The translations under genes and the position numbers were made by a program. Positions 1-64,000 of a stretch of DNA of 64,000 nt are shown here, in pieces. The stretch is taken from assembly GCA_963849325.1 (NCBI GenBank), contig CAWKHF010000006.1:640001-704000 (forward strand), given 5' to 3'. How positions within the stretch are numbered: position 1 is the first letter of the stretch; each line of letters starts with the position of its first letter. The notes below the pieces were generated by a model, which was not told the DNA's origin, made no database searches, and worked only from the letters and a program-made list of their open reading frames with translations. This DNA comes from an uncultured Planctomycetota bacterium. Its GTDB lineage: Bacteria > Planctomycetota > Planctomycetia > Gemmatales > Gemmataceae.

Positions 1-2400
1 CTCTCGATCAGGGCCGCGTCGAGCAGCTCTTGCACGACGACGGCTTCCTGGCCCACATGGACCGCGTCGAGGAAGCCTTCGACAACTACCTGGCCGCCCC
101 GACCTGGTATCAGGAAACCTACGCCGGCGTCGACCGCAACGGCGCCGCCGCCCCGGACCTGCGCATCGCCTATTTCAGCGCCGAATTCGGCATCCACGAG
201 AGCATCCCCGTCTACTCCGGTGGCCTGGGCGTCTTGTCGGGCGATCATCTCAAGAGCGCCAGCGACCTCGGCCTGCCGCTGGTCGGCATCGGTCTGATGT
301 ACCGCGAAGGCTACTTCCGCCAGTACCTCACGGTGGACGGCTGGCAGCAGGAGCGCTATCCCGAGAACGATTTCTTCAATCTGCCGCTCATTCCCGAGAC
401 CAACCGCGACGGCGCGCCGGCGACCATCCGCATTCCCTTCCCCGGTCGCGACGTCCACGTGCGCATCTGGCGCATCCAGGTCGGCCGCGTGCCGCTGTAT
501 CTGCTGGACACGAACATTCCGCGCAACGCGCCGGAGGACCGCGTCATCACGGCCCGGCTGTACGGCGGCGACAACGACATGCGCATCCGTCAGGAAATCG
601 TGCTGGGCATCGGCGGCGTGATGGCCCTGCGCGATGGGCAAACCGCCGACCGTCTGCCACATGAACGAGGGTCATAGTGCTTTCTGCGGTCTGGAGCGCA
701 TCCGCGCTCTGATGCAGGAGAGCAACCTGCCCTTCCACGCCGCCCGCGAGGCCGTCGCCGCCGGCACCGTCTTCACCACGCACACGCCGGTGCCGGCCGG
801 CAACGACGTCTTCGCTCCGCAGCTGATCGAGCACTATCTCGGCAGCTACCTCGGCGCCTTCAAGATCGACCGCAACGAATTCCTCGGCCTGGGCCGGCAG
901 AACCCCTTCGACCAGAACGAGCCGTTCGGCATGACCGTGCTGGCCATCCGCCTGGCCAACGTGACCAACGGCGTCAGCAAGCTGCATGGCAGCGTGTCGC
1001 GCAAGATGTGGAAAAGCATCTGGCCGGACCTGCCCGACAGCGAGGCGCCCATCACCTCGATCACCAACGGCGTCCACATGCGGAGCTGGGTGTCGCCGGA
1101 CATGATCCAGCTGTTCGACCGCTACATGGGCATGGCCTACGATGGCCGGCCCAGCGAGCAGGCCATGTGGAAGCGCGTCGAGAACATCCCCGACGCCGAG
1201 CTGTGGCGGACGCACGAGCGCCGCCGCGAACGGCTGGTGGCCTTCGCCCGCATCCGTCTCAAGCAGCAGCTGAAAAACCGCAGCGCCTTGCCGGCCGAGA
1301 TCGCTCGCGCCGACGAGGTGCTCGATCCGGACGCCTTGACCATCGGCTTCGCTCGCCGCTTCGCCACCTACAAGCGCGGCACGCTGGTCTTCCGCAACCT
1401 CGATCGCCTGGCCGCCTTGCTCAACAACAAGGAACGGCCGGTGCAGTTCCTCTTCGCCGGCAAGGCCCATCCCAAGGACCACGGCGGCAAGGAGCTGATC
1501 GCCGAGATCCTGCAGTTCGCGCGGCGGCCGGAGTTCCGCCGCCGTATCGTCTTCCTCGAAGACTACGACATCACCGTGGCCCGCTACATGGTGCAGGGCG
1601 TGGACGTGTGGTTGAACAATCCGCGCCGTCCCCTGGAAGCGTCCGGCACCAGCGGCATGAAAATCTGCTGCAACGGCGGACTGAACCTGAGTATCCTCGA
1701 TGGCTGGTGGTGCGAGGGCTACGACGGCGAGAACGGCTGGGCCATCGGCGCCGGCGAGGAGTACACCGACCTGACCTACCAGGACGACGTCGAATCGCGG
1801 GCCATTTACGATCTGCTGGAGCAGGAGATCGTGCCGCTGTTCTACAACCGTTCGTCCGATGGTCTGCCGCGTGGCTGGCTGCGGCGCATGAAGCGGGCGA
1901 TGACGACGCTGTGTCCCGTCTTCAACACTGGCCGCATGGTGGTCGAGTATTTGACGACGTGTTATCTGCCGTCGGCGCAGCGTTTCCTGCGGCTGACGTC
2001 GGACAATCTGCAGAAGGCCAACGCCCTGGCACAGTGGCGACAGGGCTTGATGCGCGGCTGGAACCAGGTAAAGGTGGAGGGTGTCGAGGTCAGCACTGCC
2101 GATCCGGTGCAAGTCGGCGGCGAACTGCCGGTCAAGGTGCGCGTCAATCTCGGCCGTTTCACGCCCGACGACATCGAGGTGCAGCTGTTCCACGGCCTGG
2201 TCGATTCGCTCGGCGACATCCCCCGGCCGCACCTGGTCAGCATGGGCCATAACGGCGCGCCCAAGCACGACAACGTGTGGGAGTTCCACGGCACCATCCC
2301 GTGCCGGTCGAGTGGTCAACACGGTTTCGCCGTGCGCGTGCTGCCGCACCACGGTGACCTGTCCAGCGCCTACGAGCCGGGGTTGGTGTGCTGGGGATGA
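1..2400 (+). CDS. glgP: Alpha-glucan (glycogen) phosphorylase, 5'-truncated by the window edge; frameshift near 634
   Basis: AYFSAEFGIHESIPVYSGGLGVL, HMNEGH, GFARRFATYKR, EASGTSGMK (PLP lysine); ORFs 30..677 and 634..2400 join. Confidence 0.95.
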
Positions 2401-2419
2401 GGTTTCGACGCGGTTTCCG

Positions 2420-2477
2420 ACCAGCCCGGAGCGCCAGCGACGGGTTATGCGAACCCGTCGCTGCGCTCCGGGCTGGT
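2420..2477. repeat. REP-like palindrome; related half copy at 6609-6633 and diverged copy at 36208-36264
   Basis: ACCAGCCCGGAGCGCCAGCGACGGGT...ACCCGTCGCTGCGCTCCGGGCTGGT. Confidence 0.85.
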
Positions 2478-2495
2478 GAGTTTGGAGGACCGCGG

Positions 2496-2885
2496 GTGAA
2501 GCCCCTCCTGCTCGTTCTCGGCGGCGGACTGGGCACCTACGTCCGCTGGTGGCTCGGCGCCTGGTTCGCGGCCCAGCCCTGGACGCGCGGACTACCCCTG
2601 GGCACCTTCGTCATCAACGTCAGCGGCTCCTTCCTTCTCGGCGCCGCGGCGGTGCTCATCCTCGAACGCTTGCCGCCGGAGCATCAGGACTGGTATTTGC
2701 TCGTCGGCACCGGCTTCTGCGGCGGTTACACGACGTTCTCGACGTTCGAGTGGGAGACGTTCAAGCTCATCCGCGACGGCAGCTGGGGTTTCGCCCTGGC
2801 CAACGTGGTCGGCAGCGTGTTGGCGGGTTTCGCGGCGGTGCTGCTGGCGGTGCTGTTGGTCCGTGCCATCCTGCCGCCGCGCTGA
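2496..2885 (+). CDS. crcB: Fluoride efflux channel CrcB/Fluc
   Basis: GGGLGTYVRW, PLGTFVINVSGSF, GFCGGYTTFSTF signature; GGAGG RBS before GTG at 2496. Confidence 0.95.
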   Translation: MKPLLLVLGGGLGTYVRWWLGAWFAAQPWTRGLPLGTFVINVSGSFLLGAAAVLILERLPPEHQDWYLLVGTGFCGGYTTFSTFEWETFKLIRDGSWGFALANVVGSVLAGFAAVLLAVLLVRAILPPR

Positions 2886-2898
2886 GGAGGCCCAGGCT

Positions 2899-3237
2899 AT
2901 GAAGATCGAGGGCGAAGCGAAACTGGTGACGGTTTACGTCAACAGCACCGATCAATGGCACGGCCGGCCCTTATACACGGCCATCGTGCAGCTATGCCAG
3001 GACCAGGGCGTCTCCGGCGCCACGGTCATGCGCTGCGTGGCCGGCTACGGCGCCCACCACCGGCTGCACACGACGCGCCTGCTGGAGTTGAGCGAGAACC
3101 TACCGGTACGCATCGAGATCGTGGACATTCCGGAGCGCATCGATCCGCTGCTCGCGGCCCTGGAAGGAATGATCGGCGAGGGACTGATGACGGTCGCGCC
3201 CATTCACATTCTGAAGTTTCTGCCCGATCCGAAATAG
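2899..3237 (+). CDS. DUF190 (PII-like) protein
   Basis: GRPLY...GVSGATVMRCVAGYG...LSENLPVRIEIVD; usual partner downstream of crcB; GAGGAGG RBS. Confidence 0.9.
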   Translation: MKIEGEAKLVTVYVNSTDQWHGRPLYTAIVQLCQDQGVSGATVMRCVAGYGAHHRLHTTRLLELSENLPVRIEIVDIPERIDPLLAALEGMIGEGLMTVAPIHILKFLPDPK

Positions 3238-3258
3238 ATCGATGGTCTCTCCAACTCC

Positions 3259-4931
3259 TCACCACTTGAAACTGTACTGCAAGTAAAACAGCGCCGGTCC
3301 TTCCTTCGGTCCACTCGTTTCCCGAATGAACGAGCCAGCGAACAGCTTGGAGTAGCCCACGAAAATGTCCTGATGCAGGCTGAGATGGAAATTGGTGGTG
3401 AAGTCGATCTCATCACCCACGAAGGTTCCCGCCTGGCCGGTCGGGTCGCGGCGGATGACGGCGCCGCTGGCGTTGTACAAGGCGTCGCGGGCGCTGTCGA
3501 GGTGGAAGACGTGGTACTGGAGCGTGGTCTGAATCCACTTCGCCGGGTAAAAACCGAACTGCATACTCACGTCGTCGATGTTCTGGCGGCCGACCAGGTC
3601 GAGATAGCCGAAGTAGGTGTGGCCCCAGGGGAACAACTGGTTGAACGTGCCGTGGATGTCGCCGCTCCCCGGATTTGGGTCGCCGGAGGCCCAATCGTTG
3701 TAGACCCAGAACTGCGGATTCAGCGGCAGGTGAGCGAGCTGGTAGCCCACGCCGGTCGTGACCGCACCGGCCGAGATGGCCTGGTTGGACCAGGCGCCGA
3801 ACTGATACATGCCCTCGAAGTCCCACAGGAACTGGCGGTAATCGCCGGAATAGCGACTGCCGAGGGTGCTGACGTTGTAGCCGCCCAGGACGCCGCCGCG
3901 CCCGCTGGCGACGCCGGGATTGCGATTGTCCAGGTCCAGGTAGTACAGATCGATGGCCTGCCCCTTGCGCGGCCGCTGTGTCAGCCACAGTCCGGTGAAG
4001 TTCTGATTGTGGTCGGGAGGGTCGAGACTGGTTGGACGCATGAGCACTGGCTGCACCCAGAAGGCGTCCACGTTCCAGTCCTTGCCCAACCAGAAGGCGC
4101 GGCGCCCTGGAAGGTGCGGCGCACGTTGGGAAAGTCCGAGGGCGAGATTAGCCGCTGCGAGCCGAAGTACATCTCCTGCCGGCCGACACGGACGTAGGCC
4201 GGCTGCTGGTTCACGGCGAACAGTTTGGCATCCGCGAACAGATTTTGGATGTCGGCGTGGTTAACGTCATTGGGCAGCGGCGGCAGGTCGTTGTTGGCGA
4301 TGCGCGAGTCCTGCATCTCGGCATAGACGCGAAAGCGGTCGAGATACCACACGTCCGTGTAGACGCGCGAACGGATCAACTCATACGTGTTAACCTGGCC
4401 GGTGAAGCGGGCATACCCGCCGTTCTCGTCCATGTAACGGACGCGCTCTTCGCCGCCGAGAGATAGCAGCCAGTCCTCGCCGGCGTGGATGCGCTTGAGA
4501 GGCGAGAAGAAATCAACCTGGCCGAAGGCCGGGCTTTCCAGATAGCGGTAGTCGGCGTCATAGAAGGAGTAGCCGTCGCCGCTGACCGGCGGATACGGCG
4601 TCTTCAGCGGCTTGGCGAGCGGTTCATCCAGGAGCAGGAACAGAAGCGAGTAGTAACCTGGTCCGGTCGGTAGGACCAGAAAGTAGCCGATGCGATCCAT
4701 CGGCCGCAGCGGCGGCACTCGTGCCCAGAACTTCACCGCCTTCTCTTGCGGCGCCTTAATGGATTCTTTTTGGAGAGGAGCAGGCGCCGGCGTGGCGGGC
4801 GTCACTGCCGCGGCGGCGGGCGTCCTTTCCGGGACGGGCTGTCCCCGCGCCGCGTTCATCGCGGCGAGGAAGAGTCCGGCCAGCAGTCCGGCTCGAACCG
4901 ACCTCCAGACGGTGTGGATGGTCCGACGCAT
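3259..4931 (-). CDS. Alginate-export-family outer-membrane beta-barrel; frameshift near 4095
   Basis: Signal peptide, RVGRQEMYFGSQRLIS, ASGD, TFNQLFPWGHTYFG, C-terminal YLQYSFKW; ORFs 3981..4955 and 3259..4089 join; GAGGTG RBS. Confidence 0.85.
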
Positions 4932-4962
4932 TTCACCTCGGCTCGATCTTCCCACGATTGGG

Positions 4963-4994
4963 AAAACAAAAAACCCCCGCCGAGTGGCGGGGGT
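4963..4994 (-). terminator. Intrinsic terminator in the leader (riboswitch expression platform)
   Basis: Minus strand ACCCCCGCC-ACUC-GGCGGGGGU followed by UUUUUGUUUU, just upstream of the porin start codon. Confidence 0.85.
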
Positions 4995-5028
4995 AAGTGC
5001 GTGGAACCCCTACCGCCGAGCCGGCGCG

Positions 5029-5083
5029 GTAGGAGTCATCAGCCCTGCAAGACAGGGCGGTTGTCTGGGGGGACTCCATCCCC
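5029..5083 (-). ncRNA. Fluoride riboswitch aptamer (crcB motif)
   Basis: Minus strand GGGGAUGGAGUCCCCCCAGACAACCGCCCUG-UCUUG-CAGGGCUGAUGACUCCUAC: P1 GGGG/CCCC, GAUGGAGU loop, P2 GCCCUG/CAGGGC, UGAUGACUCCUAC 3' end with GGAGUC/GACUCC pseudoknot. Confidence 0.92.
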
Positions 5084-5212
5084 TCTTCTGTGTTTCACGA
5101 TCTTGGCAGGCAGCAACGTCAAGAAGCTATCCCTCTCTATCGGCGGCGACGCTTCTAAACTTTGGAGCGAGCGGACAAAAAACCGCGGAGCCGGAAGCGT
5201 AAGACTTTTTCT

Positions 5213-5557
5213 TCACCCGGGCGGCCAACCGAGGTCGCGGCCACCGAGCAGGTGCAGATGGAGGTGCGGCACCGTCTGGCCGGCGCGCTCCTTGCAATTG
5301 AGCACCAGGCGATAGCCGTCGCTGATGCCGAGCTTGTCCGCCAGCTGCGCCGCCACCAGATGCAAGTGGCCGAGCAGCTCGCGGTCCTCCGGCTTGACGT
5401 CGGCGTGCGTCGGAATCACCTTGCGCGGGATGAGGAGCACGTGTACGGGGGCTTGCGGGTTGATGTCGTGAAAGGCCAGGCAGTGCTCGTCCTCGTACAC
5501 GATGCGGGCCGGGATTTTCTTTTCGGCGATCTTCAAAAAAAGGTTGTCCTGGAGCAT
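5213..5557 (-). CDS. hinT: HIT-family nucleotide-binding protein
   Basis: AFHDINPQAPVHVLLIP, AGQTVPHLHLHLLGGR, ends WPPG. Confidence 0.92.
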   Translation of the reverse strand: MLQDNLFLKIAEKKIPARIVYEDEHCLAFHDINPQAPVHVLLIPRKVIPTHADVKPEDRELLGHLHLVAAQLADKLGISDGYRLVLNCKERAGQTVPHLHLHLLGGRDLGWPPG

Positions 5558-5644
5558 GAAGGGACCTCCTGGTTCAAAGGGGGCTTTCGCGTACCATAGC
5601 CGTTATCCTCGCGGCGATCAACCGTCCAACGGGGGAAGGCCGTC

Positions 5645-6606
5645 ATGGCGTGGATCATCGGCATCGACGAAGCGGGCTACGGACCGAACCTCGGCCCGTT
5701 CGTCATGACCTCCGTTGCCTGCCGCGTGCCGGACCCCTGCCACGATACGAACCTGTGGCGCCTGCTCCGTCCGGTGGTCCGCCAGGGCGCCGACGCCGAC
5801 GATGGCCGACTGCTCATCGATGACTCGAAGATCGTCTACACCGCGCGCGGCCTGGCCGGCCTGGAACGCGGCGTCTGGGCCGCCCTGGGACGCGCCGGAG
5901 AGGCCCGGTGTCTACTCTCGCGGCGCTGCTGGAATGGGTCTGTCCCGACGACCGGGAGGAGTTGGGCCGCGAGGTGTGGTATCGGGGAGTGCAAGCGGTG
6001 CCGGTCCACCTGGAAGCCGCCGAGCTAGGGCCGTGGGCCTCTCGCTTCGACGAGGTCTGTGCGGCCGTGGGCGTCGGTGGCTGGCAGGTCCGCGGCGCGA
6101 TCGTCTGTCCGTCGCGCTTCAACGCGCTCCTCGACGAGGGCGGCAAGAAAGGGGCCGTGCTGGCCCACGCCCTGACGCGGTTGCTGCGCTGGCAGCGCCA
6201 CCGACTGATCGGCGAAGACGCCCTGACCTTCTTCATCGACAAGCACGGCGGCCGCAACACTTACGCGGCGATGCTCCAGCACGCCCTGCCCGATGGCGTG
6301 GTTCTCACCGGCGAGGAGGGCATGGCTCGCAGCAGCTACCGCGTCCACGGCCTGGGCCGCGAGGTACGGCTGACGTTCCAGCCGCGCGCCGACCGCGAGC
6401 ATTTCTGCGTCGCCCTGGCGTCGATGGTCAGCAAGTACCTGCGCGAGGTGCTGATGCTGGAGTTCAATCGATTCTGGCGGGAGCACGTGCCCGACCTGAA
6501 GCCGACGGCGGGCTACCCCGGCGACGCCGCCCGCTTTCTGGGCGTCATCCGTCCAGCCATCGAGAAACTGGGGCTGCGCGAGGAGGTCTTGTGGCGCCGC
6601 AAGTGA
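5645..6606 (+). CDS. RNase HII-fold protein; frameshift near 5900
   Basis: IIGIDEAGYGPNLGP, DDSK, VALASMVSKYLRE, GYP. Confidence 0.8.
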
Positions 6607-6636
6607 CCACCCGCCGCTGGCGCTCCGGGCTGGAAG

Positions 6637-6954
6637 TTACCGCGCCGGGATCAACTCGATTTGACTGCTCTCGTCCAGCGTGATGCTCGACAGCTCGCCG
6701 TTGTCCTTGGTGAAGTGGACGGTGACGACGACGATGTCGTCCTCCGGCACGCGGTCGGTGGCGAGGCCGGTCGCCAGGAAGTTGACGTGGCGGAACACGC
6801 CCTCGACCGTGGTCGTCCAGCGGCGGCGCGTGTTGATGGCCACCGTCTGCGTGATGCGGATGCGCTGGCCGGGCTGCAAGCCGCGGACCAGGGCGGCCAA
6901 CTCGGGACGCACCGGCCGCGTCGCCGACGGCAGCGGGGAAGGCAGTTGACTCAC
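6637..6954 (-). CDS. Hypothetical protein coupled to ilvN (GTGA overlap)
   Basis: AAGGAG RBS, GC-rich codon usage; forms the C-terminal part of ORF 6637..7518. Confidence 0.6.
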   Translation of the reverse strand: MSQLPSPLPSATRPVRPELAALVRGLQPGQRIRITQTVAINTRRRWTTTVEGVFRHVNFLATGLATDRVPEDDIVVVTVHFTKDNGELSSITLDESSQIELIPAR

Positions 6955-7449
6955 AGGACGTCTCCTTGACCGGGCATGCCGCGGACCAGGGCGATGCGGC
7001 CGGTGCGAGCCAGTTCGATGATGCCGATAAGGCCGCATCAGCTCGATGAACGCCTCGATCTTGCTCTCCTGGCCGCTGATCTCGACCATCAGGTTCTCGG
7101 GGCTGATGTCCACGACGCGGCCGCGGAACATCTCGACGAGCAGGGTGATCTCGATGCGCTGCTGCGGCGTGGCGTTGACCTTGATGAGCATCAGGTCGCG
7201 CTCGACGAAGTTCTCGCTGCTGATGTCCTGCACCTTGACGACGGTGACGACCTTGTCCAGCTGCTTGCGGACCTGCTCCAGCTCGGCGTCGTCGCCGTGG
7301 ACGACGAAGGTCATGCGCGACAGGTTGGGCTGCTCGGTCTCGCCGACGGCGAGGCTGTCGATGTTGAAGCCGCGCGAGGCGAGCATGCCGGAGATGTGAG
7401 CCAGGACGCCGGGTTGGTTCTGCACCAGCGCCGACAGGACGTGCCGCAT
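6951..7449 (-). CDS. ilvN: Acetolactate synthase small subunit; frameshift near 7028
   Basis: MRHVLSALVQNQPGVLAHISGMLASRGFNIDSL, ERDLMLIKV; corrected end GIIELARTGRIALVRG. Confidence 0.93.
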
Positions 7450-7536
7450 GACCAATCGTCTCCCGTGAAACCACGAAATACCAGGGATGATCTTAGGGAT
7501 ACGGACGGAGGGGAGCAATCGCCATCGTCGGCTGGC

Positions 7537-8061
7537 TTAACAGACGGTGAGGAAGCCGACGACGTTGGCGAGATTGCCGACCGTTCCACGTGATGCCGGG
7601 GTCAGATTCAGAGTGATGGCGTTTTCCGTCAGAAAGTTGTAGCCGAGAACGATCTTTTTCTCGAAGCGCATCGGCAGCGCGAATTGCGGAAACTTGGCGA
7701 TAGCACGGAGGGAGCGGGTGGCTTGCAATCTCTCATCGAGGAGAGCGATCTGGATGACTCCCAGTTCGCAGGGGACGCCGAGCCATTTCAAAGTGTCGAG
7801 GTCCGGCTGGCCTGATGCGGTGAGCATCTGGGAGCCAAGGGGTATCCAGGAAAGGTTTTGTCCGTTCCAAAAATAATAGGGGAAGACACTAAACGGCGCG
7901 CCGGTGTCGAGGATGGCATCGGCCCGAAATCGTCCGTGTACTCGATCGAACAACTCCATCTGAACCACAAGGCGACAGGCTCGTGCCAGCCGCCCCTGGT
8001 CCGTCATGAAGTCTTTGCGCTGCTCTCGGATCGGGATGTTGGGCAGCACGTTACCCTTCAC
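7537..8061 (-). CDS. Retropepsin-like aspartyl protease
   Basis: AILDTGAPFS motif and VLGYNFL (LG-x-x-FL) motif; GTGA overlap with upstream gene; alternative start at 8007. Confidence 0.7.
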   Translation of the reverse strand: MKGNVLPNIPIREQRKDFMTDQGRLARACRLVVQMELFDRVHGRFRADAILDTGAPFSVFPYYFWNGQNLSWIPLGSQMLTASGQPDLDTLKWLGVPCELGVIQIALLDERLQATRSLRAIAKFPQFALPMRFEKKIVLGYNFLTENAITLNLTPASRGTVGNLANVVGFLTVC

Positions 8062-8387
8062 GAGGACAAGAATTCCGGTCCGAGAGTCGAGATCACGGCG
8101 ATGTGGTTGCGGGGCGCTCCAGTGACGCGCACCGCTTCGTCCAGGACCGTCTTCCAATCGTCCGCTACCGCGACCACCTTGCGACGATAGACAGCGACTA
8201 ATTTATCCGGATACAACTCATTGACTTCTGGGTCATTATAGGCCCACTCCATGTCGTAACACACCTCCGCTTCCTCGCCGGTCAGCTGTGGCGGCAAATC
8301 CGCAGGAAAGCTCTCGCCTACCTCATTGGGTGGCAAAGGAACGCCTGCCGTGAACATCTCGGGCGGCGGATCTTTCTCGGGAGTCAT
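8058..8387 (-). CDS. DUF5678-like small protein
   Basis: LYPDKLVAVYRRKVVAVADD pattern; GGAGG RBS. Confidence 0.6.
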   Translation of the reverse strand: MTPEKDPPPEMFTAGVPLPPNEVGESFPADLPPQLTGEEAEVCYDMEWAYNDPEVNELYPDKLVAVYRRKVVAVADDWKTVLDEAVRVTGAPRNHIAVISTLGPEFLSS

Positions 8388-8448
8388 GGTTCACCTCCAA
8401 GGGCGACTGCTTCCATCCTAATTCCTCCGCGCTCGGAGGAACAGCCGA

Positions 8449-9642
8449 TTACCTCCCGATCACCCCCAACTCTTTGCCGACCTCGGCGAAGGCCGCGATG
8501 GCGCGGTCGATCTGCTCGGCGGTGTGCGCCGCCGACATCTGGATGCGGATGCGCGCCTGCCCCTGCGGCACGACCGGATAGCTGAAGCCGATGACGTAGA
8601 TGCCGCGCTCCAGCAGGGCATCGGCCATGCGCGTGGCCAGGGCGGCATCGCCGAGCATGACCGGCAGAATGGGATGCTGGCCCGGCTTGAGGCGAAAGCC
8701 GGCTGCCTCCAGGCCGGCACGCATGCGACGGGCGTTGTCGTGCAGGCGGTCGCGCAGGGCGCTGCTCTTCTCGACCAACTCCAACGCCTTCAGCGCGGCC
8801 ATGACGATCGGCGGCGGCAGAGCGTTGGAGAACAGATACGTCCGCGAACGCTGCCGCAGCAGGTCGATGACTTCGGCCCGGCCGCAGGTGAAGCCGCCGG
8901 AGGCCCCGCCCAGCGTCTTGCCCAGCGTGCTCGTGATAATGTCCACGCGCTCCAGCACGCCGAGGTGCTCCGGCGTGCCGCGGCCACCCGATCCGAGAAT
9001 GCCCGTGGCATGGCTGTCGTCCACCACCACGATGGCGTCATGGCGATCGGCAAGATCGCAAATGTCCGGCAATTTCGCCAGCGCGCCGTCCATCGAGAAC
9101 ACGCCGTCGGTGACGATCAGGCGCAGCCGGCTGTTGGCGGACTCGCGCAGGCCGTGCTCCAGCTCGCTCATGTCGCCATGCCGATAGCGAACGCGCCGCG
9201 CCTTGCACAGACGGATGCCGTCGATGATGCTGGCGTGGTTCAACTCGTCGCTGAGAACGGTGTCCTCGTCGCCCAGGATCGTCTCGAACAGTCCGCCGTT
9301 GGCGTCCCAGCACGAGCTGTACAGGATGGCGTCGTCCTTGCCGAGAAAGTGGGCGATACGGTTTTCGAGTTGTTTGTGTAGCGTCTGGGTGCCGCAGATG
9401 AAGCGCACCGAGGCCATGCCGTAACCGAAGCGGCGCAATCCCTCGTGGGCCGCCTCGACGATGGCCGGATGGTTCGCCAGGCCGAGATAATTGTTGGCGC
9501 AGAAGTTGAGGACTTCGCGGCCGTTGACGTGGATGGCCGCGTCCTGCGGTCCTTCGAGTTGTCGCTCGCCCTTGTACAGCCCGCGAGTGCGAAGGTCATC
9601 GAGCTGGGGACGCAGAACTTGCAGCAGGTGCTTATCGCTCAT
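8449..9642 (-). CDS. kbl: Glycine C-acetyltransferase (2-amino-3-ketobutyrate CoA ligase)
   Basis: [66 protein letters not shown]. Confidence 0.95.
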
Positions 9643-9855
9643 GGTCGTTACCGGAAGAGGGGGCGATTGTCCGTCTGTAAGGTAAGGGGCAAGCGCGAGC
9701 TTGTCTACCCGCGAGGTGATTCGAGCCTTGCTTATTCGATGGGGGCTTACGAAGAGATGCTTCCCGGGAAGAGGCGAGGGCTGCGAGCGATTCTTGACGC
9801 CCGCGACGGTCTGGCTTACGCTGAAAACATCGCAAAGCGAGGGAGGATTCGGAGC

Positions 9856-12377
9856 ATGGCCCGGTGCAAGGTCAAGATGGCGGCGTTGCGGATACTGGTG
9901 CTGAGCCTCGGCGCGGGCGGGGTGGGCGTGCTGGCTCATCGGCCGCTGGCCGGCAAACAAGCGGAGGCGCCGCAATCGCTGGCCCCGGCGAAGGTCCAGG
10001 GCGAGCGAACGGCGCGCACGGACAGCTATGGTGATCCGTTGCCGCCCGGTGCGCTGGCGCGATGGGGAACGATCCGCCTGAGACATGCCGGCTTAGTGGA
10101 GTCGGCCGCTTTTTCTCCGGACGGCAAGCTGCTGGCCACGGCCGGACAAGATGAGCGCGTCCGCTTGTGGGACGCCGCCACGGGCAAAAAACTACGGCGA
10201 TTCAATCTGGGCAGGCGCGGCACGGCGCCTGCACCGTTTATGGGGTGGCGTTTTCCCCTGACGGTAAATGGCTGGCGGCGTGCGGCTGGCAGACGGGACT
10301 GGCTCTCTGGGAGACGGCCACGGGCAAACAACTGCGCTGGGAAGACGGTGGGGATACTTTCGTCTTCTTTTCGCCGGACGGCAAGCGGCTCGTGCGAGGA
10401 GGGTCGAAGGACGGCAGCATGAAGATTTTGGATTTGGCCAGTAACAAGGCCAAACGTTGTCCCGATAAATGGGAAACCGTTCTGGCGGCTGCGTTCTCCC
10501 CCGATGGGACCGTCCTCGCCTCGGCCGGCCCGGACAAAACAATTCGACTGTGGGACGCGACGACCTTGAAGGAGCTGCGCTCGTGTCGCGGACATACCGA
10601 AGAAGTCCGCGCCCTCGCCTTTTCCCCGGACGGCAAGCAGCTCCTCTCCGGCGGTTTGGACAAGACCCTGCGCTTATGGGACGTTACGACCGGCCGACAG
10701 GTCAAGCAACTGGCCAAGCTGCCGTCAGCTGTGGTTGCCGCGCGCTTTTCACCCGACGGTCGAACCATTGCTACGGGAAGCTGGGACCAATCGATCGTCT
10801 TGTGGGACAGCAAAACGGGAGAAAAACGCCGCCAATTCCGCGGCTTCAGCGGCGAAGCCTCCTTCGCTCTGGCGTTCGCACCGGACGGAAAAAAATTGAC
10901 GGGATCGACCGGATCATTTATCCAGATGTGGGATCTGGCCACCGGCAAGGAGCTTTTCCCACTTGGCGGCCATCCCTCCGCTATCGCCGGCCTCGCTTAT
11001 TCCGGCGATGGGCGAACCCTGGCCACGGCGAGCTGGGAAGGGTCGCTGTGTTTATGGGAAGCGGCCACGGGCAAGGAGCTGCGCCGGTGTGTCGGCCATC
11101 GATCGCAGTTACACTGTCTGGCTTTTTCCGGCGACGGCAAACTTTTGGTCACCGCCAGCTCGGACAGCACCACGCGCTTGTGGGAAGCGGCGACGGGCAA
11201 AGAAGTATGGCGCCTCAATACAAAGATTAATGACGGTTACTGTACGGCCTTCAGTCGCGATGGGGAGGCGATCGCTTTCGGCAACCACGATGGTTCGATC
11301 CTACTGCGGCACACCAGCACGGGCGACCCGTTGCGCCGGCTCAAGGGACACACGGACGGCACCCCGGTTTACAGCGTGGCCTTCTCTCCCGATGGCCGAA
11401 CGCTGCTTTCCGGCGGGCTGGACAAGACCATGCGCTTGTGGGATTGGAAGGAAGGCAAGCAGCTCCGTGTCTTCGCGGAGCATGGGGGTTGGGTCTTCGC
11501 CGTCGCCTTCTCTCCCGACGGCAAATGGGCCGCTTCCGCCGGTGGTCCCACGATCCACTTGTGGGACTTGGCGACGGGGCGAGAGATTCGGCGGTTCCAC
11601 GGTCCCGAAACAGGTCTGAATACGTCCATACTGAGCATCTCGTTTTCTCGGGATGGCAGGATGCTCGCCTCCACCGGCCAAGACCCGACGGTGCGCCTGT
11701 GGGAGGTGGTGAGCGGACAGGAACGTTGCCATTTTCTCGGACACGAATATCGCGTCGAGTGTCTGGCCTTTTCGCCGGCAAGCCCCATTATCGCTTCCGG
11801 CGGCGGCGACGGGACCGTCCTCCTCTGGGACGCAACCGGCCGCTTGCTGCATGGGCGACCGGCCAGGCGGAGCTTATCGCGCCGAGAGTTGGAATCGTAC
11901 TGGAGCGATCTGGCCAGCGTCGATGCTCGCCGTGCCTTTCGTGCTCTGGGTGCTCTGGTCTCGGCCGGCGAGCAATCGACGGCATTCCTCCAGGAGCAAG
12001 TGCGGCCCGTTCGGATTGCCGATCCGAAGCAAACGGCTCGGCTTCTCCGCGAGCTGGACAGCGATGACTTCGCCGCGCGGACCAAGGCCGCGGAACAACT
12101 GGAGAAACGAGGCGAATCGGTTCGGCCGGCGCTCGAACAGGCTTTGAAGTACAAACCACCGCTGGAGACACACCGGCGCATCGTGCGACTGCTCGAACAG
12201 CTCGACTCCGAACGTTCTCCCGAGCAATGGCGTCTCCTGCGCCTCGTCGAAGCGCTGGAGCGAATGAACACGCCTTCCTCTCGGGAATTCCTCGAAGCCT
12301 TGAGTAAAGGGATGCCCGAAGCGAACTTGACTCAGGAAGCAATAGCCGCGCTCAAACGTCTGCGCTCGCATCGTTAA
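9856..12377 (+). CDS. WD40 repeat protein; frameshift near 10215
   Basis: N-terminal hydrophobic segment, [18 protein letters not shown], more than 10 FSPDG...LWD repeats, C-terminal helical [10 protein letters not shown] domain. Confidence 0.9.
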
Positions 12378-12389
12378 ACCGCGCCCGGC

Positions 12390-13088
12390 TCACGATGACC
12401 GCGCTCGCCATTGTTCCTCCGCCGAGCTGGGGCGCAGATACAGCGGCTCCAACGTCCACGGATCGTCGCGCTCTCCAGCGGCATAGCGTGCCAGGCCGAG
12501 CCGTAGCAAACTCGCCGACTGCGGCTCCCACAAGTCCGTATCCAGCATCGGCACATCCGCCGGCAAACGCTCGGCCCACTTCCGCAATCCCGGACCCGTG
12601 ACCGAAGCACCCTTCTCTCGCGTGGCGAGCCAGTCGGCGAAAGGACGGATCGTCAATTCGGCCAGCGAACGCCAGCCGCCGGCATCGCGCACGAATGGCT
12701 GCACATAAATCTTGTCCTGCTGCGCATCGGCGAGGACATCGACGCGGGCAACGGACTCAGGAGCTTGCAGGACGATGGTGGCGAACGTCTCGACGGCGAT
12801 CAGGGCGCAGCCGGTGGCATAGGCGAACGTCTTGGCGGACATGAGGCCGATGCGCAGGCCGGTGTAACTGCCGGGACCGCGACTGACGACGACGGCCTGC
12901 ACGTCGCGCGGCTTCCATCCTTGCTCCGCCAGCAGCGCCGCCGTCGCCGGGGCCAGATCGCGGGCGTGTCGCCGTGCTTCGTCCAGCACCCGCTCGCCGC
13001 GCCATTCGTCACCCTCCGCCAGGGCCACCCGGCCGGTGCGGCCCGACGTCTCCACGATCAGCAGACGAGGAGCGATCATTGCACTCAT
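12390..13088 (-). CDS. tsaB: tRNA t6A37 biosynthesis protein TsaB
   Basis: LIVETS, VSRGPGSYTGLRIG, DA, LEPLYLR. Confidence 0.93.
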   Translation of the reverse strand: MSAMIAPRLLIVETSGRTGRVALAEGDEWRGERVLDEARRHARDLAPATAALLAEQGWKPRDVQAVVVSRGPGSYTGLRIGLMSAKTFAYATGCALIAVETFATIVLQAPESVARVDVLADAQQDKIYVQPFVRDAGGWRSLAELTIRPFADWLATREKGASVTGPGLRKWAERLPADVPMLDTDLWEPQSASLLRLGLARYAAGERDDPWTLEPLYLRPSSAEEQWRARSS

Positions 13089-13145
13089 GCTTCCCCCAAG
13101 CCGAACTGTTATGTCCTTGACGCCCTCGCCACGTTCGGCATCGAT

Positions 13146-13295
13146 ATTATTCCGGCAAGAAAGATTTTCAACCACGGATTACACGGATAGCACGGATAAG
13201 AAAAGCAGAGATACAGCGGCCCATCCACTATCGGTATTTTCCTATCCGTGTTATCCGTGTAATCCGTGGTTGAAAATCTTTCTTGCCGGAATAAT
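13146..13295. repeat. Long palindromic repeat (ACCACGGATTACACGGAT family), copy 1
   Basis: Near-perfect inverted arms of about 55-60 nt, ATTATTCCGGCAAGAAAGATTTTCAACCACGGATTACACGGATA... Confidence 0.9.
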
Positions 13296-13311
13296 CGGAT
13301 CGGGAGAGAAG

Positions 13312-13584
13312 TCATCCGCCGGCATCCGCCGAGAGCAGCAGCAAACGAGCGCCATTCGGCAGCGTCTCGGCGAGGTCGGTGACGAAGTGCTCGCCGTCCA
13401 GCGAGAGAAGATACTGCGGGGCGAGCCGGCCATCGGCCTGCCGGACGTTCGCCAAAGCAGGACAGGCGGCGGCGATGGCGGCGAGCGCCTCGCCGGCCGT
13501 GGCGGCGGACACGCGCAGGTCCGGCCGACCGGCCCGCAGGCGCGGCACGCCGAAAAATTCCACCGTCACTGTCGGTCCACTCAT
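13312..13584 (-). CDS. moaD: MoaD/ThiS-family sulfur carrier
   Basis: VTVEFFG start, C-terminal AGG; ATGA overlap with moeA. Confidence 0.85.
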   Translation of the reverse strand: MSGPTVTVEFFGVPRLRAGRPDLRVSAATAGEALAAIAAACPALANVRQADGRLAPQYLLSLDGEHFVTDLAETLPNGARLLLLSADAGG

Positions 13585-15548
13585 CGGCCGTCGCCCTCGA
13601 TTGCTCCCGGATGAAAGCCGCGATCCGCCAACGCTCGGCGCGTCGCGGGATCGGCCAGCAAATCGACGAACGCTTGCACCGCCGGCCGGTCGCGCCGGGT
13701 CCGGGGGACAACAAAATCGTACTGTTCCGCTCGCAGCGGCAGGAAGCCCAGTCCATAAGCCTGCGCCACCGGCTCGATGGCCACGCCCCAGTCCGCTCGC
13801 CCCTGCCTCACGGCGGCGGCGACGGCGTTGTGCGAGCGCGCCTCCGTGAGGTATCCCGGTGGCCGTGCCGCGCCGAGCAGACCATCGATCAGGATGCGCG
13901 TGCCGCTACCGCGATTGCGGTTGACCAGCACGCACTCGGCATCCGTCAACGCTGCGACCAGTGTACCGGCCACGTCGCGGCCCTCGAACCGCGCATCGCC
14001 CGGCCGGAAAACAAGTCCCTGTGTCCGCCCATAGCCGGGCAGCAGCTCCACGGAGTCGCTGAGGAAAGGGCGGTTGTAGGTGTCGGTTCGCGGGTCGAGC
14101 AGGTGGATGCCGGCCAGGTCGCATTCGCCGCGCTTGGCCGCTTCCAGGCCGCCCGTGCTGCCGACCGCCAGCACCTTGCTCGTCACGCCTCGGGAGTGCA
14201 GCTCGCCGAGCAGGTAATCCAGGCCCGTGCAATGGCTGCCGATGACGATCAGGTCGGCGGGCTGAATGTCGGCGTCGAGCAAGTGTACGGACACGATGCT
14301 ATCGCGTTCGAGGTACTCGCGCTGCCGGGGGATGACGACGAAACCGTCGGCCCGGCCGAACGCCGTCACCGAGCCGGAGCCTTTGCCCATCGGGTAGGCG
14401 ACGTAGCGACAGGCCGCCTCGCCGATCGTCTCCACCAGGCCGACCAGCAGATACTCGGTGCGGCCGCGCTCGGAGTTGACGCGCAGCGGTAGGCGAGCGG
14501 CTACATCTCCCGCCGTCCGATCGCGGCGCCCGGCCAGTTGTCGCAGCACCGGCGCGAGAAATTCGTGGAAGGTAAAGATCGCCGAAGTCGGAAATCCAGG
14601 CAGCACAGCCACGGGAATGGGCCGGCGTCCTTCGCGCTGAACGACGGCGAGGCAGAGCGGCTTGCCCGGCTTGAGGGCGACGCCGTGAGCCACGATGCCG
14701 GGCGAACCCAGCTCGGCCACGGCGCGATACGACACGTCGCCGGCCCCCTTGGACGTGCCGCCCGAGAGAAGGATCGCATCGTACACGAGCGCCCGCCGCA
14801 GGACGTCCAGCAGGCGGGCGCGATCGTCGTGTACGATGCCCAGCGGCATCGGCTCGCCGCCCAGCTCGCGCACGGCGTCGGCCAGTACCGTGGCATTGCT
14901 GTCGTAGATCATGCCCGGCCTCATCGCCGCGCCCGGCGCGATCAGCTCATCTCCCGTCGAAAGGATGGCGACGCGCGGCCGGCGGACCACGGACACCGCG
15001 GCGATGCCCAGCGCTGCCAGCACGCCAGTTTCGCGCGAGGTCAGGTGCTGGCTGCGGCGAAGCACCACCTCGCCCTGACCGATGTCGGTGCCGGCGAAGG
15101 TGACGTTCGACCCCGGTGCGACCGGCCGCGTCAGAAGCAATTGTTCGTCGCGCACGTCGGTGTACTCGATCATGACGACGGCGTCGGCACCGCGCGGCAG
15201 CATGGCGCCGGTGGCGATGGCCGTCGCCGTGCCGGCCGTGACGGTTTGGCGCGGCGCGACGCCGGTGGCCAGCGTTTCGTCGTTGAGACGCAGGGAGTGC
15301 GGCCGATCTTCGCTCGCGCCGAAGGTGTCGGCGGCCTGGACCGCGAAGCCGTCCACATTGGAGCGGTCGAAGCTCGGCACGTCCAGCGGCGCGACGACTT
15401 CCTCGGCCAGCACCCGGCCGAGAGCGTCGGCTAGCGGCACCGTTTCCGCCTCCAGCGGCCGCAGGTCGAGCACGGCGCGGAAGCGGCGCTCGGCCTCGTC
15501 GCGGTCGATCACGTCCAAAAACTGCTGTTGCCGCAGCGCGTCGTTCAT
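13581..15548 (-). CDS. moeA: MoeA fused to a C-terminal molybdate-binding (PBP) domain
   Basis: PSFDRSNVDG, STGDEL, SGGTSKG, KPGKP, LPGFP; C-terminal GSHCTGLD, GSTGGL, VNRNRGSGTR. Confidence 0.92.
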   Translation of the reverse strand: MNDALRQQQFLDVIDRDEAERRFRAVLDLRPLEAETVPLADALGRVLAEEVVAPLDVPSFDRSNVDGFAVQAADTFGASEDRPHSLRLNDETLATGVAPRQTVTAGTATAIATGAMLPRGADAVVMIEYTDVRDEQLLLTRPVAPGSNVTFAGTDIGQGEVVLRRSQHLTSRETGVLAALGIAAVSVVRRPRVAILSTGDELIAPGAAMRPGMIYDSNATVLADAVRELGGEPMPLGIVHDDRARLLDVLRRALVYDAILLSGGTSKGAGDVSYRAVAELGSPGIVAHGVALKPGKPLCLAVVQREGRRPIPVAVLPGFPTSAIFTFHEFLAPVLRQLAGRRDRTAGDVAARLPLRVNSERGRTEYLLVGLVETIGEAACRYVAYPMGKGSGSVTAFGRADGFVVIPRQREYLERDSIVSVHLLDADIQPADLIVIGSHCTGLDYLLGELHSRGVTSKVLAVGSTGGLEAAKRGECDLAGIHLLDPRTDTYNRPFLSDSVELLPGYGRTQGLVFRPGDARFEGRDVAGTLVAALTDAECVLVNRNRGSGTRILIDGLLGAARPPGYLTEARSHNAVAAAVRQGRADWGVAIEPVAQAYGLGFLPLRAEQYDFVVPRTRRDRPAVQAFVDLLADPATRRALADRGFHPGAIEGDGR

Positions 15549-16807
15549 GAGGCATCGTCGTACAGGTACACCGTCACCGTTTCGCCGGCCGGATGGCCCT
15601 CGCTGTCGCGCGGCACGAGGAGGAAGCCGTCGGCAACCGTGGTTGTGCTTAGCATCGACGCGCCGCTGACGGCGAGCGGCTCGGCCCGTCCGTCCCGAAT
15701 GCGGACGCGGACGTAATCGACGCGGCCCACAGCCGAGGCGACCTTCGCCGTCAGAGGCAGCAACGCACGGCGATAGGGCAGTTCCGGCGAGCGTCCGCCG
15801 AGTTTGCGGATCGCACGGCCGGCGAACAGATCGTAAGCACACAGACACGACACCGGATTGCCCGGCAGCAGAAACACCGGCCGGCCGTCGAGGAAGCCAA
15901 CGCCGGCCGGACTGGCCGGACGCAGGGCGATTCCATGCACGGGTAGCTCGCCCAGTTCGGCCAGCACCGTCGGCGCATGGTCCTCCTGGCCGACCGACGA
16001 TCCACCCGAGACGAGCAGTACGTCCGCCGTGCTGATCCTGGATCGCCTGGCGCACCGCCTCGCGGCGGTCGGGAATCAGCGGGGCGACCAACGCCTCGCC
16101 GCTGTCCCGCCGCACCAGGGCGGCCAGCATCACGGAGTTGCTATCGACGATGCGATGGCCCTCCGGCCTGGCGCCGACCGGCAGCAGTTCGTCGCCGGTG
16201 ATGAGGACGTCGATGCGCGGCCGGCGGATCGACGAACACCTCGCCGACGCCGATGGACGCGAGCAGGCCGAGGTCTTGCGGGCGCAGCACCCGTCCGGCC
16301 GACAGTACCGTCCGGCCCGGTTCGATGTCCTCGCCGCGACGGCCGACGTGCCGGCCAGGCGAGACCGGCTCCGTGACGCGCAGCACGCCCGCCTCTTCCT
16401 GAGCGACCTCGACCGGCACCACGGCGTCGGTCCCAGCCGGCACCGGCGCTCCCGTCATGATCCGCACCGCTTGTCCCGGCGCGACCGGTCCAGCGAAAGG
16501 CCGGCCCGGCAGCGCTTCGCCGAGTACACGCAGTTCCAGCGGGTTGTACGGACCCGCTCCGAACGTCTCCTCGGCACGCACGGCATAGCCATCCATCGCG
16601 GCGCGATCAAATCCGGGCACAGCCACTTCCGCCACTACGTCCGCGCTCAGGACGCGCCCGCTCGCCTGCGAAACGAGCACCGTCTCCGCCGCCAATGTCC
16701 GCACGCGCCCGTCGAGGAGACGAATCACCTCTTCGACCTCGGCGCGGTCCTGGAAGCCGCGCATGCGGCACGTCGCGGCGCCCCGGTTGCGCGGCGGGAG
16801 AAGTCAT
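15545..16807 (-). CDS. moeA: Second MoeA (molybdopterin molybdotransferase); several frameshifts
   Basis: PGFDRAAMDGYAV, IMTGAPVP, TGDEL, LPGNPVS spread across ORFs 16141..16764 and 15545..15967. Confidence 0.88.
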
Positions 16808-16902
16808 GACTCGGCTCCGCACGGGGAATGGATTCCCTCTTCACTGTCCAGACGCATAATACCAGAGCGTGGACAAACCGGGAAGCAATCGAGGTTTTCA
16901 TC

Positions 16903-17517
16903 ATGCTGCGTACCGGCGGCGTCGTTCTCTGCGGAGGTCAATCCAGCCGCATGGGCCGGCCCAAAGCGTGGCTGCCCTTCGGCGACGAGTTGATGCTGCC
17001 GCGTGTCGTCCGCATGCTGGGCGAGGTCGTCGCCCCCCTCGTCGTCGTCGCCGCCCCCGGTCAGGACGTGCCGCCCTTGCCCGCCGGGGTCGAAATCGCC
17101 CGCGATCCCGAGCAGGGGCGCGGCCCGCTCCAGGGGTTGGCCGCCGGACTGAACGCTCTTCGCGGTCGGGCCGACGCCGCCTACCTGTCCTCCTGCGATG
17201 TCCCGTTCCTGCAACCGGCCTTCGTCCGCCGGCTCATCGAGCTGCTCGGCGAGTACGCCGTCTGTGTGCCGCAAGTCGAGGGCTACCGACATCCGTTGGC
17301 GGCGGTGTATCGGCTGGAGGTCGCCGACGTGGCCATGCGCCTGCTCGCCGAGGACCGTTTGCGGCCGGCGTTCCTGTTCGAGCAGGTGCCGACGCGGATC
17401 GTCCAGCCGGAAGAGTTGGCCGACGTGGACTCAACCTTTCAGACGCTCCGCAACCTGAACACTCCCGCCGAATACGAGGCGGCTTGGCGAGATTCATTCC
17501 CGGCGGAAGGCCGATAA
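16903..17517 (+). CDS. mobA: Molybdenum cofactor guanylyltransferase
   Basis: VLCGGQSSRMGRPKA, GPLQGL, CDVPF, HPLAAVY, NLNTPAEY. Confidence 0.93.
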   Translation: MLRTGGVVLCGGQSSRMGRPKAWLPFGDELMLPRVVRMLGEVVAPLVVVAAPGQDVPPLPAGVEIARDPEQGRGPLQGLAAGLNALRGRADAAYLSSCDVPFLQPAFVRRLIELLGEYAVCVPQVEGYRHPLAAVYRLEVADVAMRLLAEDRLRPAFLFEQVPTRIVQPEELADVDSTFQTLRNLNTPAEYEAAWRDSFPAEGR

Positions 17518-17525
17518 GGTATAAT
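17497..17525 (+). promoter_or_regulatory. Possible sigma70 promoter for fwdD
   Basis: TTCCCG-N17-TATAAT; a similar TTCCCC-N17-TATAAT lies at 30267-30295. Confidence 0.35.
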
Positions 17526-17568
17526 GCCCCCATACTTCCGCGGACCACACGCCACCGAGCACACCCGC

Positions 17569-17911
17569 ATGGCCGAGTTGTTCATCCTCATCCCCGGTCG
17601 CACCAGTCGCCAGGGCACCACGCTCAACGAGGGCAAGTTCACCGCCGGCTATGTCGAAGAGACGAGCACCCTGTTCATGTGCCCCGACGATATGAAACGC
17701 CTGGGGCTGACCGCCGGCGCTCGGGTGCGCGCTGCGCTCGGAACAGGGCCAGATTGAACTACCGTGCCAGGCGGCCAAGGACGGCGAACTGCCGGCGGGT
17801 CTGCTGTTCCTGCCCTACGGCGATCTGTCCAGCAAACTCATGACCGGCGACACCTGCGGCACCGGCATGCCCAGCAGCAAATGTTTCGACGTCGAACTGG
17901 AAAGGTTGTAA
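17569..17911 (+). CDS. fwdD: Formylmethanofuran dehydrogenase subunit D-like (molybdopterin dinucleotide-binding); frameshift near 17730
   Basis: ILIPGRTSRQG, MCPDDMKRLG, then in the shifted frame LPAGLLFLPYG...DTCGTGMPSSK. Confidence 0.82.
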
Positions 17912-17913
17912 CG

Positions 17914-18183
17914 ATGCTCGAATATCACGCGGCGTATTACCAGATCGAGGATGGTTGGTTTATGGCCAAAGTCCTCGACTTCCCCGGCGTCGTCACCCAG
18001 GGACGCACCCTTGATAAAGCCCGGCAGATGCTCAACGATGCCCTGCGCGAGATGACGGAGTGGTTACTGGAAGATGGGCAGCCGCTCCCGCATCCCGATC
18101 CGGCTGCCACCGACACCAACGCGGATCAAACCGAACCCATTCGGCTCATCATCCGTGCCCGCTCCGGAGCGGCTGCTCCATGA
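17914..18183 (+). CDS. hicB: HicB-family antitoxin (short, no DNA-binding domain)
   Basis: DFPGVVTQGRTLDKARQMLNDAL. Confidence 0.88.
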   Translation: MLEYHAAYYQIEDGWFMAKVLDFPGVVTQGRTLDKARQMLNDALREMTEWLLEDGQPLPHPDPAATDTNADQTEPIRLIIRARSGAAAP

Positions 18184-18374
18184 AAAGACGGAAGTTGCTC
18201 CATCACCTTCGCCGGCACGGTTGTCGGGTCGTCGGAGAAGGAAGGAAGCATACCCGAGTTCTCAATACCGCAAACGGGCGGCGAAGCTTTGTCCCACGTC
18301 ATCCGGAGATTGGTTCCGGATTGGTCCGCGAAATCTGCAAACAGCTGGATGTCCCAGCGCCGCCGGAGAATTAA
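18180..18374 (+). CDS. hicA: HicA-family toxin
   Basis: MKRRKLLHHL..HGC..EGRKH..VPRHPEI..ICKQL; ATGA overlap with hicB. Confidence 0.88.
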   Translation: MKRRKLLHHLRRHGCRVVGEGRKHTRVLNTANGRRSFVPRHPEIGSGLVREICKQLDVPAPPEN

Positions 18375-18392
18375 TCGGCAAGGAGAGATCCC

Positions 18393-19703
18393 ATGAGTGC
18401 AACCAGCACCGAACTGAAAATCGTCCCCAACGCCACCTGCACCTTCTGCGGCTGCGTTTGCGATGACATGGAGTTGACCGTCGAGGACAACCACATCACC
18501 AAGGCCAAGAACGCCTGCGTGCTGGGCAAGGCGTGGTTCCTCAATCACCACGTCGAGGACCGGCCGGTCGCCACCATCGAAGGCCAGCCGGCGACGCTGG
18601 AAGAGGGCGTCGAACGCGCCGCCCGCATCCTGGCCGACGCTCGCTATCCGATCGTCTACGGCCTGTCGGACACGACCTGCGAGGCGCAGCGCGTGGCGGT
18701 GGCCATCGCCGACCGCATCGGCGGCTGTGTCGATACGACTACGTCGGTCTGCCACGGTCCGTCCGGCATGGCCTTCCAGGGCGTCGGCGAAGTTACTTGC
18801 ACGCTCGGCGAGGTCAAGAACCGGGCCGATCTCGTCCTCTTCTGGGGCAGCAACCCCGCCGAGTCGCACCCGCGTCACTGGGGCCGCTATTCGACCATGC
18901 CCAAGGGCCTGTTCGTGCCCAAGGGCCGCAAGGGACGCACGGTGGTCCTCGTCGATGTCCGCAAGAGCAAGAGCGCTCCCGCCGCCGACATCTTCCTGGC
19001 GATCAAGCCGCGCAAGGACTTCGAGGCTCTGTGGGCCTTGCGTGCTCTCGTCAAGGGCATCGAACTCGATCCGTCCATCGGCGACGAGACCGGCATCCCT
19101 CTGGCGCAGCTGCAAGACCTGGCCCAGCGGATGAAGAAGTGTCGATTCGGCATTCTCTTCTTCGGCATGGGCCTGTCGATGACACGCGGTCGTCATCTCA
19201 ACGTCGAGGCGGCGCTGTCGCTGGCCCGCGACCTCAACGAGTACACGCGCTTTTACGCCAAGCCGATGCGCGGTCACGGCAACGTCACCGGAGCCGACAA
19301 CGTGGTCAGTTGGCAGACCGGCTATCCCTTCGGCGTCAGCCTGGGTCGCGGTTATCCGCGTTTCAACCCCGGCGAGTTCACCACCTCGGACACGCTGGCG
19401 CGCGGCGAGGCCGACGCCGCCCTGATCGTCGCCTCCGACCCGATGGGCAATTTCTCGCAGCCGGCCCGCGAACATTTGGCGAAAATCCCGTACATTGCGC
19501 TCGATCCCAAGGAGACGGCGACGGTGCGACAGGCGACGGTGGCCTTCTGCACGGCCACCTATGGCATCAATGTTCCGGGCACCGTCTACCGCATGGACGA
19601 CGTGCCCATCCCCCTGCGCCCCGCCTTCGCGTCGCCGTACCCCAGCGATGAAGAGGTGCTGAAAAAGATCGAGAAGCGCGTGCGTGAATTACAGGTGGAG
19701 TGA
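18393..19703 (+). CDS. fwdB: Formylmethanofuran dehydrogenase subunit B
   Basis: CTFCGCVCDD...ACVLG, SVCHGPS, TLGEVKNRAD, MRGHGNV, GTVYRMD. Confidence 0.93.
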   Translation: MSATSTELKIVPNATCTFCGCVCDDMELTVEDNHITKAKNACVLGKAWFLNHHVEDRPVATIEGQPATLEEGVERAARILADARYPIVYGLSDTTCEAQRVAVAIADRIGGCVDTTTSVCHGPSGMAFQGVGEVTCTLGEVKNRADLVLFWGSNPAESHPRHWGRYSTMPKGLFVPKGRKGRTVVLVDVRKSKSAPAADIFLAIKPRKDFEALWALRALVKGIELDPSIGDETGIPLAQLQDLAQRMKKCRFGILFFGMGLSMTRGRHLNVEAALSLARDLNEYTRFYAKPMRGHGNVTGADNVVSWQTGYPFGVSLGRGYPRFNPGEFTTSDTLARGEADAALIVASDPMGNFSQPAREHLAKIPYIALDPKETATVRQATVAFCTATYGINVPGTVYRMDDVPIPLRPAFASPYPSDEEVLKKIEKRVRELQVE

Positions 19704-19739
19704 ACGAGGAGCAGGAACTCTATCCAGGAGGACCGAAAC

Positions 19740-19982
19740 ATGGTCAGATATATCGAAGTGATGGGTGTAATCCACGGCAAGACGATCACGCTCGACGAGG
19801 CGACATTTCTGCCGGACGGCTGTCCGGTGGTCGTTCATCTTAGTCTGACACGGGAGGAAGCGCTCCGCCAACTGGCCCTTCCCTGCGAACCGATGACTCC
19901 CGAAGAACTGGCCGACATGGAGGAAACCTTATCCGAATTTCATGGTCGGCCCGTCGATCTCCCGCCCTCCGAGACTTCATGA
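19740..19982 (+). CDS. Putative antitoxin
   Basis: GVIHGKTITLDE..LPDG..V pattern; ATGA-coupled to the PIN gene; AGGAGG RBS. Confidence 0.65.
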   Translation: MVRYIEVMGVIHGKTITLDEATFLPDGCPVVVHLSLTREEALRQLALPCEPMTPEELADMEETLSEFHGRPVDLPPSETS

Positions 19983-20377
19983 GCCACATACTGCACACGG
20001 ACACTTGCGCTTCGATCATCCGAGATGCGCAACCGGCGAAGACTCGCTTCGCTCAATCGCAATCTGGACTTCAGGTTTCGGTCCTCAGTGTCACGGGCCT
20101 GGAGATCTGGTTGCTGCGTCCAAAGTCTCCCCTGCACTACCGGACGAGGTTCTTCAACTTCCTTCAATGCGTTTCGCTCATCGAGGTGACGGAACCTATC
20201 GCTCATCGTGCGGCCATGATCGTTAACGGACTCCAAGGCCACGGACTGAAAATCAAGCTCGCGGATTCGATAATCGCAGCCACGGCCCTGGAACAGGGGC
20301 TGCCTCTGGTAACGCATTCGATAAAGCGATTCGCCAATATACCGGGTCTGACGGTCCTCGACTGGAGTGTTCCCTGA
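19979..20377 (+). CDS. vapC: VapC/PIN-domain protein with a degenerate active site
   Basis: DSIIAATALEQGLPLVT..FANIPGLTVLDW. Confidence 0.85.
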   Translation: MSHILHTDTCASIIRDAQPAKTRFAQSQSGLQVSVLSVTGLEIWLLRPKSPLHYRTRFFNFLQCVSLIEVTEPIAHRAAMIVNGLQGHGLKIKLADSIIAATALEQGLPLVTHSIKRFANIPGLTVLDWSVP

Positions 20378-20406
20378 AAGAGCTACACCAAGGACCATCG
20401 CACATC

Positions 20407-22080
20407 ATGCCTTCCCTCCTAAAGATCGCCGGCGGCACCGTCTACGACCCCGCCAACGGCATCGACGGCGTCGTGCAGGACATCTGGATTCGCGACGGCA
20501 AGGTCATCGCCCCGCCGACCGAGCCGGACGCACGGCCCGACCGGATCCTCGACGCCACCGGCCTCGTCGTCATGCCCGGCGGCGTGGACATGCACGCGCA
20601 CATCGCCGGGCCGAAGGTCAACCTCGCCCGCAAGATGCGGCCCGAGGACAAGCGCAAGGCGCCAGCTCGTCCGCCGCACGCCGCTGACGCGCTCCGGCAC
20701 CACCGGCAGCGTGCCCAGCACCTTCGCCACCGGCTACCTCTACGCCGGCATGGGCTACACCACCGCCTTCGACGCCGCCATCCCGCCGCTCGGCGCCCGC
20801 CACGCCCACGAGGAGTTTCACGACACGCCCCTCATCGACAAGGGCTTCTTCCTCCTCTTCGGCAACAATCATTACGTCCTCCAGCAGATCGCCGCCAACG
20901 AACCGGAACGTCTGCGCGCCTTCGTCGCCTGGCTGCTCGCCGCCGGCAAGGGCTACGCCGTCAAGCTCGTCAACCCCGGCGGCGTCGAGGTGTGGAAGGA
21001 GCGGCGGCGACAACATCCACGACCTCGACGCCAAGGTCGAGCACTTCGGCGTCACGCCGCGGCAGATCATCACGTCGCTGGCGCAGACGGCGATGGACCT
21101 CGGCCTGCCGCATCCGGTCCACATCCACTGCAACAACCTCGGCCTGCCCGGCAACTGGCGGACGACGCTGGCCACCATGCAGGCGCTGGAGGGCCGCCGC
21201 GCCCACCTGACGCACATCCAGTTCCACAGCTACGGCGGCGAACCCGACGACCAGGGCACGTTCTGCTCGAAAGTGCCGGAGCTGGCCGAGTACGTCAACA
21301 GCCATCCGAACCTGACCGTGGACGTCGGCCAGGTGCTGTTCGGCGAAACGACCTCGATGACCGGCGACGGGCCGCTGGGCTACTACCTGCACAAGGTCAC
21401 CGGCCGCAAGTGGACCAACGCCGACACCGAGATGGAGGCCGGCTGCGGCATCGTGCCGATCACCTACAAGGAAAAGAGCTTCGTCCACGCCCTGCAATGG
21501 GCCATCGGCCTGGAGTGGTATCTGCTCGTCAACGACCCGTGGCGCATCGCCATGAGCACCGACCACCCCAACGGCGGCTCCTTCCTCGCCTATCCCGCAG
21601 ATCGTGCAGCTGCTCATGGACCGCACCTACCGCCAGGAGATGCTCAAGCGCGTCCATCCGCGCGTCCTGCAGCGCTCGACGCTCGAAAGACCTCGACCGC
21701 GAATATTCGCTTTACGAGATCGCCATTATCACTCGCGCCGGCGCCGGCGCGCATGCTCGGGCTGACGCACAAGGGCCATCTCGGCGTCGGCGCCGACGCG
21801 GACGTGACGATCTACACGCCGTCCGCCGACAAGCGAGCGATGTTCGAGTTGCCGCGCTATGTTCTCAAGGCCGGCCAGGTGGTCGTCGAGCAGGGCGAGA
21901 TCCGCGCGGAGATGTACGGCCCGACGCTGCACGTCGCCACCGCAGTATGACGAGGGCGTGCTGCCGGACATCAAGAAATGGTTCGAGGCGTACTACACGA
22001 TCCAGTTCGCCAACTATCCGGTGGATGAACACTACATGGCCCACGGGGCGACCGCCATCCCCGTGAGGCAGGGAGAGTGA
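20407..22080 (+). CDS. fwdA: Formylmethanofuran dehydrogenase/hydrolase subunit A; several frameshifts
   Basis: GGTVYDPANG, PGGVDMHAHIAG, PSTFATGYLYAGMGYTT, KLVNPGG, HIHCNNLG, HIQFHSY, STDHPNG. Confidence 0.93.
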
Positions 22081-22185
22081 CGAGGATGCATCCGGCTGCC
22101 GTCGTGGTCTTGTTGCCCGCGGAGCAGGCCGATAGACTGGGCGAGACCAGGGCGGATGGGGTGATCCCTGCGCGGAGGAGTTGGC

Positions 22186-22811
22186 ATGCCGTTTGGAACG
22201 TACAAGACGCTCGGTGCAGCGCTTCAGGCCCTGCAAATCACGGAAACGCAGAGGGCTTTCATCGAGCCGAAGCAGGTGGCGGTCAGTGACTTTTTTCGCT
22301 CCGAATTGGAGCTGACGCTGCGCGATTTCGACGTGAGCTGCTCGGAAGCGGCCATTTGCGAAAGCTTGCTCTTCCCGCTGTTGCGGGAAGCCCTCAAGCC
22401 CTACGCCGCCGTGCTGGGCTTGTGGAGCCATGTCGCCGCTCTACCGCGGCGAGGAATTGCTCGGCGTGCCCGATTACATCCTCGCCAAGCGTTCGTCGCT
22501 GTCATCGCGCGTCATGGAAACGCCCCATGCCCTGATTATGGAAGCCAAGAAAAACGATTTTGACGCCGGCTGGGGCCAATGTCTGGCGGCCATGCACGCC
22601 GTGCAAGCGCTCAACGGCGAGCCGCAGCGCGTGGTTTATGGCATCGTATCCGATGGTTTCGATTTGGCGCTTCGGCGAGCTGCGCGAGCGGACCTTCGCT
22701 CATCATCCGGGGATTTACCAACTGTTTCGCCTGGACGAATTGCTTGCCGCGCTGAACCACCTGTTCGACCTGTGCCGGCAACAGGTGCTCAGTCCCGCGT
22801 CGGCGGCCTGA
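22186..22811 (+). CDS. Hypothetical PD-(D/E)XK-like protein; frameshifts near 22435 and 22665
   Basis: GVPDYILA...MEAKKNDF..GWGQCLAAM...YGIVSDG. Confidence 0.6.
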
Positions 22812-22848
22812 AGCGCCGACGGGAGGGGTGGGTCGCCTGGAGTGTCGA

Positions 22849-22965
22849 TCATGGAATACCGCGAATGGCTTGCAGGTCGTCCAGGTTCACCGGCTTGACC
22901 AGGTGGACATCAAAGCCCGCTCCTTGCGAACGGCGCAGGTCCTCATCCTGACCGTAGCCGATCAT
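22849..22965 (-). pseudogene. Remnant of a receiver-domain C-terminus
   Basis: Minus-strand translation MIGYGQDEDLRRSQGAGFDVHLVKPVNLDDLQ matches the end of REC domains; the N-terminal half is missing. Confidence 0.7.
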
Positions 22966-23055
22966 TCTCTTGTCATCTTGGCCCCTCCCGGTATGGTATC
23001 GGAACAGTTGGTCTACCGTTTTAGCTCTGGCGTGGCCGGGGGTCGTTGCCTCGTG

Positions 23056-23955
23056 GTGTCGGTCAACAACGTCCCACTGGATGATACCTTCGCGGAAGCC
23101 TTCCCCATGACCGCCGCTCGTCTGCTGGTCACGGCGGCGACGGCGGAGTGGCGGCGCACCGCCGGCCGGACGGCGACCGGCTACGCCGCCTCCGTCATCG
23201 GCTGCGACGCCGAGGCGGGCATCGAGCGCGAGCTGCTCCCGGACGAAACGCCGGACGGCCGACCCGGCGTCAGCTTACTCCTATTTGGCTTCGGACGAGA
23301 CGCCTTGCAGAAGGCCGTCGTCAATCGCGTCGGCCAGTGCATTCTGACCTGTCCGACGACGGCCTGCTACAACGGTCTGCCGGTGGTCAAGGACAAGGCG
23401 CTGCGCATCGGCGGCAACCTGCGCTTCTTCGGCGACACCTTTCAGTTCAGCAAGCAGCTCGACGGCCGGCGCTACTGGCGCCTGCCGGTCATGGACGGCG
23501 AGTTCGTCTGCGAGGATTTCTTCGGCACGATCAAGGGCGTGGCCGGCGGCAACTTCCTGATCCTCGGCGACAGCCAGGAGACCGCGCTCGCCGCGGCCGA
23601 GGCGGCCATCGCCGCCATTAAGCAAGTGTCCGGCGTCATCTGCCCTTTCCCCGGCGGCGTCGTCCGCTCCGGCAGCAAGGTCGGCAGTCGTTACAAGAAA
23701 CTGAAGGCCAGCACCAATGACGCCTACTGTCCGACGCTGCGCGGCCTGGTCCAAAGCGAGCTGTCCGAGGGCGTCGGGGCCGTCTACGAGATCGTCATCG
23801 ACGGCGTGGACCTGGCCAGCGTCGAGGCGGCGACGCGCGCCGGCGTGCGCGCCGCTTGCCGTCCGGGCGTGGTGCGCATCTCGGCCGGCAATTACGGCGG
23901 CAAGCTCGGCCCGTTTCACCTGCACCTACACAAGCTCTTGAAAGAAGAACATTAA
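23056..23955 (+). CDS. ftr: Formylmethanofuran-H4MPT formyltransferase (Ftr/FhcD)
   Basis: DDTFAEAF, TPDGRPG, RVGQCILTCPTT, GVAGGNF, PFPGGVVRSGSK, SAGNYGGKLG; start approximate. Confidence 0.95.
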   Translation: MSVNNVPLDDTFAEAFPMTAARLLVTAATAEWRRTAGRTATGYAASVIGCDAEAGIERELLPDETPDGRPGVSLLLFGFGRDALQKAVVNRVGQCILTCPTTACYNGLPVVKDKALRIGGNLRFFGDTFQFSKQLDGRRYWRLPVMDGEFVCEDFFGTIKGVAGGNFLILGDSQETALAAAEAAIAAIKQVSGVICPFPGGVVRSGSKVGSRYKKLKASTNDAYCPTLRGLVQSELSEGVGAVYEIVIDGVDLASVEAATRAGVRAACRPGVVRISAGNYGGKLGPFHLHLHKLLKEEH

Positions 23956-24046
23956 CCACGGATAACACGGATGATACGGATGAAGACAAAAAGAGAGAAT
24001 GACATGATTTGATTTATCCGTGTTCATCCGTGTTATCCGTGGTTAA
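23952..24046. repeat. Palindromic repeat (ACCACGGAT family), copy 2
   Basis: TTAACCACGGATAACACGGATG...CATCCGTGTTATCCGTGGTTAA; provides the ftr stop codon. Confidence 0.88.
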
Positions 24047-24049
24047 AAA

Positions 24050-24877
24050 ATGGATGGATTGATGCTTCGACTCCGCTATCACGGCACCAGCACGATCCCC
24101 GTCGAGGCCGAGTGCGTCACGCCCGACCATCTCGTCGGCAAATCCGCCGCCGAGGTCGCCGCCCTGCCCGTGCAGCACGGCAATGCGCAACTCCCGCTCG
24201 GCGAGTTCTTCACCGTCGAGGGCGAGGCGAGCGATGGCGAAGTGGTCGTCCAGGGCGATTGCTCGCGCGTGAAGTGGCTGGGCGCCGGCATGACCGCGGG
24301 ACGACTGACGATTCACGGTAACGCCGGCATGCACCTGGGCGCCGAGATGCGGGGCGGCGAGATCCACTTGCACGGCAACGCCGGCGACTGGGTCGGGGCG
24401 GAGATGCGCGGCGGCCGCATTCACGTCCACGGCGACGCCGGCCATCTCGTCGGCGCGGCGTATCGCGGCAGCCGCTTCGGCATGCGCGGCGGCGTCCTCC
24501 TCATCGACGGCAAGGCCGGCAACGAGGTCGGCGCGACCATGCGGCGCGGACTCATCGTTATCGGCGGCGCCTGCGGCGACTTCCCCGGCGTGTCGATGAT
24601 CGCCGGCAGCCTCTTCCTGTTCGGCCCCAGCGGCGTCCGTCCCGGCGCCGGCATGAAGCGCGGCACCCTGGCGTTTTTCGACGCCGCCCCGCCGCTGTTG
24701 CACAGCTTCCGCTACGCCTGCACCTATCGACCCGTGTTCATGGCGTTGTATCTGCGGCAGCTCCAGGCATGGGGGTTCCCCATCGCGGAGCGCTACCTGG
24801 CCGGCAGCTGGCGGCGCTGGTGCGGCGATCTGGTATCGCTGGGCAAAGGCGAGATACTGACCTGGCAGGACCGTTGA
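24050..24877 (+). CDS. fwdC: Formylmethanofuran dehydrogenase subunit C
   Basis: GXGXG beta-helix repeats (GNAGMHLGAEMRGG), MRRG, GKGEIL. Confidence 0.93.
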   Translation: MDGLMLRLRYHGTSTIPVEAECVTPDHLVGKSAAEVAALPVQHGNAQLPLGEFFTVEGEASDGEVVVQGDCSRVKWLGAGMTAGRLTIHGNAGMHLGAEMRGGEIHLHGNAGDWVGAEMRGGRIHVHGDAGHLVGAAYRGSRFGMRGGVLLIDGKAGNEVGATMRRGLIVIGGACGDFPGVSMIAGSLFLFGPSGVRPGAGMKRGTLAFFDAAPPLLHSFRYACTYRPVFMALYLRQLQAWGFPIAERYLAGSWRRWCGDLVSLGKGEILTWQDR

Positions 24878-24952
24878 TCTCGTTCCCACGATCAAGGCGG
24901 CAGACAGGCGGCGGCGTACCGAGGCCAGGTTCCCCAGGCTTCCGGCTACGAC

Positions 24953-27900
24953 CTAACGGACGGACTCCCTCAGTCGTTCGTCCCTGGATGCCCTGACCCT
25001 GCGGCCAATCGCGGGGACCAACAGCGCCAGCACCACGCCGAGGGCGAAACCGGCGAGCGGCGCCTGCGGCAAGCGACCGACGCCGATCTTCGCCAGCAAG
25101 TAACCCAGCAGTCCGCCCGCCAGTCCGCCCAGCACCGCCGAGCCGATCCAGCGCGTCGCCGCCCCCGTCAGCAGTCGCGTCGCGCCGAGCCAGGCGATGA
25201 CGTAGAAGAAGACCGGCGTCAGGAAAATGCCGAACAGCGTCACACCCAACATGCCGCTGAAGACCGCCGTGCCCAGCGAGCGGCGCATCTCGGCGCCGGC
25301 ACCGGTGGCGATCACCAGCGGCAGCACGCCGAGAATGAAGGCGAACGACGTCATCAGGATCGGCCGCAGACGCAGCCGGCACGCCTCGACCGTCGCCTCG
25401 TAGCGCGGCTTGCCCTCGCGGTGCAATTGCTGGGCGAACTCGACGATGAGGATCGAATTCTTGCACGCCAGGCCGACCAGCACCACCAGGCCGATCTGCA
25501 CGAAGATGTCCACGGCCTTGTGCGTGAACAGCACGCCGGCGACAGAGCAGAGCAAGCACAGCGGCACCACCAAAATGACGGCCAGCGGCAGCGCCCAGCT
25601 CTCGTACAGTGCCGCCAGGGCCAAAAAGACGAACACCACGGCCAGGGCGAAGACGTACATCGCCGTGTTGCCCGCCCGAATTTGCATGAACATCAGCTCG
25701 GTCCACTCCGCCTTCATGGAGCGCGGCAAGCTCTGACGGGCCGTCTCATCGACGGAAGCGATGACCGGCCCGGTGCTGACGCCCGGCCGGATGTTGCCGG
25801 TGATCGGGGCGGCGGTGTAGAGGTTGTAGCGCATGACCATGACGGGACCGCTCACGTCGCGCACGTTGACCAGCGTGCCCAGCGGCACCATCTGTCCCCA
25901 CTTGTTGCGGACTTCCAGCAGGTTGATGTCCTCGACGCGGCGGCGGTACGGCCCCTCGGCCTGGATGGTCACCTGCCAGTAACGGCCAAATACGTTGAAG
26001 CTGTTGACGTAGAGCGAGCCGAGGTACATCTGCAACGTCTGGTTGAGACGTTCAGCGATACGCCGAGCGATTCGACCTTGGTGCGGTCGATGTCCAGGTA
26101 CAGCTGCGGCGTATTGGAACGAAACTGCGTCGCCACGCCGAGCAGGTTGCGATCGAGCGCAGACCGGACGGATGCGGATGCGGCGGCAGCTTGCCGATCA
26201 GCTTCTCGGTCTGCTTCTGCAAGTTGGGCAGTCCCAGGCCGCCGCGGTCCTCGACCATGAGTTTGAAGCCGCCAGCGACGCTGAGTCCGGGGATCGGCGG
26301 GGCGCCGAACACCGTGATCCGCGCATCCTTGACCTGGCGGGCCCACTCGCGCCGCAGGCGGGCCATGATCGCCTCGTCGCGGAGATCGGGGCTTCGCCGC
26401 TTCTCGAACGGGTCGAGGATGACGAACAGCGAGCCGAAATTGGAGCTGTTGGCCGACAGTAAAAACGATAGTCCCGAGACGGTGACGGTGTGGGCCACGC
26501 CCTTGCGTCTGCAGACGTAATTCGCTCGACCAGGGCCACTATCTCCTGAGTGCGCTGCAAGCGAGGCCGAGTCGGGCAATTCGACGTTGACGATGAGCCG
26601 GCCCTGGTCCTGCTGGGGAATGAAGCCGGTGGGAGCGCGGTCGAAGACCCAGTACGTCAGCACCAGAAGGCCGACGTAGGCCGCCAGGACGAGGATGCTG
26701 AGGCGAAGCAGACGACCCACCGACCAGGCGTAGGCCGCCGTGCCGGCGCGAAACGCCGCGTTGAACAGTCCGAACAACCAGCCGAGCGTCATGTCCAGCA
26801 GCCAGGTCAACGGATCGCGCCGGCCGCCGCGCGGCTTGAGCAGGATGGCCGCCAGGGCCGGACTCAACGTCAGCGAATTGAACGCCGAGAAGACCGTGGA
26901 AACGGCGATGGTGACGGCGAACTGGCGGAAGAACTGCCCGGTAATGCCGCGGATGAAGGCACACGGCACGAACACGGCGCACAACACCAGAGCGACGGCG
27001 ATGACCGGCCCCGTCACCTCGTCCATCGCCCGCCGCGCCGCCTCGCGCGGCGGCAAGCCGTGCTCCAGCCAGCGCTCGACGTTCTCCACGACAACGATCG
27101 CGTCATCGACGACAATGCCAATGGCAAGGACGAGGCCGAATAGTGAGATGTTGTTGAGGCTGAAGCCCAGCGCCGCCATGACGGCGAAGGTGCCGACGAT
27201 GGCGACGGGCACGGCGAGCAGTGGGATCAGCGATGCCCGCCAGTTCTGCAAGAACAGCAGCACGACGATGGCGACCAGTACCACCGCCTCCAGCAGCGTC
27301 CGTACCACGTCCATGACCGATTCGCGGACGAACGGCGTGATGTCGTAAGCGATGGCGTAGTCCACGCCATCAGGGAAGCGCGTCTTCAATTCCTCCATCT
27401 TCTGCCGCACGCCGTCGGCCACGTCCAGGGCGTTCGTGCCGGGGAGCTGGTAGACGGCCAGGCCCACGGTCGGTTTGCCGTCGAAGGTGCTGGCCTGGTT
27501 GTAATTCTGAGCGCCCATCTCGACGTGGGCCACGTCGCGCAGGCGGACGAGGCTGGCCGACGTCCCCGGCGGGAGGCCGAGCGCCGCCGCCCGCGCCGCC
27601 CTGCATGACGCCGCCCATCGCGCTGCCACTCGACATGCCGTTACCCGTGGACGAACTACTGCCGGTCATCCCACTGGCGGTCGTACCGCCGATCGTGGCG
27701 CCTCCGACGCTGCCGGCGCCGGTCATGCTGTCGCTGGTCGTGCTGCTGTTGATCGTGCTGCCGGTGGTACTGCTGCCGGTAGTGGTACTCCCCGCGTTCA
27801 TGCCTCCGCTGGTCGTGCTGCTTCCCGTCGTGCTGCCGCCGGTCATGGTGCCGCTGCTCATGCCGGCGCCGGTCATGCTGCCGCCGCTACTGGTGGCACC

Positions 27901-28803
27901 GCCCATCATTCCTCCGCCCGTCATGCCGAGACCGGCCAGCGTGCCGGTGAGGCCGCGACTGCTTTGGCTGCTTTGCGGAGGCGACGTTAGCACGACGGGA
28001 GGCGGGGCCACGGAGCCGGACGGGGCGCCGCGGCCGCGCTTGATGATGATGTCGGCGAACTGCTCCGGCTCGCGGAGTCGGCCCAGCGCATCCAGGGGCA
28101 TTTGGAAGTGCTGGCCGCGGCCGGCGGGCGGCTGGCCGACCTGACCGGCGGGCGCCTCGACGTTCTGGCTGCGGATGGCCGCCGCCACCTCCAGCGGTGT
28201 CAGGTCGCACGCCGCCAGCTTTTGCGGGTCCAGCCAGGCGCGGATACTGTAGTCGCGCTCGCCGAGGATGTTGATGTCCGAGACGCCGGAGACCCGAAAC
28301 AACTCGTCGCGGACGTTGATGTAGGCGTAGTTGCTCAGGTAAATGTCGTCGTAGCGATTGTCCGGCGAGAAGAAATTGACGACACACAAGATGTCCGGCG
28401 TCTTCTTTTTGATGGTGATGCCCTGGCTCTGGACCTCGACGGGCAGCTGCGGCATGGCCAGGGTGACACGGTTCTGCACCATGACCAGCGCCGTGTTCAG
28501 GTCGATGTCGAGATCGAAGGTGACGGTCAACGTGTACGAGCCGTCGTTGCCGCACTGCGACGACATGTACAACATGCCGGGCACGCCGTTGACCTGCTGT
28601 TCAATCGGCGCCGCTACCGTGTCGGCCACCACCTGCGAATTGGCTCCGGGGTAGCGGATGGACACCGACACCCCCGGCGGCGTGATGCGCGGATACTGCG
28701 CGACCGGCAGCGAACCCAGCGCGATCACGCCGGTCAGGGTGATGACCACGGACAGTACCGTGGCGAAGATTGGCCGGTCGATGAAGAAGTGCGAAATCAT
28801 CAA
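24953..28803 (-). CDS. RND efflux permease (AcrB/MexF type) with a long low-complexity insertion; several frameshifts
   Basis: SHFFIDRPIFA, LAIGIVVDDAIVVVENVER, KNSILIVEFA, RLRPILMTSFAF. Confidence 0.92.
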
Positions 28804-28809
28804 CGACCC

Positions 28810-30070
28810 TCAGGGTTTATTCTCGCCGGCGGGGGGCGGCAACGGCTTGGGCGGTACCGGCGGCGGCGCCTGGCCGGCGTCGATGGTCGGCATCGGCGTC
28901 TCTTCCGACTCGACTTCCATGCGCGGCCGGACTTGCGGCAGGGCGCCGACGACGACCAAATCGTCGGCGTTGACTCCCTCGACCACGCGCAAACCATCCT
29001 CCTGGAGCGCCCCGGTGGTGACGCGGCGATACTGCACCTTGTGGTCCTTGTCCACGACGTAGACGAACTTCAGCCCCTGGTCGGAGCCAACGGCGCGGTC
29101 GGCGACCAGCAGCGCCGCGTGGGGCTGGCCGATGGGCAGGTGGATACGGACGAACATGCCGGGCATGAGCAGTCGTCGGCCCTTCTCGGGCTTGCCGTTG
29201 TTCGAGCCGGGCAGGTCCGGCAAGGGGTTGGCGAACAAGGCCCGCACCGAGATGGTGCCGGTCTGGGGGTTGACCTGGTTGTTGATGAAATTGAGACTAC
29301 CGCGATGCCGATAGTCGGTCTCTTTCTCCAGGGCCATGAAAACCGTGATTTCCGCCGTGTCCTTCACCGCTCGAATTTTGCCCTCGTTGATGCGCTTGCG
29401 GATTTCCAGTACGGTGCGCTCGTCCATGTCGAAGTAGGCGTAAATCGGGTCCAGGGACACCACGGTTGTCAGTGGCGTTTGGTCCTGGTTGACCAGGTTG
29501 CCGAGCGTGTAGTAGTAACGGCTGACCTGGCCGTCAATGGGCGAGGTGACCTCGCAGAAGCTGCGGTTGAGCTTGTAGACTTCCAGGCTGGCCCGCGAGG
29601 CTTTGAGGGAGGCGTCGGCCTCCAGCTCCTGGGCCTGGTAGGTATCGAGTTCCTGCTGCGAGAAAGCGCCCGGTTCGCGGGCGGAGACGGTCTTGGCCCG
29701 CGCGTTGGTCGCCTTGGCCAGGCGCAGCCTGCGCCACGTTGAGGTTCACCTGCGCTTCGGCCTGATCGACCAGGGCCTGGTACGGACGCGGGTCGATCTG
29801 GAACAGTAGGTCGCCTGCCTTGACCTCGGCCCCCTCGCGGAACGGCATCTTGGTCAGGTAGCCGGTGACGCGCGGACGGATGTCCACCGAGTTGATCGCG
29901 GCCAGGCGGCCGGTGTAGTCCACGAAGTCCGTGACCTCGCGCTGAATGGGATGGCTGACGGGAACGACCAGCAGTTCCGTGGATGGCCCCGGCGCCGGAG
30001 ACTGTCCACAGCCCGCCAGCAGCGCCGACAGACCGACATACGCAAAGATCGAGAAGGGTCGGTGCGTCAT
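28810..30070 (-). CDS. RND periplasmic adaptor (MFP) lipoprotein; frameshift near 29720
   Basis: LLAGC lipobox, IRPRVTGYL, GDLLFQIDPRPY, TGTISVRALFAN, PGMFVRI. Confidence 0.92.
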
Positions 30071-30119
30071 GGGGTTGCTTGGTCCTTGAGTCGAGTTGAG
30101 GGCTTATCCACAAATAACT

Positions 30120-30174
30120 TCGTTTCGCCGCGACGCGAGCGGAGCGCGCTCCGCTGCGCGTCGCGGCGAAACGA
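30120..30174. repeat. REP-like palindrome
   Basis: TCGTTTCGCCGCGACGCG..GCGGAGC/GCTCCGC..CGCGTCGCGGCGAAACGA. Confidence 0.8.
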
Positions 30175-30408
30175 GGAATTTTTGCAGGACGGCCCCTAAG
30201 AAAGAGATTGTACGTGCTCCAGTCTCGGGGACAACCTTCGCCCACAGGCGGCGCGGGGAGTTCCGCTTCCCCGATGCGGACGGCCTATCTATAATCAATC
30301 TCATTGCCTGCCTCGAAGCGTCTCCGACACCCTCCGGCTGGGACGGGTTCGTCGCCCGAGTTCGGCGTTGTCTATCCTCGGTTGGCCTGCCGGAAGCAAA
30401 GGTCATTC

Positions 30409-31401
30409 ATGCCGCTTGACTGGTCTCCGTTTGTCGATCTGGTGCGGCGCCATCGGCGCTTCGTGCTGACCACCCACGTCCGGCCCGATGGCGATGGACT
30501 CGGTTCGATGCTGGCCCTGGCCGACGTGCTCGAAGCGCCGCCGCACAACAAGACGGTGCGTCTGACGGTCGCCAGCGTGCTGCCGCCGCGCTACGACTTC
30601 CTCGATCCGGCGCGGCGCGTTCGCCGCTTCGAGTCGCCCGGCGACGTCTACCGCGACGCCGAGGCGGCGATCGTCCTCGACACCGGCACCTGGAACCAGC
30701 TCGGCGAGTTCGGCACGTTTCTGCGTTCGCTGCCGGCGCAAAAGCTCGTGATCGATCATCACCTGACGCAGGACGACCTGGGGGCCGTGCGTCTGGTGGA
30801 CACGACGGCCGAGGCGACTGGCCGGCTGGTCTTCGAGGCGATCGCGGCGCTGGGGGGTCCGGTGCCGGCGTCGGCGGCGCACGCCCTGTTCGTCGCCCTG
30901 GCCATGGACACCGGCTGGTTTCGCCACAACAACACCACGCCCGCCACCTTCACTCTCGCCTCCGAGTTGGTCCGTGCCGGCGCACGTCCGACCGAAGCCT
31001 ACGAATGCCTGTTCGAGCAGAACACGCTCGGCCGCATGAAGCTGACGGGGTTGGTGTTGTCGCGTTTGCAGGTGACGCACAACGGTCGGGTGGCGCACAC
31101 GGAGATTCGCCGCGACGATTACGCCTCGACCGGCGCGACGCCGCAGGACAGCGAAGACCTGGTCAATTACACGCGCGGCCTGGCGGGCGTGGAGGTCGGC
31201 CTGTTTTTCATGGAGCAGCCGCGCGGCGGCGTCAAAATCAGCTTCCGCTCGCGGCAGCACATCGACGTCGCCCTCCTGGCCGAACGCTTTGGCGGCGGCG
31301 GTCATCGCCTGGCCTCCGGCGCCATCCTCGACACGAGCCTCGATGAGGCTCGCAGGCGCGTCCTGGCCGCGGTTGGCGCGGCCCTCGACGCCACGCTTTG
31401 A
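30409..31401 (+). CDS. DHH/DHHA1 phosphoesterase (NrnA-like)
   Basis: HVRPDGDGLGS, IDHH, DTGWF, SFRS, GGGGH. Confidence 0.92.
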   Translation: MPLDWSPFVDLVRRHRRFVLTTHVRPDGDGLGSMLALADVLEAPPHNKTVRLTVASVLPPRYDFLDPARRVRRFESPGDVYRDAEAAIVLDTGTWNQLGEFGTFLRSLPAQKLVIDHHLTQDDLGAVRLVDTTAEATGRLVFEAIAALGGPVPASAAHALFVALAMDTGWFRHNNTTPATFTLASELVRAGARPTEAYECLFEQNTLGRMKLTGLVLSRLQVTHNGRVAHTEIRRDDYASTGATPQDSEDLVNYTRGLAGVEVGLFFMEQPRGGVKISFRSRQHIDVALLAERFGGGGHRLASGAILDTSLDEARRRVLAAVGAALDATL

Positions 31402-31423
31402 CCCACCGCGGGAACCCCACCTC

Positions 31424-32566
31424 ATGAACGGCACTCTTCAACCTCCGGCCGAACACGCTCCCCACGCCTTCAGCCTGCGCGATCTGCCCCTGGCGGCTCG
31501 CCTGACCCTGGCCCTCTTCCTCATCTCGGTCGGCATCGGTTACGTGTCGGCCCTGGTGCAGTTGCACTTTCAGCACGCCACGCCCGGCCAATTACTGCCC
31601 ACCACCGACGACGCCGTTCGCGTCTTCTTCGGCCACACCGGAGACAGGCCGCAAAGCAAGATCGAGCAACTGCTGCCGGAAGACTTTCAGGGCAAGAAGA
31701 TGAACGGTCAGGGCCAGATGACCAACGCTTTCTTCAAACGCGCGGAGGACTACGATGACGCCCTCCGCGAACGAGCGAAGGAACTGGCGAAAAAACAAGG
31801 CGGCAAGCCCAAAGCCCCGGCCATCAAGGAGGCGGCGAAAGAAGAAGTGGACCAGGAGCGCCACGGCGAGCGCCTGGCGATGATCGCCTGGGTGCGCGGC
31901 GGGGCGAACGAGGCGGAGTACAATGAGAACAAGTTTCCTCTGCCGGACGATCTGAGTAAGCGGCCGATGACTCGAACGTATCTTGTCGAGGAAGATGGCC
32001 ATGCCGCCGAGCCGCGCACGATCAAGATCCAAACTCTTTTCCAGGAGCGTTGTGCCAACTGCCACCAGGCGGGCGGCGAGGCCCAAAATTTCCCCCTGAC
32101 GAACTTCGCCGAAATCAAGAAGTACACCACTGTGAAGACTGCCAGCGGCATGTCGCTGGAGAAACTGGCCCAGACGACACACGTTCACTTGCTCGGCTTC
32201 TCGATGCTGTACGGCATGACCGGCCTCATCCTCGCCTTCAGCAGCTATCCGCGCTTTCTGCGTCTGCTGCTCTGCCCGCTGCCGCTCTTGGCGCAGGTGG
32301 TGGACATCAGCTTGTGGTGGCTGGCCCGGCTGCCGGAACCGCAGGGACCGATGTACGCGCGGGCCATCGTCGTCAGCGGCGCCGTTGTCGCCGTCGGACT
32401 GCTGCTGCACATCGTACTCGGACTGTTCAACCTGTTCAGCAAGAAGACGTGGCTGGTGCTGTTGCTGCTATTTGGCGCCGCCGGTTACGTCGGTCACACG
32501 ACCAAGCTGCGCGTGATCGATCCGTTCATCGCGCAGGAGAAGACGCCGGCCAAGACAGCGGAATGA
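31424..32566 (+). CDS. Membrane protein with one c-type heme motif
   Basis: N-terminal TM helix, CANCH, THVHLLGF, about 4 C-terminal TM helices. Confidence 0.75.
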   Translation: MNGTLQPPAEHAPHAFSLRDLPLAARLTLALFLISVGIGYVSALVQLHFQHATPGQLLPTTDDAVRVFFGHTGDRPQSKIEQLLPEDFQGKKMNGQGQMTNAFFKRAEDYDDALRERAKELAKKQGGKPKAPAIKEAAKEEVDQERHGERLAMIAWVRGGANEAEYNENKFPLPDDLSKRPMTRTYLVEEDGHAAEPRTIKIQTLFQERCANCHQAGGEAQNFPLTNFAEIKKYTTVKTASGMSLEKLAQTTHVHLLGFSMLYGMTGLILAFSSYPRFLRLLLCPLPLLAQVVDISLWWLARLPEPQGPMYARAIVVSGAVVAVGLLLHIVLGLFNLFSKKTWLVLLLLFGAAGYVGHTTKLRVIDPFIAQEKTPAKTAE

Positions 32567-32905
32567 GCGGGGAAAATGTTTAGCGGCGGCTCACAGGGCC
32601 GCGTTTTGAGCGCGTCCCCGCGACCCGCCGCAAAGAGCGTTCAGAAACAATGAGCAGAACTCCTGAAATCAAGCTACTTCCTTCGTTCTTTCTGATCGCT
32701 CTGGGGGCAGTGGAGAGTCGAGGATCGGCACCCTACTCAACGCCTCCCCGGCCAAGAGGATCGAAGACGTCACCCTGCCCAAGACCTACGGCGACTTGGA
32801 GGGCAAGCCCAAGACGCCCGAGGAGGCCCAGCGCCTTGCGCACCAGATGGGGACGCGAATAATGACGAACGGTAATCATATGTCCGCAGCGGTGCGGAGG
32901 AATCG

Positions 32906-34410
32906 ATGGCTGAGCATACTGTCAATTACTTCATGTGGGGCTACCAGGAACACTACTGCGTCTCTGCCGAGCTTGAGGCCGAGCGACTGCTGAGCCGCCT
33001 GGACCCCCGCTTCCAACGCTGCAAGCCCAAGGTGTACTTGGTCGGTCGCCAGATCAACGAGCAGAAAGGGTTCCATCCCCTCTGCGTCGTCCCCGACGAC
33101 TGCCCGTACCAGCCCGAGACGTTCGCAGGGCTCGACCAACTCGCTGCGGAGTTGGAGGCAGCCGACCCTGAGAACAAAGTCTTACACTCCCACCAGCTCG
33201 CGCACGAGAATGCCCACCGGGCGTTGAAGCTCAGGGCGCTACGCCGGGCGGTCTTGCGGAAGATCGAGGCGGTAACCGACACGGAAGACACCCTCACGCG
33301 GATCTCCTGGCCCACGAAGGTGGATAACTACCTCGTGATGCTGGTGCTTCAGATTTCGCGGCCTATCTACGAATCGTACTACCGCCTCAGCCGGGATTAT
33401 GTGCAAGAGCGGACGACGGTGACCTATCACCGCGCCCCGTCGCTCCTGAGCGCTACGATCAATGAATACCTTGAAGCGTGCGCTACATTCCTCCACCGCC
33501 CGAACCCAGGCTCCGGCTTCAGGATCATCTCCGAGGACGAGGAGTTGTTGCGGGGGGCAGCCAAGGAACTGATGTACGGTCCGGCCTGGGCCGGCGGCAA
33601 TTTGCACGATCTACACGGCTTGTTCGAGGCGTGCAACACGATCTCGACCCTGAAGTACGAGGGCAAAGAGGGTGTTGGGCGCCTCGTCCTCGCGCGCCCC
33701 GATCACCCGGCCCTGCGGGTCGATCTCGAACTGTTGTCGCCCGTCTCGCTCCGCGACTATGGCGCGGTGCGTAAGCTCCTCCAACTCGCCATCGGCGATC
33801 AGTGCCTGCTCTGCGACTCCGCAGCGATCTACGGTGTAGGTGTCGTCCTCGACAGCTACAACGCCAGCGAAGAGAATCTGTTCGTCATCCGGTTCACGAA
33901 GAACTTCATGTGGGATCTGTCTCACGCCGGGAACCCGCTTATGTACATGCGGTACGGCCCTAGTGGATCTCGATGGCACCTGCCACGCCATCGGCGTCAT
34001 CCTGGACGGGCAGGCCCACCGCCACTGCACTCCGTCCCGCGGTGCCCGCTACAACTCCGCGGTGCGGTACGCCTACGGGCGGAAGGACTGCATGGTCGTG
34101 GTCAAGTCTGAGGACGGCATGGTGAACCTCTTCCCGTCGCTCAGACCGCAAATCAGCCGAGCCAAACTTAATGCCACGCTGGCGCGGCTGCGCCCTGGCC
34201 GAGGCGAAGGTCGCGGACGAGGCGGAGCTGAACCTGGCCATGCACTGGCTGCACGACCACCGCTTCTACCTCTCAGTGGCCCAATGCGAAGAAGTGAACA
34301 GGCTGAACCAGGAAGCGGCGAAGCGCCTGCCATCCGATGCCTGGCGTATCGTGTATGATGTGTTCGAGCCGGACGAGGAGATGAACGACTCTTACTTCCT
34401 GCCAGAATGA
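32906..34410 (+). pseudogene. Diadenylate-cyclase (DisA_N-like) domain protein with N-terminal sensor region; internally deleted and frameshifted
   Basis: FMWGYQ start; GVILDG..RGARYNSA..VVKSEDG present, but the reading frame breaks near 33957 and the DGA motif region is missing. Confidence 0.7.
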
Positions 34411-34556
34411 TGCGTCAGTGCAGCCGGTGCGTGTCCTGTCTATTAATGGTTGTCAGATTCTATACCAAGAGCATTCGGAAAAAACGAAGGGAGTGGCTTG
34501 ATTTCAAGGATTCCCGCTCATCGTTTCCGAACGCTCTAAACAGGAACGGATCGTCG

Positions 34557-34796
34557 TCACGGCGGATCGAAACCGCCCTGGCAGAACGGATTGCAGCGAC
34601 AGATGCGCCAGGCGCCCTTGCAGGCGCCGCGCAGTGGGCCGTACTTGTGGACCGCCTCGATGAAGTATTCACTGCAACTGGGGTGGAAACGGCACACCGC
34701 CGGCAGGATCGGCCGCAGACAGACCTGGTAGCCGCGCACGCCGCCGATGAGCACGGTTGCCAGAGCGAAACGCAGCCATTCCCGCAGATGGCTCAT
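34557..34796 (-). CDS. yidD: Membrane protein insertion efficiency factor
   Basis: CRFHPSCSEY, RICRCNPF..GGFDP. Confidence 0.93.
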   Translation of the reverse strand: MSHLREWLRFALATVLIGGVRGYQVCLRPILPAVCRFHPSCSEYFIEAVHKYGPLRGACKGAWRICRCNPFCQGGFDPP

Positions 34797-35161
34797 GACT
34801 TCTCGGCCTCGCGCTCCAGCTTGCGGGCTACCTGACGGACCAGGCGCGGCAGCGAATGCTTCAGTTCCACCAGCGTCGGCGGCTCCGGCCGTCGCGGGAT
34901 GAGGATCAAATCGAAACCTACCGGCATCTCGTGCCGTGTCAGGCGAAACGCTTCGCGGTACAAGCGGCGCAGCCGATTGCGCTGCACGGCGCCGCCCACC
35001 TTGCGCGACACCGACAGGCCCACGCGCAGATAGGACAGGCCGTTCTCACAAGCGTAGACGATGAGCAGGCCGTCGCTGACCGAGCGGCGCCGATCGTAGA
35101 CGCGGCGGAAGTCGGCGGTGCGGCGCAAGTGCTCGTGCTTGCGGAAACGAAATGAAGGCAT
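34793..35161 (-). CDS. rnpA: RNase P protein component
   Basis: RVGLSVSRKVGGAVQRNRLRR. Confidence 0.95.
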   Translation of the reverse strand: MPSFRFRKHEHLRRTADFRRVYDRRRSVSDGLLIVYACENGLSYLRVGLSVSRKVGGAVQRNRLRRLYREAFRLTRHEMPVGFDLILIPRRPEPPTLVELKHSLPRLVRQVARKLEREAEKS

Positions 35162-35170
35162 AGTCTCAAA

Positions 35171-35251
35171 AGTTCTGAGTTCTGAGTTCTGAGTTCTGAG
35201 TTCTGAGTTCTGTGCTTTTCACTCAGAACTCAGAACTCAGAACTCAGAACT
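35171..35251. repeat. Inverted heptamer tandem array (AGTTCTG)6...(CAGAACT)4
   Basis: Read directly from the sequence between dnaJ and rnpA. Confidence 0.92.
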
Positions 35252-36147
35252 TACTCTTGCCACGGCACATTCGCGCGTGGGTCTTGTGGATTCAGACGCG
35301 CGAACTCCTCGATAAGTTCGCGGCTGCGCTCGTCGGCCGGCTTCGGCACGACGATCTTGATCTCGATGAACTGATCGCCGCCGGCGATGCCCTTACCGCG
35401 CAGGCGCAACCTCGCTCCACTCGACGTACCGGGCGGCACCTTGACGGTCAGGTGCGTGCCGTCCAGCGTCGGCACGTCCACCTTGGCGCCCAGGATCGCC
35501 TCGGCGACGGAGATCGGCACGTCCACAAGGACGTTGTTGCCTTCGCGGCGAAAATAAGAATGCGGCTCGATCCGGATGCGGACGAGCAGGTCGCCGCCGC
35601 CCGGACCTTGGCCGCCCAGGCGGAGCTTCTTGCCTTCCTCGACGCCGGCCGGCACCTTGAGGTCAATCTGTCGGCCGTCCACCGACAGCGAAATCGTGCC
35701 GCCCAGGGCCGCTTTCAGGAAGGGGACAGCGACCTCGGCTTCGGCCGTCTCCGCCGGCCGGGCCGCACGTCCTCGCCCTCGACCGCGCCGGCCGAACATG
35801 CCTCCCAGGTCGGCCCCTCCGCCAAAGGCGCCGAAGATGCTGGCGAGGTCTTCGGGGTTGACGCCCTGGAACTCGAAGCCCTGTCCGCCACCTTCGGCGC
35901 GGAACGGCCCCTGACCGCCGGCGCCGCCCGGCCCGGCGAAGCCGAAGCGGTCGTACTGCGTGCGTTTGTTCTTGTCGCTGAGGACGTCGTAGGCTTCCTG
36001 CACTTCCTTGAAATGCGCTTCGGCCTGCTTGTCGCCGGGGTTGCGGTCGGGGTGATACTGGCGGGCGAGCTTGCGATACGCCTTCTTGATGTCGCTCTCG
36101 GAGGCATCGCGGCCGACGCCCAGCACCTCGTAATAATCGCGCGGCAT
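35251..36147 (-). CDS. DnaJ/CbpA-class co-chaperone without zinc finger
   Basis: [13 protein letters not shown]-rich region, DnaJ_C. Confidence 0.92.
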
Positions 36148-36277
36148 GGTTGCTTGGCCTGACTGCGAGGGAAGCGAAACCTGTGTTATTCTAGCGCCGG
36201 TCGTACTACAAGCCCAGAGCGTCCGCGAGGGTGCTTCTACCCGTCGCGGACACTCCGGGCTTGTGGGAAAACCATTT

Positions 36278-37640
36278 CTAAGCCAGCCCTTCCTCACGCA
36301 GCAAATCGAGCGTATCGGCCACCGCCGCGACGGTTTTCTCCACGTCCGCCTCGGTGTGGGCGGCCGTCGTCATGCCCGCCAGTCCCGGCAGATCGACGCC
36401 GTGCAGCAGCATTCCCTGGCGGAAGGCGTGCGCCAGCCGCGCATTGCGGATGCCGCTCGAGCTTGTCCAGCGCTCCGCCGTAGGGGAGGAAGTCGTCGCC
36501 GTCCGGCCTCGGTCCCTGGTAGCCGGGCAGCAGCTGGAAGCCGGAGAATTCGCCGTAGGCCGCCCAGTTCGCGCCGCGCTCGGCGAACAGAGCGTTGAGC
36601 CGTTGCCGTAACTGCTGGGCGATGGCGTTGGCGCGGCGGCACGGTTCGCCGTCGGCGACGATCCGCAGGGTGGTGATGCCGGCCGCCGCCGACAGCGGGT
36701 TGGCGTTGAACGTGCCGGGATGGCGCATCTTCGGCTTGCCCGGCCGAAACTCCAGGTACTCCAGGACGTCGCCGCGGCCGGCCACGCAGCCACCCGGCAG
36801 ACCGCCGGCCAAAATCTTCGCCATCGTCGTCAGGTCCGGCTTGATGCCGTAATGTCCCTGGGCGCCGCCCGGCGCGACGCGGAAGCCGGTGATGACCTCA
36901 TCGAAAATCAGCAGACGGTCGAGTCGTGTCGTCAATTCGCGCAGGCCGTGGAGGAACGGGCCGCGCACCGGCACTTGTCCCCAGTGTCCGCCCGTCGGTT
37001 CGAGGATGACGCAGCCGATCCGCGCATCGTCGCGCAGGGTGCGTTCGACCGCGTCGAGGTCGTTGGGCGGGATGATGACGGTGTGTTGCGACACCTCGCC
37101 CGGAATGCCGGGCACGGCGGCGTCGTGCGGAACGTCGGCGCCGGGGATGAGGAAGTCGTTCCAGCCGTGGAAGTGGCCGGCGAACTTGAGGACGCGCGGC
37201 CGGCCGGTGAAGATGCGCGCCAGCCGCAGGGCCATCAGCGTCGCCTCGGTCCCCGAGGACACGAAACGCACGCGCTCCGCCGACGGCACCAGTCGCTGTA
37301 CCCATCGGCCCCATTCGATCTCGCCTTCGTGGCAGGCGCCGGGGTGCGTCGCCTTCTCCATCTGCCGCTGCACCGCCTCGACCACCGCCGGATGACCGTG
37401 GCCCAGCAGCAGCGCTCCGTGGCCGGACCAGAAGTCGATCAGCTCGCGGCCCTCCACGGTCCACTTGTGTCCGCCGTGCGCGCGATCGATGTAGACGGGG
37501 AACGGCGTCAAGTGGCGCAGGTCGTGCGTGACGCCGTTGGGAAAGATGTTACGGGCCTGCTCGTGCAGCTTCTGCGAGCGCGGGAAGGCCGCCGCGTAAC
37601 GCTCGGTCAGCGACGGACGGGACAGCGTGGCCTGCGACAT
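36278..37640 (-). CDS. Class III aminotransferase (GSA-aminomutase-like); frameshift near 36455
   Basis: [36 protein letters not shown]. Confidence 0.88.
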
Positions 37641-37671
37641 GAATACTTCTCCGGGGATGAAAAAGAGGCGG

Positions 37672-37938
37672 TCATGACTCCACCAACTCGTAGGTGCCGC
37701 CGCCGGCTTTTTTGAGCTTGCCCTGCTTGACCAACTCGTCCCAGACGCTTGGTGGAAACGGATAGGGCGGCGTGATCGCCACGATGCGGGCGCGGTTGGG
37801 ACTGAGGGGTCCGCCGCCCAGCTTCGATTCCTCGTCCAGCTGCGTGAGCTTGAGACGTTTGCGGAACGCCTTCAGGGCTTGCTTGAGTTCCTGCGCCGTC
37901 GGCGTTCCTCCCGCCGAGGAAGAATCGGACGTGGACAT
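37672..37938 (-). CDS. Small hypothetical protein
   Basis: GGAGGAG RBS, GC-rich codon usage. Confidence 0.7.
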   Translation of the reverse strand: MSTSDSSSAGGTPTAQELKQALKAFRKRLKLTQLDEESKLGGGPLSPNRARIVAITPPYPFPPSVWDELVKQGKLKKAGGGTYELVES

Positions 37939-37971
37939 GATCTCCTCCCACCTGGGTCGAGCGAGCGGACC

Positions 37972-38031
37972 CCCGAGCCGCGACCGTCAGGGAGCGGTGC
38001 TTTCTCCGCTCCCTGACGGTCGCGGCTCGGG
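37972..38031. repeat. REP-like palindrome; second copy at 49340-49407
   Basis: CCCGAGCCGCGACCGTCAGGGAGCGG...CCGCTCCCTGACGGTCGCGGCTCGGG. Confidence 0.9.
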
Positions 38032-38060
38032 ATGTCCGCTCGCTCTTATCCTACTCGGTT

Positions 38061-39293
38061 TCACGGCGCCAGGAACCACGGTTTCGCCGTCGAATCGTTT
38101 TTGAAAAACCGCAAAAGCTGCTCGGCCACCTTTCGCCGCCCCGACGCGGACGGATGCGTACCGTCTCCGGCGAAATCCTCTTCGTCGTAGGACAGTCCGT
38201 CCGCTCGTTTGCTCTTGCCGTTGACCCACAGATACGGACCCCAGCTCAGCCACGGTGCCTTGACCTCGCCCTTGGCCGGGTCGTAATTCAGCTCCGCCTC
38301 GCCCTTAATCTGCCGTTCGATCAGCCACTTCACCGAGAAACCGGATTCATAGGCGTATGGCTCCGGGTTGAGCGGCGTTCGCGCATAGCCGGCGAAGATG
38401 CGGCTCGACAGATACACCATCTTCAGGTTAGGGAAGCGCTGGTGCATCAGCCGGACGATGTTCGCCAGCTCCGCCTGGAGCGTCCGAGCGTACTTGGGGA
38501 AGCCCTCGCGAGGTCCGGCGTCGGCCTCCTTGAGCCAGGCGATCTGCACTTGCTCCCGGCCCACCTTCTGGTCCTGAAGACGCCGATCGACGGTGTTCCA
38601 GAATTGCCTGCCGCGCGGCCCGTCCACGTTCTGAATCGCCGCCGCCGTCATACCGCCCTGTGCGCCATCGACGAGAACGAGCTGAGGATTCTTGTCCCTG
38701 TCCTTATTGGCGAGCTGCTGGAACATCGAGAATTCCTGCGTCGTGTTGCTCATGCCCACCGACAGCAGCACGATCTTGCCGTCCGCTGACGGCTTGCCAT
38801 CCGGGTCGAGCGGCCGCACCTGCTTCGCCAACGCCAATCCCGCTTTCTCGTGCCCGGCGGGTCGTTCGTTTTGGCCGTCGGGGTACAGACCTCCCGCGAA
38901 ACCCTTGTACTCGTCCTTGCCCATCTCCATCAGCGATTTCAGCCTGGAGACGTCCACCTTCGGCATCGGCGGGGCCGCGGCCGGAGGGCCACCGAGTTTC
39001 AATCCCAGCAGCACGTCCTTGCCGTCTTTCCGCACGATCTTGAACATCACCGCGGTGCCGGCCCGGAGCCGTTTGTCGGCCAGGCGCTCTTTGATCGGCT
39101 GCCCCCTCTCGTCCATGAATCGAGCGCTGTCGGGCACCGCGATCGCGTAATCCTTGCCTTCGGACGTGATAACGATGGACCTTTTGTCGGGATCGATGGT
39201 CTTGATCTTGCCGCGCTGAATGCCGTCCTGGGCCAGCAAGCCGCCGGCGCAGAGGAGACAGCCGGCCACGACGGCAGCGAATAAGCGACGCAT
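38061..39293 (-). CDS. Secreted protein, possible SGNH-like hydrolase
   Basis: Signal peptide; GMSNT block and DGTHPS (DxxH). Confidence 0.6.
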   Translation of the reverse strand: MRRLFAAVVAGCLLCAGGLLAQDGIQRGKIKTIDPDKRSIVITSEGKDYAIAVPDSARFMDERGQPIKERLADKRLRAGTAVMFKIVRKDGKDVLLGLKLGGPPAAAPPMPKVDVSRLKSLMEMGKDEYKGFAGGLYPDGQNERPAGHEKAGLALAKQVRPLDPDGKPSADGKIVLLSVGMSNTTQEFSMFQQLANKDRDKNPQLVLVDGAQGGMTAAAIQNVDGPRGRQFWNTVDRRLQDQKVGREQVQIAWLKEADAGPREGFPKYARTLQAELANIVRLMHQRFPNLKMVYLSSRIFAGYARTPLNPEPYAYESGFSVKWLIERQIKGEAELNYDPAKGEVKAPWLSWGPYLWVNGKSKRADGLSYDEEDFAGDGTHPSASGRRKVAEQLLRFFKNDSTAKPWFLAP

Positions 39294-39326
39294 GACAATC
39301 TCCTTCGTGCCAGGATGAGCGAACGA

Positions 39327-43357
<4,031 letters not shown>

Positions 43358-43721
43358 GGCGTGCCATCTTCCGCCCGGGCGCCCGGCCGCTCACGGAACG
43401 AAGAGGTGTACCCCTCACGAGGAAACGGAGGGCCGGGGCAGTGCCTGACGTCCCGGATTGCTCCTGGAGCTTACACCCCGCCGGACAGGGACGCAACCGA
43501 AAAGCCCGCGGAGAAGAAGGGAGGGGACCGCGACCGTTCCCTGGCGTCGAGAAAAGAACGATGCTGTCACCCGGACTTCACGAAAATAGGTGACATCCTG
43601 CGCGGTGATACGACCTCGGCAAGAAAGGAAGGTCGTCCGAGCCTGAAGCGTGAGCGAAGAGTACGACAACCTTCGGTTGTCGTACTCTTCGCTCACGCTT
43701 CTCGGACAAGTGCGAGGAAGA

Positions 43722-44228
43722 CTATCGATCAGCCGTCGTCGTCTGCGCGAGATAATCGTGCAGCTCAGAGCCGCCGTGATCGCGGAGGACGTCGCGCGCC
43801 TCGTCCGAGCGCCCGATCTGGCGGACGATCACCAGGGTCCGCCCCTGATCGATGGCGTGGGAGTAATGGTTGGCGTCTTCCTCGGAAATCTCCATGGCGA
43901 GGAAGGGGCCGAGGAAGGTGCCGCCGGCGGCGCCGAGAGCGGCCCCGCCAATGCCGCCGAGAAGCGTGCCGACACCCGGCAGCAGCGAGCCGGCCACGGC
44001 CCCAGCCACGGCGCCGGCGCCGGCGCCGGCCACGGCCCCCGTCGTCGCGCCCTCGGACGCATCCTTTTGGAATTGCAATCGCGGCGTGCCCGGAACGACG
44101 CCCATGCGCCGATTGGCCATGTCGATGCGATCCGGCGCGAAGCCGGCCCGCCACAAGGCCGAGACCGCTTGCTCCGCCTGGGCCTCCTGATCGAAGACAC
44201 CGATCACCAGATCTTTTCTGGATTCCAT
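43722..44228 (-). CDS. General-stress/glycine-zipper membrane protein
   Basis: VIGVFD..QAEQAV..L, GAVAGAGAG zipper, EEDANHY..GRTLVIV. Confidence 0.8.
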   Translation of the reverse strand: MESRKDLVIGVFDQEAQAEQAVSALWRAGFAPDRIDMANRRMGVVPGTPRLQFQKDASEGATTGAVAGAGAGAVAGAVAGSLLPGVGTLLGGIGGAALGAAGGTFLGPFLAMEISEEDANHYSHAIDQGRTLVIVRQIGRSDEARDVLRDHGGSELHDYLAQTTTADR

Positions 44229-44382
44229 CATGATCCGTCCCCTCGGGTTGTCTCTTGCTTAACGCCGCGCCAGGCGCGGGGAGGAAGGAACGTCCTTCCT
44301 GTATCCAGTGAGCAAAACGGATGCCGGTTGTCCATCGACGGCCGCGCCGCTACCATGCTCGCAAGCCCAGGAGTTCCCACGC

Positions 44383-45186
44383 ATGAATCCTCCGCCGACG
44401 ATCCTGATAACCGGCGCCGCCGGCAACATGGGCACCAAGCTGCGCCGGCACTGGCAAGGACGCTATCCGTTGCGCCTGCTGGACCGCGACCCGCGCGGCG
44501 ACGGCGACATCGTCGCCGCCGACCTCGCCCGCTGGGATGCGCACTGGCTCGATCGCTTCCGCGGCGCCGACGTGGTCGTCCACCTGGCCGCCGATCCGAC
44601 GGCGCAGCAGACCTGGTCCAACGTCCTCGGTCCGAACGTCGATGCCCTCATTAACGTCTTCCAGGCGGCGGCGCAGGCCGGCGTGAAGCGCCTGATTTAC
44701 GCCAGCTCCAACCACGTCATGGGCGGTTACAAGGACGATCCCGAACCGGTCCGGCTAACGACCGACCTGCCGCCGCGTCCGGGAGCGCGCTACCTTGTCG
44801 AGGGCGAGGCGCGCGACAGCACGCCCTACGGCTCGGCCAAGCTGTTCGGCGAACGCCTGGGCCGCTGTTACGCCGAGGCGTTCGGCCTGTCGATGCTGGC
44901 CGTCCGCTTCGGCTGGGTGCGGCCCGGAGACAACCGCTCGCAGGACATCCCCGCCACGCGCGAAGCGTGGTTCCGGCTCATGTGGCTGTCCAACCGCGAT
45001 TATCTTCACCTAATGGATTGCTGTCTGAACGTCGAACCTGCTCTGCGCTTCGCCGTCCTTCACGGCATGTCGGCCAACACCGGCATGCGCTGGGACCTGG
45101 AGTCCACTCGCCGGCTTGTCGGCTATCAACCGCTCGACGACGTGACGCGCGCCATTCCTGGAGCGCCGAGCGTTTGCGTACAATGA
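44383..45186 (+). CDS. NAD-dependent epimerase/dehydratase (uronate-dehydrogenase-like)
   Basis: ITGAAGNMG, ASSNH, YGSAK. Confidence 0.88.
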   Translation: MNPPPTILITGAAGNMGTKLRRHWQGRYPLRLLDRDPRGDGDIVAADLARWDAHWLDRFRGADVVVHLAADPTAQQTWSNVLGPNVDALINVFQAAAQAGVKRLIYASSNHVMGGYKDDPEPVRLTTDLPPRPGARYLVEGEARDSTPYGSAKLFGERLGRCYAEAFGLSMLAVRFGWVRPGDNRSQDIPATREAWFRLMWLSNRDYLHLMDCCLNVEPALRFAVLHGMSANTGMRWDLESTRRLVGYQPLDDVTRAIPGAPSVCVQ

Positions 45187-45236
45187 CAGGAGGACGTTGG
45201 CCGTCCGGTTCGAGGACAACCCTTTATCGAGGCATT

Positions 45237-46217
45237 ATGGCCGTTACGCGCAATGGCTCTTTCCGCCTGTTCCGCCTGGCTGGGATCGATGTCTATTTGC
45301 ACTGGTCCTGGCTGCTGGTGGCCTTCTTCCAGGTCCAGTATCGCGGACAATTCGTTCACTACGAGAGGCCGATCTGGGGCTTGATCGAGTACCTGTCGTT
45401 GTTCGGCATCGTCCTGATGCACGAGTTCGGCCACGCCCTGGCCTGCCGTCAGGTGGGTGGCTTCGCCAACTACATCGTACTGTGGCCGCTGGGCGGCATC
45501 GCCTACGTCAACCCGCCGCCTCGGCCGGCGGCCGTCCTGTGGAGCATCGCCGCCGGGCCGCTGGTCAACGTCCTTCTCGTCCCGGTGACGGTCGGCCTAT
45601 GGGTCCTCAGTGCCACGCTCGGCTGGGAAGCGATTCACCCCGACCTGGCCCTGTTCCTGCAAACGCTCTTGTGGATCAACACGGGCTTGCTGATTTTCAA
45701 CATGCTGCCGGTCTACCCTCTTGACGGCGGCCAGATCCTGCAAGCGCTGTTGTGGTTCGGAATCGGCCGGGCCGGCAGCTTGATGGTAGTGAGCATCATC
45801 GGCATGGTGGTGGGCGGCGGTGTGCTGTTCCTGGCCCTGCTCAGCCCCCTCCTCGGCATTGAGGGGACGTTGTGGCTGGGCATCCTGGCCGCTTTCGTGG
45901 TGTTCCGCGCCGTCATCGGTTTTCAGCAGGCGCGCGTACTGTCGCGCGTGCTGAGCGGCCCACGGCACCCCGACGCCGCCTGCCCTTCCTGCGGAACACC
46001 CCCGTTGGTCGGCAATTACTGGGTCTGCGACGAGTGCGGCGAGCGCTTCGACACGTTCAAGCACCGTGCCCAGTGTCCCGGTTGCGGCAAACTGTTCCGC
46101 ATCACACGCTGTCCGGACTGCTACAAGCAGCATCCGATCGACGAATGGTTCGCCTCGCCGCTGCCGACGGATGATTCTCCCTCTTATGATCCCGAGCGGG
46201 GGACGTCAGTCCCCTGA
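45237..46217 (+). CDS. Site-2 protease (M50) with C-terminal Zn ribbons
   Basis: HEFGH, AGPLVN, FNMLPVYPLDGG, four CxxC motifs. Confidence 0.9.
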   Translation: MAVTRNGSFRLFRLAGIDVYLHWSWLLVAFFQVQYRGQFVHYERPIWGLIEYLSLFGIVLMHEFGHALACRQVGGFANYIVLWPLGGIAYVNPPPRPAAVLWSIAAGPLVNVLLVPVTVGLWVLSATLGWEAIHPDLALFLQTLLWINTGLLIFNMLPVYPLDGGQILQALLWFGIGRAGSLMVVSIIGMVVGGGVLFLALLSPLLGIEGTLWLGILAAFVVFRAVIGFQQARVLSRVLSGPRHPDAACPSCGTPPLVGNYWVCDECGERFDTFKHRAQCPGCGKLFRITRCPDCYKQHPIDEWFASPLPTDDSPSYDPERGTSVP

Positions 46218-46248
46218 GCTTTCCCTCAGGGGGCTGACGCCCCCCGCT
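46194..46248. repeat. Palindrome between convergent genes (likely terminator)
   Basis: GAGCGGGGGACGTCAGTCCCCTGAG...CTCAGGGGGCTGACGCCCCCGCTC. Confidence 0.75.
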
Positions 46249-46259
46249 CCGAGCGTCCA

Positions 46260-47162
46260 TCACACGTCGCACAGCGTCACGGCCTCTTCGAGTCCCCGAG
46301 CCGGGTCGCGCGTCGGTATGAATTCCTGACCGACGTAGCCCTGATATTTCACGTCCACCAGCGCCCGCATGATCGGTGGATAATTGATCTCCTGCTTGTC
46401 GTCCAATTCGGCCCGGCCGGGATTGCCGGCGGTGTGAACGTGGCCGATGAACTCGGCATATTGACGGAGACGACGGATCACGTCGCCGTCCATGATCTGG
46501 ACGTGGTAGATGTCAAAGAGCAGCTTCAGGCGCGGCGAACCGACCTGCTTGATGATCTCCATGCAATAATCGGTGTGGTCGCCCTGGTAGCCGGGATGTC
46601 CCTTCATCTCCTCGTTGACGCGGCTGTTGAGCATCTCCAGGCACAGCGTCACCTTCTTCTGTTCCGCGTAACCGACGATCTTCTTGTAACCGGCCACGCA
46701 GTTTTTCAGGCCGACGTCATCGGGAACGTCCTCGCGGAAGCCGGTGAAGGTGATAACGTTGGGAAAATGAGCGGCGGCGCAGGCGTCGATGGCCGCCCGC
46801 ATCTTGTCGATGCACATCTCCTGATATTTGGGGTTGTTCATGCCCTTCTCAAAGGTGTGACTGCTGGCGATGGCGCAGACCAGGCCGTGCTTTTGCAGCG
46901 TCGGCCAGTCCTTGGGATCGACCAGCTCGACGCTCCGGCAGCCGAGCCGTTTGGCCTGCCGGCACAGCTCGTCGATGTTCCAGTGCTTTTTGAAACACCA
47001 CTGCACGATCGATTGCTGGATGCGCTTGTTCTTGACGGCGGGTTCCTCGGCCCGCGCGGCCCGAGTGCCGGCGCCCAGGGCGCCGGCGACAGCGAGTTGG
47101 GCGGCCCCTTGAAGAACATGACGGCGCGTGATTCGCGGCGAGGACGGGACGTTGGGGGACAT
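46260..47162 (-). CDS. Tat-exported hydroxypyruvate-isomerase-family TIM barrel
   Basis: TRRHVL Tat motif, LEMLNS, LFDIYHVQ, HTAGNPGR, GQEF. Confidence 0.88.
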   Translation of the reverse strand: MSPNVPSSPRITRRHVLQGAAQLAVAGALGAGTRAARAEEPAVKNKRIQQSIVQWCFKKHWNIDELCRQAKRLGCRSVELVDPKDWPTLQKHGLVCAIASSHTFEKGMNNPKYQEMCIDKMRAAIDACAAAHFPNVITFTGFREDVPDDVGLKNCVAGYKKIVGYAEQKKVTLCLEMLNSRVNEEMKGHPGYQGDHTDYCMEIIKQVGSPRLKLLFDIYHVQIMDGDVIRRLRQYAEFIGHVHTAGNPGRAELDDKQEINYPPIMRALVDVKYQGYVGQEFIPTRDPARGLEEAVTLCDV

Positions 47163-47292
47163 GGTTCGCTCCTGGCTTTTCACCTCGTGAGGTTGTTTGT
47201 CGGGGATGAGGACAGAGATCAGTATGGAGGAGTCGCGGAGGTTTGGCAACGATGTTCTCGCGGTTGCTGACCCTTCCGCTGAGGAATCCGCC

Positions 47293-47321
47293 TTGACAGG
47301 GACAGGGTGACTTCCTATCGT
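47293..47321 (+). promoter_or_regulatory. Candidate sigma70 promoter for the flgI-like/smc unit
   Basis: TTGACA-N17-TATCGT about 90 nt upstream of the start codon. Confidence 0.5.
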
Positions 47322-47413
47322 CCGCCCCTTCTCAATGGCTTCGGTCGGGATCGGAGAGGAGGGCCGGGCGGCGTCCGGCTCGTTCGGGCTGCCATCCATC
47401 GGGGGCGAAGTCC

Positions 47414-49300
47414 ATGAACCGTCGTAGCGGAAACAAGCGTCTGCGGGGAGCCGGCTATTGGGCCGGGCAAGGGGTGCTGGGGGCCGTGCTGCTCGGATTG
47501 CTCGGGCTGCTCGGATGCACCTCCCTGCAGACGCGCTTGCAATCCGAGGATGAGGCCGAACACTACTACGTCGATACCGTCGGCGACAAGACGACGGTCG
47601 GCAACGCGGCGCCGCAGCCGGTCGGCGGCGTCGGCCTGGTCGTCGGCCTGGAGGGCAGCGGCGGCGATTGTCCGCCCGATGCCTACCGGGCCATGCTGGA
47701 GAACGACCTGCTCAAGCAGCGCGTCCGCAAGGTGAAGGAAGTGATGACCGACTCCAATCACGCCATGGTCCTCGATCTCCGGCCTGATTCCGCCGGGGGC
47801 GAGCAAGGACGACGCGATCGATCTGGAGGTGAGGCTGCCCGAGCACAGCCGGGCCACCAGCCTGCGCGGCGGCTACCTGATGAAGTGTACGTTGTTCAAC
47901 TACGACTTCGCCGAACGATTGCATCCCGATCCCAACGGCCCGCACGGCATGTTGCGCGGCCATCCTCTGGTCGAGGCCGAGGGCAGTCTCCTGGTCGGCC
48001 TGGGCGACGGCGACGACGCGGTGCGCGTCAAGTGCGGCCGCATCTGGGGCGGCGGACGCTGCCTGGCGCCGACGCCGTTCAGCCTCATCCTGAATCCCGG
48101 CCAGCAGTATGCGCGCGTCTCCTCCCTGATCGCCGACCGCATCAACGAGACGTTCCAGGCCGGCTTCCACGGCGAGGCGAGCTCGGCCGTGGCCTCGGCC
48201 CAGGCCAACACCGGCGTCATGCTGCGCGTGCCGCCGCAATATCGCCTCAACAGGCCACGCTTCCTGCGCGTCGTCCGCCTGATCCCGCTGACCACGCAGC
48301 TCGACCTGCCGAGCGGCAAGGGCGACGACCATCGCTCGTACCGCCAGAAGTTGGCCGACGACCTGCTCGATCCGTCGCGGACAGTGACGGCCGCTCTGCG
48401 CCTGGAGGCACTGGGCGAAATCAGCCGCATGGCCCTGAAAAAAGGCCTGGAGGGCCAGCATCCCCTGGTGCGCTTCTGCTCGGCCGAGGCCCTCGCGTAC
48501 CTCGGCGACCCGTCGTGCGCCGACGAGTTGGCCAAGGCCGTGGCCCATTCGCCGGTCCTGCGCTCCTTCGGCTTGACGGCCATGGCGTCGCTCGACGAGC
48601 ACGTCTGCCACGTCAAGCTGGGCGAACTGCTGACGACGGCCCGAGACGACGAGACGCGCTACGGCGCCTTCCGCGCCTGCGCGAGCTGAATCCGCGCGGC
48701 CGTCTCGTCCAGGGCGAGCTGCTCAACGGATCGTTCTGGGTCCATCGCGTGGCTCCCAACACGGCGCCGTTGGTCCACATTTCGAGCACGAAGCGGCCGG
48801 AAATCGTGCTGTTCGGCGAGGAGCCGATGCTGCGGCCGGACTTCGCTCTGCAAGGCGGCGAGTATGTCGTCACCGCCTCGAAGGACGACAAGCACTGTCA
48901 TCTCAGCCGCGTGCCGCTGCACGGCCCGCCGACGCGCCGCGACTGTTCGCTGGAGCTGGCCGAGGTGCTGCACACGCTGGCCGACATGGGTTGCCAGTAC
49001 CCGGAGGCCGTGACGCTGTTGCAGCAGGCCGACAGCGCCGGCGTTCTGTCCTGCCGGGTGCGTTGCGACGCGCTGCCGCAGTACACTACCGTCTACGAGT
49101 TGGCGAAGCTCGGCCAGAACAAGTCCGGCTCCGCGGACTCCGACGCCGAGCTGGTGCCGGCCGGTCAGGACCTGGGGGTGACGCCGACGCTGTTCGACAA
49201 CGGGCTGTCCTCCCTGTCGTCGCGTCTGCGACAGCAGCAGATGTTGCTCAACGACGCCAAATCGGGCAAGGAGGGGCAAGCCGCTGGCTCGCCGGAGTAG
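47414..49300 (+). CDS. FlgI (P-ring)-like lipoprotein with HEAT-like repeats; frameshifts near 47775 and 48680
   Basis: LLGC lipobox, VGGVGLVVGLEGSG, ATSLRGGYL, AALRLEALG, VRFCSAEALAYL. Confidence 0.75.
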   Translation: MNRRSGNKRLRGAGYWAGQGVLGAVLLGLLGLLGCTSLQTRLQSEDEAEHYYVDTVGDKTTVGNAAPQPVGGVGLVVGLEGSGGDCPPDAYRAMLENDLLKQRVRKVKEVMTDSNHAMVLDLRPDSAGGEQGRRDRSGGEAARAQPGHQPARRLPDEVYVVQLRLRRTIASRSQRPARHVARPSSGRGRGQSPGRPGRRRRRGARQVRPHLGRRTLPGADAVQPHPESRPAVCARLLPDRRPHQRDVPGRLPRRGELGRGLGPGQHRRHAARAAAISPQQATLPARRPPDPADHAARPAERQGRRPSLVPPEVGRRPARSVADSDGRSAPGGTGRNQPHGPEKRPGGPASPGALLLGRGPRVPRRPVVRRRVGQGRGPFAGPALLRLDGHGVARRARLPRQAGRTADDGPRRRDALRRLPRLRELNPRGRLVQGELLNGSFWVHRVAPNTAPLVHISSTKRPEIVLFGEEPMLRPDFALQGGEYVVTASKDDKHCHLSRVPLHGPPTRRDCSLELAEVLHTLADMGCQYPEAVTLLQQADSAGVLSCRVRCDALPQYTTVYELAKLGQNKSGSADSDAELVPAGQDLGVTPTLFDNGLSSLSSRLRQQQMLLNDAKSGKEGQAAGSPE

Positions 49301-49435
49301 ACGCTTCGCTAGAATAGCGGTTGACGATTGACGAAGTGAACCGAGCCGGGACCGTCAGGGAGCGGACGCCCATGCCCGTCCCCCGCTCCCGACGGTCGCG
49401 GCTCGGTCTGGCCCCTCTAACTGCGGTGACCGTTC

Positions 49436-52400
49436 ATGCTCAAGCGCCTGGAACTGGTGGGCTTCAAATCGTTCGCCGATAAAACGTCGTTCGATTTCGC
49501 GCCGGGCGTGACGGCCATTGTCGGGCCTAACGGGTCCGGTAAGTCCAATATCGTCGACGGCGTGCGCTGGGTCCTGGGCGAGCAGAGCGCCAAGAGCCTG
49601 CGCGGCGGCGAAATGGCCGACGTCATCTTCAACGGCTCGGCGTCGCGGCGCAGCCTGGGGCTGGCCGAAGTCAGCATGACCTTCGACAACAGCCGCCGCG
49701 CCCTGGCCACCCCCGCCGAGGAAGTGCAGATCAGCCGCCGCGTCTACCGCGGCGGCGAGGGCGAATACCTCCTCAACGGCCAGGTCTGCCGCCTCAAGGA
49801 CATTAAAGACCTCTTTCTCGGCAGCGGCGCCGGCAGCGACGCCTACTGCATCATCGAACAGGGCCGCGTCGATGTCTTGTTGCAAGCCTCGACCAAGGAA
49901 CGCCGCACCATCTTCGAGGAGGCGGCCGGCATCAGCCGTTTCAAGGCCAAGAAGGTCGAGACGCTGCGCCGCCTGGAGCGCGTCGATCAGAACGTCGCCC
50001 GCCTGCGCGACATCCTCGACGAGGTCGAGAAGCAGCTGCGCAGCGTCAAGCTGCAAGCGGCCAAGGCCCAGCGTTACCAGGAATACGCCCAGCGCCTCAA
50101 GCAGCTCCGCGTTGCGCTCGGTCTGCAAGAGTATCACCAGCTGAGTGAAAGCCTCCAGTCCGAGACGGCCGTGCTCGACCGCCTGCGCGCCGAACTGACC
50201 GAGCAGACGGCGCAGGCCGACGTCTGGGAGAACGAGCTGCGCCAGCTGGAGGAAGCGCTGGGACGGCTCGACGCCTCGATCCGCGAACAGGCGGCGGAGC
50301 TGGCCGCGGCGCGCGAGCAGATCGCCTCGCACGAGGCGACGCTGTCGCACGAATGGACGCTGGCCGAGGACGTCGAGAAAGAGCTGGCCCGCGCCCGACA
50401 GCGGCGCGCCGAGCTAAGTCGGCACGTCACCGAACTGTCCGAGACGGCCGGCCGGGTCGAGGAGGAACTGCGGCAGGTCGAGGCGACGTGTCAGGCGCAG
50501 CAGCGCGACGTGCAGCAGCGCGAGGAACAGTTGCAGGCGACGGAGGCACGTCTGGCCGAACTGCGCGGGCAGGTGCTGCGCGAGGACGGCGAACATCTGG
50601 AGTGCATGCGCCAGGCCGGCCGGCTCAAGAACGACGCCATCAGCTACAAGGCCCAGGTCGATAACCTGACGCGCGAGCGGATGCGTCTGTTGCAGCGCAG
50701 CGAGCAGGCCGCCGAGCATTTGGCCTCGCTGGACCTGGAGCTGCAAGAGCTGAGCGCCGCCGAGGAGGAGCTGCAAACGCGGTTGGTCAGCGCCCGGCAG
50801 GCGCTGACCGAGCTGCGCCAGGAGCGCGATCGGCTGCGGCAGCTGCGCGACGAGACGACGCAGCGAGCTTCCGATCTGCGGGCGCAGCGCAGCGGCCTGG
50901 TTAGCCGCATCGAGGTGCTGGAAGGACTGGAACGCAGTCACGAAGGGCTGGGCACCGGCCCGCGCGAGCTGTTCGCCCTGCTCGAACAGCCGGACCCGGG
51001 ACCGTGGCGCACCGTCCTGGGTCTCCTCGCCGAGTTCCTCACCGTGCGCCGCGAATACGCGCCGCTCATCGACCTGGCCCTGGGCGATCGCGCCGCAGCG
51101 CTTCCTGGTGCGCGATACCGATCAGTTGGCCCAGGCGCTGCGCCAGCGCAGTCAGCCGTTTTCGAGCCGGGTCAGTTTCTTGCCGCTGACGGTGGGACCG
51201 GCAACCCGTCCGTCGCGGCCCCGGACAGGCGAGACGCCGGTCCCAGCCTCCGCGCTGGCGTCGGGCCAGGGTCCGCTGCCCATCGAGGGCGTGCCGGTCC
51301 ACCCCGGCGTCATCGCCCTGGCCGAGCAAGTGGTCCGCTGCGACAATCCGGAGCTGGCCGATCTGCCCGCGCGTCTGCTGGCCGGCACGCTGATCGTGCG
51401 CGACCTGACCGCGGCGCGGCGCTCGCCCCCCATCTGCCCGGCCATCGCTTCGTCACGCTGCACGGCGAATTGCTGGAAGCGGACGGCACACTGACCGTCG
51501 GCACGCACCACGCCGAGACCGGCATTCTGTCGCGCAAGAGCGAGCTGCGCGAGCTGCGCGAGCAGGTGGCCGAACTCGACCGCCGTCTGAGCGAGCTGGA
51601 CCGCGATCTGATCGACCTGCGCGAGGCGCTGGCCCTGCTCGACAGCCGGGCCGAGAACGGCCAGCTGGAAATCGACGTGCTGTCGGAGCAGGTGTCCGAC
51701 CTGCGTTCGCGCATCGGCCAGCACCGCCAGCGGCGCGAGGGCTTGCACGAGGAAGTGCAGGTCAGCCGCAGCGAGATCAGCGGCCTGGAGCAAGAAATCG
51801 CCAACCTTGACCAGTCATGGCGGCAGGCCCGCGACCATGCTGCTCGCGCCGACGCCGAGGTGCAGCGGCTTCACGCTCGGCTCGAAGAGGCCAAGCGCGA
51901 GATCCGCGAGCACGAATCGCACCAGCAAGAACGCCAGCAAGAAGCGACGACGGTGCGCGTGGCACTGGCCCAGATCGAGGAACGTCTCACCGCTCTGCGC
52001 GCCCGCCACGAACAGATCGAGACGGACCTGCGCCAGCGCATCCAGGAACGCGAGCAGACACAGCGGCAGCAGGCCGCGACGCTCGCGCGTCAGCAAGAGA
52101 ACCAGCGAACGCTGCTGGAGGCGTCGTCGTCGCTGGCCGCCTGGTATCTCCGCAAGGAGGCCGCCGAACGACAACTCGCCGAGTGGGGCCGCGATCGCGC
52201 CCGGCTGCACCAGGAACGACAGCAGCGCAACGAGCAGGCCCAGGCCAGCCGCAACACCTGGCGCGCCCAGCAGGAGCAGGCCCACGCCCGCGAGCTGACC
52301 GTCAACGACCTGCGCCACCGCCGCGATTCGCTGTGCACGCGGCTGCACGAAGAGTACGAGATCGACCTCGCCGTCCTTTACGCGAAGCAGCGGCACCGCC

Positions 52401-53155
52401 AGTACGCAGTCGACGACCGCAACCTCGCGATGACGGAGGGCGAGATGCGCCAGCGCAAGCCGGTCCTGTCTCCCGAGCAGGAAATCGAGGAGCTGCGCCG
52501 CAAGCTCAGCCGGCTCGGCAGCGTCAACCTCGACGCCCTGCAAGAGTTGGCCGAGCTGGAAGCGCGGGCCGGCGCCTTGCAGATCCAGTACGACGACCTG
52601 ACGTCGGCGCAGAAAGCCTTGCAGGAGATCATCGCCAAGATCAACGGCGACAGTCGCAAGCTATTCGGCGAGACCTTCGCCACCATCCGCACCCACTTTC
52701 AGGAGCTGTTCCGCAAGCTGTTCGGCGGCGGCATGGCCGACATCGTTCTGGAGGACGAGACCGACATCCTGGAGAGCGGCATCGAGGTCATCGCCCGACC
52801 GCCCGGCAAGGAGCTGCGCAGCATCTCGCTAATGTCCGGCGGCGAGAAGACCATGACGGCGGTGGCCCTGCTGTTGGCCATCTTCCGCAGCAAGCCCAGT
52901 CCGTTCTGCATCCTCGACGAGGTGGACGCGGCGCTGGATGAGGCGAACATCAACCGCTTCACGGCGGTGCTGCGCGACTTCCTCGATCGCTCGCAGTTCA
53001 TCATCATCACGCACTCGAAGCGCACGATGGCCTGTGCCGACATGCTGTATGGCATCACCATGCAGGAGTCCGGCATCTCGCGGCGAATTGCGGTTCGCTT
53101 CGAGGATTGGCCCGATGATGAGAAGACACCGCAGGAGGCGAAAGAAGCATCATGA
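49436..53155 (+). CDS. smc: Chromosome segregation protein SMC; compensating frameshifts in the hinge region
   Basis: [19 protein letters not shown], coiled coils, [16 protein letters not shown]. Confidence 0.97.
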
Positions 53156-53219
53156 GGACACAGGGAACAGGGTCGTCAAAACGGAGGATACCGCGTGGCT
53201 GGCAAGAAAAAAGCCAAGG

Positions 53220-53906
53220 ATGAGCAGGCAGAAGAGGCCCAGGCCAAGGAGAGTCGCGGCTGCCCCACTGGATAACGAGCAGGAGAAGGCGGCTTGCAAT
53301 CCCGTTCCCGTGAAGAGAGATAAGTTTCATGACGCCGCCGTTATCCCCTATGGATGCACGATCGAACATATCTACCAAGCGATGAATGACTTCCTCCATT
53401 TCCTTGGCTTCATCAACGCCCAATTGAACTCGAAGGGGATTCAACGTCTTGAATCCATGCTCATGCCGGCCAACTTCAGCAGCATGGTCGGGGAGTTCAT
53501 GACCGCGACCATCCCGAAGTATTGCCCGGCCGTTGCGAAGAACCTCTACCACAATGGACACCCCGACCTGCTGCCCAGAGCGATGTTTCCCGCCGATTCT
53601 CTTCAGCACGGCACCGAGGGCATCGAAATCAAGGCTTCGCGCTACAGCAGCGGCTGGCAAGGACACAATGCCGAAGAATGCTGGTTGATGGTCGTCGTCT
53701 TCGAGAGCAATCGCCCCGCCGACATGGCCAAGAACGCGCTGCGGATACCCTTCCGGTTCAAGTCCGTATTCCTGGGACGACTCACTCTCGCGGATTGGAG
53801 CTTTTCCGGAAGGAGCAAAAAGAGTCGCCGGACCATCACGGCCAGCGTGACAAAATCGGGATACGAGAAAATGACCAAGAACTGGATTTATCGGGACGAG
53901 GATTGA
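53220..53906 (+). CDS. Putative type II restriction endonuclease
   Basis: HPDLL...GIEIKAS PD-(D/E)XK pattern; convergent with a methyltransferase; lower GC. Confidence 0.65.
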   Translation: MSRQKRPRPRRVAAAPLDNEQEKAACNPVPVKRDKFHDAAVIPYGCTIEHIYQAMNDFLHFLGFINAQLNSKGIQRLESMLMPANFSSMVGEFMTATIPKYCPAVAKNLYHNGHPDLLPRAMFPADSLQHGTEGIEIKASRYSSGWQGHNAEECWLMVVVFESNRPADMAKNALRIPFRFKSVFLGRLTLADWSFSGRSKKSRRTITASVTKSGYEKMTKNWIYRDED

Positions 53907-53955
53907 AGGACGGGGATACCCGACGGCCGGATTGAGGCCGGCGCATTGAAAGGTG

Positions 53956-54954
53956 TCAGAACAAGAGAGGTTCAGGTTTGTTAAGCGTCGGAGTGCGGAT
54001 GCGGGTGAGGCAGGGGACCGCCTCGCAGGCGAGAGCGAAGTAATCGGCCAATCGCTCAACACCAAGACTGGCAATGCCGAGAGCCTCCGCCGCGGCCACG
54101 GTCGATCCAGACCCCATGAATGGGTCGGCGACGATTCCGACTCCGATCGGCAAAGCGGCATGGACGAGTTGGCGGAGGAAAGACTGTGGTTTGAGGCTGG
54201 GATGGTTGGCGATCTGCGCTCCGCTTTGGGAGTACGTTCGCTCTCCATGACATCCTCGAACGGTAAGCCATTTATCCGGCGCCGTAGTCCTCCGGTCTGG
54301 TACTCGCGAAGGCAATCGCTGACTTTCATCCCCGCAGGCATCGGCTTGCGGAACAACCCCCACGGTTCATAGCAACCGCGCGAAGTGAGGATACATCGGG
54401 GAACTCTCCCTCTGCGTTCTTGGGACGGTCGCCGCCACGAAGCGTCCGAACGAGGCGGATGATCTCTCCACGAAACTCGAATCCCCCTTCCACCACTGCG
54501 GAGAAGACGAATTGCGATAGAAAAGCGTTGCTGGCAAGGAATAGGTGCCCGCCGGGCGCAAGACCCGCACAGCGAGTTTGGCCCACTCGACAAAAAAGCA
54601 CCGAAGTTGTTCCCGTTCTTTCGGATTGAGAGCGGTAAAGCGGGGGAGTGGAGACCGCGTGTGACCGTCGAAAGAGGGCGGGATGCGCCAAATTCCTCCT
54701 TTGCCATTCGTTCGTTTCGTCAACTGCTCGAAGTCGTATTCCTTCACGCCATAAGGAGGGTCCGTGACGATGGCGTGGACGCTGTTTTCCGCGATCCGCT
54801 CCATCCACTCGAAGCAGTCGGCGTGGATAAGCAGGGACGAGCCAAAGGACTGAAACCGATAATCGAGACGAAACAATTCGAAGTTGATTCCATCCGGCAT
54901 GGCATCCCTCCGTATACTTGCGTACATCCTATCATGGAGAGATGACATCGGCAA
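53956..54954 (-). CDS. Beta-class amino-DNA methyltransferase; frameshifts
   Basis: DCFEWM, VTDPPY (motif IV), HPSLKP, DPFMGSG (motif I) in successive frames; start uncertain. Confidence 0.88.
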
Positions 54955-55094
54955 CTGATTGCTTCCTCCTATGGTCCTTTCCCTCCACTTCTTTTCGTCA
55001 TATTCGGAAACGCCTATCTACTCGATGAGAGAACCCAGTCGAGGATCGCTTGCCGCAATGCAGCAGGCCGGGGAAAAGTTCGTCCGATCCACGA

Positions 55095-55917
55095 TCATTT
55101 TTTGACGTGCCACATCTTCAGAATCATGGCGTAGCCCCTCGGGTCATAGGTCTTTAGCTCCTTGCGGTCGAACGGCTGGTAATTGCAGCCAGAGAAATAC
55201 ATGCACGACAGTTCGGCGAAGTATTCCAGCTGGTTCACCAGCGCATACGCCTTCTCAATCGATTTGCCCTCCTCGTCCTTGACGTTGCGATAAAGGCCGT
55301 TTTTCATGGCGTTGTCCCAGGCGCGGAGAATGTCCGGCTGGTCTTCCGACCACTGCTCCAGATGGTAGGCGTGCGCGAATTCGTGAACGAGCGCCTTGAG
55401 TGCCCAGAACTCCGAGATGCGCAGGTAATTCTCGGCACAATAGATGACCACACAATCGCTCCAGCGCGGATCGAGAAGGCGGTGGTGCTTCGGGGCGTCC
55501 TTCTGGAAGTATTCCAGTCCATTATCGCGGCCGCCGCCCTTGGCCTTCGGGCCGTACAGCAGATAGATCGGCACTTTCCGCAGACGAGCGCGCGACGGCT
55601 CGGGCAGCAGCGCCAGCATCTTGGCCAGCATCTGTTTCAGCCGCAGCTGGGCCTGGCGCGACGCCGGGAGCTTCGGCCAGCAGTTGCTTCTCGACCATCA
55701 CGGTCCATTTATCGACGCGGAGTGTCTTGTATTCGCGGGTGGGCTTGCTGTAATCGACGGACTGCTGGGCGGGCGGAGGAGGAGTCTTCCGCTCTTCCGC
55801 ATGGGCATACCGAGGTAACTCGCCGACCGTGATGCACGTCCCGACGAGGAAGCAAAACGCTAGCACTCGTAACGCGAGAAAGGAGACGTTTCGAGAAGCC
55901 TGGGGAACTCGATCCAT
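55095..55917 (-). CDS. Secreted zinc metallopeptidase; frameshift near 55660
   Basis: Signal peptide, LVHEFAHAYH, NQLEYFAE. Confidence 0.8.
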
Positions 55918-55963
55918 TCCGAAGCTCCAGAGAAAATCGCTTAGACGTTGCCGTGTCCACGAT

Positions 55964-57371
55964 TCAGGACAGTAATCCAGGGATCGGCTCCCAGCCCGTC
56001 ATCGTCTGGGCGATCTCGCGCGGCGCCCGGGCACCAGGCGCAGCTCGCCGACGTCGAACAGCGTGTGCAGGATCGTGGCGATCAGGTTCTGGATGCGGAC
56101 GGGCTCGGACTGCGGCTCGCCGGCGTGGCGGTCGGACTGGCCGATGACCTGCCCCATCTTCAGGCCGCCGCCGGCCAGCAGCAGCGGGCCGAGGTTGCCC
56201 CAGTGGTCGCGGCCGCCGTTCTTGTTGATGCGTCGGCGTCCGGCCCATCTCGCCGCAGACGACCAGCAGGATTTGCTCGCTCAGGCCGCGCGCCTCGACG
56301 TCTTCGAGGAACGCCGACACGGCATGGTCGAGCGGCCGGCCCATGTAGCGCATGCCCTCGGCGACGCCGGCGTTGTTGACGTCGGCGTGCATGTCCCAGA
56401 CGAAATTCGTCGTCACGGTCACGAAGCCGCAGCCGCGCTCGCACAGCCGGCGGGCCAGCAGCAGCAGCTTGCCCAGCGACTTGGCGTTATCGACGTAGTT
56501 GTTGTAGTTCTTCCACTTCTTGTCGATGTTCTCGGGCCGGACCAGCGGCGCGGTGTCGTAGCGCGCGACGGTGCGCGGATCCTCCTTGGTCAGGTCGAAG
56601 GCGTCGGCGACGCCGCCGAGGATGGTCTCGAACGCCTGCTGCGCGCACGCGGTCCATGCCCTCGAAGCGCGCCCGCCTCGGCGAGCGTCCAGCTGCACGC
56701 GGTCGAGCTCGGCCAGCAGCCGGCGGCGGTCGTCCAGGCGCGTCGAGCGGGACAGTCAGGTGCATGTCTTGCTGCAGTCTGCCGCCGCCGCTGGGATCGA
56801 ACGGAGCGTAGGCGGCGCCGAACGGCCCGGTATCGCCGAACTTGCCGAAGGTCATCGGTGCCCGGCTGCGTGCTGGGGTCGACGGCGCGCGGGAACAGGA
56901 GCCACGTTGGTCGGCATGCCGGTGCCGGCGTGGTTGGTCGCCGGCCATGCGGGCGTAGACGGAGCCGAGGTTGGCGCCGAAGGTGTCGCGGCCGACGACC
57001 GGCTTGATGTCGTGGTTGCCGTCGCCGGGGACGAACGAGCGCACCACGGTCGAGCTTGTCGGCCAGGGCGGCCAGCCGCGGGAAGGTGCCGCCGAAGGTG
57101 ACGCCGGGCAGCCGCGTGGCGACCTCGCCGGTGGCGCTGCGGATGCTCGGCCGGGGCGCGACATCTTGGGGTCGAACGTCTCGATCTGGCTGGGGCCGCC
57201 GTGCAGGAAGAGGAAGATGACGGACTTGCCGGTGACAAGTTGTTTGTCACTGGCCGCCCGCGCCTGCGCGGCGAACAGGTCCGCCAGCGACAGGCCGCCC
57301 AGGGCCAGGCCGCCGACCGTGAGAAAGGCCCGGCGGTCGAAACGGCGTCCACCGTCGTGGATGGTGAGCAT
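55964..57371 (-). CDS. DUF1501 protein; many frameshifts
   Basis: DRRAFL, GGPSQIETFDPK, LLARRL, WDMH, GEMGRTP. Confidence 0.88.
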
Positions 57372-57496
57372 CAACGTTCCCCTTGCTCGCTATGTCCGCG
57401 TTCATCAGGGCGAGGTTGGTCCGATCCGGTGCGAACTTCAGGGTAACACGGCGAGCCCGAAGAAACCAGCATTCCATGCCTCGGACCATCCTTCAA

Positions 57497-58964
57497 TCAT
57501 TCGAGGCCGTGGAGCAAGTCGTTCAGATCCTGCGGTAGTACATCGTGACGGCGGAGGACTTCGCGCCTCGTCTCTCCCAACCGGGGAGCTATGCCGACAC
57601 ATTCGATCCTCCAAGAGGTAAATTTCTCGAACGTGTCCAAGAACCGCTGAACGTGCCCTTTGAAATTATTGACGTCCGAGAGCAAGGGACCGGGAGACCG
57701 TTTGCAAGAGCCGAACCGGATCACGCGATCTTTCGTGTTGACGGCCACCAGGTCAATCTCCGTGTCCTTGCGGTCCCAGTATCCGGTGATGCGTGCGGTC
57801 AGAGGAAAATCGCCCAGGCTTTTGCGGCTCCGCTCCTCGTACAATTCCCCAACCAGTTTCTCCAAGGCATGTCCCTCGATCTCCGCCAACCGGCTGTCGG
57901 CCTCGGCGACCAGTTGCTCAAGCGGGCGAAATTCCCGAGCGGCTACCGGGTTGGCGAGCGCCGCCAGCCAGGCTTGCAAAAAGTTGTCGGTCAGATAGTA
58001 ACGGCCACGCCGTTCCTTCTCCTTGGCGAACACGGGTAGCTTTCGCTCGATCAAGCGATAGCGTTCGGTCAACGTCTTGAGATAGCCGCCGACTTGATCG
58101 GTATTATCGCCGCTTGCCTCGCGGATGGCGTTCACCAGTGCCTTGTGCGTCTTGCCCGGATGGCGGGCCACGAACTTGAGGACGACATCGTATCGGCCGC
58201 GCAGTTCCCGAAGGAACCAGTTCTCGGCCTCGGTGCGGAGGGGGGAAGAGCTTTCAAAGAAGATACGGCGGAGCAACGTCGGACGATCCGGCGCCGAGTA
58301 CCTGTTGCTCATAGCAATCGCGGTAGAACTTTGGCACCCCTTCAAACAGGGTCCAAAGGAACAGCAACCTCTCTGGGGAAGGCTCCGCGTGCTCGCCGAG
58401 GATCGCCCGCACCGAGCCGATGTCCAGGTGCGTCAGTTCCAGGGCGTCCGTAACGCGGTTGTACAGGGGAGCCGAGCGATCCTCCAACAGCGCGGCCATC
58501 TCCGTATGGATCGATCCCAGGACGATTAAACCGCCCTTCATGCGCTTGGCGTCGGCCGCCAGCCGATCTACCGCCGCTTGAAGCAAGGAGCAAAATTCGG
58601 TGAAGGTCTTTCGATTGAAATACTGGAATTCGTCGAGGATCACGACATAACCCGCTCGTGCCATCGCCTCGATCAGTTTGGCAAGGTCGGCCAGCGTGCG
58701 CGGGCGCGGAAACCGCTCCGCAGGCACCTGGAACGTGTCCAGCGCATCACAGACCGCGGACAGAACGCCGGCATCTCCGGAATCGGGAACCTGGACGTAA
58801 TAGACGGGATGAGGTTGCGAGAGAGGGAGGGCATTATTGACCAGTGTCGTCTTACCGATCCGTCGTCGTCCCGTGATCTTGACAAAAAACCAACGCTTGC
58901 GCTCCAGGATGGAACTCAGCTGCCGCAGTTCCCACTGACGTCCGTAGAATCGCCATTCCGTCAT
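57497..58964 (-). CDS. Archaeal-type ATPase (ATPase_2, wHTH, DUF234-like C-terminus); frameshift near 58295
   Basis: FYGRQWEL, GRRRIGKT, ILDEFQ, GVPKFY, DNFLQAW, YWDRKDTEIDLVA. Confidence 0.85.
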
Positions 58965-58997
58965 AGCCACCTGTCTCAAGGACGTGTGCCGCGAAAT

Positions 58998-59044
58998 TAA
59001 GATAATACCGCTTTACCTAATTTAGGTAATGTCGTTTTATCTTA
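58998..59044. promoter_or_regulatory. Symmetric AT-rich operator upstream of the ATPase gene
   Basis: TAAGATAA-N7-TTACCTAA-T-TTAGGTAA-N7-TTATCTTA. Confidence 0.6.
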
Positions 59045-59106
59045 CAAGGGGCTTGCTCGGAAGTCCTTGTATCGAAAGGCAATCAAGGCAGACGAAAAGT
59101 TGAAGC

Positions 59107-60534
<1,428 letters not shown>

Positions 60535-60587
60535 ATGATTCGGTCGGGAGAGAGGGGAGAGGATCATAATACCTTCACAAGAACCTG

Positions 60588-60674
60588 AACCACGGATTAC
60601 ACGGATAACACGGATAAAGAAAGAGAATGATCCGTCTGTCTTCTTTATCCGTGTTATCCGTGTAATCCGTGGTT
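60588..60674. repeat. Palindromic repeat (ACCACGGAT family), copy 3
   Basis: AACCACGGATTACACGGATAACACGGATAAAGAA...TTCTTTATCCGTGTTATCCGTGTAATCCGTGGTT. Confidence 0.9.
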
Positions 60675-60687
60675 GAAATAGGGGACT

Positions 60688-62938
60688 TCATTCCACGTCG
60701 AGGAACTCCGCGGAATTCAGCAACGCATGACAGAAATCCACCACGGCGGCGGCAAACGCCGCGTCGATACCGACGGGGTTTGGCTCCGGCAGGGCGCCGC
60801 GGCCCGGCCCGCCGTCGGACGCGATCAAGTGCGCCTGCCGTCGCAGAAACGTCTCGGCCGACGCCGTCTCGTCCGGCGCCCGGCTCGCGTCCGAAGGTCC
60901 GCAGGTAGGCGGCACGGACCAGCCGGTGAGCGTCCGGACCCTGCGCCGTCAGCAGGTCGCCGCCGAGGTGACGCGCCTGCGCCAGCGTGAACTCGCCGTT
61001 GAGCATGGCCAGCGATTGCGGCGCCGTGATCGTCGTCGCCCGAACCGGACAGCTATTCACGCGGTCGGGCTGGTCGAAGGCGGCGAAGAGCGGATAGGCG
61101 AAGTTGCGCTTGGCCAGCACGTAGATCGAGCGGCGGTTACGGTCCTGCGGTCGTTCGTCCGGGGTCCCAGGCGTAGCCGCTCTCCAGCACGGACGCCGGC
61201 AGCTCCGGGCAGTTGCTCGGCCCGTACATGCGCCGGTTGAGCTGGCCGGACGCTTGCAGCACGGCGTCGCGGATGGACTCCGCATCGCGGCGCTTGACGC
61301 GGGCGTGCCAGAGCAGCTTGTCGTCGGGATCGACCCGGATCGCCGTCCCGACCGTGGGGTTGCGGGCCGGCGACGACGCCTGCCGATACGTGGCCGAGGT
61401 GACGATCAGCCGGTGCAGCGGCTTGAGCCTCCAGCCCTGGCGCACCAGCTCCGTCGCCAGGTAGTCGAGCAGTTCGGGATGCGTCGGCTTCTCGCCCATG
61501 GCGCCGAAGTCGTTGGGCGTGGCCACGATGCCGACGCCGAGGTGATGCTGCCACAGGCGGTTGACGACGACACGGCTGGTCAGCGGATGGTCGGGCCGGC
61601 ACAGCCAGCGGGCCAGGTCCGCGCGGCGGAATAAGGTGTCCGGAACCTTTTTCTCGTCGCAGCACTCCGGGAAGCCTGCCTGCACGCGCTCGCGCGGCTT
61701 CTGGTAGTTGCCGGTCGCCCAGCCGATACGTCGCCGGCGGCTCGCCCTCGAGGTTCATCACACCCATCGCCACCGGCAGCGGGGCCGGCTTGATCGCGTC
61801 CAAGGCGGCGATCTTCTTCTGCAAATCGTCGTAGACGCGCGCTGTTCCTTCGACAACCGGCGGTGCGCTCGGCCCAGCCGGCGATCGACCTGCTTGCCGG
61901 CCAGGACCGCCAACTGACGTTGCAACGGCGTCCGCTTCCGGGCCGGCGTCGTCAGCGCCTGCCGCGTCTCGGCGTCGAAGGTGGCCAGCAGTTCCGCGAA
62001 AATCGCCTGGCGCGGGGCCACGAGCATGACCTCGCACCGATCCCGCAACGGCCGCGTCGCTTCCTCCCACTTCGAGAGCTGTTGTTGATAGCGGGCCCGC
62101 TCCGGCGCCGGCGCCAGCACCAGGTCGTCCCGATGCACCAGCGGCGCGAAGAAGGCTTGGAGACGATAGTAATCGCTCTGCGGAATCGGATCGAACTTGT
62201 GGTCGTGACAGCGGGCGCAACCCATCGTCAGACCGAGGAAGGTGACGCCGAACACGTCGGTGACGTCGTCGAGGATGTCCTGACGGACGGAACGGTAATT
62301 CGAGGCGTTGGTTTCCTCAGGGTGCAGACGATAGAAGCCGGTGGCGATGAGGGCGTCGGGATTGTCCGGCTCCAGCTCGTCGCCGGCGATCTGCTGGCCC
62401 AGGAAGCGATCGTAGGGCAGGTCGTCGTTGCAGACGCGGATGACGTAATCGCGGTAACGGTAGGCTTCCGGCCGCAGCTTATCGAGCTTGAAGCCCTCGG
62501 TTTCGGCATAGCGGACCACGTCGAGCCAGTGCTGCGCCCAACGTTCGCCGAAGTGGGGCGAGCGGAGCAGGCCATCGACCAGCCGCTCGTAGGCGTCGGG
62601 AGAGTCGTCGGCGAGGAAGGCGTTGCGCTCGGCCGGCGTCGGCATCAGGCCGGTCAGGTCGAAGGTGACGCGGCGAAGGAGGGTGAGCTTGTCGGCCGGC
62701 GGATTGGGCCGCAGCCCCGCCTTCTCCAGCCGGGCCAGCACGAAGGTATCGAGAGGGTTTCGCACCCAGCTCTTGAGCCGCACCTCGGGGAGAGAAGTAC
62801 GTTGCGGCGGGTCAAAGGGCCACTCGGGCGCGAGGACTCCTCCACGCCACGGCTGGGCGCGACGAATAGACCCAGGAGCAACAGAGGAATCAGACGACTC
62901 AACCAGCGACGTCGGGGGCGAACCCGGCAGCGGATCAT
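60688..62938 (-). CDS. DUF1549/DUF1553 (PSD1) planctomycete protein; frameshifts
   Basis: [54 protein letters not shown]. Confidence 0.92.
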
Positions 62939-63466
62939 GGACGTAACCTATGTTCATTCAGCGATCCGCGGAGACCGCTGATTCGTCGCTTGCCACCGTT
63001 CGGACGCCTGCGCCCCTGCACACGGCCGACCGGCCAAGCCCGCTCCTCAATGAGGGAAAAACCACAAGGCGGCGACACACCGCAATCCCGGTCTTCTCTG
63101 ACAAGAGGGATCAAGCGCGGCGTGTACGCATAAAGGCGGGAGGCACTCGAGGGCGAAGGAGTCTCGGTCAGGTCAAACAACCTTTCTCCAGTGTATTGTG
63201 TCCGCCGACCGCTTGCAATGGGTTTACGGAAGAGAATGAGCCAGGAACCTTTGTGGGGCGGAGGAACGGGCGCGGATATGCCGGCGACGGGTCGTGTCCT
63301 AGGAATGCGTCGATGGGTTAACTTCCTTCTTGCTTGTCGAGTTGAACCTCAGCAATAGATGAATGAACGGGCAAGCAGACGACCGCAAGCGGAAGCGTCA
63401 CTTTTTCGTCGATCGGCGCGATAGATTATCGATCCTACCTCGTAAGAGAGGATGGAGAACCCGGGA

Positions 63467-64000
63467 ATGCCCGAAGAGCCTGCAACACGGCCGAGCCTGC
63501 TCGTGCGGCTGCGCGATCACCGGGACAACCAGGCCTGGGGCGAATTCGTGGAGTTGTACGCCCCGTTGATCTACACCTACGCCCGCAAGCGCGGCCTACA
63601 GGACGCCGACGCCGCCGACCTGACGCAAAACTGTTTGCGGCAGGTGGCGGCCCACGTCGGACGCCTGGAGTACGACCCGCGGCGCGGCACCTTCCGCGGC
63701 TGGCTGTTCACTATCGTGCGCAACAAGCTGCGGGACTTCCAGCACCGGCCGCATCGGCTGTACCAGGGCAGCGGCGATCCGCACGTGCAACGCCTGCTGG
63801 AACTCCAGCCGGCCAGCGAGCCGGAGGAGAAGGCCCAATGGGAGCGCGAGTATCGCCTCGGCCTCCTGTCCTGGGCGGCGGATCAGGTCCGTCCCCAGGT
63901 TCAGGAAGCAACCTGGCAGGCGTTCTGGCAGACGGCGGTCGAGGGCAAGAGCGGCAAGGAGGTGGCCCAAGCTCTGGGCTTGACCGCCGCCGCCGTCTAC
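63467..64000 (+). CDS. ECF sigma factor, runs off the window (absent from the ORF track)
   Basis: Own translation: MPEEPATRPSLLVRLRD..QAWGEFVELYAPLI..DAADLTQ..YDPRRGTFRGWLFTIVRNK. Confidence 0.92.
   Translation, partial: MPEEPATRPSLLVRLRDHRDNQAWGEFVELYAPLIYTYARKRGLQDADAADLTQNCLRQVAAHVGRLEYDPRRGTFRGWLFTIVRNKLRDFQHRPHRLYQGSGDPHVQRLLELQPASEPEEKAQWEREYRLGLLSWAADQVRPQVQEATWQAFWQTAVEGKSGKEVAQALGLTAAAVY

Follow-up and report, generated by a model that had tools for sequence, protein, structure and literature searches.

Organization of the Locus

The window, i.e., the whole 64-kb stretch of DNA that was analyzed, contains a fluoride riboswitch that leads into a gene for an outer-membrane β-barrel of the Alginate_exp family, and this gene converges on crcB and a DUF190 gene (Table 1). 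On the minus strand, the riboswitch is followed by an intrinsic terminator and then by the Alginate_exp gene. On the plus strand, crcB scores far above its Pfam cut-off of 32.9 bits and encodes 129 amino acids from a likely GTG at 2496, which fits the usual ~120-130 amino acids; the DUF190 gene starts with ATG 2899, and its product matches the P-II profile weakly, under the cut-off of that profile. The stop codons of the DUF190 gene (3237) and the barrel gene (3259) are separated by 21 nt, in agreement with the approximately 20 nt given in a preliminary description of this DNA. The barrel gene is flanked by the only crcB of the genome (8.16 Mb, 14 contigs, completeness 84.7%) and by the only fluoride riboswitch found in it.

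Table 1. Positions of the genes and RNA elements around the riboswitch, numbered from the first nucleotide of the window.
Feature	Position	Strand	Basis
crcB (Fluc fluoride channel)	2496-2885	+	PF02537, 101.5 bits; only genome copy
DUF190 (PII-like fold family), usual crcB partner	2899-3237	+	PF02641, 119.3 bits
Alginate_exp (PF13372) outer-membrane β-barrel gene	3259-4931	-	Pfam on both pieces
Intrinsic terminator and U-tract	4962-4994, stem 4994-4973	-	Hairpin scan; also in the minimum free energy (MFE) fold of the leader
Switch hairpin	5005-5037	-	MFE folds of the leader; coordinates from dot-bracket
Fluoride riboswitch aptamer (RF01734)	5023-5092	-	Covariance-model match over the full model
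HIT-family gene, upstream of the riboswitch	5213-5557	-	PF01230, 96.7 bits

Fluoride Riboswitch and Expression Platform

The Infernal search (cmscan) identified the aptamer with 55.3 bits (E = 1.3e-12) against a gathering score of 34, over model positions 1-64 of 64, as the single Rfam match in the whole window, and a purpose-built model (R1) scored it at 63.7 bits. The crcB-motif aptamer of the preliminary description was therefore correctly recognized on the minus strand, although its extent (5029-5083) was drawn shorter than the covariance match (5023-5092). Upstream of crcB itself, a covariance search with filters off detected no riboswitch remnant, the best other match having 4 bits. The eight riboswitches that precede distinct switched proteins have identical aptamer cores, and variation in their P1 and P3 stems takes the form of paired changes. 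A riboswitch of the usual ON type preceding the barrel gene is strongly supported, and fluoride binding and induction are predicted from the sequence.

The terminator-like hairpin at 4994-4973 comprises nine pairs, eight of them G-C, and a loop of 4 nt, and is followed by TTTTTTGTTTT. In the ligand-free MFE fold, the 3′ tail of the aptamer (CUCCUACCGC) pairs with the downstream segment GCGGUAGGGG, and the 3′ arm of this switch hairpin, once released, can base-pair with the terminator's 5′ arm. The alternative tail hairpin is predicted in all eight leaders folded, and the antiterminator pairing is seen only in the nascent-transcript fold. In equilibrium folding, the terminator is the stable structure in both states and still forms with the aptamer masked; therefore, antitermination must be kinetic. 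In the absence of fluoride, the 3′ tail would pair with the downstream segment and the terminator would form; in its presence, the tail would be kept within the aptamer, and the freed segment could engage the terminator's 5′ arm so that transcription continues into the barrel gene. According to these folding predictions, the platform should be able to switch. A sigma-70 promoter scan of 2300-5700, which is uninformative for this phylum, returned no sites.

Barrel Gene and Its Frame Break

The barrel gene is one gene read in two frames. ORF 3981-4955(-) matches positions 3-135 of the Alginate_exp profile with 93.8 bits, and ORF 3259-4089(-) matches positions 134-386 with 203.8 bits; jointly, they cover positions 3-386 of the 395 in PF13372 above the curated cut-off, and intact homologues score 296-300 bits. 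Translation likely starts at ATG 4931-4929, preceded by GAGG at 4939-4936, and the protein has a signal-peptide-like N-terminus and a C-terminus of ...YSFKW. The preliminary description had the aptamer lead not into crcB but into an AlgE-like barrel gene, and the Pfam matches and the structural model presented below agree with it on both points; it overlooked the one-base frame break within the GC run 4096-4106, which alignment with intact homologues places after ...RRTFQGA. This break is most probably an assembly indel, because the window holds no fewer than four further genes with the same kind of damage: AcrB is divided into three successive pieces and a phosphorylase into two, and the DUF1501 and PSD1 genes are partial. 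A true pseudogene preceded by a leftover riboswitch would also account for the break, and a homologue in a long-read MAG (L027) is likewise broken; nevertheless, this reading is quite improbable, as the break is the only one in ~1.67 kb with no other stops, both pieces score strongly, the aptamer and terminator are intact, and the homologues in short-read MAGs are intact.

Structure of the Barrel

Structural information was obtained from an AF2 model (pLDDT 86.9, pTM 0.83) of the intact homologue from genome G005, a protein that shares 68% identity with the one encoded in the window. The model contains 18 strands of at least five residues, and its top match is AlgE, the alginate export porin of Pseudomonas aeruginosa (PDB 3RBH, 4AFK, and 5D5D), both in Foldseek (E = 2e-17) and in VIA-align (Z 30.5, rmsd 2.6 Å over 345 residues, model residues 164-564). 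A secreted, 18-stranded barrel of the AlgE fold is strongly supported as the gene product. The planctomycete barrel shares with AlgE the family PF13372 and the 18-stranded monomer-type fold, but it is only ~13% identical, it is under riboswitch control, and it carries a conserved N-terminal extension of ~90 residues (about 70-160, pLDDT mostly 80-95), which lies outside the part covered by AlgE. The family profile searched against PDB sequences left AlgE unmatched at E ≤ 1 and gave only a chance match. The next-best structural matches are the substrate-specific OprD/Occ channels of Pseudomonas (Z about 25), and the anion porins OprP/OprO of the same genus match weakly (TM 0.37-0.39); both belong to different families.

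The pore of AlgE is electropositive. For the planctomycete barrel, a rough estimate from the strand phase of the model assigns 11 K+R, three H, and 18 D+E to the 117 lumen-facing residues. The lumen is not clearly electropositive by this count, which does not show the electropositive, anion-conducting pore expected in the preliminary description. Furthermore, no more than seven positions distinguish the switched proteins from their unswitched relatives, none with a charge change, and this residue comparison revealed no signature of fluoride selectivity in the switched proteins.

Conservation of the Riboswitch-Barrel Pairing

The homologue survey supports one half of what the preliminary description had anticipated, as the upstream riboswitch recurs, and not the other, as linkage to crcB does not. 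With the Rfam model, the riboswitch was found directly upstream on the same strand at 5 of 36 homologous genome loci (33 of which have at least 300 nt upstream); among 79 metagenome loci, 58 of them assessable, the pairing occurs at six, all confirmed with the Rfam model. The riboswitch-linked proteins represent eight distinct sequences with identities down to about 48%. The protein tree has 62 rows, and a single clade of 15 (SH-aLRT 96) holds all 12 that are linked to a riboswitch; no row outside this clade has the riboswitch. Two clade members with upstream sequence present, L034 and L105, are without it, and weak remnants were found neither in these unswitched relatives nor in L036, L040, L045, L094, L100, L101, and L114. 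Genomes G001 and G005 were each found to have one Alginate_exp gene only, the switched one. Retention of the pairing through the divergence of one barrel clade in Gemmataceae-type planctomycetes is therefore strongly supported.

The neighborhood is not conserved. crcB and DUF190 are absent within ±4 kb at all 36 homologous loci, and crcB lies on a contig apart from the barrel in three other genomes that carry the pairing, G001, G005, and G253. The HIT gene is not a conserved neighbor, since G001 and G005 have other upstream genes, and Pfam annotation of 91 neighboring ORFs at 26 barrel loci disclosed no conserved partner gene. Unswitched relatives occur in varied contexts, and two adjoin Porin_O_P genes. 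The position of crcB beside the barrel is a local arrangement of this genome and not part of a conserved system.

Possible Functions of the Barrel

The riboswitch is a direct, ligand-specific label on its gene, and a barrel clade that retains this label across deep divergence constitutes a clearly delimited candidate for an outer-membrane part of the response to fluoride; for the planctomycete Alginate_exp porins, the link provides a first functional handle. The product is, with some confidence, a fluoride-induced outer-membrane pore, for which the exit of fluoride or other anions is the leading guess only. The barrel would be made upon a rise in cytoplasmic fluoride and would alter passage across the outer membrane, and fluoride or other small anions may leave the periplasm through it after export by Fluc; the crcB neighbor in this genome fits such an exit role. 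That a dedicated outer-membrane channel for an anion can be induced by a specific stress is known from the anion-selective OprP/OprO, which are controlled by protein regulators. For the clade as a whole, the role of a dedicated exit channel for fluoride (or small anions) is tentative and somewhat unlikely; if true, the clade would supply the second-membrane step that is missing from the picture of fluoride export in bacteria, and the riboswitch would mark exactly which proteins belong to the test set.

The barrel could instead be a porin for another solute and not an exit for fluoride, induced to counter a secondary effect of fluoride stress, e.g., for uptake of phosphate or Mg2+/Ca2+ or for a general rise in outer-membrane permeability. 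The more acidic than basic lumen of the rough estimate, the few positions separating switched from unswitched relatives, and the varied contexts of the latter, including the two beside Porin_O_P genes, are in line with such a porin, and phosphate and pH homeostasis are tied to fluoride resistance in the available part of the review PMC11139923; however, no conserved neighbor indicates a particular solute and the gene adjoins the only crcB of the genome, and this alternative is possible but rather doubtful. The preliminary description proposed a dedicated system for fluoride export across two membranes, in which the barrel, Fluc, and DUF190 would have co-evolved and DUF190 would be the regulator. 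The convergent stops and the flanking of the barrel by a single crcB and a single riboswitch, which is unlikely by chance among several thousand genes, speak for this proposal. It is improbable all the same, given that the linkage is found at none of the 36 loci, that crcB resides on other contigs in the three genomes named above, that crcB here is without a riboswitch of its own, and that crcB-DUF190 on its own is a common pair in this family according to a family-wide sample; a regulatory role of DUF190 toward the porin is likewise not supported. Export of an acidic polysaccharide in the manner of AlgE, through which fluoride would induce a protective matrix, is highly improbable: family membership and fold are compatible with it, whereas the identity to AlgE is low and the family profile fails to reach AlgE by sequence. 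In addition, judged by their family names, the Pfam matches listed for the 91 ORFs of the 26 loci include no partners of the Alg8/44/K/X type known from the alginate export system and nothing else that resembles an alginate or other synthase-dependent polysaccharide system; the window neighbors are HIT, crcB, and DUF190; and the convergent crcB-DUF190 pair leaves the barrel gene without a same-strand downstream partner in the window.

Relation to Other Fluoride-Riboswitch Targets

The aptamer class and the ON-switch/terminator logic are common to this locus and the canonical fluoride-riboswitch regulon, but the target here is an outer-membrane β-barrel instead of a transporter of the inner membrane or an enzyme of the cytoplasm. 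The target classes in the available part of PMC11139923 include crcB/Fluc, CLC-F, Na+/H+ antiporters, pyrophosphatase, and enolase; fluoride resistance is presented there as inner-membrane exporters plus cytoplasmic adjustments, and the crossing of the outer membrane by fluoride in diderm bacteria is unaddressed in that part. The terms "porin" and "outer membrane" have no occurrences in this review or in Weinberg 2010. No paper linking a fluoride riboswitch to such a barrel was found in the literature searched, which included these two papers, consistent with the initial impression that the family is not a standard target. The pairing suggests an outer-membrane step in fluoride defense, of which no description was found.

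Such a target is rare: 0 of 22 fluoride riboswitches in a phylum-wide sample and 1 of 45 in a family-wide sample precede a barrel gene of this kind, and the common targets in the phylum are crcB, Na+/H+ exchangers, and CLC. Two genomes of the same genus (G003 and G010) have RND efflux operons that begin with a fluoride riboswitch and include an OEP/TolC-like outer-membrane factor, and therefore outer-membrane parts recur in the fluoride regulon of this genus. These operons likewise combine the riboswitch with an outer-membrane component, but they have the architecture of a tripartite pump, whereas the barrel described here stands alone. Given that this riboswitch class also controls TolC-type efflux operons in the genus, envelope-level handling of fluoride may be broader than thought.

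Riboswitch, leader and gene layout

The sole Rfam match above gathering score in the 64-kb window (cmscan) is the fluoride riboswitch RF01734, which covers the whole model at 55.3 bits (gathering score, 34; E 1.3e-12). The aptamer placed upstream of an AlgE-like outer-membrane barrel gene in a preliminary description is therefore a significant covariance-model match, and Alginate_exp open reading frames (ORFs) do follow it, with a terminator-like hairpin directly 3′ of the riboswitch. The convergence proposed there is likewise real: crcB and DUF190 are oriented towards the barrel gene, with 21 nt between the DUF190 and barrel stops. In the source genome, 8.16 Mb in 14 contigs, there is a single fluoride riboswitch and a single crcB, and no degraded riboswitch was found upstream of the latter; it is notable that the sole crcB and the sole riboswitch-controlled gene are immediate neighbours.

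Features of the window that bear on the barrel gene and on assembly quality
Feature	Position	Strand	Basis or remark
Fluoride riboswitch RF01734	5023-5092	-	cmscan, Rfam
Terminator-like hairpin	4994-4973	-	9 pairs, 8 G-C; T-tract follows
Barrel gene	likely start ATG 4931, stop 3259	-	GAGG before start; read from sequence
Barrel ORF, N-terminal piece	3981-4955	-	Alginate_exp PF13372, profile positions 3-135
Barrel ORF, C-terminal piece	3259-4089	-	Alginate_exp PF13372, profile positions 134-386
crcB	likely start GTG 2496	+	PF02537, 101.5 bits
DUF190	likely start ATG 2899, stop 3237	+	PF02641, 119.3 bits
Split or partial genes (AcrB, phosphorylase, hybrid histidine kinase, DUF1501, PSD1)	24956-28809 (-), 3-2397 (+), 39330-43390 (-), 55967-61754 (-)		

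Alignment with intact homologues identifies the two barrel ORFs as one gene, whose frame slips past ...RRTFQGA, within a GC run (4096-4106) where the assembly is one base short of an open frame. An AcrB-type gene in the window is spread over three consecutive overlapping ORFs (profile positions 1-250, 248-705 and 734-1020), a glucan phosphorylase is split over two, and DUF1501 and PSD1 genes have partial profile coverage; so many split or partial genes point to frequent indel errors in this assembly. The barrel break itself is probably an assembly indel, given these other genes, a genome completeness of 84.7% although there are only 14 contigs, and the state of the homologues, of which L027 (the same locus as G253), from a few-contig MAG, is also broken and those from many-contig MAGs are intact. 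A hybrid histidine kinase gene in the window is likewise split or partly covered by its Pfam profile.

Conservation of the riboswitch-barrel pairing

Barrel relatives were found at 36 loci in a scan of species-representative genomes, all in Planctomycetota, and at 33 of these loci 300 nt or more of sequence precede the projected start. A same-strand Rfam fluoride riboswitch stands just upstream in five of the 36, namely L025 (genome G005), L026 (G001), L027, L028, and L030. Furthermore, 79 metagenome loci (58 assessable) were scanned with a covariance model derived from 36 planctomycete aptamers, and six gave strong matches (63-69 bits), all just upstream of a barrel gene and all confirmed with the Rfam model. 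The pairing thus recurs among homologues and is confirmed as real and conserved. In a 62-row tree, from which fragments or broken sequences (L054, L114, L115, L116, L118, and L120) and every metagenome locus with less than about 40% identity were left out, the 12 rows with a riboswitch ("switched") represent eight distinct proteins (window, L091, L092, L025/L089, L026/L090/L096, L028, L030/L093, and L027) and all fall within one 15-row clade (SH-aLRT 96), outside which the tree holds no riboswitch. Among the other three clade members, L100 lacks upstream sequence; for L034 and L105 such sequence is present, and it contains no switch. The eight aptamers share an invariant core, and their P1 and P3 stems vary by paired changes. 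The pattern resembles a single gain that was kept for a long time, with a few losses, and so speaks for a functional link of the barrel protein to fluoride.

G001 and G005 carry only the switched Alginate_exp gene, and the source genome carries two, the second of which (L002, G000:C6:402933-404042) has one in-frame TGA in its match. G002, G003, and G010 each have one such gene, away from the riboswitch hits of the related-genome survey. Sigma-54 activator genes lie near five of 26 Alginate_exp loci (L025, L029, L036, L040, and L046), and Porin_O_P genes adjoin two (L032 and L039). Enhancer-binding proteins may control the unswitched relatives.

Predicted switching mechanism

The minimum-energy fold pairs the aptamer 3′ tail with a complementary downstream segment in all eight leaders. 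In the window, this segment, GGCGGUAGGGG, is predicted to pair alternatively with the terminator 5′ arm, CCCCCGCC, as seen with the aptamer masked and the transcript cut before the terminator 3′ arm. Equilibrium folds favor the terminator in both states; hence, the choice between the two pairings would have to fall during transcription. In folds judged by eye, a terminator hairpin and U-tract are present in the window and L027 leaders, and the final hairpin of the other six covers part of the purine-rich tract ahead of the start codon, suggesting that control in those six is translational.

Barrel protein, crcB-DUF190 neighbor, and possible function

Read by eye, the barrel N-terminus is signal-peptide-like and the C-terminus (...YSFKW) is as in outer-membrane barrels. 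AlphaFold2, run on the intact G005 protein with 113 aligned sequences, gave a model (mean pLDDT 86.9, pTM 0.83) that has 18 strands of at least five residues and best matches AlgE (Foldseek E 2e-17; Z 30.5, rmsd 2.6 Å over 345 residues, model range 164-564), followed by OprD/Occ channels (Z about 25); residues about 70-160, outside the AlgE match, are conserved and confidently modeled. An AlgE-like export role is unlikely, since no polysaccharide-synthesis partner was recognized among the Pfam hits of 91 neighboring ORFs at 26 loci.

The barrel gene lies behind a fluoride-specific sensor that would regulate it, and its product is predicted to have an outer-membrane pore fold; read most simply, the product would be a pore induced by fluoride that helps fluoride, or some other small ion, to be removed through the outer membrane. 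The main rival is a porin for another solute, easing fluoride stress. The electropositive anion pore initially proposed is unproven and not supported by a rough assignment of 117 lumen-facing strand residues in the G005 model (K+R 11, H 3, D+E 18), and switched and unswitched relatives differ at only seven distinguishing positions, none charge-changing. The further proposal of a two-membrane system with crcB-DUF190 is also unproven: neither gene was found within 4 kb on either side of the barrel homologue at any of the 36 loci (HMMs against six-frame ORFs), crcB lies on another contig than the barrel gene in G001, G005, and G253, and the barrel-gene flanks of G001 and G005 differ. The adjacency is therefore particular to the source genome and does not represent a conserved system. 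In the family sample, crcB followed by DUF190 is the common pair, whether a barrel gene is near or not.

Targets of fluoride riboswitches in planctomycetes

Among 61 related genomes, 14 gave 19 riboswitch hits, preceding crcB (4), Alginate_exp (3), HlyD-type fusion proteins (3), dynamin-like GTPases (2), Cytidylate_kin2 (2), and a Na+/H+ exchanger, Usp, and a DUF190 fusion (1 each), with one hit lacking a recognized family and one lacking downstream sequence; the Alginate_exp targets belong to one genus (source genome, G001, and G005). In an even phylum sample of 151 genomes, the 22 above-cut-off hits examined outside the source genome precede Na+/H+ exchangers (7), crcB (6), dynamin-like GTPases (4), CLC (2), and ORFs without a Pfam family (3), and none precedes Alginate_exp. 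The family sample (151 genomes) gave 46 above-cut-off hits, that of the source genome included; one other (G253, same locus as L027) precedes a barrel gene, and crcB lies within about 1.5 kb of 17. The barrel gene is therefore a rare target.

No paper pairing the fluoride riboswitch with alginate export or AlgE was found in the literature searched, although supplements of Baker (2012) may bear on the point; papers naming fluoride riboswitch, outer membrane, and porin appear unrelated from their listings. The classes listed in the accessible portion of a 2024 review (PMC11139923) are exporters, Na+/H+ antiporters, pyrophosphatase, HAD enzymes, enolase, formate hydrogen lyase, and chorismate mutase, with no occurrence of "porin" or "outer membrane"; the accessible portions of Weinberg 2010 (PMC2864571) and a 2020 review (PMC7266159) mention no outer-membrane barrel target. 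The present pairing would extend the fluoride regulon to such a barrel.

Several other riboswitch-associated arrangements were observed. Riboswitch-led efflux operons occur in the same genus (L168, G003:C110:12700-20205; L169, G010:C164:3500-11800; L170, G001:C360:23500-27842); that of G003 encodes an HlyD-type fusion protein, an AcrB-type pump (1272 aa) ending in an AAA_assoc_C domain, and a TolC-like OEP, and that of G010 a fusion protein, then OEP. Dynamin-like GTPase genes directly follow fluoride riboswitches in several planctomycete genomes (L011, L020, L066, L069, L086, and L087), and genes for Cytidylate_kin2-family proteins (about 390-425 aa) follow them at L016 and L021; in G005:C118 the contig then ends with a fragment of crcB. 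Tandem riboswitches about 50 nt apart share one strand in G210 (C5:77808-77874 and 77927-77992, minus), and a 110-nt match with a long insert (L015, G028:C34:34178-34287) precedes a 367-aa protein with two DUF190 stretches. Finally, a c-di-AMP riboswitch (RF00379, about 61 bits) stands back-to-back with the fluoride riboswitch in L026 (3388-3543, minus), L090, and L096 (both 1388-1543, minus), facing a 774-aa SPFH/Band_7 gene.
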